Assembly: GCF_030028105.1 (NCBI RefSeq)
Contig: NC_092381.1
Location: 26,205,550-26,269,549, forward strand
Source of the DNA: Mobula birostris
Lineage: Eukaryota
Direction of reading: 5' to 3'
Length of the DNA: 64,000 nt
This document shows, in pieces, positions 1 through 64,000 of the stretch. A program made the translations under genes and the position numbers. The notes beneath the pieces were generated by a model. The model was not told where the DNA came from, did not search any database, and was given only the letters and a program-made list of their open reading frames with translations. Every line of letters starts with the position of its first letter. Within the stretch, counting starts at the first letter, position 1.

Positions 1-159
1 TTTTTAAAGCATATCAACAGTGGAAATTTATATTCTAGTCTATTTTTGGATCTTGGTATATTCAATATTTGCAAACAACATGCCTGTAAATTCATCCCCT
101 GTCTGTAGTGCTAAATACCTAAATGGTAGTGAAAGGAGATTGTCTTCTCTCCTCCAAAT

Positions 160-2710
160 TGTTATATTTTGTAACTCCAGGAAATAATCAAAAAAAAAAC
201 ACCCCTGAGCCAGGGATAACTCATCTCTACTCTTAGTTTTGTCTTTACTTTTAGTGAGATGTGTGTCTACGAAGAGGTGATGTAATGACATATGCCATTC
301 ATGCACCTTGTATATACAACTCATAATGACTTATATCAACAAAAAAACAGTACATCTACAATATTACTCAAATATTTTATAGGCATCTGTTAGTCTCATG
401 AGACTAAGGATTTGCGCCTTGGAAGGTTTCCAGGGCGCAGGCCTGGCCGAGGTTGTATGGAAGACTGGCAGTTGCCCATGCTGTAAGTCTCCCCTCTCCA
501 CACCACCAATGTTGTCCAAGGGAAGGGCACTAGGGCCGATACAGCTTGACACTGGTGTCGTTGCAGAGCAATGTGTGGTTAAGTGCTTTACTCAAGGACA
601 CAACATGCTGCCTCAGCTGAGGCTCAAACTAGCGACCTTCAGATCACTAGACTGACACATTAACCACTTGGCCACGCGCCAATACACTCAAATATTACTT
701 AAATATTAAATACACAGCACTTCCCTGCTTAGCTATTATCTCCAACTCAATATAGAAAGCATCTCAGCTATACAGTATATACAGTATACTACATAATACA
801 ACTACTGTACAGGCATCCACAGCATAGTAAATTTTAAATGGTCCCATTCAGACCTAAAGATTTAATCACTGCGATGGATTTATTACACCTGTGGGATAAC
901 ATCTTTCCTGACAAGGTGGAGAGTGGGTCATTACTTGACAGGTGAGACTTGTGGTGATGAAACAATCTCAGGTTCTGCGGCCTCTTCTGTGGTGCTTGTA
1001 GGAATTGACTTTGGGACTGTAGAAGATGGTTCTGACAGCTCTGAACATCGTTCTTCTCTAATAGTTGACTCTGCTCTCCTCAAGTGATTGATGTGTCATC
1101 TCCAGATGACATCAGATGCAATCTGCACTGTGTAGGAGAGTGGTCCAGTTCTGTCCTTAATCCTTCTGAGTATCCACTTTTGATCACCTCTGAAGTCCCT
1201 CGCCAGGACTGCTTGTCTAGAAGTGAAACAATAAACCTCCTTGTTTGAGGAGCCCCAAATTTGTCTCAGCTGTTTGTCCTTCTGATATTGTTTTTGAGGA
1301 GATCTAAGCATGAGTGCAAGGGACAACCCAGGAACAGCATAGCTGGTGAGTTGTTGATAGTGGAGTGTGCTACGTTATGATATCGAAGGAGGAAATTGGT
1401 GAGCTTCTGATTCAGTGTTAGTGAGTGTGTTCTGCTGTCATTGTTTGTAGTGCATTCTTTAGATCTGGGCAAACCTTTCTACCAAGCCATTTGTAGCTGG
1501 GTGGTACAGTGCAGATGTAATGTGCCTTACTCCATTCATTTTCAGGAATGACTGAATTGTTCTGCAACCAAATGTGGTCCACTGTCATTGACTAAGCGTT
1601 CTGCAACACTATCCTTGAGAAGAGGCTTCTCAACACATCAACAGTGTCTGAGGCTGTATGAAGGCTATTGAAACACTTCTGGCCACTTTGTAGCTGCATC
1701 CACTATTCCACCAAGAAATTTGTTCCCAGGAGTAGCCCAGAACAATCCACATAATCCTTCGCCAGGGCAATACAGGCCATTCCCAGGGATGGAGAGGTGC
1801 TGCTCCTGGCATCCTCTGAACGTGTTGCTGATCTATCCCAGGCCACCAGACAAAACTTTGAGCCAACATTTTCATCTTGGTCATGCCCAGATGATCAGCA
1901 TGCAGCTCCTCCAACACTTTCACTCTCTAGTTGGATGATACTATAAATCTCAATTCCCACATATGCAATTTGGCACTGGTAAAAATAGGGGAACTAGAGA
2001 TTCTTCTCCATGTTCCAGCCATTTTAGTTGGCCATGTAGACCTGAGACAGTATGGGGTCTTTTCTGGTTTCTCTTTGGATCACCTTTGATGTAAGAGGGA
2101 GAATTTCGACTTGCATTACAGAGAATGCATCAAAAGGAGTGTCCCTTTTTTTTGTAAATTTCTCAGGTATTTCCTATTCCAAGTGTAAACTGTACAAACC
2201 ATCAGCACTTCCATGATTAGTTATACTCTTGAAATTCAATCTTGTAATTGTGTACTTCAAGAAACAGAGCCCATCTTTGCCTTTATGCTGCTGCTGTTAG
2301 TGGAACATACTTCTGCGGATTGAAAAGGGGCACTAGTGGTTGATGATCAGTAATGAGGGGAAACTCTCTCCCATACAAGTATTGGTTGAAACATTTTACA
2401 CCTCAAACCAGACTCAAGGCCTCTCTGTCAGTCTGTGCATAAATTTATTCTGCAGCGGTAACGGAACATGAAGCAAAGGCTGTGGGGCATTCACCTCCAT
2501 CACTCATAACATGTGACAATGCTGCACCTATACCATAAAGCGAGACATCACAGGCAAGCTTCACTGAATGATGAGAATCATAATATGTGAATACAGTGTC
2601 TGAAGTCACCACTTTCTTTACCTTTTGGAAAGCCACCTCACACTGCTTTGTTGATTGCCATTTCTTCTTGATCTGTGGTTGAAAATTAGTTGGTATATTC
2701 TTTTCCACTG
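160..2710 (-). mobile_element. Decayed Ty3/Gypsy LTR retrotransposon, 3' part (RNase H, integrase, PPT, 3' LTR ~160-719)
   Basis: Broken ORFs with KLACDVSLYGIGAALSH (RNase H), LHADHLGMTKMK...WWPGID (integrase Zn region), PWEWP, SPAMLFLG and GPLSYTV. Purine run at ~721-730 (minus) precedes an LTR-like segment ending AACA at 160. Confidence 0.88.
377..685 (-). mobile_element. tRNA-headed SINE inserted in the Gypsy LTR
   Basis: A box TGGCCAAGTGG, B-box-like AGTTTGAGCC, CORE-like TGTGTCCTTGAGTAAAGCACTTAACC. 11-bp TSD ACTCAAATATT at 366-376 and 686-696. Confidence 0.85.
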
Positions 2711-4329
2711 GAATAGAATTGCTTTTATCGAATAATTCCTTTGCTCACATCAGTGTATGTAGTGTATGTGTTTCCATCAGTCCCTCTGTGTGCTGCATAT
2801 ACATCACCACACCCACTATAGACAATAGGTCAATACACAGCATGTCACCATAACTGGAAATGTTGCAGGAGAAACAATGAGAATGCTTACAGAAGGATGA
2901 ATTATTAATGTGAAATTTATTTCTGTTGAAGAGGTTACTAATGTCCTGAGATGTTGGTCAATAGAGACTGTCAGAGATGTGGAAGCAACTAGGCGGAATT
3001 CACGTCATGGCTCAGCTTCAACATATGCTACAGTAAGTTCTTGTTGTATTCCCAAGCTCACATTCAGCAAATCATTTACTGGAAGTTTTCACCATACTGT
3101 TCCTTCCAGGGAAAAGACAAGGCAGGGGGGAGATGGGCTCTCCTGCCAACCCTCCTCAGAACACAAAAACACTTGCCTTCTTGCTTTCAAGCCTGAAATC
3201 AGATACATCGATCCCAGTGATTTTAGAAAATACATCAGAATATGGCATTAAAGAGAACAGTCACACCTCATGCAGTGTTCCGGTGGGGCATTGTCTGGAG
3301 TATTAGTTCACTTTAGTGGGAACTCTCAAGCAGCTGTATTTCAATTGTAACGTCCCTGTAGTGTCACTATTTAAGAAAGGGAGGTTGGCAGATTCCTGGA
3401 AGAGGCCCTAATCGGGGCTGTTAACTCCTTCCATGTTGAAGCTGAACAGCTTGGCAACACCTCTCCCACATACTAAAGCAACCCTGCCCCTTACCTGCTC
3501 CACTTCCACAGCTTCCTGACAAACATATCTGCTGTGGTCTCTCATCCTTCACGCCAGGCTCAAGTGACTGGACCCATGGTCCAGTCTCTAGGCTCACCTG
3601 CTGAAGGCCAAACCCTGGTCTGTCACAGCAGAAATCAAGAACAAGGCCCTGCTCTGCAGGCCGAGCATGGATGGGCTTTTGACTGCTTTTCCTCTCCTTC
3701 ACTCATACCCAACTTACGCAAGATCTGAGCCTAGCTTCACTGCATTTTCATTCGGCCCCTTTCCAACTTGCAAAGTGCACAAACAGTACGGACTAGAGCC
3801 TCAGTCCTGAAATCTACTGTGGCAGGCTTTGGACCTGAGACAATGGATGATGCACTCTGCAACAGCCCTTTAGCAGCCGTCAAAGATCAAAGCAAATTTC
3901 CTATCCAGCGCTTTTCAAGAAAGTGATAAAATGAGAAGAGGGAAAAAAAAGCTATCACTACATGGGGAAATGCTGACATATGGGGTGCAATGCCACTTCT
4001 AATGAAACGCTGTAACTGATTGTCTTCCTCTAATTAATAACTCACTGGTAATATTGTTGTATTGCTTACTTTGACACATACAGCTACTGACTAATGTGCA
4101 AAATCTGTTTTTGTTAAAGGTGATGATAGCTGTCAATATTCTGCTGGCATTTCTCAGGATTGAAGTAGCTTGAGGTGACGGGTTCCTTCCAGGCGAACAT
4201 GATGGATACGATTAAATATTCCTGTTTCCGCCTGATGCAGCTGAGAATTGCAACTGCTTCCATGGTCTGTACAGTTAATAAAGATGTCTTAATGCATCTT
4301 AGAACAATCTATCGCTGTTTAAGTGACCA

Positions 4330-6900
4330 TACTTCTCGTCGGACTCCTCAGAGGAAACGTGGCTGCTGATCAGGGATGGAGGCGCGTTTAAGAAAATGGG
4401 ATTTTTGACTCCCAATACCGATTATTTTGCTTGGCAGTCTCTAGTAAATAAAATCAAAGATCTGAGCTTGGGTGCTGGATCAGAGGGACATTAGGACCAC
4501 CTGTGTCCTTTGTTTCACGGAATCCAGGTTAACCCCTTCCGTACCACAGTGATTCAGACTGACAGGGGTGCTACATACCATCAGGATAGAACTTCCCAGT
4601 TTCTCAGAAGCAGAGATGGAGGTGTCTGCCTCATGATCAACTCCTCTTGGTGCACAAATGTATCCATGTTGTCTTAATTCTGCTCACCAGAGCTGAGATA
4701 TCTTGCAATTATGTGCTGTCCATTTTACTTGCAGCGGGAGATTTCAGCAAACATTTTGGTAGCGGTGTACATTCCACCTCAGGCCAATGTCAAACAGGCT
4801 CTGGATGATCTGAACAATAGGATCAATGTGCACAAAACAACACACTCTGAAGCCTTCACCATCATTTTGGGGGATTTTAACTAGGCCAGCTTGAAAAAGT
4901 CACTAAATAATTATCATAAACAAATCACTTGTAGTACCAAAGGAAACAACACACTGGACCACTGTTACATCACCATCAAGAATGCCTACTGTGCTATTTC
5001 TTGGCGCACTTCGGAAAGTCTGATCACCTGGCTGTACTTCTACTCTCTGAGTATAGATAGAGACTGAAGACTACAGCACCAGTAGTGAGGACCAAGAAGG
5101 TTTGGACAATGGAAGCACAGAAGCGCCTACAGGACTGCTTTGAATTAGTGGACTGGACGGTATTCAGGGATTCATCTACAAACCTGGATGACTATGCTGC
5201 AGTTGTTACCGACTTGATTAAAACCTGTGAGGATGAGTGCCTGCTTACGAAAACTTGCTGTAATTCCCAAACCAAAAGCCATGGATGAACGAGAAGGTTT
5301 GATGACTGCTGAGGGCTAGATCTGTGGCATTCAAGTCCGGTGACCCAGATCGGTACAAGAAAACCAGGTACTGTATGACTCACAGAGGGCTATTTCAAAA
5401 GCAAAGAAACAATTCCAAACAAGGTCCAAGGCGATATTCGGATGCATGCCAACTCTGGCAAGGTTTGCAGGACGTTACTTGCTACAAAGCAAAACCCAAT
5501 AGCATGAATGGCAGCGATGCTTCACTAGCAGATGAGTTTAATGCATTCTATGCCTGCTTTGAAAGGGAGAATATAACAGATCCCTGCTGCACCTAGTGAC
5601 CCTGTGATCTCTGTCTCGGAGGCCGATGTTAGGCTGTCTTTCAGGAGGGTGAACCCAATGGAGTACCTAGTAAGGCTCTGAAAACTTGTGCCAACCAACT
5701 GGACGGAGCACTCAGGGATATTTTCAACCTTTCACTCCTAAGGTCGGAAGTTCCCACCTGTTTCAAAACGGTGACAATTATACCAGTGCTTAAGAAGAGT
5801 ACTGTGAGCTGCCTTAACGACCATCATCCACTAGCACTCACATCTATGGTGACGAAATGCTTTGAGAGGTTGACCGTGGTTAGAATGTACTCTCCTGCCT
5901 CAGTAGCACCTGGACCACTGCAATTTGACGATCGCGCACAATAGGTCTACGGCAGATGCAATCTCAGCGGCTCTTTGCACGGCCTTAGATCACCCGGACA
6001 ATATTAACACCTAGGTCAGGGTGCTGTTTGTTGGATATAGCTCAGCGTTTAACACCACCATACCCACAGTCCTGATAGATAGATCCACAGAACCCAGGCG
6101 TCTGTACCTCCCTCTGTAATTGAATCCTCAACTTCCTAACTGGAAGTTAATCTGTGCGCATTGGTAATAATATCTCCTCCTCACTGGCAATCAACACTTG
6201 AGCACCTCAAGGGTGTGACTTAGCCCACTGCTCTACTCTCTCTATACCCATGACTGTGTGGCTAGGCATAGCTCAAATGCCATCTATAATTTTGTTGATG
6301 ATACAACCATTGTTGGTAGAATCTCAGATGGAGGTAGGAGGATGTACAGGAGTGGGATATACCAGCTAGTTGAGTGGTGTTGCAGCAACAACCTGGCATT
6401 CAATGTTAATGAGACAAAAGATATGATTGTGGACTTCAGGAAGGGCAAGGCATGGGAACACAAACTAATCCTCATAGAGGGATCAGAAGTGGAGCATGTG
6501 AGAAATTTCAAGTTCCTGGGTGTCAAGATCTCTGGGGATCTAACCTGGTCCCAACATATCAATGCAGTTATAAAGAAAGCTTGAAGGCCAGGGAGCAGCT
6601 ATATTTCATTCGGAGTTTGACGAGATTTGGTTTGTCATCTAAGATACTCAAAATCTTCTATAGATGTACCATGAAGAGCATTCTGGCAGTCTGCATCACT
6701 GTCTGGATTTGGTGGGGGGCGGGGTTACTACTGCACAGGACCAAAAAGCTACAGAAAGTTGTAAAATTAGTCAGCTCCATCTCGGGTACTAGCCTCTGTA
6801 GCTTCTAAGATATCTTCAAGGAGTGGTGCTTCAGGAAGGTAGCGTCCATTAGTAAAGACCCCCATCACCCAGGACATGTCCTCTTCTCATTGTTATCATT
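4330..6900 (+). mobile_element. Decayed Rex1/Babar-type LINE (APE endonuclease + RT)
   Basis: APE motifs LCFTES, VAVYIPPQAN, IILGDFN, TLDHCY, GKSDH. RT motifs YSSAFNT, SPLLYSLYT, FVDDTTIVG, FKFLGV. Many stops and frameshifts. Confidence 0.9.
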
Positions 6901-7065
6901 GTTCTGTTTCTTTCCTGCATCCCGATAAGGTGCAAATTGGTAGCTTACTCATTCACTGTGAACTTCCCTGGTGGGTAGATGAGTGGCAGAACTTGTCGGA
7001 TGTGGGGAAATGAGTTGGAGTGGGATTAGTGCAAAATTGGTTGCCTGATGGTTGACATATACTCA

Positions 7066-7345
7066 GACGGCAGCACAGTAGCGTAACACTATCACAGCAC
7101 CAGCTATAAGATGGGGGTTCGATGCTCCTCACTATCCATAAGCAGTTTGCTCATTCTCACTGTTTCTTCTGGGTGTTCTGGTTTCCTCATGTTTTCTAAA
7201 TGATGTACAATCAGGGTTAATGAGTTGTGGACATGCTATGTTAGCACCAGAAACATGACGATACTTGCAGGCTGCGCTTGTCGATTTGATTTTATGCAAA
7301 CAACACATGTTTCGATGTACATGTGACAAATAAAGCCCATCTTTA
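7066..7345 (+). mobile_element. tRNA-derived V-type SINE with LINE-like tail
   Basis: Head GGCAGCACAGTAGCGTA...GGGGTTCGAT, GGGTGTTCTGGTTTCCTC central motif, tail GTACATGTGACAAATAAAG. Related copies at ~19030-19335(-) and ~26985-27290(-). Confidence 0.75.
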
Positions 7346-8509
7346 AAGGGCTTTTGGCTGTATTCCTCTATGATTATAATAGGATAGGCTGAGATCACCA
7401 TTGAGCTGTCCATTTTTGTCAATGATATCATGACCAGTATCATTTTACAATTTTCAACTGAGTTGCAGCCTCATCACTGCAGTTTGTAGTACGTACTGTA
7501 CCTCCAAGGTGCATTCTGCAAACTCACCTTGACTGATCATGCCGCATCTCAGATGGCATGGGACCTGGTTGATGCAGATGGTCACCTGGGGGGCCTCCAC
7601 GCACTGTTTCCCGTGCCCTGCATTTTCCCTTGCCTCCATTTTGCCCATTAATGTAAGCTGTGACTGCTATGGTAAACACTTCCTTTAAGATCCGATATGT
7701 TTCCCTATGATTAGTTTGGCACAGGCATAAGAGCTGGCAGCTTCTTCTCTTGAGATCTGCACAGGCCCTGGATTAGTGTGATTCGCCATGTAAACCCCAT
7801 CATTTTCTCTTTAACATATTTATGGCCAGTTTCATTTGTTTGTGTGTGGAGACAACATACACTCCAGCACGAAAGAGCCTGCATCCCTTCACCAGTCAAC
7901 AATTCATATTTTTTTGAATAGCTCCTTACATTTCTAATTTTGCTTCAACTAAGCTCTGAATATTGTACATTTAACCAGACAGAAGCAGAAATTTCCTCCA
8001 GTCTGTAGTCAACCTCACCATCAAGGGAAAATAAAAATTAACATGGATTGATGGGTAGATCAGCCTTCCAATTTATCTCCTTTTATTCCATGGCAGAAGG
8101 GTAAACTGGTTGAGGTATTTCTTCTAGAAATCAAGTCAAGAACCTCTCATAGCCCCTGCGAGCAGCTGAAATCAAATGTTCATTATGACAGGATTTTAAT
8201 CTTGGTTGAAATAACTCAATTGCTATTCTGTTGTCAAAAAATCTCTTTAAAATGACAGAGCAGACAAGGCAGTGCTGAGAAACTAATGATGGGGCGATGG
8301 AATGACCTGCTTCAAGGAGCACTAAAGAGATTAAAATCTGTGCATTCTGCAGGACTGATTCAAATCTGGTGATTCTACAGGCAACCAATAGGTGGCTTCA
8401 AAGAGCTGCATTTAAGTCAACACTGGAGAGAAACAGTCTTATAACACCTTACCATTGTAGAAAGTCTTTCATATTTACCATCAACATCCCTCAAGGTTTT
8501 AAAAAAAAT

Positions 8510-8712
8510 TCCTTATTATAAGATACAGCACAGTAACAGAACCTAGCCAATTATACCCGTGTGACCAATTAACCTCCTAACCGGCACCTCTTTCGAATGC
8601 GGGAGGAAAACGGAGCACCCAGAAGAAACTCGCATGGTCACAGAGAGAATGTGCAAACTCCTTGTAGAAAGAGGTGAAATTGATCCCAGGTTGCTAACCA
8701 CTACACTACCGT
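8510..8712 (-). mobile_element. V-type SINE copy
   Basis: GGGAGGAAAACGGAGCACCC...CATGGTCACAG motif. Related copies at ~10490-10760(+), 14570-14775(+), 26810-26980(+), 28040-28285(-), 28450-28740(+), 31770-31990(+), 50250-50530(+), 55880-56220(+). Confidence 0.75.
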
Positions 8713-8932
8713 GTTTTGCATAAATCTCTCACCTACCGGGAATGCTAGAAGGTGAGCATTCAGTCTATTACAACACCCATTCATCCTTACACTTTTCTTG
8801 TGTTAAGTCTGCTCTCTTTAATTGTTTTAGAAGAGTCAGATGCAGTGTTGCCTTAAATGTGAACTGAGCCACTCTGCACTCTTGTCTTGGCATCTTTTCA
8901 ATAATCAATGTTAAGGTTTAGTTTTTCTTTTG

Positions 8933-9064
8933 GGAGATTGCTTTTATTTTAACTAATCATTTAACCTGTCTCGCCAGTGTCACTTCCTCCCTATAACCTA
9001 GCTAAGCCTTACCAATTTCTGGTGCGGGCAGATTAAATGATTAGATAAAACAAAAGCAATCTCC
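8933..9064. repeat. Imperfect palindrome (45/46-nt arms, 41-nt spacer)
   Basis: GGAGATTGCTTTTATTTTAACTAATCATTTAACCTGTCTCGCCAG (8933-8977) versus the reverse complement of 9019-9064, GGAGATTGCTTTTGTTTTATCTAATCATTTAATCTGCCCGCACCAG. Confidence 0.92.
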
Positions 9065-9155
9065 TTTAAGCGTTTAATGAAGAAACATTTGAGCTAGGAT
9101 CTTTGGGCTATCTTGTTGCGGTGTAGGCTGGCTTAATTGTAAGGACATTATGGTC

Positions 9156-9257
9156 TGAATCAGAATCAGGTTTAATACCATTAGCAAATGTCATGAAATT
9201 TCTTAACAGCAGCAGCAGTTCAGTGCAATACCAGATAATATAGAAAAATAATTACAG

Positions 9258-9293
<36 letters not shown>

Positions 9294-9785
9294 TTAAATT
9301 AAAAATAGTGCAAAATCAGAAATAATAAACAAGTGAGTAAGTGTTCATGGGTTCAATGTCCATTTAGAAATCGCATGGCGGAGGGGAAGAAGCTGTTCCT
9401 GAATCACTGCATGTGTGCCTTCAGGCTCCTGTACCTCCTTCCTGATGATATCAGCAAGAAGAGGGCACCAGTATATGTTGTGAAATTTGTTGTCTTAATG
9501 GCAGTAGTATAATGCAATACATAATAATAGAAAAGAAAGTGAATTTCAGTAAGTATATATATTAAATAGTTAAAGTAAGTAAGTAGTGCAATAATAGAAA
9601 TAAAAAAGTAGTGAGGTGGTGTTCATGGGTTCAATGCCCATTCAGAAATTGGATGGCTGAGGGGAAGAAGCTGTTCCTGAATCATTGAGTGTGTGCCTTC
9701 AGGCTTCTGTATCTCCTACCTGATGGTAGCAATGAAAACAACGCACGACTTGGGAGATGGGGGTCCTTAATGTTGGATGCCACAT
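9156..9785 (-). mobile_element. Two tandem Rex1-type LINE 3' ends, with an (AT)n microsatellite at 9261-9290
   Basis: (GAATCA)n tail at 9157. The block GTTCATGGGTTCAATG...GGGAAGAAGCTGTTCCTGAATCA...CTTCAGGCT occurs twice (~9343-9445 and ~9621-9725). Confidence 0.8.
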
Positions 9786-9787
9786 AT

Positions 9788-10045
9788 CTAGAAACATAGA
9801 AAACCTACAGCACAATACAAGCCCTTTGGCCCACAAAGCTGTGCTGAACATGTTCTTACCTTAGAAATTACCTAGGCTTACCCATAGCCCTCTATTTTTC
9901 TAAGCTCTATGTACCAATCCAGGAGTCTCTTAAAAGAACCTATCGTATCTGCCTCTACCACTGTTGTCAGCAGCCCATTCCATGCACTCACCACTCTCTG
10001 TATAAAAGCTTACCCCTGACATCTCCTCTGTACCTACTTCCAAGC
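9788..10045 (-). mobile_element. CR1 3' end (young family)
   Basis: Reverse complement of the 3' ends at ~15800-16066 and ~53230-53490, with the TAGAAACA tail repeat. Confidence 0.88.
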
Positions 10046-10389
10046 GCCTGAGACATCACTCCTTGAAGATGCCTATGTGACCATTGTACTTAAATATTGT
10101 TAATCATCTATATATGAGACAAAATAACTTTCATTGTTCTAGTTGTCATGATCGAGTAATGTGAAACATATCTAAGCTTATCCCTCTCAGCACCTTTAGT
10201 CAGTCACCTCACAGCTGTGGAGGAGTAGAGAGGAGCCTGTTTCAGAAAGGCTGTCCCAAATGGGTGTAGTCATGAGCACAGTTTGTATCAATACTAACTT
10301 TGAAGGAGGGAAGAAGGGAATAAATCTGGAAGGATGAATGTCATTAGAAAACCCATAAAACACCAGCATGTCTAGTAGAACAGCTGCAA

Positions 10390-10485
10390 CAGACACAAAA
10401 TACTGGAGGGACTCAGAAGCCCAGGCAGCATCTATGGAAAGGAGTAAGCAGTTGACATTTCGGGCTGAGATCCTTCATCAGGACT
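10390..10485 (-). mobile_element. Penelope-like terminal fragment with hammerhead motif
   Basis: Homologous to 47630-47730. Minus strand reads AGTC CTGATGA AGGATCTCAGCCC GAAATGTC AACTG. Confidence 0.75.
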
Positions 10486-12871
10486 CACTCCATCCAGGTT
10501 CAGTCTTGACTCTGGTACTGTCTGTAGAAGTTTACACATTCTCCCCGGGTCATGTGGGTTTCCTCCTCCAGCCCAAAGATAAGCAGGTTGGTTGGTTAAT
10601 GGGTCTCTGTAAATTGTGCTTAGTGTCTAGATACCGTACATGGTAAAATCGTGGAGGAGATTAAAAATGAAATAAACGTAGAATCACTGTAAATGTATGG
10701 CTAATAGTCAGCATTAACTTGGAAGGTTGAAAGCCTTTTTTTATGCTCTCTCTGACTCTCATGGAAGTATAACTAGAATAACCATGCCATCTTGACATGG
10801 TGCCTTGGTGTCTATTCTAATCAAAAGCAAGTCTCTTCTGAACAACTCCTAACCAACCCTAAAGGTTGCTTGAATGATTATCAGTTGCGGCCTACTGTAG
10901 AGTGTTGCCCGGAAAGCCAGGCAGAGTGTGTAAAACAATGGTTGGGGGTGAAAACGTCAATGAGAAATGATCAATGGTGCTTGTAAAGCAATGAGGAAAA
11001 ATTATCTCGACTTTAATTTTGCATGCCATGAATCACATCGCTACACCGTTCCTTGAAGAAACGAGTCAAATTATTAAATCCAAACCCTGGTCCTACACTC
11101 CTGTAGTCAGCCTTCAAATAATATGCTGAGAGTCCAATCAAATGACAAGTAAGTGGAGAGGGCAATAAGGAGTCAAATGAAAGGCACTTATTCTTGTGCT
11201 GTGTAGTGTGTGAATGTTGGCTGCTTTAGCTGGTTCACTGCATACTCTTGGTGCATGTGCGTTGCTTCAGATGTGTGACACTTAACTTACCGCTCTTTCT
11301 GTGTGATTCCCCAGTGAGAGGAGTGAGTATATTGGCTGCCTGCAGGATTTAAATGGCAGTCTGCTGGGAATCTTCCGGCTGTGCTCTGTATGCGATTTAG
11401 CTACAACCAAGTCTCTGGTGACTGATTGCTCCCGCCGCTTTTGAGAGTCCTTCTCTCCAGCCTGATGTGCCAGATGTTTTTCTGGCTGAAAGGGCAACAG
11501 TTTCTTAATCTGTGTGTCAGGTGAATCTTTACAACTCCATGGCCGTGAAGCAGTTTCAGTGTACTACAAAATGTACAGTTCTATAGCAATCCTACTGTCT
11601 TCGAGGAAATTTCAGGTGCCTAATTGTTCAGCTGCAATACTCTGCTGATAAAAAAGGATTAATTTTATTCCTTTAATAGGTGACACAGAGTGGGAGAGAA
11701 AGCTTGTATTTTAATCTGGAGGTAGCAAAATTAATAACTAGTGGAACTTCCACAGTAAAAAAAATCATAGTGCTTCAGAGTAGCATAATGGCATAAAAAA
11801 TTAAGAACGCTTAAAAAAGCTGCTAGGACAGGATACTGGACAATTATCTTCCCTGATAGTCATGGGCAATGATAACATTCAAGATTCAAGATTGTCATTC
11901 ATCCTACATGAATATGAAGGAGAATAAAATGATTGTTACTCCTGATCCAATGCAGCATAATAAAAACACAGTACGATGTAAAAAACAAAAAAAAACACAA
12001 AAATATAAATATAAAACACCGTGTACAATGAAAGGGGTCAGGTCTTCCATTGGAGTGACAGAGACTGTGAAGTAAAAATGGGTCTCAGAGATGGCATTCT
12101 TGCCATAAAGGGATTTGCACAGGGCCCTGTGAAATTGTAAACTGAGGCCTCACTGGACAGAAACCAGAGCACATCAACAAACATGGGGTTACAGGGAATT
12201 AGAACCAGTTACAAGACAGATATTTTGATGCTTGACAGAAAAGCATGAGTGATTATTAGAGGAGCAGGTAGCATGGAATAGGATGGGGACTGTTAACTTG
12301 GAAGAAGGAGCTCTTACAATGGAGAGTAAATGGAGTTGAAGGCTTAAATCAGTATCAAATAAAGCACCAAAGTTAGTGTTTGATTTGATCATGTGGTTCA
12401 ATCTGAGGGAAAGTAGTGAGTGCTTCCCATCCGTCGCTAGGGAAAAGACGTGACATAATAGCTTTCTCAATATTAAGTGGGAGAATTTTCCTCAGACAAA
12501 GAGCTGGACAGAGGATGTGAGGATTTAAATTTAAAGTTGAATATATTATCACATGTACATCTGCAGGTATGTACAGGTGCGATGAGAAACTTAATTTGCA
12601 GTAGTGCCACAGGCACATAGCATCATTATAAGCAACATTCACATGAAAAACATAAAAGGAACATAAATTATGCACAGTAACACACAAATAGAACAAAAAA
12701 ATGTCAATTTTAGTTCAAAATATTCACAGTATTCATGGACATAATTATGACCCAAGGATGATAGACATAGTCATTGAGTGCTTTCAGGAAGTATCTTCAT
12801 AGATACAGAAGTGAATGTTATTTGTTGTCTAGCAAATAAAAGTGGAGAAATGGAACTGACCAAGAGGCCCG

Positions 12872-13592
12872 TTCGAGATTCAAGATTGTTTAACGTCATT
12901 TTCAGTACACAAGTGCAAAGGAAAATGAAATAATTGTTACTCTGGATCCAATGCAACAGGAAAAAAATACAATTACATAAAGGATGCAATAATAAAAACA
13001 CAATAAATATAAATACATAAGATAGCTCATATACATAGATTGATTGTATGCACATAAAGTGATGCTAGGCAGAGGAGTGTCTGTACATAAGGTGACTCTG
13101 ACAGGAAATAATAAAGTAGTGGGGGTGGAGACGTTGATCAGCTTTACTGCTTGGGGTAGTAACTGCTTTTGTCTGGTGATCTTAGCATGGATGGTATGTA
13201 GCCTTCTCTTTTGATTGGAGTGGGACAATCAGTCCATGAACAGGGGCGAGGGGGGTGGGATCCTTTCTGATACCGCTGGCCTTTTCCTGACACCTTTTTG
13301 TATATGTCCTTGATGGAGGGTAGGCTGGTGCCAGTGACGGACAGGGCAGTTTAGACTACCAGTTGTGGGGCCTTCCTGTCCACTGCAGTGCAGTTCCAGT
13401 AGCATGCAGTGGTGTAGCATATTAGGATGCTCTCCACACTGCGCATCTGTAAAAAAGTCATGATTATTGATGTACATAGTCAAGCTCCCTTCAGCCTCCT
13501 CAGAGCTTTCTTGATTGTGTAAGTATGTGTTTTGGAACCAGTGGAGGTTGTGTATGGTGTGCACTCCCAGGAGTTTGAAACTGCTTGCTATT
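12872..13592 (-). mobile_element. Rex1-type LINE 3' fragment
   Basis: Closely similar to the plus-strand copy at 16375-16870 plus 18337-18416. (TCTTGAA)n tail; decayed RT C-terminus. Confidence 0.82.
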
Positions 13593-14230
13593 GATGTTCA
13601 AATTTCAAAGTTTATTTGTTATCAAAATATGTATACATTATACAACCTTGAGATTCATCTTCTTACAGACAGTTGCAAAACAAAAAAACCCAAAAGAACC
13701 CATTAAAACACAAGAAGACCAATATACACCTGATGTGCAGAGAGAAAAAAAATAAATCATGCAAAAAATAAAAGCAAACAAATAGCAGCTAGAACGAAAG
13801 TGAGTCCTCGGATATGAAACCCAGAGCAGGTTCACAGCCTCATGCACAGTGGAGTGAATTCTATAGACCAACCGCCTTGGCCCCAGCACAGCAGAGCAGA
13901 GTAAACGTTGTGGAGCAGCGAGCAGAACCTTCCCAACCCTCACCTCTGCCTTTTCAATCCATCTGGCCTGGTGTATACATTGTCCAAACATTTTATTGCT
14001 TGCTCTCAGACCCAGGCCCTGTGATATCAATGTGCTCTGGGTGTGGACCCCGCCATTACGTTTCGTCCCACACCCAACCTTTCCAACTTGGTCTGATGCT
14101 TTCGTCGGTCAAACCTTGCCCTCCATTTAAGGATGACGAGCCTCGAATCTGCCTCTCCTCTGCTTCACTCACCCAACTTTGCCCTCGACTTTGTCTCGCA
14201 CCTGCATGCTTCGAACCGTAACATTGTCTC
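13593..14230 (-). mobile_element. Non-autonomous element with a Rex1-type 3' tail
   Basis: Tail (TACAACCTTGAGATTCAT, plus strand) shared with ~35160-35500. The body is non-coding. Confidence 0.5.
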
Positions 14231-15289
14231 TGCCTCTATTCTGGTGCTTAATTTACTTGTTCCGGAGGATTACATTGACTTAACTTGACGTAAAATATGC
14301 ATGTTTCTAGTTGTCCATGCAGCTCATGACTTTTAAACTCACATTTTGCTAATCTTTGTTATACTAATCAGTTTTTGAATGTTAAGTATCTTCACATCAG
14401 CACTACACATGAGTAATTAGTGTGTTAGCAGTGTCAATTGATAGTAAGCTCCTTTTGATCAGGCCTATTTGTTTCTTTCCCCAATGGAGAGAGCAATGTA
14501 TCAAAGATGGTGCTAAATACCTGACTATTTAAAAGGAAGGATATCAAAGCCTCATAAGATTAAACAAATCAGCTCCAGCAACCCGGGTTCATTCTGCTGC
14601 TGTCTGTGAAGTGTCTGTAGGCTCTCCCAGTGATGCGTGTCACTTCTCCGGGTGCTCCGATTTCCTCCCACATTTCAAAGACATACAGGTTAGTAGGTTA
14701 ATTGGTCTTGTGGGTGTAATTGGGTGGTGTGGGCTTGCCGGGCCAGAGGGTCTGGTGCTATGCTGCATCTCTAAAGGAAAAAAATATTAAGTCAGAGTTC
14801 ACAGCTTCCTCAAAAAAAGAACAGATGGGTGTCTTTTATCCTGCACAGTGAAAGCTGAGGTATGAGATAATAAATTTGTAGGGCTATCAAAAGTTTGGTT
14901 GGGTCTACCCGGAGATGATTCCACATGCGGAGTTAATTCAAAATTAGGATTCACGAATAGAAGACAGTCACCCACAAATCCAAAGGTGAATCAGGATAAA
15001 TTCCTTTACTTGGTGGCTAAATGTGGAATTCACTGTAAAGGTCTAATCACTCATTCGTTCCTCAGGGAAAGTCTGAGACAAGAGCCAGGGTGTCACCTGA
15101 TGAGGGTGAGGAAGTTACCAGGCATATGGTCTGGGTAGTAGCAGAAAGCAGGAGAAGCAGCTTCTCATTGGGCTGTGGATGCTGCTTCTACTCAGAGTGG
15201 GAATGGCTTCCAGCTGGCTAGCTGAGTTCAGTGTGTGAGATGAGACAAGGAAGTCTCACAACCTAATTCAGAAGGCTCTCTCCCCACAC

Positions 15290-16066
15290 ATTTTGGTAGG
15301 TTAGATATGATGGCAGAATACAGTATTAGTGGCAAGACTCTTGGCAGTGTGGAGGATCAGAAAGATCTTGGGGTCCATGTTCATGGGACACTCAAAGCTG
15401 CTATGCAGGTTGACTCTGTGGTTAAGAAGGCATACGGTGCATTAGCCTTCATCAATCGTGGGATTGAGTTTAAGAGCCGAGAGGTAATGTTGCAGTTATA
15501 TAGGACCCTGGTCAGACCCCACTTTTTGGAGTATTGTGCTCAATTCTGCTGGCCTCACGACAGGAAGAACATGGAAACCATGGAAAGGGTGCAGAGGAGA
15601 TTTACAAGGATGTTGCCTGGATTGGGGAGCATGCCTTATAATAGGTTGAGTGAAGTTGGCCTTTTCTCCTTGGAGTGATGGAGGATGAGAGGTGACCTGA
15701 TAGAGGTGTACAAGATAATGAGAGGCATTGATCGTGTGGATAGTCAGAGGGTTGTTCCCAGGGCTGAAATGGCTAGCATGAGAGGGCATATTTTTAAGGT
15801 GCTTGGAAGTAAGCACAGAGGAAATGTTAGGGGTAAGTTTTTTACGCAGAGAGTGGTGAGTGCGTGGAATGGGCTGCCAGCGGCGGTGGTGGAGGCGGAA
15901 ATGATAGGGTCTTTTAAGAGACTCCTGGATGGATACATGGAGCTTAAAAAAACCAGAGGGCTATGGGTAAGCCTAGGTAGTTCTAAGGTAAGGCCATGTT
16001 CAGCACAACTTTGTGGGTCGAAGGGCCTGTATTGTGCTGTAGGTTTTCTATGTTTCTATATTTCTA
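15290..16066 (+). mobile_element. 5'-truncated CR1 LINE (RT C-terminus + 3' UTR)
   Basis: LYRTLVRPH, LEYCAQF, ERVQRRFTRMLPGL, RGDLIEVYK, FFTQRVV..WN; (TTTCTATG)n tail. Confidence 0.93.
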
Positions 16067-16374
16067 CATGGAGTGGTAGAGGGATCCAAAGTACACTAAT
16101 TACCAATGTATCAATGTGGTATACAACCAGAGATTCATCAAGATGAATCTCAGGACTGTATACTGCATGCACATTTTGATAATAATCGATATTAGTCCAT
16201 AATGGAGAAAATGGGTGAGATGAAGTAAACTGAACAAAGTACACATGGGGCAGAAAGATCACAGGCTAATCAGAATAAATAACATATTTCTTCACAGTAA
16301 ATTCTGTGTTATCCTGGTAATTACTGTGAATGAAAATGTTAAATCTTGGTCTTGGAGCATCTAACAAGTTGCAT

Positions 16375-18416
16375 CATTGCATTGTACAGAAAGTGCACTG
16401 CAGCAGACAGGAAGGCTTTACAACAGGTAGTCAAAACTGCCCACACATCGCCGGCACCAGTTAATCCACCATAACAGACATACGTACAGAAAGATGGTTG
16501 GAAAAAGGCCAGTCATATCATGAAGGATCCCACCCTACCTGCTCATGGTCTGTTTGTCCCACTCCCGTCAGGCAGGAGGCTACTTAGCATCCATACTAGG
16601 ACCAGAAGACTCAAAAACAGTTACTTTCTCCAAGCAGTAAGGCTAATCACCACCTTCACCCACTAACCCACTGCTCCACACCCCCAGCACTGCTACTTTA
16701 TCACTTCCTGTCAGAGTCACCGTATGTATAGACACTCCTGTACCTAGTGTCGTTTAATGTGCTACATATAATCAATGTATATAAACTATCTTCTGTATTT
16801 ATATGTATTGGTTTTTTATTAATTTTGTGTTTTTTTATCTTAGAGGATTTTTACATGCTATATTGGATCTGTAGTGGGGGTGTATGGGGTATCCAGGGAG
16901 GGTTTTACCTCTCTGAGTCTTTGATGGCTTCGCAACCAAGTTTGCAGATAATACAAAGATGAGTGGAGGGGCAGGTAGTGTTGAGGAAGCACAGAGTATG
17001 CTAGAGTACTTAGATTTGGAGAATGGGAAGAGAAGTGGCAGATGGAATATAGTGTACGGAAGTTTATGGTCATGCACCTTGGTAGAAAAAAATAAAAGCA
17101 TAGACTATTTTCTAATTGGGGAGAAAATTCAAAAATCAGAGATGCAAAGGGACTTGTGAGACCTTGTGCAGGATTCCTTAAAGGTTAACTTGCAGGTTGA
17201 GTCAGTGTTAAGTAAGGCAAATGCAATTTTAGCATTCATTTTGAGAGGACTAGAAAATAACAGCAGGGATGTGATGCTGAGGTTTTATAAGGCATTGGTC
17301 AGATCACACTTGGAGTATTGTAAGCAGTTTTGAGCCCCTCATCTAAAAAAAGATATGCTGGTATTGGGGAGGTTCCAGAAGTGGTTCACAAGAATGATAT
17401 GAAAATGAAAGGGTTAACATATGAAGAGCATCTGATGGCTTTAGGTCTCTTCTCACAGGAGTTTAGTAGAATAGGAGGGGATCTCATTGAAAACTATCGG
17501 ATATTAAAAGGCCTAAATAGAGTGGGTGTGGAGAGGATCTTTCCTATTCTGAGTGAGTCTAGGACCAGAGGGCAGAGCATCAGAATAGAGGGACATCCAT
17601 TGAGAAGAGAGATGAGGAGGAATTTCTTCAGCCAGAGGGTGGTGTATCTGTGGAATTTATTGCCATGGATGGCTGTGGAGGCCATTTCATAAGACATATT
17701 TAAAGTGGAGGATGATAGGTTCTTGATTCATCATGGCTTCAAAGGTTACGGGGAGAAGGCAGGAGAATGGAGTTGAAGGGATAATAAATCAGCCATGATG
17801 GAACAGTGCAGCAGACTTAATGGACTGAATGGCCTAATTCTGCTCCTATGTCTAATGGTCTCTGATGAAAGGGCTGTCAAGTCCATTCTGGGGCGGCTCA
17901 CTGATATTTGGTTCCCACCGGACACTTGAGGCTCTAAATAGCTGTTTGCATGCGACAGGGTCCACACTCTGGTTTGCCCCTCTGACAGGGAGGGCAGCCA
18001 GAGGGCCTCATACCCTGGTGAGATAGGGACATGCCTTTGCTAGCATGTGAAGTCAGCTCCAGAGGAATAGACAGATCAGATCAACAGCAGAATCCAATGG
18101 CCAAGGAGCTGGTTCTGCAACGCTTTGTGGAGAGCAAAGGGCATGAAGGGGCATAGAAGAAATCATGGTCATCCACTGCTACTAAAGAAGACCCCAGTTG
18201 TGACAACTATTCACACCACTGGACCCAGACATCTGAGGTCGAGAGAGGGGAGCTGCCCCAGTGCAAAGGCACTACCACTTTAAAACTCTCCTGCACGAGT
18301 TTCCTGTCATCATTGGATATGATCGACAACCAACAATCGGATCACAGTAACAACTAATTCGTCCCCCTTTACACTTCTTCACTGGAAATGACATTAAACA
18401 ATCTTGAAATCTTGAA
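16375..18416 (+). mobile_element. Nest: Rex1 3' fragment interrupted by a non-coding (probably RTE-derived) element ~16870-18336, itself interrupted by a CR1 ~16925-17861
   Basis: The Rex1 tail breaks at GGATC (~16865) and resumes at GGATC (~18339), judged against the copy at 12872-13592. CR1 motifs KFADNTK, GDLIENY, FFSQRVV. The RTE origin of the middle layer is from recalled similarity only. Confidence 0.7.
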
Positions 18417-19759
18417 CCTTGGAGTGCCCCAGAGTCATTCGCTGTTTTAGAAACAGGTCTATTCTATGTGAGATGTTCTCACATAGGGTTGTTTCTCTTC
18501 CCCACGGTATCCTTGAGCTATAGAAGAAAAGTCACTGGCTAGAATTGCTGCTTAAAATAACAATCCAATATGTGTAGTAATTCACTTTCATTCAGGATCT
18601 TGGCCTTACTGGGAAGATGCAAATTTATTTCCCATCTCCAACTGCTCAGGAGAAGTGATAAATCATCTTCTTAAACTGCTACAGTGCTCCTGGTGAAGAT
18701 GCTCCCATGCTGTTGTGAAGGCAGTTCGAGATACAGACCCCTTCAGTGAAGATGAAACAATGACATATTTACAAGTCAGGATGCTGTGTGACCTGGGGTG
18801 GGACCCGCAGGCACTGTTCACATGCAACCAGCTGCCCTCGCCCTTCTTGGCAGCAGGAATTCTGGATTTAGTGGTTGCTGCTGAAACAGGTTGAGTAACT
18901 GCAGTGCATTTTAGGGATGGAACACTCTGCAGTCACTAGGGACCGACAAGGGTGGAATGAATGATCAAGGTGGCTGACAGTTCTGACAGAGGGATTACTG
19001 TGTCCTGGATTAAAGATTTTAAGATTATATTTACTTGCCAACACGTATATCAAAACGTACACTGAAATATATTGTTTGCATCAATAACCCAGCGTAGTTT
19101 GAAGATTACGCAGAGTCCGGCCAGTAAGTGTTGGCATGCTTCTGCCACAAATATAGTGTGCCCATAATTTACTAACCCTAACCTGTATGTCTTTGGAATG
19201 TGGAAGGAAGCCAGGGATCCTACAGGCAATCCACACACTTACAGGGAGAATCCACAGACTCCTTATAGACAGCAGCAGGAACTGAACCCTGATCACTGCT
19301 GCTGCATAGTGTTACACCAACTCCTACACTGCGGTGATAGGATAGCACTGACCTTCTTGATAGTTATTGAACATAATTCATTCAGAGAGGTGAAGTGTAC
19401 TCTATTCTACTTCGGACTTGAGCCTTGTAAAGTTACTCACTTCGGTTACCCTGCTTCTGGGCTACTCTTATAACTGCAATATTGTGGCTGGTCCATCTGA
19501 GTTTCTGTTGAACAATGGCGCTGGGATGTTAATGGAGAGGCTTTGGCAATTGTAATGAGATCCACATGTAAAGATTCTGTTCATTAGCTCTTTCTTGACT
19601 GAGATTGTTATTGGTTAGCATTTCCATGGTGTGGAGGTTTAAATCAGTCAATGCCTGACTGTTGTCTACTATGTCGCTTGCTGAAGAGTCACAATTTGAA
19701 TTTAACATTTGTACAACCATCAGCATACCACCCCATTTCTAACCTCATCACCTCCTCTG

Positions 19760-20092
19760 TTGATATCCTCAGATGAGGAAGATTGACCTCCTAAGAATAT
19801 CCATCACCTGGGCCATTATTACCATCAGAGAGGAGGTACAGATGTTTGCAGACACACCTTTAGCATTTTAGAAACAACTAACTTCTTCCCCTCTGCCATT
19901 AGATTTCTGAACGTACAATGAGCCAACCCAGGAACACTATCTCACCATTTTCCTCTCCTGTACCACTACTTACTTAATATACTGCATATCTCATTGTAAT
20001 TTATAATATTTTTATGTATTGCACTGTACTGCTGCCGCATAACAAGAAATTTCACAGCATATATAAGTGATAATAAACCTGATTCTGATTCT
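19760..20092 (+). mobile_element. Rex1-type LINE 3' end
   Basis: CCATCAG...GGAGGTACAG motif and AATAAACCTGATTCTGATTCT tail. Confidence 0.78.
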
Positions 20093-21099
20093 CTACAATG
20101 TAGCAACTTTCTTTTGAGTGAAGTATGACATTAGTTTTACCTGGGCACCATGATGTCACACTCATCCAAAAGCTGCTTTGATTATCAAGACAGTCATTCT
20201 CACCTCGTTTTTTGAAATTCAATTGTTTAGTCCAGGTTGGACCAACACTTTAAAATCTGGAAATCCTTAATCCTGCTAAAACCCAAAAAGGATACAAGGT
20301 TACTGGTGAGTAAGTATCGCTTTTATATGCAGTACCTCACATCTGAAAACCTGTTTGGGAGCCTACTTACGTTTTCGACACCATGCCCCTAATGCAGCAT
20401 ATTGAGACAGGAGGAAGAATTTCTCCTTTGGAAAATAACACTGCTGGCAAGTGAGTAAAGCTCTATCTTCTCTGAAATAAAATTAATAACTTTTGCATTA
20501 TTGCAGGGAAATGGTATTTCCAATCTTTACAATCATAAAGGAAATATAAAACAAAGTTTAATAGCTGTATTGTCTAATTATAAAACTACATTTTGAAATT
20601 CTAGTCTCATCTGACATTCATTGTAAAATTCCCCATAGTGATCAAGTGTACTGGTCTCTCGTGGGCTATTTGGACACCAAGACTATACTGAAATTTAAAT
20701 TGTCATTCTCAGCGGTGATGTATCCTTCTTCCTGACTATACAGAATTGTGGCAGTATCACAGTTTTATTTGTAAGGGACAATTAAGACATTAAGACATTC
20801 TGATCAAAATCATCTACAGTTAAGTTGCAACAACTGACTTGTAGTCTCATCTTTAGCTTAACTATTTGGAATGGTCTTCATCCTAATCTTCTCACAAAAG
20901 CAGATCTACATGGCTTTGAAATGTATCCATGTTTCATTTTTTCAGGTAAATTTCTTTCTTTGCCCCCTTGAATGAAATGGGTCCAGTTGATGGATGCTAA
21001 GTATCTTCAATTCTAAGAAAGGGAAACCTAAATTGTTGGTTCTCAGCTGTAAATATCTGTGTGTTAATTAATGGGTATAATCAGAAGCAGATGTGGCTC

Positions 21100-21665
21100 T
21101 TATTATACCTGTGGGATCAGAGGTGAAAAGAGTGAGCAGTTTTAAGTTCCTGGGCGTCAATATCTCAGAGGATCTAACCTGAACCCAACAGCTACAAAGA
21201 AGACATGACAGTGGCTGTATTTCATTAGGAGTTTGAGGAGATTTGATGCGTCACCAAATGACTCACAAATTTCTATAGATGTACCGTGCAGAGCATTCTA
21301 ACTGGCTGTATGAGGCATCCATCATCAAGGACCCCATCACCTAGGTCATGTCTTATTCTCATCGCCACCATCAGGAAGGAGGTACAGAATTGTGAAGGCA
21401 CACACTTAACGATTCAGGGACAGCTTCTTCCCCCTCTACTGTCTGTTTTCGGAATGGACACTGAACCCATGAACACTACCTCACTAATTTTTTTATTTCT
21501 ATTTTTGCACTACTCATCTAATTTAACTAAATAACATATATAAGCACTTACTGTAAGTCACATTTTTTTCTATTATTATATTTTGCGTTGTATTGCTGCT
21601 GCAAGGTCAAAATATTTCACAACATACAATATGCCGCTGATATTAAACCTTGATTCTGATTCTGA
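21100..21665 (+). mobile_element. Rex1-type LINE 3' fragment, internally deleted
   Basis: FKFLGVNISEDLT segment matches 6500-6690; (GATTCT)n tail. Confidence 0.82.
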
Positions 21666-22482
21666 CAGTATTTAATCAACTGCATCACAATTGATTATGT
21701 ATTTTTCAACAACAGCTTTCCAACATTTTTTTCAGTAAGTCATTCAATAAGAATCCCATATTTTAAATTCTCAGTCATTAACTGTAGGTCCACTTATCAT
21801 CTAAGCCTCTGAACACTTTCCCTAATCTCCTTCCTCATTCCTGAACAATGTACGGATTGTGATCTTCACAGCTAAAGCTGAAGACTTCATAAAGGCTTGA
21901 TAATAATACCCTAAGGCAAACCAGGCTAAAGGAATCAGCTGTTTCCACTTTATTTCTTCTTCAAAAAAACTGAATGTGCAATGCAAAAGGTCACCTGTAA
22001 TTTTTCTTCAACAGGGAATAAAAGTGATAAAGACTGAAAATCATTTTGTCTATGAAATTAATCCACACACATTCTCTGCCAAAGGTGCTGATAAATCCTT
22101 AATATAGACAGACATTGTTACCAAACCATATTGTCCTTCGCACCAAACTCAAAGGAAAGATTACACTTGGGTTTCAATTTAATGCTGTAAGATAACCACT
22201 TCATGCTTGGGTTGTAACAGGAATTTAAAGGCATTAAGTCGGCTCGTTCTGTTTTGCTTGCTAGAGCATGGTCATCAATGGACCGCATCACGTGAGCTCA
22301 CGTTTCTGCTCCACCACCCGATGCCTGCAGCCGCACTAGCCTCCTGCTGCCCTGCAGATCTGGCTGACCCTGAGGATTTGCTACTGCAGCCATCTTGTGG
22401 GTCCCCAAATGGTGTCTAGGCTTCAGATGGTGGAATCGCAGGTTCCGCCTCCTGAGTGTCCTGATGGCTCTTTCGACTGTTT

Positions 22483-23061
22483 CTACACTCAGGTGCCACT
22501 TTATTAGGTACACCTGCTTGTTAATACAAGTATCCAGTTAAGCAATAATGTGGCAGTAACTCAGTGCATAAAAACATGCATACATGATCAAGAGGTTTAG
22601 TTATTGTTCAGACCAAACATCAGAACGGGGAAGAAATGTGATCTAAGTGACTTTGACCGTGGAATCATTGTTGGTGCCAGATGGGGTGATTACAGTATCT
22701 CAGAAATTGCTTTTCATGCATAATAGATGCTAGGGTTTACAGAGAATGGTGAAAAACAAAAGAAAACATCTAGTCATCAGCTATTCTCTGGGAAAAAATG
22801 TCTTGTTAATGAGAGAGGTCAGATTGGTTCAAGCTGATAGGAAGGTGACAGTAACTCAAGTAACTACACGTTACAACAGTGGTGTACATTAGAACATCTC
22901 TGAATGCAGAACACATCAAACCTTGAAGTGGATGGGCTACAGCAGCAGAAAACTACATACATACACTCAGTGGCCATTTTATTAGCTACAGGGGGTACCT
23001 AATGAGTGTATGCACCTCTGAGAACTACAGAATTCTCTGAGAAGTGGCCAGTGAGTGTATA
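22483..23061 (+). mobile_element. Non-autonomous Tc1/mariner-type element
   Basis: TA-flanked TIRs of type CACTCAGTGGCCACTTTATTAGGTAC; remnant of a transposase N-terminus (DLSDFDRGIIVGARW). Inverted copy at 37212-37773. Confidence 0.82.
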
Positions 23062-25345
23062 CACCTCTGAGAATTACAGAATTATTAAAACAGTCAAAAT
23101 AGATCTTAAAATATGGAAAACAAAGTTAAAGACATTTGTCTGCTGTAAATTAATTAAGAGCGCTAATATTGATTACGATGAAAAAATAAAACCAAACCAC
23201 TCACTTTTTCCATCCAGATCAATGACTCCTTCCAAATGAATGAATCCACATCTTCCTTATGAATCCAACAGTGTGCAGATCAAATGCAATGGCATCTGAT
23301 CTCCAGTCTGTTCTGTACCTCCCCGCTGCAAATTGTAGGCTTGGAGGTCAGGGCATACTGACCTGTGTGCAGTAGCTTGCCAGTAGTCCGCCTTTCAGCT
23401 GGATATTTAACTTCTAATGTGCATGATACAAATTTACAAAAGCTAACTTTAGTATCAGCTGAGCCACTTCTCAAAGACTAGATTAAAAAAAGAGTTTAAA
23501 TACTTTTTCTCTATTCCACTAACTCTGGTTGTTTATTTTCCTGTTCTGTAAACACCACACAATTCAAATATAACTCTTTTTAAAACTGTCAGCGGTGCTT
23601 AGATGTGCTTTGAATTTAAAAGCTACAGAGAACAGTTAGCAGATAGAGATAGTAAAGAATTACATTCTAGTCACACCCACCTTTCCTAATTTTCCTTTCT
23701 CTGTTTTGTCTCCTTTCCTGTTCCCTGAGGACTGGAGTGATTGATAGCCTAATCCAATGATTGTATTACACCAGCCTCACTCGGAATGTTTCCTTATCAT
23801 TAACAGTTACCCGATGGTTAAATTCACAGCTCACTGCTTGATGCAGCCCCTGAGATTTAAAGGTCTGGCCTTTAGAAAATATTTAAAATAAAATTGAAAT
23901 CTTGACAATACCAAGATCTTCATACTTTCTTATGTCATTTTTTAAAAATTAATTTGATGTAGAGTACGCAGGTCCCATGTAAGTCCATAATGTGACCAGC
24001 TATGTTAACAACTAACTGAAACGTGCTCCTACTTAAGAGACAACAAGTTGGGATAGTAAAATAAATATATTTGACTTTGCTTATGTGTTGACTAAGAGTA
24101 ATATTTATTCTAAGAGAGGAAAGCAGACAATATGGCTCCTATGCACTGATTTAAATCACTGCTCGTCTGAAGCAGTCAGAGAACGGAGGTGCCCTGAATG
24201 CAGTTTAAGCTCCCAAAGACAAAAAATATGCATCTCATAAACTTCCATTCTGTAGAAATGTCAACCTACGGTTGTGTGGTACTTCAAAACCTGCACTTGG
24301 CGTTTTATGCTGTCTACTCTGCCTTCATCTGTAAACATGAACATTTAACATTTGTGTAGGGCAGGTAACTACAAACATGTTATCTATTACCATAGCTTTT
24401 ATCCTCATTAACTACTTCCACTTGTTGGGCTGGGGAGGTGGGCAAGCAATAAACTTTGTCAAATAACTAAATTAACCTTTTTACAATTTCATTTCCGTTA
24501 GCTAATTTTACAATAAGAGCCTAATACCGCTCCAAGAAGGAGAGTGATCAATATGGTTTGGTTTAGTTTCTGCATGACTTAATCCTGAAATGCAACTTGA
24601 CAACCTCCTATCAAGAACAAAAATTCGATCATTGGAAGATACTCATGGCAGACAAATGAGAAAGAGGAAAAGCAAAATGAACTCATGAGCTATGAATCTG
24701 CAATAAATATGCACTCTTTTAAAAATAAGGAAATGACTTCTAACTTACAGCTTTGAGAAGCTGACTGTTCGAAGAAGTTGGAATTAAAGTACTTTCTCAT
24801 TAAGAGGTAATTTTCTATCAAGTTTATTTTGTCTATGTAAAAAAAACTCTAGGTATTCCCACTTTTGAATTTACCCAAATGAACAGACTTTATTCCTTTA
24901 TCTGAATGTAAATGACAGCAATGGTTAAAAAAGTGCACTAGAGGCAAATACAATTTGGTGTAAAGTGTTCACATTAAAATATCGAAGCAGTGCAGACTGC
25001 GTTGATATGAGTAAGTTGAAGTTTGTGGTTTCTATTCAAAAATGAGTGTTAATTAAATCTTGAAAAGAGAAACTGTGCTAATACAAGTTACTACAAAGGG
25101 CTTCAAGATACTTCTTTCATTTATCGTTTAACTTCTCCCCACCCACTTTACTGAAGCATTGTGCCAATAAAAGAAATTGCTATTAGAAGTGCTTGCAGAC
25201 TCAGACTTGTCCATCTGTCAATATGATTAGTTATGTTGACCAACAGCAAGCAAGGTGCCTTGAAAGGGAATTGATATTAGAAGTTGTCACCGTTTTGTCT
25301 ATAGTCTCAGAGGGAACGCTGCACGGTGGTGAAGGCAATGCTTAC

Positions 25346-25465
25346 CAGACACACCGCCATATGTGGTTTGCTTGTCTCTACCAACGGCAGGCACAGGTGT
25401 GCCATCTGCAAGTACCCCTATCAGCCCAGAGACTGTGTTGATTGCTGTAATACCATCTGCACCAC
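25346..25465 (-). CDS. DPYD: DPYD coding exon (exon 18 equivalent), [40 protein letters not shown](G)
   Basis: Minus strand reads ttctcacag|GTGGTGCAG...GTGTCTG|gtaagc. 120 nt, phase 1/1. NTVSGL and TTYGGVSG motifs; overlaps ORF 25299..25481. Confidence 0.97.
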
Positions 25466-25775
25466 CTGTGAGAAAATACAACAGTTATTTAAATTCCAAT
25501 CCACAGAATAATATCTTTTGATTTTGGTTTCAATATAATAGCTAGAGAATAGATGGCATGAGTCATTTCAAAGTTAGTGGCACGGAATGACAGGGACCAT
25601 TATCAAATAAAAGGGGTGTGTTTTTAATTGATGTACGTAAGCTATTTGAAAATTAATGTAAAAGGAAGGACAATCAAAATGAAAGATATAAAGAAGTAAT
25701 TCTCAAGGACTAAAGAATTATTCTCAAGTAGAATTTTAATCTCTTTATATTCAGTTCCCACTGCCATTTTCTTAC

Positions 25776-25896
25776 CTTCCTGAGCTGCCATCGCTATGTT
25801 TACAATGTCGGTGACGTTCGGGGTCAGCTTGGCAAAGAACGGAATCTTAACAGCTTGCCGTACCCAGCGGCAGATGTTTTGCACCAGCCTTGGATC
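25776..25896 (-). CDS. DPYD: DPYD coding exon (exon 17 equivalent), [40 protein letters not shown](G)
   Basis: Minus strand reads gaacag|GATCCAAGG...CAGGAAG|gtaaga. 121 nt, phase 0/1. FAKLTPN FMN-binding motif; overlaps ORF 25642..25884. Confidence 0.98.
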
Positions 25897-26584
25897 CTGT
25901 TCAAATGGGTCAGTTACAGAACTAGATGAGAAACTAATCTGATAAAGCTGTGCACAGAGACAGGTATAGCTTCATGCTGCCAGTCTGACTGCACTGCGTG
26001 TGACATTGCAGGGACTGCAACCCTCTCATTACTTGATCCTCAGATCACAGCATAAACAGCAGAGCTGTAATAATATCATCTAACACAATTGCATTTTCCT
26101 TGTCTACTAAATAAGCCGAATGAATCAGCCTCCATTATAGCATAATAGCATTACTTGACTAATACTGATCGAGAAAGGTGATTACAATGAATTATCCATT
26201 AAGGTATTGAAACTACTGTTATTAATAAACTTCCTTTCTTACGAATAAAGAAAACATAATTGCTGATACTAAATCATTTTTTTTCACTTTCTCATTACTG
26301 CTCCCCTGCTTTATTGAAAGATTAGATTCACTTTTTTTTAACAATTCATTACCCTTTAAACATTCACTCAAGTTAGATTAATTACACATAGAATGTGGCC
26401 AGTCTGTGCTGCTGGGGGTTGGAGGTGATTGGCAGTTAAGTAGGTTTCTGGGTGGCTGGAGCAATGCTCAGTCAATTTTGCCTCTGTTGTCTTTTAGCAG
26501 TGTGATGATAGAGGCATTGTGGTTAATTTATTAGACTCGCAATCCACAGCCTGGACTAAAATTTCAGATATGTGAGAGGTAACA

Positions 26585-26705
26585 TAAGCACAAGGGATTC
26601 TGCAGATGCTGGAAATTCAGAGTAACACAGACAAAATGCTGAAGGAACTCAGCAGGCCAGGGAGCAGCCATGGAGAGGAATGAATAGTCGACATTCCGGG
26701 CAGAA
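26585..26705 (-). mobile_element. Penelope-like terminal fragment with tail, truncated inside the hammerhead region
   Basis: TTCTGCAGATGCTGGAAATTCA...CAAAATGCTGAAGGAACTCAGCAGGCCAGG...GTCGACATT, homologous to the other PLE ends. Confidence 0.75.
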
Positions 26706-27379
26706 CTGGAGCGGTAGCAGCATGGAAGTAGAGCCACTGCCTTCGGCTCCAGCAAACTACGTTAAGTCGTGGCCTTGTGCGTCGTCTGTGCTGGCACATT
26801 CTCTCTAAGACCACGTGGGTTTCCTCCATTTTTCTACTGTCTCTTCCCACTTCCCAAAGCCATGTGGGTTGTTAAGTTAATTGGCCCCTAGCATGTAGGG
26901 GAGCGGCAGGATCTGGGGGAGCTGATCAGAGTGTGGGGAGAAATATAAAAATGGGATTAATGTACGATTAGCGTAAAGATGAACGATTAAAGATTAGCTT
27001 TATTTGTCACACGTACATTGAAACATACAGAGGAATGCAGCATTTGCATCAAATCAAATCAGTGAGGATTGTGCCAGACAGCCCACCAGTGGTGCCATGC
27101 TTCCAGAGCCAATGTAGTATGCCCATAACTTTAACTCGTACACCCTTGAAACGTGAGAGGAAACCGAAATACCTGGAGGAAACCCATGCAGTCCCAGGGA
27201 GAATGTACAGACAGCAGAGGGAGTTGAACCCCAATCCTACAGTTACCACTGTAAAGCACTGCGCTTACTGCTCTGCTATTGTGCCATCCCTAGTAAAGTA
27301 AATGGGTGATTGAAGGCCAGTGTGGAGTCAACGGACCGAGTGGCCTGCCTCCTTGCTGCACCTGGCTATGGCGCTTAAC

Positions 27380-27670
27380 TCTATGAGTTCAAGTCCCTCC
27401 ATGACAGCCGGGGAGCTGAAATTTGGTTGATTTAACTTATCTGCAGTGTAAGTGCCAGTGACAATGACCACAAAACTGATGGATTGGCATGAACACTTGC
27501 TAGCGTCACTGCTGTCTTCAGGCTAGGCAGTCTGTTTCCTTTACCTGGCTTGATCTGTGTGAGACTCTTGACTGCCCACTGAAATAACTAATGATGTCAA
27601 TCATTCAATACAAGAGAAATGTCATGCAGCAGCTTGAGTACAAGCCAGCAATGTTATCAACCATAAATGA
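27380..27670 (+). mobile_element. Ancient SINE-like repeat (second copy ~59675-60350)
   Basis: Both copies share GAGTTCAA(G/A)TCCC...GACCAC...TGTCTT.AGG..GG.A..CTG blocks; highly diverged. Confidence 0.55.
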
Positions 27671-28949
27671 ATAACATAAAACACAGGTAGCCCATGACTC
27701 AATTGATTGATGATATGGATTGAGCAGCTAAATGTTCGGTGGTTCCAATACACATCATGAAACAGTCATCAAGAGCAGAGGTGTGCAAACTGATTTCTCA
27801 ACCAGTTCGGCTCTACAAACCCAGTACAAAATGACTCAACTTGAGGTCCTATCAAAGGGTCACAACTGAAACAGTGTAGGACTTTTACCAAATGGTGCTG
27901 GTGGCAAGGCATGAGTAAGAATGCATTGGTGAGCAGCAGGACTCTGAAACAACTCCCTCGTTGAGACTGAGTGGCTGTGATGCTGGCTAAAGTGCTGAGG
28001 TGGGTGCAGAAGGCTCACAATTGGGAGAGTGCAAGTTTATTTTTGTATTTAGAGCTACAGCTTGGTAGCGGGCCCTTCCAGTCCAATGAGCCGGTGTCAC
28101 CCAGTTACACCCATGTTACCAATTAACCTGCTAACCTGTACGTCCTTGAAATGCGGAAAGAACCGGAGCAGCTAAAGGAAACTCACGTGGTCACGGGGAG
28201 AATGTAGAATCTCCTTACAGGCAGCAGCGGGAATTGCACCTGGGTGGTTGGCACTATAATAATGCAAAGCCAACCGCTACCCCTTATGTTAACTGCACCC
28301 CCCCCCACAATAAATGTCTGATCAACAATGTGTAATGGAAAATATGAGCAGTTTTAAGTTTCCCACTGAGGTTTTTTGAACGTCTCTCAAAACCAAGACT
28401 TCTTCCACCGAAAAGGATAAGGACAGCAGGTATAACAGGAGGTGCTCGGGCCAGCTTCAGCAATCTACATTCAGCCTGACCTTGGGTGCTGTCCAAATGA
28501 AGTTTGCATGTTCTCCCCAATGAACTCATGGGTTTCTCTGGGTGTTCCAGTTTTCTCCCACATCCAAAAGATGCATGGCTTTGCAGATGACAGTTGCCAT
28601 CAATTAACCCCAGTATTGATAGGTGATGGGGGACCAGGGTGATGTTTTTAGGCACATGAGAGAAAGGGTTGTAGATCATTAAGATGCAGGCAAAGTGACT
28701 GATGGTTCTGCTCAGAGAGCGATCATTGAATCAAAGGGTCAAATTGCCTCCTATATTATTGGAAATATTAGAAAGGTGGATGGGAACATGTTTCCCTCCA
28801 AGCTATGACCAAATGTGCATTGGATATACCATATATTACTGTCCTTCGTCAGTATGTCTAAATACTGGAACACCCCACCAGCTTCACTGTGGAAATATCT
28901 CATCAGAAGGCTTTAGTGATTTTAGGTGACAGCTCACAATGAATTCTTG

Positions 28950-29582
28950 AGGGCAGGCGGGAGGAGAAGATGGTGGCGCGCCTGCGCGGGCGCAGCCCTC
29001 CAGTGAAAAATGATACCGTATCTGTTAAATAGGGGCCGTGGACAATTCTGATTTGATGGAGACAGACGTGAAAGCACAGAGGAACATCTGGAGAAATTTC
29101 TGAAACGCTCGTTCGCTGCTGCCGTTACTGCATGGTCGGGAATCTTTCGAAGGGTAAACCTCAAAATCCCTGGCCTTGCCTGCTTTTGGCGACCGAGAAG
29201 GAGGTCGAATCATTGGGACAGAGATGGCGCTCAGTACTTGGTGTCGGACAGCTGATCAGAGCTCGAAGTTTTCGGATGACTCAGAGTCGGATTGTGGTCA
29301 GCATGGCAGGGAGAGTTTTTCTTCCTTCTCCCGTCTGCGTGAGATGTGGGACATTTGAGAGACTTTGAACTTTACTGTGCTCATGGACTTCTTCATCAAG
29401 TTATGGTATTGTTGCACTGTTGTAACTATATGTTATAATTATGTGATTTTGTCAGCTTTTTCAGTCTTGGTCTGTCCTGTGTTTTGTGATATCACACTGG
29501 AGGAAATATTGTATCATTTCTTAATGCATGTATTACTAAATGACAATTAAAGAGGACTATGTGTCTTCATAATCTAATCTAA
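28950..29582 (+). mobile_element. CpG-rich non-autonomous retroposon (LINE-like 5' end and (AATCT)n tail)
   Basis: Starts GGAGGAGAAGATGGTGGCG, has many intact CpGs and no credible ORF, ends AATTAAA...AATCTAATCTAA. Confidence 0.65.
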
Positions 29583-30195
29583 GTAAGTACCGGCCTTGTC
29601 AGTGATGCCTTTACCTTATAAACAAATAATCAAAAGAAAACTGCAGAATGAAATCTGAAACAGGTATTAGGTCCTTGATTTGCAGAAACAATAAACTTTG
29701 TTCCTGTGTTAGATTGGTGCCCTTGACGATCATATTATGTCATGATCAATATGGCTTACTGCACAAGGCACGTGCATATTTGATGCAATGAACCATATTG
29801 GGTCATTTCACAGAACATTGCACAATTAACCTTCCAATGAAGATGTCTGCTGCTCACTCGTGAGATAAACTGCCCTCATCCCCAAGGCAGGAATTTTGCT
29901 CCTTTCAAAGTTACTGAGATTTTTAATAAACTTATAATTAATACACCAGGAACAGAGTAGTTCAAATTTCACAACATACAGTATGTCAGTCATAATAAAA
30001 CGTTACTCTCTTTCTAAGGCTGCAAAGCCTATTGAGCCTGCTCTGCTCTTAGACAGTAGCTGACATGCAGCTTTACTCCATTTATCTGCCTTAGGCTATT
30101 TCTCAAAGCTATCACCAATAAAACCTATCAATCTCAGTTTTGAAAATTTAAAATTTCCAGCAACCCCGATCCTATCTATGAAAACTTGCTTTCTT

Positions 30196-30862
30196 AGCAA
30201 CACACACAAAATGCTGGAGGAACTCAGCAGGTCAGGCAGCATCTTTGGAAATGAATGAACAGTCAAAGCTGAAGAAAGTTGTCAAATTGTTCAGCTCTAT
30301 CATGGGCACTATCCTCCTTGGTATCCAGGACATCATCAAGGAGCGGTACCTCAAAAAGGTACTGTTCAACATTAAAGATCCCCATCAACCAGAACATGTC
30401 TTGTTCTCATTGCTACCATCAGGAAGGAGGTACAGAAACCTGAAGAGGCAAACACTCAATTATTCAGGAACAGCTTCTTTCCCTCTGGCATCCAATTTCT
30501 GAATGGACGTTGAAACTACATCATTACTTTTCTCATTTCATTTTTTAGCACTACTTACTTAATTTAACTATTTCATTTATTTATATATATCCATATGGTA
30601 ATTAAAATTTTTTCTCTATTACTACATATTGCATTGCACTGCTGCCACAAAGATGACAAATTTCATGACATATGCTGGTGATATTAAACCTGATTTTGAT
30701 TCTGAATTTCCCTCATCCTTTCCAGGCCTGATGAAGGGTCTCAGCTCAAAACGTTGACTGTTAATTCATTTCCAAAGATGTTGCCTGACCTTCTGAGTTC
30801 CTCCAACATTTTGGGTGTGTTAATTTGGATTTCCAGCATCTGCAAACCTTCTCGTGATTATG
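30196..30862. mobile_element. Older Penelope-like inverted-end insertion, with a Rex1 3' fragment (~30267-30705) between the arms
   Basis: The arm at 30196-30266 is the reverse complement of ~30754-30822, followed by the family tail. Imperfect TSD ACTTGCTT(T/C)CTT. Confidence 0.78.
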
Positions 30863-31419
30863 ACTTGCTTCCTTATTTGACTTGTAAAGAGCCTGGCTCT
30901 AACTTTAACATTATGCTTTCTTAAACTAGATTCACTCTCCAGAGGGAATAATTTCTTTGTATATAAAATTTGAATCACTTTAACATTCTAAACATTTCAA
31001 CATATTACCCTTATAAACATTTGGGGAAAACATGACAAGTTTATTCATCTTTTACTTCTAGTGCAGCTTTGTATGCCATATCCTTTTCAAGGTGAGTGCA
31101 TCTTTCCATGTATCCAGTACCGAAGATTAAATTAGTCTCTCAAGTAATGTTTGATACATGCTGTATTGTAACCTCTTATGATAAAGATCAACACAATTTT
31201 CGCCCTTGCGATTGCTTTGTGTAGCCAAGAGATAACTTTTAGAGATTGGAATACGTGGACATTAATCCTCTTGGTTTTCTGCAGCTGATATTCTAATTTG
31301 ACTTTCCTAGATCTGAAGTGTACAGTATAATCTCACTTTCTCTTATTGAGCATCACTGGCTATTTTTGTCCTATTCTCTTTATCCTTCTCTAGGTCTCCC
31401 TTTGTCCAGATGCACGATA

Positions 31420-31765
31420 GACCTTAAAACCATAAGACAAAGGAGCAGAATTAGGCCATTTGGCTCATAAGGTCTGCTCCACCATTACATCATGATTGAT
31501 TTATCATCGCTCTCAACTCCTTTCTCCTGCCTTCTCCCCGTAACCTTGGACACCTTGATTAATGAAGAACCTATCAGTCACCTTTAAATCTACCCATTGA
31601 CATCTATATGTGGCAATGAATTCCATAGATTCACCATCCTCTGTCTAAAAAACTCTTCCTCATCTCTGTTCTAAAGAAAAGTTCTTGTATTCTGAGGCGG
31701 TGCCCTTTGGTCCCAGACTCCCTCACTATAGAAAACATCCTTTCCACGTTAACTCTAACTAGACC
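31420..31765 (-). mobile_element. CR1 3' end
   Basis: CATAAGA..AGGAGCAGAATTAGGCCATT tail; ORF remnant FRTEMRKSF..R. Confidence 0.82.
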
Positions 31766-32354
31766 TTTTGTAGCATCGTGCTTACAGTGGCAGTAATCTG
31801 GTTCAGTTCCCACCACTGTCTGTAAGGAGCTTGTATATTCTTCCCATGACCACGTGGGTTTGCTCTGGGTGCTCTGGTTTCCTCCCACATTCCAAAGATA
31901 TACAGGTTAGTAGGTTAATTGGTGACATGGGTGTAATTGGCTCATTGGCTTAGAAGGGCCTGTTACCAAGCTGTATCTCTGAATTAAATAAGTAAAATAA
32001 GTCTCATTGTAACGTCTTCTTTCTTACTGTCTCCTTCTGTACGGCACCTGACAAAAGGGCTACACATTTCAGTAATGTTTTAACTCAGATATTAAAAGGA
32101 CAAACGAAGCTCCAGGTATAGATCCCCTGGATAGCATCATGCACGCTAGTAGATGGACAGTTACCACTTCTGTCTGCGCTCGCTTTATCTCAGGAACAAT
32201 CACTGTTCCTTCTAAGCTGTGCAGGTGCACAGCCGTGCAATTCCTGAAATGCTCCCGTGCACATAGCCTTTGCTGTTACACAGCTGGAATTTTCTTTTAT
32301 ATAATATTAATATGAAATGCTAGGCCGTTTGCAGGCCGTGTAAAAATGTATGGC

Positions 32355-34558
32355 TCAGACTGTGTGGATAGTTCTCTACCAGCTTTGCACATCTGGTCAC
32401 AGCAATTTTCTCCCATTCCTCTTTACAAAACTGCTCACGCTCTGTTAAGTTGCATGGAGATTGTGACTGGACAGCCCTTTTCAAGTCCAGCCACAAATTC
32501 TCAATTGGATTGAGGTCTGGACTCTGACTTGACCACTCCATAAGACCATATGACCATAAGACCATAAGATATAGGAGCAGAAGTAGGCTATTGTTGCCTG
32601 GATTGGGGAGCATGCCTTATGAGAATAGGTTGAGTGAACTCGGCCTTTTCTCCTTGGAGCGACGGAGGGTGAGAGGTGACCTGACAGAGGTGTATAAGAT
32701 GATGAGAGGCATTGATCGTGTGGATAGTCAGAGGCTTTTTCCCAGGGCTGAAATGGTTGCCACAAGAGGACACAGGTTTGAGGTGCTGGGGAGTAGGTAC
32801 AGAGGAGATGTCAGGGGTATGGTTTTTTACTCAGAGAGTGGTGAGTGCGTGGAATGGGCTGCCAGCAATGGTGGTGGAGGTGGATATGATAAGGTCTTTA
32901 AAGAGACTTTTGGATAGGTACAAGGAGCTTAGAAAAATAGAGGGCTATAGGTAAGCCTAGTAATTTCTAAGGTAGGGACATGTTCAGCACAACTTTGTGG
33001 GCCGAAGGGCCTGAATTGTGCTGTAGGTTTTGTATGTTTCTATGTTTCTATTTGGCCCATCGAGTCTGCTCTGCCATTCAATCATGGGCTGATCCAATTC
33101 TTCCAGTCATCTTCACTCCGTACCCTTTGATGCCCTGGCTAATCAAGAACCTATCTATCTCTGCCTTAAATAAACCCAATGACTTGGCCTCCACAGCTGC
33201 TTGTGGCAACAAATTCCACAGATTTACCACCCTTTGACTAAAGTAATTTCTCCACATCTCAGTTCTAAAAGGACATCCTTCAATCCTGAAGTCGTGCCCT
33301 CTTGTCCTGGAATCTCCTACCATGGGAAATAACTTTGCCATATCTAATCTGGACTCCAGGACATTAACTTTGTTGCTTTTAAGCCATTCCTGTGTAGCAT
33401 TGGTTTTATGCTTGGGGTCACTGTCTTGCTGGAAAACAAATCTTCTCCCAAGTTGTAGCTGTCTTGCAGACTGCACCAAGTTTTCCTCCAGAATTTCCCT
33501 GTATTTTTCTGCATTCATTTTACCCTCTACGTTCACACGCCTTACAGGGCCTGTTGCAGGCAAAGCATTCTCCCCAGCATGATGCAATCACCACCATACT
33601 TTATGGTAGGGATGGAGCGTTTTTGATGATGTGTGGTGTTTGTCTTACGCCAAACATAGCCTTTAGTTTGATGGCCAAAAAGCTCAATTTTGGTTTCATT
33701 AGGCCAGAGAATCTTCTTCCAGCTGACTTCGGAGTCTCCCAAATGGCTTCTGGCAAACTTTAGCCAAGATTTCATGTGAGGCTTTTTCACAGGCTTTCTC
33801 TTTGCCACTCTCCCATAAAGCTACGGCTGGTGAAACACCCGGGCAACAGTTGCTGTGCGCACAGTCTCTCTCATCTCAGCCACTGAAACTTATAACTCTC
33901 CCAGAGCTGTCAAAGGTCTCTTGGTGGCCTCCCTCTCTACTTCCCTTCTTACACGGTCATTCAGTTTTTGAGAACGGCCTGCTCTAGGCAGATTTACAGC
34001 TATGTCATATTCTTTGTATTTTTTGATGATTGACTGACTTAACTGTACTCTAAAGGATATTCAGCGACTTGGAAATGTTCTTGAATCCATCTCCTGGCTT
34101 CTGCTTTTCAATAATCTTTTTGCAAAGTTGCTTGGAGTTTTCTTTTGTCTTCATGGTGTAGTTTTTGCCAGGATACTGACTCACCAGCAGCTGGACCTTC
34201 CAGATACAGGTGTGATTTTACTACAATCAATTGAAACACCTTGACTGTGCACAGGTCTCCAAAAACAGATCTCTGTTTAATTAATTACATGACTTCTGAA
34301 ACTAATTGGCTGCACCAGTGACGATTTGCTGTGCCATATTAAAGGGGGTAAATACTTTTGCAATCAATTATTTTGTGCTTTATATTTGTAATTTATTTAG
34401 ATCATTTTGCGGAGATCTGTTTTCACTTTGAGAGGAAAGAGTCTTTTTCTGTTGATCGGTGTCAAAAAAGCAAAGCTAAATACTTCGTGATTCAATGTTG
34501 TAAAACAGTAAAACATGAAAGCTTCCCGGGCGGGGTGAATACTTTTTACAGGCTCTGT
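32355..34558 (-). mobile_element. Decayed Tc1 (DD34E) transposon, interrupted by two nested CR1 fragments
   Basis: MKTKENSKQL start (~34154), WPNETKIELFG, FQQDSDPKH, SPDLNPIENLW. One terminus TA-CAGAGCCTGTAAAAAGTATTCAC at ~34558. CR1(-) ~32541-33352 between ACTCCA duplications; CR1(+) ~32593-33049 inside it between CTATT duplications. Confidence 0.9.
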
Positions 34559-34574
34559 ACATGTTTTTTTCCAC

Positions 34575-37020
34575 TCTTTCCAGTTTAATCACACCTTTCC
34601 TATAACAGGTGACCAAAACTGTACACAATACTCCAATTGTGTCCTCACCAATGAGTTACACAACTGCAATGTAATGACTTTTGCATCACTTTGTCTAAAT
34701 TGTGTATCATTTACAACAATCTACACATTTGTACTCCAATGTCCCTATGTTCCATTACACTCCCAAGTGTACTACCAATCATCATATAAATCCTGTGCCG
34801 GTTTGATTTTCCAAAATGCTTCGCCTCTCACATATCTGTGATGACATTTATTTGCCACTCCTTGTAGCACTCTCCTAACTGATCAAGGTCGCCTTGTAAT
34901 CTGACAATCTTTACTATCGACAACACCTCCTCATACTGTGTCATCTGAAAATTTACTGATCAAGCCTTGTGCATCCACATCCAAATCATTTATGCAATAA
35001 CAAAGATCTAAACATCATCTCCTGCAGCACATCACTAGTCTCCTACCTCCATTCCAAGAAATAACCTTCAACAATCACCCAGTACTACCTACCGCTGAAC
35101 CAATTTTGAATCCACCCAATTAGCTCTCCCTAGAAATAACCTTCCAGGCCAGCCTATCAAAGTTCAAAGTAAATTTACTATCAAAATATATATACTATAT
35201 ATCACCCTATACAACTCTGAGATTCATTTTCTTGTAGGCATACTCAATATATCCATAATAAAATAATAATCACAATAGAGTCAATGAAAGACCCCACCAC
35301 CTTGGGCATTCAATCAGTGCAAAAACAAAAAAACTGTGCAAATGCAAATAGAAAGAAATAATAATAATAAATAAATAAACAATAAATACCACGAACATGA
35401 GATAAAGAGACCTTGAAAGTGAGTACATAGGTTGCTGCAACATTTCAGTGATGGGAAAAGTGAAGTTATCTCCATTGGCTCAAGAGCCTGATGACTGAGG
35501 GATAGTCTTCTTCTTCTTCTTCTTCTTCTTCATGTGCCTTGCACGTTACACACTTGGGTGATCATGGCTTTCCACATCCAGCAATCCCATACAGCGTCAA
35601 TGATATCTCGCACACTTAGATCTGTTAGTTCTTTCACAGTGTCCATATATTTTCTTCTTTGCCTTCCTCTTCCGTGTTTCCCAGGCATATGGCCTTGTAA
35701 TGTAAAGTATTCTATTTCTTCCTTTTTGATGACATGGCCCAGGAATTTAAGTTTCCTCTCATTTAATGTTCTCATTAAAGATCTTTTTGTATGGGCACAT
35801 TGGAGTACTGTCTCATTAGTTACCCTATCTCTATATGATATTTTCAGCGTTCTTCTAAGAAACCACATTTCTGTTGCTTCTCAGTTTCTTTGGAGTGCTG
35901 GTGTTATAGTCCATGTTTCGGAAACATACAGCAAGATTGACCAGATGTAACATTTTAGTAGCCTAAGCCTTGTTGTCATAGAAACGTGTCTGTTGGTAAA
36001 AATGGGTTGGAAGTTGGTTTTGGCAAAGGCAATTCTTCTTTTTATTTCTACTTTACTTCTAGCATCTTGTGATATAAAGCTACCAAGGTAATTAAAGCTG
36101 GTCTTTTGTTCAGTCTCTTGGTTACCGATGTACAATTGGCAGTTGGGAGTATCCTGCTGTTTTGATATTACCATACATTTGGTTTTTTTACAGTTGAGGG
36201 TTAGACCAAAATCTGCACTTGTTTGTAGTACTTTGTCTAGGAGGATCTGTAGGTCTTCTGTAGCACTTGCTATTAGGGTGGTATCGTCTGCATATCTTAT
36301 ATTGTTGATGTTAACACCTCCAATTTTTATCCCATCTAGGTCTTCTATTTCTCTCAGAATCATTTCACTATAGATATTAAACAATTCTGGTGAGGCAACG
36401 CATCCCTGTCTAACTCCTCTTCGAATTTTAGTCCAACTGCTTATATTATCATCAATTTTACCGCCTTCATTTGGTTTCAATATAAATTTTGAAGCAGTTG
36501 TTGGTCCCTTCCATCAATGCTTAGTGAGAATTTGAAATAATTTTTCATGTTGCACTTTGTTGAATGCTTTAGTGAAATCAATAAATGGATAGTAACTGTT
36601 CCTAAACAGAACCCTGTCAAACGTCTTGCTGAAGTCCAAACCGACAACATACACTGCCCTACTCTAACCCATCTTTTTCATAAACCTCTTCATAAAACTC
36701 TTTATTGTTTGACAAGCAAGACCTTCCAAGCACAGAGCTATGCTGACTCCTCCTAATCAGACTGTCCAAATGCTCATAGAACCTGTCCTTCAGATTCCCT
36801 TTCAGTGAGTTCACAACTTCTGATATCAGCTGATGGTCAGTCATTCTCTGGCTTGTCACTGCTACCTTTTTAAACTAATGAAGCAATTGTTCCACATTAC
36901 CTACTTTCTACTCTTTGGCAGCTTCAACAATGGCTAACAAGGGAGCAAGTATCTCCACGAGGCACACTGCAATTTCCTCCCTAGCCTCCCACAATGTTCA
37001 AGGCTGCACTGAGTCACGTC
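34575..37020 (-). mobile_element. Old CR1 RT region, interrupted by a Rex1-type 3' end (~35160-36607) that contains the RTE copy
   Basis: GTGTCATCTGAAAA (F.DDT) at ~34940 and AAACGTCTTGCTGAAGTCCA (LDFSKTF) at ~36620. The Rex1 tail is split at GGATAGT. Confidence 0.7.
35507..36586 (-). mobile_element. 5'-truncated RTE-clade LINE (RT domain)
   Basis: FIDFTKAF, GVRQGCVASPELFNIYSE, NIRYADDT, FNYLGS, LLYVSETW, RGRQRRKY. (GAA)n tail at 35507-35531; 7-bp TSD GGATAGT at 35500-35506 and 36587-36593. Confidence 0.93.
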
Positions 37021-37211
37021 TCTTACAAATGACCACTTACAGATTAATTGTTGCTTGAATCAGAGACCCAATAAATCTATCCAGTCTCAATCTACATTTG
37101 TTATAGATTTTCTCACCAACCCTTTGAGCCTCCCAGTGGAATAGTTCCAAAATTCTGCCTGGTTTATTGATCTTGGCTTAAAACATGAAGGATTTTAATC
37201 CCAGCAGTTTC

Positions 37212-37773
37212 TACACTCAGTAGTCACATATTACACACCTCCTGAACCTAATAAAGTGGGCACTGGGTGTGTGTTTGAGGTCTTTTGCTACTCTAGCCCA
37301 TGCACTTCAAAGTTCAATGTGTTGTGCATTCAGGAATGCTCTTCTGCCCAACATTGTTGTAACACATGGTTACTGCCACCTTCTTGTCAGCAGGAAACAA
37401 TCCGGCCATTCTCCCCTGACCTCCCTCATTAACAAGGGATTTTTGTCCACGGAACTACCACTCATTGGATGTCTTTTTGTTTTTCGCACCATTCTCTGTA
37501 AACTTTTGAGACTATTGCATGTGAAAATCCCAGGAGATCAGCAGTTTCTGAGATACTCAAACCACCGTCTGGCACCAACAATCATTCCACAATCAAAGTC
37601 ACTTAGATCACATTTCTTCCCCATTCTGATGTTTGGTTTGAACAACAACTGAACCTCTTGACCATGTCTGAATGGTTTTATGTATTGAATTGCTGCCACA
37701 TGATTAGCCAATTAGATACTTCTATTAATGAGCAGATGTACTAGTGTACCTAATACAATGGCCACTGAGTGTA
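37212..37773 (-). mobile_element. Non-autonomous Tc1/mariner-type element (same family as 22483-23061)
   Basis: TACACTCAG...GTACCTAATACAATGGCCACTGAGTGTA ends; internal sequence is the reverse complement of 22510-22750. Confidence 0.82.
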
Positions 37774-39999
37774 TATAAACATAGTCAGGCCAGACAAACA
37801 ATAAAAGCATTAAAAAATTCTGCTGCCCTGCATGCCCTGCTATGAATTGTGCAATAGTATTCCCTGAATTTATACAGGCAGTAGTGAATGTGCAGATGAG
37901 TTTGCTCCTGTATTAAAAAACATACCTTTACTTGCGAGCACACTTCATAATAAAAGTTAAAGCAAATATTTTAATTCCCATTAGATTTGGATCAGAAAAT
38001 GTAACATTGTTTTCTAAATGATGCACAACTATCTTATTCATCCTGAGCCATATTCCCTTCCCCCATCCTGCTGCTAGCTTTTATTCAAAGTGGCATGACT
38101 TCAGTTTGTCAACGTACATGAGCAGAATGTAAATTGAAACCATTTTATCTAACAACACTTTAAGGCATTATTGAATCATATGCATGATGCTACCCAATGT
38201 GTACAAGATGAAACTGCAGTATTCATTTTGAACAATGTATTTCCAGAAGTACTAGAAGTGAATTGGACTGTCTTTTGCATAAGGATTAGGACTGAAAGAG
38301 GTTATTTCAATTATATCTAGGAGATATAAACACATTGTATGCTCGTATAAAAATATGCGTTAGTTTGAATGTATATTGATTTATGATGTACTTACAACCT
38401 TTGAAAGAGTTATTCCTTGTACATGCAATAAAATAGCTTGAAGTTTCAAAGATGATATATAGAATCAACTCAAGAGGAATTCAGTACAGTAGTTAAATAA
38501 TTGCTTTATGTTGAATGCAGTGGGTAATAGTAACAAAAGATTCATTTTGTAAGAGGTAAAATATGGTCGTTTCATTTTCTTTTTATTAAGAAGTGCACAA
38601 TGTCTCTCAATTAGAATAATTATTCTGCATGCATTTTTAAAAGAATTTTATCAGTTCTGGATTAAGTAAAATATGTGCATCTATGAAAACAACCATAACT
38701 ACTAAACTAGGATGAATAAGCATTACTTTAAATATAGATTCATTCAGATGAAATGGTATTGTTTTGAAAATTTTGGCAACTAATCTTCAAAGTATGTAAT
38801 TTTTCTAAATCTTTTCTTAGCTATAACATTGTCTAATATAATGCTAGTAATTTATTAATTGCATAATCTAACAATTGCAGTAGTGACTGGTACCAGAATA
38901 ACATTTCTGTCCAAATGTATTTATGCATTTGAAATTACGCTTTGTGGAAGACATATTCTAATTTGCCATTTTGGATTAAATTTTAATTTGTGCATTGTAA
39001 ACTCCCATTATTCTAAAGATGTATATTCTCAGGGAAAATCTGACTACATATATATTAAAATGTAGATTATGGAGGTCCATATGAAATTACAATTTCACAC
39101 ATAATGGTTATAAATGAAGCACTCAGAGGATCAGTCATACAAAATTATAATGAACCAAACAGCTGGTACTGAAAGATTCTTCCAAAAGCTGGTTTACTAA
39201 TATATTAGCTGTTTGACAGAACTTAAACCCAAAGACAATTCTTCTTACAATTTTCCATCACTAAACCATCCAGTAGTTTTTTTTTTAATTGAGCTGATCT
39301 GGCTGTCATCAATTAAGACAGTAATTAGCAACTGTCAAGAGGCACCAAGGATTTTACCATATTTATATATTATAATAATATTTACAATTAGATAGGGTCT
39401 TTCATGTTGAAACATCTTAAAGCTGCTTTGCACAATGTACTGCTTCTCTATTAAAGTGCACCGATCACTGCTGTGCTGACAAATCAAACTAGGAACAGTC
39501 TACAAGCACAACAGGATGTTTTTAAATGCTCCTCAATCAAATGCACATACAGCATGAATAATATAATCTCACCAAAGATATTAGATCTCTGCTGCCATTA
39601 TAAATATTAATTAACCCTTAGAACTCCATGGAGAACATTACTCACTTAGCTGGTACTTGATAAGGAAACCTCTACTGAATTACTATCTCACCAATAGCAT
39701 CTGGAAGCTGGCTCACTTCCAGTGGAAAATTTGGTTTATAAAGAGCTGCTCTAAACTAAATGGTGCAGTGGGATATTCCTTTTGTTGACTTTTTCCAAAC
39801 TTTACTTGCAAACTATTGCCCAACCTGCAACATTCCCTTCACCTACAAAGACTTTAGAACATGTTGCTTACCTATTTTTCTGAATGGAAAGGAATTTACA
39901 ATACCATGATAAGATTTCCTGGCAGTTTGCTGTTATAAGAATACTAATACATTCTTCTTAATCTGTCTACAACCTTTACCTTGGTTGGTCATGAGGCCA

Positions 40000-40790
40000 G
40001 GATACATAGAAATAGAAGCAGGTCCTTCAGCCCCTCAAGCCTGCTCTACCACTCAAAATCACGGCCAATCCAACTTTCACCATGTCCACTTTCACATCCT
40101 CTCCCTAATACCCTTTGATTCCTTATTTGTTTAAAAACATATTTATCTCAGGTTTAACTATGAGCTTACACTGCCTTCTGTCTCCAGGAATTCCAAAAAC
40201 TTGCAACCCATTAAGAGAATAACATTTCTCAACCTCTAATCCTTAATTGAACTTCTTATTCCAAAACAATGTCCCCTGGATCTGGCCTATCTCATGAGGC
40301 AAAATATTTTCCCAGAATTTACTCTATTAACACCACCCACATCCTTAGAAACTTTCTTGTTTCAATAAGATCTTCTCTTAGGTCTTTTAAGCTCAAGTCT
40401 CAAGTCCACACTCAGCCTCCAATCTTTCCTCATAAAACAGTTCTTCAATACAGCCTGATTGTTCTAATAAACTTCTCTAAACAGCCTCCAATGATAATAT
40501 ATATTTTCTTACATAATGGGACCACAACTATGCTTGGTACTCTGGATGTGGTCTCAATAGTGCCTTGTGCAGATATAGAAGGACTTCTTGATTTTATTAG
40601 TCCAACTCCTGTGATATAAAACCCAACATCGCATTGGGCATCCTGATTACCAGCTGTAGCATTGTGCTAACTCTGTGTTAATATATGAGGACCTTCACAT
40701 CCATTTGAACTGCATTACTTTTCGAATCTTTCCCTGTTTAAATAATAGTCTGCTTTATTGTTCGTTCTTTTAAAGCTACCCCTTCTGTCA
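40000..40790 (-). mobile_element. Very old CR1 3' fragment
   Basis: Diverged CATAGAAATAGAAGCAGG..CCTTCAGCCCCTCAAGCCTGCTC tail and remnant RT C-terminus. Confidence 0.6.
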
Positions 40791-41053
40791 TCCTTCCTAT
40801 GACACCACAGTTGAATGTTTCCTTTCAGGTTTCCTACTATATCATTGTGACAAAAGTCCGAGCACACTCTTCTTCCTCTGCCTAGATTGCAGTAAACAAA
40901 CCATTGGTACCAGGAGATCTCTCAGCGCTTAGTTCCATTAGTTGTTCAATACTAATGCTCGGATGATATTGAATTGCTCCATGTGTGCATTATGAGATGT
41001 TCAGAGTGCTTTATGCCATAAACCCTGATGCAAAATGCTTCATAAACTGCTGT

Positions 41054-42973
41054 ACACACAAAATGTTGGTGGAACGCAGCAGGCCAGACAGCACCCATAG
41101 GAAGAAGCACAGTCGACATTTTGGGCTGAGACCCTTTGTCAAGACTAACTGAAAGAAGAGATAGTAAGAGATTTGAAAGTGGGAGGGGGAGGGGGAGATC
41201 TAAAACGATAGGAAAAGACGGGGGGAGGGACAGAGCTAAAAGCTGGAAAGTTGATTGGCAAAAGGGATACAAGGCTGGAGAAGGGAGAGGATCATGGGAC
41301 GGGAGGCCTAGGGGGAAAGAAAGGGGGAGGAGAGCGTCAGAGGAAGATGGCGAGCAGGCAAGCAGTTATTGTGAGAGGGACAGAGAGAGAAAAAGGAGAG
41401 AGAGAATAAAAGAGGAAAAAATAAAAAATAATAAATAAATAAGGGATGGGGTAAGAACGGGAGGAGGGGCATTAACGGAAGTTAGAGAAGTCAATGTTCA
41501 TGCCATCAGGTTGGAAACTACCCAGACGGAATATAAGGTGTTGTTCCTCCAACGTGAGTGTGGCTTCATCTTTACAGTAGAGGAGGCCATGGATAGACAT
41601 ATCAGAATGGGAATGGGACGTGGATTTAAAATGTGTGGCCACTGGGAGATCCTGCTTTCTCTGGCGGACAGAGCATAGGTGTTCAGCGAAATGATCTCCC
41701 AGTCTGCTTCCGGTCTTACCAATATATAGAAGGCTGCACTGGGAGCACCGGATGTAGTATATCACCCCAGCCGACTCACAGGTGAAGTGTCGCCTCAACT
41801 GGAAGGACTGTATGGGGCCCTGAATGGTGGTGAGGGAGGAAGTGTAAGGGCATGTGTAGCACTTGTTCCACTTACAAGGATAAGTGCTGGGAGGGAGATC
41901 GGTGGGAAGGGATGGGGGGGACGAATGGACAAGGAGGTCGCCTAGGGAGCGATCCCTATGGAAAGCAGAAAGTGGGGGAGGGAAAGATGTGCTTGGTGGT
42001 GGGATCCCATTGGAGGTGGCGGCAGTTACAGAGAATTATATGTTGGACCCAGAGGCTGGTGGGGTGGGAGGTGAGGACAAGGGGAACCCTAGCCCTAGTG
42101 GGGTGGCGGAAGGATGGGGTGAGAGCAGATGTGCGTGAAATGGGAGAGAAGCATTTGAGGGCAGAGTTGATGGTGGAAGAAGGGAAGCCCCTTTCTTTAA
42201 AAAAAGAAGATATCTCCTTCGTCCTGGAATGAAAGGCCTCATCCTGAGAGCAGATGCGGCAGAGATGGACAAATTGCAAGAAGGGGAGACAGGGTGGGAA
42301 GAGGAATTGTCCAGGTAACTGTGAGAGATCGTAGGCTTAAAGTAGACATCAGTAGGTAAGCTGTCTCCAGAGATAGAGTCAGAAAGATCAAGAAAGGGGA
42401 GGGAGGTGTCAGAAATGGATCAGGTAAACTTGAGGACAGGGTGAAAGTTGGAGGCAAAGTTAATGAAGTCAACAAGCTCAGCATGCGTGCAGGAGCAGCA
42501 CCAATGCGGTCGTTGATGTAGTGAAGGAAAAGTGGAAGACGGATACCAGTATAGGCTTGGAACATGGACTGTTCCACAAAGCCAACAAAAAGGCAGATAC
42601 AGTATAGTTGGGACCCATACGGATGCCCATGACTACACCTTTAGTTTGAAGGAAGTGGGAGTAGCTGAAGGAGAAATTACTAAGAGTAAGGACTCATTCC
42701 GCTAGACAGAGGAGAGTGGTGGTAGAGGGGAACTGGTTAGGTCTGGAATCCAAAAAGCGGAGAGCTTTGAGACCTTCTTGCTGGGGGATGGAGGTATATA
42801 GGAACTGGACATCCATGGTGAAAATAAGGCTGTAATTATTTCTCCTTCGTCTCCTCCCACTTCCTCCAAACTAAAGGTGTAGCCATGGGCATCCGTATGG
42901 GTCCCAGTTATGCCTGCCTTTTTGTTAGCTTTGTGGAACAGTCCATGTTCCAAGCCTATACTGGTATTTTGAC
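41054..42973 (-). mobile_element. Penelope-like element (RT + GIY-YIG endonuclease), decayed, with a 5' inverted duplication
   Basis: VIYYIRCSQCSLLYIGKT...HF...E...LGSFQPDGMN (GIY-YIG), YIND (YIDD-like), GVAMGIRMGPSYA (seen in the inverted duplicate). 14-bp TSD TCATAAACTGCTGT at 41040-41053 and 42974-42987. Confidence 0.92.
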
Positions 42974-43164
42974 TCATAAACTGCTGTGTCTCATCTCACA
43001 TAAGTATTTTCTCAACCTACTTGATTAAGGGACTTATGTTCACTTTGACCCTTCTCTTCCTGTTCATATTCTTAAAGATCTTTCTATCAGTTTTTATATT
43101 TTTTGCTGATTTTCACACAAGATTTTTTCATTATTTATTCTCTCTTTCATTCTTATTGCACATT

Positions 43165-45082
43165 TAGGGCAGTGGGGATACCAGACAGGAGAGTGGAATG
43201 CTCCTCTTATGGGTTGTGGGAAGGCAGGGGGACCTCCAGTGTCCCTGACTACTACACCAATAGGAAGTGCATCCAGCTGCAGCTTCTTTCAGACCTTGTT
43301 AAGGAATTGGAGCTGGATCTAGATAAAATCTGGAACGTTCAGGAGGCTGAGGGGTTGACAGACAGAACATAGAGGGAGGTAGTTACACCCAAGGTACGAG
43401 ACACAGGCAACTGGGTGACTGTCATGAGGGGAAAAGGAATAGACAGCCCTTGTAGAATACCCCTGTGGTCATTTCCCTTAAAAACAGGTATACCATTTTG
43501 GATAACGTTGGGGGTGGGGGTGGGGAGGGTTGATCTAGCAGAGGAAAGCCAGGTGTCTGGCACTGAGAGTGTCACATAGGCTCAGAAAGGACGGGGGGGG
43601 GCGGGCAGAAATGAGGATAATTGTGGTGATAGGGGAACTGAAAGGAGATTCTGTGGATGAGAATGAGATTCCCTTAATGTTTGTTGCTTCCCAGGTGCCA
43701 GGGTCAGAACATCATGGATTAAGTCCACGGTAATCTTAATTGGGAGGCTGAGCAGAAAGAGGTTGTGGTCCACATCGGTACCACATGCAGGAGGAGTGTC
43801 GAGATCCTGCAAACTGATTGCAGAGAGTTAGGTGCTAAGTTAAAGGACAGGACCTCCAGGGTTTTGGCCTCAGGACTGTTATCCGTGCAACGCGCTAGTT
43901 AGCCTGAAATAAGAAGATCGTCCAGTTTAACACGTGGCTAAAGAGATGGGGCAGATGGGGGGGGGGGTTTCAGATATTTGGAGCATTGGGCACTCTTCTA
44001 AGGAAAGGTGGGACTTCTACAGAAGGGATGGTTTGCATCTGAACTGGTGGGGAACTAATATCCTAGCAGGAATGTTTGCTAGTGTAGCATAGGGGGTATT
44101 CATACTAGAGTTGCAATGGGATGGGAATTAAAGCACGAGAATAGGTAGTGGAGTAGCTGTGGAGAGAAATGTTGTTAAGTCTACATAGACAGTCAGGAAT
44201 CAGAAGGTCGAGCTTGGTGGGACTAATGTTCTGAACACGATATATTTCAATCCAAGGAATATTGTAGGAAAGGTGGATGAGCTAAGGACATAGATCAACA
44301 TGTGGAATTATGACATTGTAGCCATTACTGAGACTTAATTGCAAGAAGGGCAGGATTAACAGCTTAATGTTCTGGGGTCCCATTGTTTTATATGTGATAG
44401 AGCGGGAGGGATAAAGAGGGAGGGGTGGCATTATTAGTCAGAGACTTGTGGCAGCATTCAGACAGGACAGACTGGAGAGCTCGTATACTGAGAAATAAAA
44501 AGGTAGGAACGCGTTAATGGGATTATATTATAGGCCACCCTACAGTCCGCGGGATTCAGAGGGGCAAAACGTAGAGAGATAACAGACTGTTGCAAGAAAC
44601 ATAAGGTTGTTATAGCAGGTGAATTCAACTTTCCACATACTGACTGTGACTCCCATGCTGTGAAAGGGCTGGATGAGAAAGAGTTTGTCAAAAGTGTTCA
44701 GGAAAATTTCCTAAATCAGAACATACAAGTCTGAAGGCCAACTCAAGAGAGTGCGGTGCTAGATCTGCTATTAGGGAATGAGACAAGGCAGGTGACAGAA
44801 GTTTGTCTAAGGGAACACTATGCATCTAGTGATCATAATGCCAATAGTTTCAAGGTCATTATGGAAAAGGATACATCTGATCCTTAAACTGAACCTCCCT
44901 GGAGGTTCTAAATTGGAGAAAGGCCAATTTTTATGGTATCAGAAAGGATCTGGCAAGTGTAGATGAGGACAGCTATGGTCCGGGTGCAGGTCAATGGGAC
45001 TAGGCAGGTCAGTGGTTCAGCATGGACTAGTGGGCTGAAGGGCCTGTTTCCATGCTGCAGTAGTCTACGACTCTGTGACTCC
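43165..45082 (+). mobile_element. Internally deleted CR1 (ORF1 Zn-finger/SGNH esterase + APE, joined directly to a 3' UTR)
   Basis: ORF1 remnants VCCFPGARV, VVHIGT, DGLHLN. APE remnants AITET, GGGVALLV, GEFNFP, LDLLLGN, SDHN. The 3' tail GGGCTGAAGGGCCTGTTTCC follows with no RT in between. Confidence 0.8.
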
Positions 45083-46308
45083 ATCTTCTCCTTCTTGATT
45101 TATTTGTTTTTCTCTGAAGGATTTTGAATTTATTCTAATCTTTGGGCTCTTCACTATCCTTTGCCCCTTACATAATTTCTACCACCTTGTGCCTTACAGT
45201 ACATTATACAAAGAAGCTTAATGTCTCGGTAAATCCTATTCTAACTGCTCCCTTTGGAAACCCATAGAGCTAGCCTTGAAGTCTTTTTTCTCAGTTACAT
45301 GAGAACACATGGATGTTTGTGAAGAAAAAGAATTTCAGGAAGTATATTGTATATATTTCTGTGACATTAAATGTACCTATTAAACCTATGGAACACTATC
45401 TAAAAACATTAAGTTACTGTGATACTCACATTAATGTGAAAACCACTGCTCTTGACTTATCCACCAACTGTAACATATTTCATTAATTTTCTGAAATTTA
45501 GTATTGATTCTAAAATCTCTGATATCTTGTGCTTAACTGCTTTGAATATCTCCACCAATGGCAACCATGCCTTCAGTGGCCTGGCCTCTAAATTCCTGAA
45601 TTACTTTTACCTCTTTATCTTCCACACCGTTTCTAAGTATATAAGTGCAATTTGTTATCGTGACTTGGGTAGGAGTCCAGCCGGGAACAGAGGGATTAAA
45701 CGTCCACTTGATGCACCAGTTGTAATGATGGTATAGGAAGTGAATATCTGTCCAGTTTTGGAGGCATCTGTCCATACTTTGCTCTTGCATGAAAGTTCCC
45801 CTCAATGAATTTTGAGATGGCTATTAGATATAGATATTAGTCACACTGGTGCACTGAGGCAGATGCTGATGAATAGTAACTGGGAGACCGCTTTGCACTT
45901 CAGTTACATGTGTCAGCATTTTACAATCATTTGGTACTTTCACCAGTGAATATAATAATTACGAGTAACCGGATGGTAAGTGGCCAATGTCCTTGACTCC
46001 AACCATTTCCAATTGTAGAGAGGAAGGTGGTATGCAATCTGCCTGAGCTGTCAAGCACATCTCAAAGTGATCATTCAACATAACACCACTGATAGTCAAT
46101 AACTTGTAGGGAAACGATGATGAAAGAGAAGTACTCTTAGGAGATTCCCTTCCTGAAATGTCCTACCATAATCACCTTTGCACAGGCCCTCGGGATCGCC
46201 ACAATGTACAATTCAACCGCTCTTGATTATATTTCTGGTGATGTTTAGACCTTGGTACTCAGTGATGTTGCGAATTGTGCCAAAGTGACTCAAATGAACT
46301 ATCCTCAG

Positions 46309-47731
46309 CACGCATGCTGAGCTCGTTGACTTTATTAACTTTGCCTCCAACTTTCACCCTGCCCTCAAGTTTACCTGGTCCATTTCCGACACTTCCCTCC
46401 CCTTTCTAGATCTTTCTGTCTCTATCTCTGGTGACAGCTTATCCACTGATGTCTACTATAAGCCTACTGACTCTCACAGCTATTTGGACTATTCCTCTTC
46501 TCACCCTGTCTCTTGCAAAAATGCCATCCCCTTCTCGCAATTCCTCCGTCTCCGCCGCATCTGCTCTCAGGATGAGGCTTTTCATTCCAGGATGAGGGAG
46601 ATGTCCTCCTTTTTCAAAGAAAGGGGCTTCCCTTCCTCCACCATCAACTCTGCTCTCAAACACATCTCCCCCATTTCACGCACATCTGCTCTCACTCCAT
46701 CCTCCCGCCACCCCACTAGGAATAGGGTTCCCCTGGTCCTCACCTACCACCCCACCAGCCTCCGGGTCCAACATATTATTCTCCGTAACTTCTGCCACCT
46801 CCAACGGGATCCAACCACTAAGCACATCTTTCCCTCCTCCCCTCTCTGCTTTCCGCAGGGATCGCTCCCTACGCGACTCCCTTGTCCATTCGTCCCCCCC
46901 ATCCCTCCCTACTGATCTCCCTCCTGGCACTTATCCTTGTAAGTGGAACAAGTGCTACACATGCCCTTACACTTCCTCCCTTACCACTATTCAGGGCCAC
47001 AGACAGTCCTTCCAGGTGAGGCGACACTTCACTTGTGAGTCGGCTGGGGTGATATACTGCGTCCGGTGCTCCCGATGTGGCCTTCTATATATTGGCGAGA
47101 CCCGATGCAGACTGGGAGACCGCTTTGCTGAAAGCCTACGCTCTGTCCGCCAGAGAAAGCAGGATCTCCCAGTGGCCACACATTTTAATTCCACGTCCCA
47201 TTCCCATTCTGACATGTCTATCCACGGCCTCCTCTACTGTAAAGATGAAGCCACACTCAGGTTGGAGGAACAGCACCTTATATTCCGTCTGGGTAGCCTC
47301 CAACCTGATGGCATGAACATTGACCTCTCTAACTTCCGCTAATGCCCCACCTCCCCCTCGTACCCCATCCGTTATTTATTTTTATACACACATTCTTTCT
47401 CTCACTCTCCTTTTTCTCCCTCTGTCCCTCTGACTATACCCCTTGCCCATCCTCTGGGTTCCCCCCACTGTCTTTCTCCCCAGACCTCCTGTCCCATGAT
47501 CCTCTCATATCCCCTTTGCCAATCACCTGTCCAGCTCTTGGCTCCATCCCTCCCCCTCCTGTCTTCTCCTATCATTTTGGATCTCCCCCTCCCCCTCCCA
47601 CTTTCAAATCTCTTACTAGCTCTTCCTTCAGTTAGTCCTGACGAAGGGTCTCGGCCTGAAACGTCGACTGCACCTCTTCCTAGAGATGCTGCCTGGCCTG
47701 CTGTGTTCACCAGCAACTTTGATGTGTGTTG
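46309..47731 (+). mobile_element. Young 5'-truncated Penelope-like element (RT C-terminus, GIY-YIG, terminal repeat)
   Basis: LPFLDLSV, VYYKPTDS, IPFSQFLRLRRICS, VIYCVRCSRCGLLYIGET...LQPDGMN; one frameshift near 46840. 10-bp TSD CTATCCTCAG at 46299-46308 and 47732-47741. Confidence 0.95.
47633..47670 (+). ncRNA. Minimal type I hammerhead ribozyme motif in the PLE terminal repeat
   Basis: TAGTC-CTGACGA-AGGGTCTCGGCCT-GAAA-CGTC-GACTG. CUGANGA and GAAA core, helix I UAGUC/GACUG, short helix II, palindromic ACGT helix III, GUC cleavage triplet. Activity untested. Confidence 0.8.
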
Positions 47732-49050
47732 CTATCCTCAGTTTTGTTCAGTTAGGTTAGTTTTTTTCTGAATCGGAGCACAGAAATTCCGATTTGCGCC
47801 ATCACTGGGCAGCTGAACCAGCTGTAATGAATTAGATTCAGTGGGCTCTATGAGAGTTCTGCCTGAAGACCATCGATCCTTAGCTAATGAGGCCTGGACT
47901 CAGAACAAACACTGTGCTGACCAAAGCATTGGAGAGTCAGTGGCGCACTCTGGCAAGCACAATGCCAAGTCAACCAGAGCACCCCTTGGAGCCAGCAACA
48001 GTGAACGCTCTTAACATATGAAAAACTATACATGAAGCATTAAAGGTAGCTGTTTGTCAGATTTACGGGAGACATTTAAGGATTCAGAAAAAAAAAGAGT
48101 CCAAATGTCACAATTCAACATTATAACTCAAGAGAACTCAGCAAAGATGTTCATAAAATTGATGAATATAGAGTCGAACCATTGGGAAAAAAAATGATGG
48201 GATGGGATGATGAACAGAGGAGTGGAAATAACCAGTTTCTACTTTCAGATTACTGGTACATTTGCTATTCAACTAAATGCATCCAGGTAAGGTTGAAAAC
48301 TGAAATAAATGGGCATAATTATTATAAACACTGCAATTATACTAAATTCTTGTTCGCAAATTCAAAACTGGAGACAAAGGTGGTTTCCAGTTGGAAAATT
48401 GGCAACATTTACAAAATTAAATATTATACCTTCACCAATCTTCACACATGCTATTTTTTTTCTGAATTCTGATAAATGGAATGTTGTTTAACATGACAGA
48501 TACCTGTACATCTATATTGTACTGAGTCCTCAATGGTGTTCAGACCACAGAATAATAACTAAGGAGATAGAAATTTGCTGGTAAAACTGTTCACAAAAGT
48601 TTTCCCTTGCATTAGAAAAACAGAAGATCACTCCTTGATTGATGAGTTTATTTAGGCCGGAATTAATGTTAGGATGAGCTCACTTAGGAACTATATGGAG
48701 CACATTCAGTAGCCAATGGCATACATTAGTGCCATTGTGCACAATGGATATAGACATGAGATAAAGATCAGGTGAAGTGGCGTTCCTGGTTTACAGGAGG
48801 TTGTGATGATCCTCTTCGTCCCAGCTGAGTGGCCAACTCAAATTGCGTATTAGAACAATTCAGAGAATAGTTGAGGACTCCTCTCCTCCAACATAGTGTG
48901 GTAGTGCAGAGTAGCATGGAAACAGATCCTTCAATCGAATATGTCCATGCCAACCAAGATTCATTTCAAGCTAGCACCATTTGCCTACATCTGGCTCATA
49001 TACATCTAAAGTTTTCTCTATCCATGACTACATTTTCTTTTAAACATTGT

Positions 49051-50002
49051 ACAGTACTGTGCAAAAGTCTTCGTCAGTCGAGATTTTTTATGTGGTTTCA
49101 GATGGTAATGCCTCCACAGAGCCCTGAAATCAACATCATCGAGGCTGCCTGGGATTACTTGGAGGGAAGAAGCAAGTGAGACAGCCAAAGACTGCTGAAG
49201 AACTGCGTCAAGTTCTCTAAGATGCTTGGAATAACCTACCAACTGATTTTTGTATAAAACCACACAAGAGTGTGGTTTTGAAAGAACTGATCCAGTTTTA
49301 AAAGCAAAGTGTTGTCCCACCAAATATTGATTTGATTTAGTTTTTTACTGTTTAGAGTCATAGAGTCATAGAAAAGTACAGCACAGTAACAGGCCCTTCA
49401 GCCCATCTAGTCCATGCTGAAACATTTAAACTGCCTGCAACACACATCAAAGTTGCTGGTGAACGCAGTAGGCCAGGCAGCACCTCTTCCTAGAGGTGCT
49501 GCCTGGCCTGCTGCGTTCACCAGCAACTTTGATGTGTGTTGCTTGAATTTCCAGCATCTGCAGAATTCCTGTTGTTTGCATTTAAACTGCCTAGTCCCAT
49601 CAAACTTCACCGGGAATACAGTCATCCAAACTTCCAAACTTCTCTTAAACATTGAAATCAAGCCTGACATGCACCACTTGCACTGGGTATCTTGTTCCGC
49701 ACTCTCAGAAACCTCTCAATGAAGAAGCTTTATACTCATGTTCCCCTTAAACTTCTCACCTTTTACCTTTCACCCTTAAACCATGACCTCTAGTTGCAGT
49801 CCCACCCAACCGCAGTGGAAAAAGCCTGCTTACATTTACCCTAACTATACCCCTCATAATTGTGTATACCTCTATCAAATCTCCCCTCAATCTCTTTGTA
49901 ATAATTTTTTTTTTGATTTTAAGGGACTTTTCATTTCATTATGTTGAAAGCATCTTTGCTTTACAGATTTTATTTACGTGGGCCCAAGACTTTTGCACAG
50001 TG
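49051..50002 (+). mobile_element. Non-autonomous Tc1 element interrupted by a CR1 3' end (~49352-49895, minus)
   Basis: TIRs CAGTACTGTGCAAAAGTCTT / AAGACTTTTGCACAGT; PPQSPEINIIEAAWDYL remnant. CR1 tail (TAGAGTCA)n at ~49352. Confidence 0.8.
49437..49578. mobile_element. Penelope-derived fold-back mini-insertion: 51-bp stem, 4-nt loop, 36-nt tail
   Basis: Arms 49437-49487 and 49492-49542 with one mismatch. 14-bp TSD CATTTAAACTGCCT at 49423-49436 and 49579-49592. Confidence 0.95.
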
Positions 50003-50652
50003 AAGATAAGTGTGCCAAACTCCTTCTCCACACAATCTATCTACATTGCTGCTTACAGGGAACTATGTACATGCACCGTTTGGTATCTCAGATCTACAAT
50101 AATTTCCAGGACCCTATCGGTTACTGTGTATGTCCTGTCCTGGTTTAACTGACCAAAGTGCAACACTTTGCTTTTATCCATTATAAATTCCATTTGCCAT
50201 CCCTTGGCCCATTTCCCCAGTTCATCGAGATCCTGTTATACTCTTATACAGGGTGTCGTGGTAGTGTAGTGGTTAGAGCAATGCTTTACAGCACCAGTGA
50301 CTTGGATTCAATTCCTGTAAGGAACTGATGGTAGTTCTCCCCATGACCATGCGAGTTTCCTCCAGGTGCTCCAGTTTCTTCCCACAGTCCAAAGACCTAC
50401 CAGTTAGCAGGTTAGTTGGGCATTATACATAGTGTCGTGATTAGGCTAGGATTAAATTGGGGGATTGCTGGCAGTGTGGCTCGAAGGGCAGGAAAGGCCT
50501 ACTCCGTGTTACATCTCAATAAATAATTAAAAATAACCTTCTTCATACATCAGTTGGCTGTAATGGATGCAGTCAGAGGTGCTGTCTCATCACACCACTA
50601 GAGGACCAGTAGCAAAGCTTGTAATACTGTGTTTGGTTTCAGGCCACATTCA

Positions 50653-50817
<165 letters not shown>

Positions 50818-50861
50818 CTAGGAAGAAAGAAGAGTTCAAGTCTGCTGTAAAAGTAAAATCC

Positions 50862-51240
50862 CAAACACAAAAGATCCTACATATTCTGGAAATATTGGGG
50901 GACACACACAAAGTACTGGAGGAACTTAGCAGGTCAGGGAGCATCTATGAACAGGAATCATCATTCGATATTTCAGGCCAAAACCCTCCATCAGGACTGG
51001 AAAGGAAGGGAGGAGAAGTCAGAATAAGAATGTGGGATGAGGGGAAGGAGTACAAGCTGGCAGATGATAGGCGAAACCAGTTGAGAGAGGATGGGGGATG
51101 AATTAAGAAGCTGGAAGGTGTTAGTTGGAAGAGGTAAAGGGCTGAAGAAGGAGTCTGATAGGAGAGGGCCATGGGAGGAAGAGAGGGAGGAAGGGAACCA
51201 GAGGGAAGTGATGGGCAACTGAGGAGAAGAGAACGAGTAA
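50862..51240 (-). mobile_element. Older Penelope-like terminal repeat just upstream of the DPYD exon 16 acceptor
   Basis: ACACACAAAGTACTGGAGGAACTTAGCAGGTCAGG...TTTCAGGCC...CATCAGGACTGG plus a purine-rich body. Confidence 0.78.
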
Positions 51241-52477
51241 CGTTTAGTGTTCAAGATTACAAAAATAAAACAAATAACTTCCTGGTACCAAATTGGATTG
51301 TCATATTTCTTAGAAAATAGGCACATTGGAAGTAGATCATATTTAAAAATTAGTTGAAATATTATTATTTTGAATAATATCAGAAATTGCAATGATCCTA
51401 AAATGGTTTAGGAAGCTTTCAATAATAAATATACCCTTTTGAAATCTAACGACTTTGTTTAACAATCTGCTTTCACGTACAAAGATGAATGAGTTAGTTT
51501 CCAAAATAATGTTTATTGAAGTGATGGAGAAGGCTGTTCCTGCTTCAATCATGGCATAAATAGGAAATAACCTAGCAGAGGCTACAAAGTTCATTAGCTG
51601 AAAGTTGAGGGAACATTTGCCGGAAATCATGGCACTTTGTTTTTTGTTGGCTTTTGATGTTGAAGGCATGAGTAGTTTTCCCTAGATATTGCAAGCAAAT
51701 ACTGCGTTGGCACAGGGAAGGTACCATTGAACTGGTACGGAAGTGGTATAGGTGCTAAATTGGGTCTATCTGATGGTGAGAGAACCAGCATGATGGGATG
51801 ACTTACTTGGCCAATTGCTTTCAGACTTCTCCACCACACAGAAGGTAGAAGCAAGAAAAGACCATTCAGCCCCATGTGATTTCTCCACAACTCCATAGGG
51901 TCTTTTACCTCAGTATTACTTTCTTGTACCAAGCTTGGACTCTTTGACTTGGTAACATTTAAAACTCTACAATCTCCAATCATCTCCCACCTTATCTGTG
52001 ACCTGCGATGATTAAAAGTACCTAGCAAGAATCCCGCATTCACTTTCATCATCCCTCATTACAGCCTTGGATCCTTCCCTGATTATACTATTGCCCTAAT
52101 ATACTCAATAAAATACTTTGAGATATTCCATAACCTTATCTATCAGTGATAATTCTTGACTAAGTACCCTCCCTCAGACTTTCTATACTGACGTAGATAC
52201 ATATTTTCTATACTTGTGAAAGGCCTTGCAGGTTTTAGTCCTTTGTACCTTTCATATGCTACTCTATGTCCCTCATCCTTGATATCCATTCACATCTGAC
52301 ATTCCCTGGACTTGCTGTCCTTACGTTTCACCTTCTCAGGTACATGTTAGTCCAGAACCCTGATTATTTCACTTTTGAATAATTCCTACTCATCAGATGT
52401 AGAGCTCTCTGCAACTAATTGTCTTCTTCTAGGGAGATCAGGTCTCACCCGGGTCCTGAACAGATGCAATAACAAGG

Positions 52478-53490
52478 TCAGTGACCAGTGGTGTGCCTCA
52501 GGGATCTGTTCTGGGATCTTTTCTCTTTGTGATTTTTAAAAATGACCTGGATGAGGAAGTGGAGGGATGGGTTAGTAAATTTACTGATGACACAAAGGTT
52601 GGGGGTGTTGTGGATAGTGTGGAGGACTGTCAGAGGTTACAGCAGGGCATTGATAGAATGCAAAACTGGGCTGAGAAGTGGCAGATAGAGTTCAACCCAG
52701 GTAAGTGTGAGATGGTTCAATTTGGTAGGCCAAATATGATGACAGGATATAGTATTAACAGTAAGACTCTTGGCAGTGTGGAGGATCAGAGGGATCTTGT
52801 GGTCCGAATCGACAGGGCACTCGAAGCTGCTGCGCAGGTTGACTCTGTGGTTAAAAAGGCATATGGTGTATTGGCCTTCATCAACCGTGGGATTGAGTTT
52901 AAGAGTCGAGAGGTAATGTTGCAGTTATAATGTTGAGGTAATGGTCAGACCCTACTTGGAGTATTGTGCTCAATTCTGCTCGCCTCACTACAGGAAGGAC
53001 ATGGAAACCATAGAAAGGGTGCAGAGGAGATTTACAAGGACGTTGCCTGGATTGGGGAGCATGCCTTATGAGAATAGGTTGAGTGAACTCGGCCTTTTCT
53101 CCTCGGAGCGACGGAGGATGAGAGGTGACCTGATAGAGGTGTACAAGATGATGAGAGGCATTGATCATGTGGATAGTCAGAGGCTTTTTCCCAGGGCTGA
53201 AATGGCTAGCACGAGAGGGCATAGTTTTAAGGTGCTTGGAAGTAGGTACAGAGTAGATGTCAGGGGTAAGTTTTTTACGCAGAGAATGGTGAGTGCGTGG
53301 AATGGGCTGCCAGCGATGGTGTTGGAGGCAGATACAATAGGATCTTTTAAGAGACTCCTGGATAGGTACATGGAGCTGAGAAAAATAGAGGGTATGGGAA
53401 ACCCTAGGTAATTTCTAACGTATGTACATGTTCGGCACAGCATTGCGGGCCAAAGGGTCTGTATTGTGCTGTAGGTTTTCTATGTTTCTG
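52478..53490 (+). mobile_element. 5'-truncated young CR1 LINE (RT)
   Basis: SGVPQGSVLG, KFTDDTK, WAEKWQIEFN, ERVQRRFT. Near-identical to 15290-16066 and 32593-33049. Confidence 0.95.
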
Positions 53491-53824
53491 TGCCGGTGAT
53501 GATGAACTTCATTCTGATTCAGATTGTTTCCAGACATTGCGATGTTTATTTCTCTTAAACTTCTTTCCTCCACAGAGAAAAATCTCAGTCTCTCTGTCTA
53601 AGAATAACTGAATCACTTCTGCAACAATTCTATAGCCTGGTGACTAGGTCAGGATGCAATACTTCTTTTGCGGCCTATTAGTTTTATAGGAATTTGTTTG
53701 TAGTGGATACAATTGATCAAAATCAATTAACCACAGTCCTAGAAGTGAGAACTCCTCACAACAGTAGCACTGTTATCCATTTCATGGATAATGTGTTATA
53801 TCCTGTGATGGACGGCACTGTGGT

Positions 53825-54290
53825 GGACACAGCCCTACCCATCACAGGAAAAGCCCTCTCCACCATTGAGCACATCTACAAGGAACGCTGCCACAAGAAA
53901 GCAGCATCCATCATCAAGGACCCCCACCTTCCAGGCCATGCTCTCTTCTCACTCCTACCATTGGGTAGGAGGTACAGGAGGCTTAGATCTCACACCACCA
54001 GGTTCAGGAACAGTAGGAGTCAACCATCAGGCTCCTAAACCAGCATGGATAACTTCACTCACCTCACCACTGAACTGATTACTGAGCACAACCTACAGAC
54101 TCACTTTCAGTGACTGAAGCAACTCATGTTCTCAGTAATATTTATTTATTTATTGTATTTGCACAGTTTGTCTTTTGCACATTGGTTGCTTGTCAGTGCT
54201 TGTGTGTAGATTTTCACTGATTCTACTGTATTTCTTTGTTCTACTGTGAATGCCTACAAGAAAATGAATCTCAGGATAGTGTGGTGACTA
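53825..54290 (+). mobile_element. Rex1-type LINE 3' fragment
   Basis: KAASIIKDPHLPGHALFSLLPLGRRYR...TTRFRNS followed by a 3' UTR. Confidence 0.85.
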
Positions 54291-56832
54291 TCAGTATTAT
54301 TGAGGAGATGATGATAGAAAATGTGACTTATAACACTGATTGATGTACGGCACTCTTTGGGCATTTTCCTGATATTCATGGTAGAGCACTAACCAATGTT
54401 GCAAGGGGCATAATTATGATAGATTGATATTGCATGTGAAAAACAAGCACTTGCAAATTAAGTCCTACACCAAAATGTTGGAACTCTTAATCTTGAACTA
54501 AAACATTAAACGTATCTTTTTCCTTCAAAAACTTGCTCCTGTCAGTTATGATTCTTCTCGCTCCATTGCAGAAGTGAAAAAATAATAATAAGCACTGTGA
54601 ATGAAAACGACAGTAAAGGAAGAAGCTCCTTGATAAAGCCATTCATCATTGTTGGCATTTAAACAGTGAAGCTCGAGTTAAGCCAGAATTCAGTGGCAGA
54701 TTTCATGGTCAATCAGGCCAAAATCGGTTTAAAATGAATCTGGAGCTTAATATCAGAAAACCAATTACTAATAGCATTTAATTTAATTTCCCTTCAATAA
54801 GCTCTCTTAACCTGGGATTTTGTAGTAAAGACTGCAGCGTCACACACAAAACATGACTTGCAATTTCAGGATCATCACCGTGAGTATATACAGTCTGCGT
54901 TACAAGGAAATGCAGTTGTCAAGAGCTGTAACTACAGAGAGATAAAGCTGATTTTGTAGGATACTGTAAAGCTACGAGCCTACATGTGTTATGCTTCAAA
55001 GCAGGTGTGGGGTGTTAGGAACTGAAAGCGAATGGGAGGATATAAATCTTTCCAAATCTAACTCAGTGAAGGTTTAGATTTACTTTTAATGGCCTATTCT
55101 GGAAGTCAGGCAGACTGACTGGCTCGACCACTCATCAGACGAGGCAAGTTCTTGACAAAGACAAGCTGTAGAGCTGAGAGAGTCTGGGGAGAAAGGGGGG
55201 CATTGTAAAGCTGTGAAGATATAGTTGAGGACTGGTCCATGTTTGGGCAAAGGGTGACAGAGGTAGGGTGATCACAGAGCAGAAGTGTGGGGTTGTGAGG
55301 TGATAGTGCAAAGACACAGAGACACAGTGGGTGGAGATATGGAGGTGGAAGCTATAGGATTTACACCAAATTTAGTTAGACCTGGAGGAAATAGTTCTCT
55401 GTCGAATAATACAACCTTAAAATGAAGGCACACATCTTTCTTAATGACTGCTTAATGCTCAACTACCTTTGGGATTTAAAATTACCCCTCATATTTCAGA
55501 CTCATTTGAAGCTCTTTAAAAGACTTTTACCACCTTGAGTAATGTGGTAACAAGAAACAAAATATAGGAAATCAATCACTAACTATGTCACGCTAATGTG
55601 ATCAAATGCACATCACAGGAGGACAATGCAATTCATTTTAGTTTTATTCCATTTCCACTACAAATGAAATCTTTTTGGCTGACTTCCCTTAATCTCTCCC
55701 TCCAGTTTAAAACTAAGCAATATTTTTTTTCCTGTGCCAGGAAAGGCATATTAGACTGGTTATGTGTGGTGGGATGGAACAAGGGCTGGCTGTTGTGAAA
55801 TTCTTTTAACTTAAGGCCCAAGACTTTGTGTCCAATTTGGCAATCCTGTACAGGGAAGTGGTGAAATGGAGATGGCAAGATGGCATGGAGGTTGGGCTGC
55901 TACCCCTCAGGTCCACAGTCCCAGCTTCGATCCCAGCCATCAGTGTTCCCTGCGCTTTTTCTATGCATTTTCTTTCTCTGATTGTTCAGGCTTCCTCAGG
56001 TGCTCCTGATTCTTCCCACATTCCAAACACGCTGGTGGTGAACTGGAGTCTGTAAACTGTCACTAGGTGGAAATTAATGGCAAAGAGAATCAAGGGGAAG
56101 TTAATATGGACAACTGAGAGAATATGTTGGAGAAAAATGGGGAACTAGGAGGGGGGAATGGGATTATTCTCTGGAAGTTGGCATGGACACATGGACCAAA
56201 TAACTTACATTTACATCCTCATACGTTTGATTTAAGAGTTGTCAATCAGAGGAGGTGAATTTGTGATCCCTCCCTCGAATCTGATCAGAACCTGGAGAAC
56301 AGAGCTCTACAACAGGTGTGTGAGGTTCAAGTTTAGGGTCATAGTCAGGTCCAGTTATGATGTTCGTAGTCCAAGGGATACTCACAGCGAGGTCTGTGCT
56401 TGTTGGCTAAAGGCTAATGGTTTGCAGGTTTCTTTCAAATATACCCAGAACAAGCCTCAGGTTCATCAGCAGGGAGTTTCTGCAAGAGTTGTCCGCACTG
56501 CGGGGGGTATTTATATTTGAGTATAGTATGTGTTGGACATCATTGGATGCCATTTGGATTGTTCATCTAACTCACTGCGCTGGTGCATCAAAAGCACAGT
56601 GAATCTTGAAACAATTCCTCAACAAGTAAGCTTAAACTTTTATCTCATGAAGCATGTAAATGTTGCACCAAATGCTAAATTTATAAACCTAACCCCCTTT
56701 TAAGGGGAGTGAAGGAAATTTCAGGGAGATGTCAGAGGTAGGGACTTTTACTCAGAGAATGCTATGTGCCTGGAACACACTGCTGGTTATGGTGGTGGAG
56801 GCTGATACAGATGCAGTTAATTTAAGAGACTC

Positions 56833-57355
56833 AAGCAACACACATCAAAGTTGCTGGTGAATGCAGCAGGCCAGGCAGTATCTCTAGGAAGAGGTACAGT
56901 CGACTTTTCGGGCCGAGACCCTTCGTCAGGATTAACTGAAGGAAGAGTGAATAAGGGATTTGAAAGTGGGAGGGGGAGGGGGAGATCCACAATGATAGGA
57001 GAAGACAGGAGGGGGAGGGTTGGAGTCAAGAGCTGGACAGGTGATAGGCAAAAGGGGATACGAGAGGATCATGGGACAGGAGGCCTACATGATCCTCTCA
57101 TATCCCTTTTGCCAATCAACTGTCCAGCTCTTGGCTCCATCCCTCCCCTTCCTGTCTTCTCCTATCATTTTGGATCTCCCCCTCCCCCTTTCAAATCTCT
57201 TACTAGCTCTTCTTTCAGTTAGTCCTGACGAAGGGTCTCGGCCCGAAATGTCGACTGTACCTCTTCCTAGAGATGCTGCCTGGCCTGCTGCGTTCATCAG
57301 AAACTGATGTGTGTTGCTTGAATTTCCAGCATCTGCAGATTTCCTCGTGTTTGTG
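56833..57355. mobile_element. Inverted pair of Penelope-like terminal repeats (two hammerhead motifs) inserted into an old CR1 3' end (~56700-57520)
   Basis: Arms 56833-57073 and 57088-57319, 36-nt tail. 15-bp TSD TAATTTAAGAGACTC at 56818-56832 and 57356-57370. Confidence 0.93.
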
Positions 57356-58223
57356 TAATTTAAGAGACTCTTGGATAGGCACATGGATGAAAGAAAAATG
57401 GAGGGTCATGAGACATGTAGGAGGGAAGGGTTAAATTGCTCTTGGAGTAGCTTAAGAGGTTGACACATCATGGGCCAGAGGACCTTTACTGTGCTGCACT
57501 ATTCTCTGTTCTGCATTCTGCATTCCAAAAACGTTCTCCTCAATCCAGACATATGATCTCACTAATCTCATCTCAGTCAGAGAAAAAACAATCTCTCTTA
57601 TATTCTTTGCCACACCCATATACACCCTATTTCCTTCTGCAATGTCCCATAGAAGAAGCTTCTACCCCAAGTAAACCTCTCACTCTTCTATTTTAGCTGC
57701 CACATACCTGCATAGCAACGTGCCTTTCTCTACATTTGTATTAATTAAAACTCCTACTCTCATCCTGAAGCAGCAGAGATTTGGGGAGATGGGGTGGTAT
57801 CATTTCTCCTAGTAAATTTCCCCATAATCACTGCCCTAATTCCAAACAATACAGGTTTACAAGTTTATTACGCATGCCCAGCCAGATCTGGTTGGATCAT
57901 ATAGGGTCCCCTTTGATGTTGGTATAAAATTGTCTGAATATTCACATAAATGATTTCACTGCACCAGTAATCCAGCATAACTGAACAGATAGGAATTGGA
58001 ACTGGGTCATTGGAATTGGTTTATTATTGTCACAGGTACTGATGTACAGTGAAGTGCTTGTCTGGCATACAGATAAAATCATTACACAGTATATTGAGGT
58101 AGTACAAGCTAAAACAAGAACAAAATGTAGAATAAAGTGTAACAGCTACGAGAAAGTGCAGTCCAGGTAATCAAAAAAGTGCAAGAACACAACAATAGCC
58201 AATAGTCTATTTTATCATACTAG

Positions 58224-59126
58224 TGTCGTGGTGGGTGCTGATGATGTGGGAACCCGGATGTTGAGGACAGACAGAGTCCAATGTCGCAACGGCAACCAGT
58301 GTAACCCACGAACAAACCTCAGACACCCTAAACAGTTCTGAGAAACATGGAGGGCTATGGGAAATCTGGACAACCTTGAGAACCTTGATAACCTTAAGGA
58401 CTGGAAGTCTTCGAACAGGAGAAAGCCTTGAGACTTGGCAACAGCTTTGAACATAGACTAGAGAAGCTTGGAATGTGGAATTGAGAAGCTTAGTACGTAG
58501 ACAAGAAAAGTTCAGAACGTGGACTCAGAACATGGATTTGAAAAACTCAGAATGTAGCCTAGAGACAGTCAGAACATTGACTCAGATGTGGGCTTTAGAA
58601 ACTCAGAATGTAGACTACGGACTCTCTGAATGTAAACTCAGAACGTGGACTTGAGAATAGAATGACATTCTCACCTAAAGCCAACCAATGTCAAAACGTT
58701 GCTGTTCGACTTTCCAGAGGTCTATTATTAGTGGACTCTTTCTATTACGATGCCAGATCTCAGGTGCAGAGGACAGACAAGCTCTAATGGAGAAACTCCA
58801 ATGAAAGTGAGCAGAGTTTATTCATAAGAATTCTAATAGAACAGTGGTGGCTTGGCTGAGTGACACCGTGAGACGTAACATTCTCAAAACTAGGACCCTG
58901 CAATTAGTACTTTACAAGTAACAGGGAATCCTTGAGCCTAACTAAATAAACTTAACAAGTCTAAACAGAAAGCTTCAGGTGTCCATATTACAAAGAGCGA
59001 GAAAAACACAAGCAAATCTAAACGATTAAAGACTCTCGCTAAACAACAATTAACCAATTCAGGTGCATTAAAAACCTCAGAGCCCAATGCTCTTCGGCTC
59101 CCACACAGGCCTGAAGGCTTGTTACA
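58224..59126. mobile_element. Probable solo LTR with an internal minisatellite, inserted in a minus-strand Rex1-type fragment (~58010-59660)
   Basis: TGT...ACA termini; flanks ACTAG/AATAG (5-bp TSD with one mismatch). Degenerate ACTCAGAA(C/T)GT(G/A)GA repeats at ~58450-58660. Confidence 0.7.
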
Positions 59127-59398
59127 AATAGTTTTATAACATTACGCTAGAAGCTGTCCTTGAGCTGAGTGTTATATAATTTCAGGCTTCTGCCTAATGG
59201 GAGAGGAGAGAAGAGAGAATGACAGGGATGTGTGGACTCTTCGATTATGCTGGCCTATCTGCAGTTTCATGGGCAGAGCAACTGCCCTACCACACCATGA
59301 TGTATCCAGATAGGATAGTGTATCTATAAAAATTGGTAATGGTCAACAGGGACATGCCAAATTTCTTCAGCCTCCTGAGGAAGTCGAAGCATTGGTGA

Positions 59399-59500
59399 GC
59401 TTTCATGTCTGTGGGACCTATGTGGTTGGATTAAGTTAGGCTGTTGGTGGCTTTCATGTCTATGGGACCTATGTGGTTGGACTAAGTTAGGCTGTTGGTG
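59399..59500. repeat. 51-bp tandem duplication
   Basis: GCTTTCATGTCT(G/A)TGGGACCTATGTGGTTGGA(T/C)TAAGTTAGGCTGTTGGTG twice, two differences. Confidence 0.92.
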
Positions 59501-60561
59501 ATGTTAACTCTTAGGAAGTTGAACCCTACAAATCTCAGCACCATTAATGTAGACAGGAGCATGCAAACTGCCTCCTTCCCGAAGTCAATGATAACTTCTT
59601 TTGTTTAGCAGATATTCAGTGAAATGTTATCATGACATCATATAACTAACCTCTCTATCCTCTAGTTATCCAAAGGCATGAGTTCAAATCCCTTGATGGG
59701 AATTTCAATTCAGTTAATTAAATCAATCTGGCCTTAAGGGCTGGTTTCAATACCAGTGACCACGTTTTATCAACTTGTCATAAAACCTCAATGGTCTATT
59801 AATGTCTTTTAGGGAAGGAAATCAGGAAATGACTCCAGGGCAGAATGAAGTCATTCAGCTGGTTGAGGCTGTACTGGTTCTATGCAGGAGAATATTTATA
59901 AATCTGCCATCAAAACCTTGTCTGGTCTATGTATGACGTCTTCCTTAACTCTTCAATTTTATTCATCTCAGACACACCCAAGAACAAAATTTAAAAAACA
60001 GTTGAATTGCTAATCCATTATCAATACAAAGTTAGATAATTTAAATTCATTTCACTGTAAAAGAGGAAATAAAATTTGTTGCAATTTAAAATATTGTTAA
60101 GGAAATGAAGCCAAATTTCTTTACCTAATACCAATACAGTATTTGTAAACGTAGTCACACACCAGTGTGGCTGACTCGATTAAGTGTCCTCTAAAATTGT
60201 TTTAACAACCAGCTCACTTTTTCCAAGTTATTGTAAAAAATGCTATACAGGTTCTGTGCCCTTCAAGAAAAAGACCTGCCACACTTAAAGTCAACTGTGG
60301 TGAGTAATGCCATTCTTGCCAATACTATCCACGTCCTGAAACTGAATTAATTGCCTGTCCCATCCTATCCGTCAGCAATGGTTTAAATCAAAACTCTCTT
60401 TACTCGATGAAGCATTATCTTAAAATGAAAATGCATCTTACAAGCTAAACTTTGAATTTGTTGACATTCTACCTACACTTAATATAATGCCCCTTAACAA
60501 AACACAAGGCAAAACTTAACATTTAAAATCAGTTCAAGTGTCACAAAGACAAATAATCTAC

Positions 60562-60630
60562 CTCTGCCATTTTTGCAAGCTCTGTCCAGTCATCCTTGTT
60601 GTAAGTGCACATAAGGCTGGCAATGATGAT
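60562..60630 (-). CDS. DPYD: DPYD coding exon (human exon 15 equivalent), IIIASLMCTYNKDDWTELAKMAE
   Basis: Minus strand reads ctcctaacag|ATCATCATTGCC...ATGGCAGAG|gtagat. 69 nt, phase 0/0. Peptide matches the recalled human [23 protein letters not shown]. Not in the ORF track. Confidence 0.96.
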
Positions 60631-61610
60631 CTGTTAGGAGATAAATGACACAGCAGTTTTAAGAATAATATTCAAGAAAAAGCTTACTTTATAACAGAAT
60701 TATTACATATCTATTAGATCTTTACAGGATGCTTTTAATGAATAGATGAATATTTCAGTATGAAACAATATTAAATATGTTTTAATGCAAAATAATATCT
60801 CACAAATAACATTACTGTGGTCACATTAAAAACAAAATTATGCATTGTGCTGACATACAGTCTGAAATTTGATCTATTATTGCCCAGGGCACATGTATGA
60901 ACAAAATTATATTATGTACAAACACATCTCTTGCCACTAATGCAAAACGTTTCTATAATACAAGATCTTTTACAAATCAAAGCTACAGATCTTATCGTAT
61001 TTCTTCTTGCTGCGGCTAACAGGCTAATTCTTCACTTATAAGATCATGCTTTTCTAAAACTGGGAAAAGGGAAATGATCATCTTTGGTGCCCACTGCTGT
61101 TATCACCACTTTCCCTTGCAGCTCTTAGAAAATGAATCATAAAGCTCATGCCACCTTTGTCCATGAGTTGAACTCTGGACCTCATTTTTGTGTCATCAAT
61201 AAGACTATTTCCTCCTCCTGCAGGTTTGGCTACTTCCCCCTCATTAACTCACCTGCAGGTGAAAGTGTCATCTATGTCCTTCCTTACTTCGAAATTTGAT
61301 CAGTCTACACTACAAAAACCTACGGTCACCAAAGCTGCTGCCTATGCCCCAAAGTGTATTGAACCTCATTTACCCAGCACTACGATATGGTTGTTACCTA
61401 CATAGTCTTCCAGTGAAGCAGCACCTCAGATTTAAATTCCTTCTTATTTTGAAATCCTTTCAATATCTTCCATTCCTTTAACCTTTCAAAATGTTCATGT
61501 GTCTCCAAACCTGGCATCACTGAATTTGATTTCTCCACTATGAATTGCGGTATCTTTTGCTGCGAAGATCCTGAGCACTGGAAATTCTTCTCCAGTGTCC
61601 TTATTTGTGA

Positions 61611-61978
61611 GGCATCAGTTGGTCAGAGTCAACTATGGATGTTGCACTTTAGCTGTCTAGAAATCTAAGCCCGGGCAGTACAATATGGAGAGCAACCTGT
61701 TGCCCATGTAGTATGCTCCCCCTCTCCATGTATCTGATGAACCCAAAGGAACTTAGAGAACGATACAGTTTGGCAGCAGCAGCATCGCAGGAGTTGCCAG
61801 TCAGTGTTGAACTAAACATAGGTCAACTATCTTAGGGACTGCTCCAGACTTTTCCTACAAAGTTTACTCCTGAAGCCTTCTCCATGAGTGGTATAGCGTA
61901 AGGCAGCCGGGGTTTGAGATCAGAGTTTTCATTCTCCTAGGTGAGCTGCCAACCACAGCTGATGAACCTCATCTGCCC
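61611..61978 (-). mobile_element. Non-autonomous retroposon, probably RTE-derived
   Basis: Minus strand GGGCAGATG...GGCAGCTCACCTAGGAGAATGAAAACTCTGATCTCAAACC resembles RTE 5' UTRs (recalled). Its 3' half is homologous to the 3' half of the SINE at 377-685. Confidence 0.62.
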
Positions 61979-63899
61979 TTATTCATGCAAGTTACAAAAC
62001 AAAATCTTGAATATTGAATATGTGAAATAAAAAATAAGAAATACTCATCAGATCAAGCATCAAGTGTGGAGAGAGAAATAGAATTAATATTTCATGTATA
62101 TCAACCTTCATCTGAAACTAGCTAATAAGTCAGGAATGAAAAAGAGTTGGTAGAAGGGAGAACCACATTACTTGTCTTCCTTTAAATATTTATTTCTTTG
62201 ACTAAACCTTTGTTTACCTTCCCTTTGTGTTGCCTTATGTGACTTCATTTTTGTATCTTGTTTGGGTTGGTATTGTATTTAAAAGCACACAAATTAAATA
62301 CTGCTTTGAAGAAGTAAGATATTCACTTCAATAATATACGGCTGACAGTTAAACAGGTTTATGAAATTGATATTATTGCCACTTACGGTTAAAGGACCAT
62401 AATTACTTTACAGGATCTCTTCATGGAGAAAGTAGCGCATAACTAATTAAAAGCAGTATATATATTTTTGACACTAAGATAGATGCTATCTTTAAAACTT
62501 CTGGTATACACAGTTAAATTATTAAGTGTGCAATCCTGGCTGATCTATTATTTACTATTGTGTGAAAAGAAAAGTTCTCTTCATTATCATACAATTACAA
62601 TTTATAGAAATGCTAATTTACTTCAGTACTTTATCTGATAATGACATTTGCCTGAGGTTTTATTTCAGATTTTTTTACTGGAACAGAAAAGAAGAGGGTA
62701 TGCAAAGTAGTTGCCATGGGTACACCAGCCATAGATCTTCTAGAGTAGTTCTGTTGGATGAATATCCACAGAGTTGGTCACCTAGCATTAAAAGGTGACA
62801 TGTAGAAAGACCATGGCCTGAGAACTAGAACTGTTTTATTTGTAGATGGTGTCTGGTTCTCCCCAGACAAATCTAGGGATAGACCTATGGAGATCTTTCC
62901 ACTGGTGACCCAAGGCATGAACAAATCAGGGAGGAAAGTTCAAGGAGCTTTTTGGGCTTAAGCAGTTTATTAGGGTGAACTAGGAGTGCGCATAAGTTGT
63001 TTTTTTCTGCTCTTAAATGCAATTTTCAGCTACACGTGATTTACTATTCCCTGATGTTCTAAGAATTACTCCACAAAACAACTGTCTTCTGCCAAACTAT
63101 CTAAGGAAATTGGGTGATAGTTCTGAATCGGAAGATGACCACATCCCTATCCTGATGGTAGAATGGCTGCTCCCTCCTACCCAGAGGGCTATGTCTGGGT
63201 GAGCATAGCAGCCTAACTCAAAGGTTATGTGCAAGTGCAAGCGGGGCTCTATTCGACACACAGGAACTTAATTATCATTGTAAGGTTGTGCTGGGCCAGT
63301 AATGCATTATCCACAGATTAAACAGTATCTCCTGTGTCAGTCCATCTAAAGATAAGCTCAACAAATAAACTTGCAGTTCTTCCTGTATAGTTGGTAACCT
63401 AGAAATATTAGGAATGGACACTCAGTCCCCAGAGTAAGTTTCATAACTCAAAATGATCCTATCTACTCTGCAGTCTAATTCCATATGCCTAACTTTTATC
63501 CCATATCTCCAATTCCTTTCGGGGACAAAAACTACCAATCTCAGATTTAAAGTTAAGAATTGTCACATAGAGAAACAAATTGCTACCTTTTGCTAGTTTC
63601 CTTATTTCAGTCCTGAACATCTTAAATTTTAGACGATGCCACCAAATCCTACATTAGTAACCAAATGGTGTAATTTCTTCATATCTGCCCTTTAACTTCC
63701 CTCAACCTTCCCTTAATTATCATGAAACATTAACTTCTAAATTATAGGGGACGAGACTATGGTGTCTGTAACGTCATCTGGTAATTTAAATTTTAGACGA
63801 CCGGATCTCATTCTAGTTCAGTTTTACTCCTCTTAGTACTAACATATCATGAAAAAGGTGCGGTGTTCAAAACTATACACACAATGTGAATGCTACTGA

Positions 63900-63990
63900 T
63901 GTTACTGATGATAGAGCAGAATCAAATATCGCCGTGATGATTGTACGTTCTAGTATCAATTGTTTGGCGACAATAAAGTATAAAGTATAA
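63900..63990 (+). mobile_element. Short retroposon 3' end
   Basis: CpG-containing segment ending AATAAAGTATAAAGTATA. Confidence 0.45.
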
Positions 63991-64000
63991 CTGCAGTGCT

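Follow-up and report, generated by a model that had tools for sequence, protein, structure and literature searches.

The window, by which we mean the whole 64,000-nucleotide stretch of the Mobula birostris genome that was analysed (NC_092381.1, positions 26,205,550 to 26,269,549), carries at 47633-47670 on the forward strand what its sequence identifies as a minimal type I hammerhead motif, located in the terminal repeat (pseudo-LTR, pLTR) of a Penelope-like element (PLE). The motif belongs to a dead, 5′-truncated copy of the element. We consider that the hammerhead was probably a weak cutter in the parent elements and is likely inert at this site, because the element is broken and faces against its host gene, DPYD. 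The focal copy is not special, as it has tens of thousands of equals in the genome.

The focal motif and its element

The motif had been found in a sequence-only reading of this DNA, and its sequence is as that reading gave it, with the core, helices, palindrome and GUC site in place. The parts map onto hammerhead numbering as follows.

47633..47670, +, minimal type I hammerhead motif, predicted to be cut after C47665; G10.1•U11.1 variant
47633-47637, +, helix I 5′ arm
47638-47644, +, core C3-A9
47645, +, extra A (A47645), between 9 and 10.1
47646-47657, +, helix II and loop
47658-47661, +, GAAA
47661-47664, +, palindrome ACGT (15.1-16.1)
47665, +, C17
47666-47670, +, helix I 3′ arm

The catalytic core (C3UGANGA9...G12AAA), U16.1 and H17 are all present. 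Helix I (4-5 bp) and helix II stand around the core with nine pairs, three of which are G•U, and helix III is absent. What is left of helix III is palindromic at 15.1-16.1 and would permit a dimer helix III, with a predicted duplex energy of only -1.7 kcal/mol. The extra A that had been reported between core and helix II is found in the focal copy too, where folding favours the register with this nucleotide unpaired (P 0.96) and rules out a shifted A-U register for helix II (0.02). The typical, highly conserved G10.1-C11.1 pair, which is not part of the core, is replaced by G•U.

A full descriptor of core and both helices matched the window twice (47633 and 57220), against no match in 200 approximate dinucleotide shuffles, while the loose core pattern alone gave 11 matches across the window against 7.0 expected, which is not significant. 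The proposed check with the Rfam hammerhead covariance models yielded no match, whether at the gathering score or with E relaxed to 10. No hammerhead core was found on the opposite strand of the focal copy.

The motif is of a published kind, extra A included, as judged from the available parts of the report on the minimal hammerheads in the pLTRs of PLEs (Cervera and De la Pena, 2014; PMC4209133), which supports its identification as a dimer-type hammerhead with a palindromic helix III remnant. Such motifs, with the extra nucleotide, the palindrome and opposite-strand pairs, are described there from PLEs of fish (Xena, Poseidon, Neptune), coelacanth, frog (Xenopus) and reptiles. Like ours, they are of type I with a short helix I, are palindromic in helix III (15.2-16.2), have an unpaired base between 9 and 10.1, and sit in pLTRs, mostly as dispersed single copies and with opposite-strand pairs a few hundred bases apart. 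In vitro they showed no activity as monomers and low activity as dimers (PMC4209133). Our motif differs in the dominance of G10.1•U11.1 and in a helix II of 3-4 bp, as against 6-8 bp in the Schistosoma and D. virilis motifs, and cartilaginous fishes are not named among the PLE hammerhead hosts in the parts of that report available to us.

The element around the motif comprises the following features.

46299..46308, no strand, target-site duplication, left copy, 10 bp
46309..47731, +, 5′-truncated, frameshifted Penelope-like element (reverse transcriptase (RT) C-terminal part, Zn-finger linker, GIY-YIG endonuclease, pLTR)
46298..46915, +, RT C-terminal frame, leaving the endonuclease frame at a C-rich tract
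46848..47342, +, CX4CX2C linker and GIY-YIG endonuclease with CCHH, from translation; stop TAA at 47340-47342
47343..47731, +, pseudo-LTR, pyrimidine-rich; ends at the first of two 3′-end classes, without the 36-nt tail
47732..47741, no strand, target-site duplication, right copy, 10 bp

The focal element begins downstream of the RT catalytic YIDD, so that the catalytic RT core is absent, and its RT-endonuclease junction measures 24 nt between anchors, which is out of frame. Among 31 copies that were not picked by a protein query, the in-frame junction of 26 nt is the mode (14/31). A programmed frameshift between RT and endonuclease was rejected, as its apparent constancy was a product of the query and the in-frame state is the commonest one among unbiased copies. 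The C-rich tract at this junction (46820-46850 in the window) varies from 21 to 38 nt among the 31 copies and is a frameshift hotspot. The Pfam GIY-YIG model scored E 0.04 in the focal copy and E 0.0011 in the copy at 41472-42035, both below the curated cut-off.

Across 46308-47735 the focal element shares 94.6% identity with a full-length copy, L061. L061 is a partial tandem of pLTR and ribozyme, a long RT frame (RVT_1 E 7.8e-5, below the curated cut-off), endonuclease, and a second pLTR and ribozyme. Its pLTR is thus repeated upstream of the ORF, and its two hammerhead motifs lie 3,516 nt apart on both sides of the coding region, the upstream one 170 nt before the ATG. [quoted passage not shown] The focal ribozyme has no upstream, same-strand pLTR partner.

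These motifs (DKG, the CX4CX2C linker, GIY-YIG with CCHH) are of the Neptune/Nematis type, an assignment judged by motifs and not by a tree. In the available text of PMC8557442, Neptune/Nematis PLEs with an endonuclease likewise have a C-terminal GIY-YIG with CCHH, a Zn-finger linker (CX2-5CxxC), DKG, partial tandems, inverted 5′-truncated partners and a 30-40-nt tail, and the pLTRs, the inverted partners and the tail are all present in our family, in which the 3′ ends of 293 copies fall into two classes about 36 nt apart, corresponding to the PLE tail. The linker is absent from Penelope and Poseidon. The insertions differ from those of Neptune/Nematis, with 7-15-bp duplications in unique DNA in place of a microsatellite bias (PMC8557442). 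The anole Poseidon PAc also has a hammerhead at the junction of pLTR and ORF and two 3′-end classes about 36 nt apart, although its ORF begins within the ribozyme (Frangieh et al., 2024; PMC11167929), whereas in our family 138 nt separate the cut from the ATG behind it. Non-LTR retrozymes, as far as the available part of their description goes, share type I hammerheads of PLE origin and are reported from one chondrichthyan, but they are non-coding tandem arrays (bioRxiv 10.64898/2026.07.22.740005). The focal locus is the end of a coding element and not such an array with a hammerhead per unit, and only 2 of 30 motif-centred loci have a same-strand partner within 1.5 kb.

Relatives in the window and the DPYD introns

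All six relatives that the sequence-only reading had placed in the window are present there. Its count of six copies needs a change of unit, since the seven motifs, all of them real, derive from six insertions, two of them (56897, -, and 57220, +) belonging to one head-to-head insertion. These relatives, one ribozyme-less insertion and the exons of the host gene are as follows.

10386..10489, -, older-subfamily stub from the ribozyme edge; sense to DPYD; motif 10449-10485 with a disrupted helix I
25344-25466, -, DPYD exon
25774..25899, -, DPYD exon, aa 686-727; follows the intron with the focal copy
30724..30844, +, older-subfamily copy, core G12 mutated
41054..42827, -, older 5′-truncated copy; motif 41110-41147, core broken; sense to DPYD
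49437..49586, no strand, small fold-back insertion of the family 3′ end without ribozyme; 13-bp duplication
50734..50817, -, DPYD exon, aa 659-686 of P0011; precedes the intron with the focal copy
50902..51050, -, older-subfamily copy, core A9 mutated (motif ~50962); sense to DPYD
56834..57356, no strand, head-to-head insertion with motifs 56897-56934(-) and 57220-57257(+), inside a 15-bp target-site duplication
60562-60630, -, DPYD exon

In the head-to-head insertion, the 56897 motif is mismatched in helix I and its palindrome is broken, and the 57220 motif has a U•G palindrome. The focal copy alone among the seven retains both core and palindrome. Its earlier rating as the best candidate for activity holds within this set and no further: it has G•U at 10.1/11.1, lies antisense, lacks an upstream partner, and is predicted to leave helix I unformed when at least 12 upstream pLTR bases are included, and tens of thousands of copies equal it. 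Fold-back insertions of the type at 49437-49586 recur at independent loci (L087, L099, L177), sharing one junction close behind the ribozyme and made via short microhomology. Further ribozyme-less or truncated family ends lie at ~26593-26704(-) and ~30195-30268(-).

DPYD is a gene of ~795 kb on the minus strand, its full-length best matches being those of sharks and rays (95%), and four of its exons fall in the window. All seven motifs are intronic, as had been proposed. Conserved intronic hammerheads are described from amniotes in the available part of PMC6155905, and the intronic location could potentially be explained by domestication of the copies as regulators of the DPYD pre-mRNA. We regard this as scarcely credible. 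The focal copy is antisense and its opposite strand has no core, all four motifs sense to DPYD in the window are mutated, and 188 relics of all ages were found by profile within 860 kb around DPYD. Leaving aside the 12 that lie beyond the first mapped exon, 176 relics are inside DPYD, 92 of them sense and 84 antisense (P 0.60), and the intact ones divide 10 to 10, so there is no strand depletion. A domesticated intronic hammerhead would be expected to be sense to its host and under purifying selection; here the orientation is antisense, decay is neutral and a strand bias is lacking. The location in DPYD carries no signal.

Two observations concern the introns themselves. Some 85 nt separate the end of the sense-oriented old copy at 50902-51050(-) from the DPYD exon that follows it at 50817, and the copy has a pyrimidine tract and CAG that could act as a cryptic acceptor. 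At 15013-15287(+), antisense in a DPYD intron and adjoining a LINE fragment, is a match to nuclear RNase P RNA (Rfam RF00009, 93 bits) with four further related places in the genome (79-97%), which is probably a retrocopy.

Family size, decay and constraint

Two 34-nt patterns have 34,393 exact matches in the genome, 26,943 with U at 11.1 and 7,450 with C, as compared with 4,000-9,000 copies obtained by a different method in the available part of PMC4209133. A further exact pattern gave 30,073 matches and a downstream anchor 44,437, and the reversed controls gave none throughout. With 445 matches, the ORF's 5′ end is rare. If the density around DPYD is typical, there are perhaps several hundred thousand relics genome-wide by extrapolation.

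Inserted copies decay neutrally, with no protection of the core. Core CpGs decay at the pace of loop CpGs: in 60 old copies G12>A is seen in 25/60 and loop G>A in 27/60, and in 62 young copies (kept from 67 after five with indels were dropped) G8>A is seen in 5/62, G12>A in 4/62 and the loop change in 6/62. Helix covariation in 58 copies scored 0.167 against 0.163 when shuffled, with 156/500 shuffles as high, a test that is uninformative because the helix pairs are invariant between the subfamily majorities. In these majorities, taken from 14 young and 26 older copies, 36/37 positions of the motif agree, every catalytic position and the helix III palindrome included, against 26/40 in the upstream and 47/60 in the downstream flank, a contrast partly favoured by the discovery of copies with a motif profile. 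This identity suggests that the motif was probably constrained in the parent elements. The sequence-only reading had looked to core conservation and covariation as its test, and the outcome is divided: neither covariation nor protection after insertion was found, while the motif is conserved between subfamilies.

Position 11.1 is an exception. U is found here in 39/62 young copies, against changes in 2-8/62 at other CpG bases, is linked to subfamily sites, and occurs in 78% of otherwise intact copies genome-wide (26,943/34,393), with G-C the older-subfamily majority. Mere CpG decay was rejected on these grounds. The most successful parents would thus have had G10.1•U11.1, without the conserved G10.1-C11.1.

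U11.1 as the master variant (39/62 against ~10% CpG decay elsewhere) also fits a reading in which the motif is hammerhead-derived and no longer cuts, being kept as a promoter or initiator, a 3′ splice site or a protein-binding signal. PLE clades without hammerheads proliferate well, as described in the accessible portion of PMC8557442, and the role of hammerheads in PLEs is still regarded as open (PMC8557442; PMC11167929). The retention of all catalytic positions and of the palindrome between subfamilies speaks against such a loss of cutting, as do the pairing of helix II that G•U still allows and the cutting of the related anole motif with protein help (PMC11167929). We think this reading rather unlikely, and prefer a weakly cutting ribozyme in the parents.

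Two variants were seen among the subfamilies. In one older subfamily C replaces core A6 (7/60 old copies), a recurring core variant with copies at L128:1888, L112:4399, L171:4115, L148:2233, L143:9585 and L151:9490. Another has an altered helix II loop and different downstream sequence, with stems and core unchanged (L111:3017, L111:3680, L143:1658, L063).

Where copies begin and what the ribozyme may do

Family copies begin preferentially at one feature.

47632..47639, +, ribozyme front edge, pile-up of family 5′ ends

A sample of 135 copies was drawn from anchor matches, the first 100 exact ones on C1 and all 35 of the DPYD region, with the sequence behind the ribozyme as the sole ground for selection. 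Of their 5′ ends, 32/135 fall in a span of 7 nt at the helix I front edge, where 3.1 were expected (the P of 1e-21 is overstated because members of inverted pairs are not independent), and the hazard of ending there is 0.046 per base, against 0.002-0.008 elsewhere. By inspection, the older subfamilies share this edge. At the cut site lies 1/135. The ends are thus not a fossil of cleavage with 5′ ends at G1.1, which was rejected on this count and because no full-length copy (0/30) begins there, the nearest being 3-7 nt off. From the same contrast between edge and cut we infer that the copied RNA was mostly uncut. In the anole element, too, there is no sign of cut RNA as template and no RNA ends at the cut; priming is tail-internal, and its hammerhead is protein-assisted and dispensable in vitro (PMC11167929). 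The missing peak at the cut also speaks for the non-cutting alternative.

Among 72 edge-ending copies, an inverted partner adjoins 40 and a direct piece 3, and the remaining 29 border on non-element DNA, 13 of them directly on a target-site duplication of at least 7 bases. Splicing to a common first exon is not supported as the cause of the pile-up, since edge copies adjoin an inverted partner or target DNA and not a shared exon. No GT-AG joint was found among the listed assembled contigs of four presumed-RNA runs, contigs that cannot show starts or ends. Of 445 copies with the ORF start, 30 were examined; 17 reach the upstream ribozyme edge, where 6 stop and 11 run on, which speaks against transcription start as the whole explanation. 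The share that stops (6/17, 35%) resembles that of the general sample (32/111, 29%), a likeness that is also consistent with a barrier inherent in the site.

The sequence at 47632-47639 reads, by consensus pattern, both as an initiator-like YYANWYY and as the YAG end of a pyrimidine tract. A pyrimidine tract and YAG adjoin helix I in every subfamily seen, a point in favour of the non-cutting alternative. The D. virilis Penelope intron likewise ends at helix I (PMC4209133, in the part available), and that element has an internal promoter as well as the intron (PMC2377424, likewise). The copied RNA may start at the front edge. As to the cause of the pile-up, we consider the chances of an RNA 5′ end to be evenly balanced; a barrier at the 3′-splice-site-like signal is a lesser though real candidate, and processing of a cDNA hairpin or microhomology is improbable. 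In a literature search of partial coverage, which lends the result little weight, no report was found on this PLE family or on 5′ ends at a ribozyme edge.

Folding predictions, with energies that leave out tertiary contacts, give an inactive rod as the best fold of the 38-mer, with core G5-G8 paired to 15.2-17, the helix III bases (P 0.98). This rod would also agree with a motif that no longer cuts. When the RNA begins at 47634, helices I and II have a predicted P of ~0.5 (helix I 0.46 without upstream bases), and with at least 12 upstream pLTR bases helix I falls to P ≤0.01. No stable fold of 47634-47733 was found beyond shuffles (z +0.80).

The predicted helices I and II of an RNA with this start, together with the intact core and palindrome and the abundance of identical partners, could be taken to mean that the focal copy's own pLTR drives its transcription, antisense in the DPYD intron, and that the copy cuts in trans with identical RNAs. 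Such an intermolecular helix of 4 bp is predicted to be very weak and would compete with the intramolecular rod; motifs of this sort, when tethered as dimers, are poor cutters in vitro (PMC4209133, available part), and nothing specific to the locus supports it. We hold trans-cutting at this site to be very unlikely, and inertness to be the probable state of the focal copy.

In the parent elements, the hammerhead likely cut RNA weakly, probably aided by a second copy or by the element's protein. Reverse transcription would start at two tail sites ~66 and ~102 nt behind the cut and would usually copy uncut RNA. About 30% of the cDNAs that reach the ribozyme appear to stop at its front edge, probably since many transcripts begin there. 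A ribozyme at the RNA 5′ end is predicted to be able to form helices I and II, and a motif read through from the pLTR to be masked by a hairpin upstream of it, so that the priming tail would be spared. More tentatively, the first base of the ribozyme could be the transcription start, the same 37 bases serving as DNA promoter and as RNA ribozyme. Position would then act as a switch, in which the 5′ copy folds and the read-through 3′ copy, masked by the hairpin, keeps its priming tail, and tail-primed reverse transcription running off the uncut 5′ end would seed ribozyme stubs of 100-135 nt, perhaps several hundred thousand relics and possibly the largest hammerhead load counted in a genome.

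Taken singly, the focal locus carries little weight, being the debris of a transposon of a kind already described. The family has modest weight: its tens of thousands of young copies form a fossil record in which the copied RNA appears mostly uncut and an event took place at the front edge of the ribozyme, and its two natural variants at 11.1, U and C, allow a direct comparison within one family.

Follow-up and report, generated by a model that had tools for sequence, protein, structure and literature searches.

Within the 64,000-nt stretch of Mobula birostris DNA that we analyzed (the window), an intron of DPYD contains a 142-base, mirror-image insertion (49437-49578). We consider it probable that a short cDNA was started from each of the two nicked strands of the target and that these cDNAs were joined at an imperfect palindrome downstream of the hammerhead. 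Counts across the family support the view that this palindrome sets the turn-around point, with the allele link seen through a linked marker. Judged by its sequence, the insert derives from the 3′ end of a Penelope-like element (PLE) of Neptune/Nematis type, and it is a dead, very short PLE insertion, a real but ordinary stub of known layout.

Structure and identity of the insertion

Positions 49437-49487 pair with 49492-49542 in a stem of 51 positions, the one exception being T49469/G49510, which is a G-U wobble on the forward strand and an A x C mismatch on the reverse strand. The insert folds better than every one of 200 shuffled versions (z = -17.9), and its two arms have three nucleotides, GCA (49480-49482), in common. 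The stem, the TCCT loop, the 36-nt tail and the 14-bp target-site duplication (TSD) described in the first-pass annotation are all confirmed. The direct repeat is a genuine TSD, because all nine of the nine aligned paralogues of the older host repeat carry the motif once, and in them the sequence continues like the right flank; the empty form of the target is thus seen in paralogous copies of the host repeat.

Table 1 Features of the insert, the related PLE copy and the neighboring exon, in window positions (. marks a feature given without strand)
Feature	Positions	Strand	Remark
Older interspersed repeat, host of the stub	49352..49700	.	right boundary approximate
Left TSD copy, 14 bp	49423..49436	.	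paralogous host repeats hold a single copy
Inverted tail-less arm, PLE 3′ end	49437..49482	-	would be the cDNA primed from one target nick
Sense arm	49480..49542	+	begins 4-7 nt past the predicted hammerhead cut
TCCT loop (AGGA on the cDNA strand)	49488..49491	+	
PLE tail, 36 nt	49543..49578	+	tail type found in passages of PMC3846280, PMC8557442 and PMC11167929
Right TSD copy, 14 bp	49579..49592	.	
Longer PLE copy, frameshifted, tail-less	46298..47733	+	RT-proximal ORF, Cys-rich linker, GIY-YIG, pLTR
Minimal type-I hammerhead motif (AGTC-CTGACGA...GAAAC-GTC/GACT, slash at the cut)	47634..47669	+	by eye; motif class in passages of PMC4209133
Imperfect palindrome, GCAC allele, in family copy	47670..47689	+	starts 4 nt past the predicted cut
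DPYD exon, residues matching DPD 659-686	50734..50817	-	insert in the following intron

An arm of the insert is 97% identical to 47670-47733, the end of the longer PLE copy. The ORF of that copy reads VIYCVRCSRCGLLYIGET, with two internal Cys in the GIY-YIG; the Pfam GIY-YIG match is weak (E = 0.098, below the cut-off), and the RT-proximal ORF is a putative assignment. Judged by host range, the element is probably Neptune rather than Nematis. Upstream of the GIY-YIG lies CKWNKCYTC (C-x4-C-x2-C), which fits the CX2-5CxxC pattern of the linker joining RT to EN that passages of PMC8557442 give as a mark of Neptune/Nematis PLEs. Additionally, the insert has an inverted, 5′-truncated copy adjoining its 5′ end along with the one-sided tail and the TSD. 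This is the arrangement of EN+ PLE insertions in the passages of PMC3846280 and PMC8557442 considered here, where the 5′-truncated pLTR copy lies head-to-head, the one-sided tail measures 30-40 bp and a TSD is present; the same passages report palindromes at the inverted junctions, which recur in the insert's family, and a hammerhead in the pLTR, for which the family has a candidate motif identified by eye. The insert differs from these published examples in being very short, with both arms under 65 nt plus the tail.

The family is large, with 65,208 arms that cross the small palindrome intact and 26,908 and 5,456 exact matches to two tail-junction variants. The copy at 47.7 kb, previously put forward as the parent, is one of these more than 65,000 arms and is tail-less; it is better called a relative than the parent. 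Other members of the family lie in the window. Two long copies at 41053-42490 (reverse strand) and 46307-47728 (forward strand), 85% alike and both tail-less, face outwards and are probably independent insertions rather than one fold-back. A second TSD-flanked fold-back, at 56819-57370, is joined near a CATG palindrome, and its inverted arm reaches about 15 nt further 5′ than its tailed arm.

The turn-around point

The imperfect hairpin that the first-pass annotation placed just 3′ of the hammerhead is present, starting 4 nt after the predicted cut between 47665 and 47666, and the sense arm of the insert holds the same CTCT-TCCT-AGAG palindrome. We collected 575 short-centre loci, in which both arms are present and the centre measures 30 nt or less, and inspected the first 50: 27 have a junction of the same length, and 26 of those are in the hairpin register, as read by eye. 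A junction-pattern search returned 393 matches, 40 of the 50 inspected being true and the rest consisting of eight ordinary arms with a substitution and two other junctions, which gives an estimate of about 310 exact-match in-register loci (393 x 40/50). Crossovers within GCA fall in register in 20 cases versus 4 slipped by 3 nt with an equal 3-nt homology (by eye; two-sided p ~0.0015).

The strength of the palindrome differs between alleles, the cDNA-strand hairpin having a predicted folding energy of -5.6 kcal/mol with GCAC and -1.9 kcal/mol with GTAC. The tail type that goes with GTAC only (28 of 28 called) is found in 30 of 127 ordinary copies and in none of 39 in-register copies (p = 2e-4), and all 39 tailed in-register examples have the tail type that includes the stronger-palindrome allele; here the tail marker stands in for the GCAC allele, and the age of the lineages may also play a part. 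The samples are the first matches on two contigs (C1 and C3), and exact-match patterns favor young copies.

The proposal that inversion points cluster at CTCT-TCCT-AGAG holds locally, in the short-centre set, but not for inverted junctions overall. For an unbiased view we took 166 tailed ends from 160 of 200 listed addresses (two tail-junction variants) and dropped three second views of two-tailed elements and ten ends with a direct-orientation neighbor. The resulting 153 insertions include 90 that are inverted; only 3 of these 90 have the exact TCCT-loop junction, and the main cluster of junctions lies about 30 nt 5′ of the cut. A permutation test (7 observed vs 1.24; 0 of 20,000) is not relied on, since the correlation between arm lengths inflates its significance. 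That correlation in the unbiased inverted insertions (Spearman rho 0.62, n = 90) looks as if both arms shared the same template 5′ extent. A control palindrome, GTCGAC at the cut, yields 52 junction loci, fewer than the hairpin register, though its CpG decays and seven of the matches, on contig C17, may be segmental copies. These seven identical GTCGAC-centred matches lie within 620 kb (G000:C17:31971049-32587974) and are probably a segmental or tandem duplication.

The internal mismatch of the palindrome is perfected in the insert, which had been read as a signature of the turn-around. The stem-perfecting form occurs at five loci including the insert, and the same base is present in 5 of 203 ordinary arms (Fisher p = 0.75), a background rate; in the genome, the internal mismatch persists in 28 of the 30 copies closest to the insert. 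The extra G is most likely an ordinary substitution or a template variant. The other perfected form occurs at 20 loci, above the background of 3/165 for that base, and is explained by crossing over inside CTCT.

Joining of the arms and competing origins

In the mechanism that we favor, the endonuclease would nick both target strands about 14 bp apart, one cDNA would start at the end of the tail, and the second would begin some 36 nt inward from there. One cDNA, through its 3′ end AGAGG-TGC, would then pair with GCA-TCTCT of the other over 8 bp with one G-T wobble, after which the ends would be trimmed, extended and ligated. The cDNA that supplies the centre would fix the loop orientation, at about 50:50, and one cDNA may briefly fold back in cis before annealing to the other. 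Antiparallel annealing of two palindrome-crossing cDNAs whose strands stay intact through the centre would account for the two loop forms as well as for the mismatch being kept.

The population of copies fits this mechanism in several respects. Of the 39 typed in-register copies (one of 40 was untyped), 22 have the loop in the tailed arm and 17 have it in the tail-less arm. Of the 90 inverted junctions in the unbiased sample, 52 have an inverted arm that extends further 5′ than the tailed arm, 37 show the reverse, and in one the arms are equal. Mini copies and asymmetric copies are alike in how fixed the outer ends of their tail-less arms are (in the asymmetric ones, most fall at -5..+5 of the tail start), as is expected from a second start site of reverse transcription. 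Arms with different family alleles occur in 5 of 61 insertions; two other markers give 3 of 27 and 7 of 41, and the control palindrome 5 of 50. Discordant arms at the CCC/CCT marker were put down to CpG decay and left out of account. In a few insertions, such as L121 and L134, both arms have a tail. As a separate observation, an internal rather than terminal inverted piece, with the geometry of L1-type twin priming, is found in 7 of the 90 (L043, L078, L095 and others).

The first-pass annotation saw in the insert the footprint of PLE integration, which our data support, and ascribed it to snap-back self-priming, which as a full mechanism they do not. Here a single cDNA would fold on its own 8-bp hairpin and copy itself, and the self-copied cDNA would jump across to the opposite end of the target when still 36 nt from its start. 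Such a course would account for a hotspot in the hairpin register and for the wobble, which can form on the cDNA strand only. At the wobble, 38 of 40 in-register copies retain the base of the loop side, and fold-back in cis readily accounts for such a one-sided bias. The two arms agree in 34 of 35 in-register copies, some with private changes in common (L163, L165), although concordance would be given equally by snap-back, by one RNA source or by later gene conversion, and the single discordant copy in 35 does not differ significantly from the 5 of 61 above (p = 0.41). The insert's own loop lies on the tailed arm, as snap-back allows, but this fits either mechanism, and the verdict comes from the population of copies. 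A folded-back cDNA must put the loop on the first-made arm and cannot add a tail that it never had, so that the 17 copies (of 39) whose loop lies on the tail-less arm contradict it. Nor can it yield the 52 of 90 junctions with the longer inverted arm (allowing for the seven with an internal inverted piece), and it offers no reason for stopping at the same place as the asymmetric copies. We thus regard single-cDNA snap-back as unlikely on its own. It may nevertheless act as the joining step between two cDNAs, and sequence alone cannot tell two-cDNA annealing from a brief cis fold-back followed by annealing to a second cDNA.

A second proposal concerns the template, which would be the 3′ product of hammerhead cleavage, the cDNAs running off at the cut and losing their frayed last 4 nt by trimming. 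The hammerhead core and helix I are visible by eye at 47634-47669; this is not the predicted minimum-energy fold of the monomer, and an Rfam scan of the window returned no hammerhead family match. The short distance between the cut and the start of the sense arm (Table 1) favors the proposal, as do a palindrome register stretching loosely as far as the cut, three of 40 in-register copies that come to 2 nt from it, and four loci that reach it exactly. However, these four in-register junctions could also arise by one transition from the neighboring form, and the palindrome alone accounts for the position. Most sampled arms read through the cut, and only 2 of 243 arm ends lie at it (-66), with no local excess (19 ends in -56..-70 vs 19 in -41..-55 and 14 in -71..-84). 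Furthermore, in the sections of PMC11167929 considered here, hammerhead cleavage is dispensable in vitro and no Anolis reads end at the cut. We consider a cleaved template improbable as the general origin; run-off at the cut followed by trimming is possible for a minority of copies.

The arm ends cluster instead at -93..-105, which holds 60 of the 243 (mode -98/-97) and beyond which their density drops about ninefold. This family position, equivalent to window 47627-47639 and scored at loci L031-L060, L076-L135 and L190-L259, is the 5′ edge of the hammerhead, at the 5′ strand of helix I. The spot has what we take to be an initiator-like TCAGTT and a branch-point, pyrimidine and AG motif resembling a 3′ splice site. 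No shared upstream exon was found at the ends in -89..-105 of 17 solo copies. [quoted passage not shown] The cluster is likely the 5′ end of the RNA.

The hairpins could also form a mobile, non-autonomous family in the manner of a SINE or MITE, amplified from one or few masters. At least 40 copies are 96-100% identical over 138-142 nt, and 33 of 40 have their own TSDs of 13-17 bp. Such identity is expected, since the parent arms are themselves 93-98% alike. The copies also have two loop orientations, two parental alleles common to both arms (17 G/G, 17 T/T) and outer ends that vary, and a third marker lies within the loop arm. Together these features indicate many independent origins and not the spread of one master, which makes a mobile hairpin family very improbable, while some secondary copying of hairpin stubs may occur.

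A role in the DPYD pre-mRNA, for which the stem would have been kept or perfected as a substrate of Drosha, Dicer or ADAR, was also considered. The neighboring exon is well identified (27 of 27 aligned residues identical to DPD 660-686), and the insert lies 1142 nt into the intron that follows it (exon 50817-50734). The stem is predicted by folding at -108 kcal/mol, with the A x C mismatch in the pre-mRNA strand, and draws weak Rfam matches to miRNA precursors, far under the gathering score (35.6 vs 45.5 bits). Any long stem gives such matches, and the fold-back at 56.8-57.3 kb scores more strongly; the miRNA matches were accordingly discounted as a consequence of the stem. With hundreds of similar hairpins across the genome and the stem-perfecting base at its background rate, a selected role would be highly implausible. 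Incidental editing of a long intronic stem is plausible, and the locus is most likely inert. Elsewhere in the window, 15013-15287 on the forward strand, opposite the DPYD strand, matches Rfam nuclear RNase P over the full model length (93 bits, E = 2.9e-25).

Finally, the hairpin is almost certainly not an assembly artefact: palindromes are liable to mis-assembly and no independent contig spans the locus among the repeat-dominated contigs examined, but the TSD is perfect, the host repeat has paralogues in the empty form, the two arms differ at one position, and the same junction recurs at many unlinked loci, each with its own TSD.

Relation to known systems and implications

How PLE inverted ends are built is stated to be unresolved in the parts of PMC8557442 and PMC11167929 considered here. 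Passages of PMC3846280 attribute junction palindromes to self-priming on an antisense template, whereas our counts favor two antisense cDNAs; none of the passages from PMC3846280 or PMC8557442 describes an allele-linked, exactly recurring junction. The two-cDNA reading is in line with the in vitro behavior of Anolis Poseidon PAc, as given in sections of PMC11167929, in which the PLE protein cuts and extends both target strands, starts reverse transcription at two sites bounding the tail, and is a predicted dimer. PAc belongs to another clade than the insert's PLE, and those sections leave the joining steps unvalidated and do not analyze inversion junctions.

LINE-1 twin priming, as presented in parts of PMC11702581, resembles the two-cDNA reading in that the second target end primes its own reverse transcription, the TSD is kept, and the inverted pieces are joined by microhomology. 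In L1, the second reverse transcription starts inside the RNA, beside the point where the first ended, which produces a 5′ inversion whose pieces overlap little. In the insert's PLE, by contrast, both would start near the 3′ end, so that the same sequence is duplicated as a palindrome. The insert's family has a putative minimal type-I hammerhead, identified by eye, of the kind described for metazoan PLEs and non-LTR retrozymes in passages of PMC4209133 and bioRxiv 10.64898/2026.07.22.740005, where opposite-strand pairs 100-700 bp apart have already been noted. A non-LTR retrozyme, which consists of tandem repeats that each contain a type-I hammerhead, was rejected as the identity of the insert, since the insert is single, is not arrayed in tandem and lacks the hammerhead core.

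The new content is modest, as the layout was already known, and consists of an allele-linked junction hotspot with symmetric loop orientation; the value of the insert is as one among some hundreds of repeats of the same integration accident. We propose tentatively, with rather more doubt than confidence, that head-to-head PLE insertions arise by dual target-primed reverse transcription, the cDNAs annealing antiparallel at any self-complementary patch, and that the recurrent junction described here records this process. In this dual-priming reading, which we hold just as tentatively, a single base (GCAC vs GTAC) would switch the hotspot, and the heteroduplex would segregate into mirror loops at about 50:50. 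If true, and taken with the wall of cDNA ends at the 5′ edge of the hammerhead, most insertions would, like strong-stop DNA, stem from cDNAs that ran off the 5′ end of the PLE RNA, and the published idea of antisense self-priming would be replaced. The loop-orientation count and the single-base dependence provide two cheap tests of dual priming versus self-priming in the existing in vitro system. PLE hairpins are also predicted to be a steady supply of new intronic dsRNA stems.
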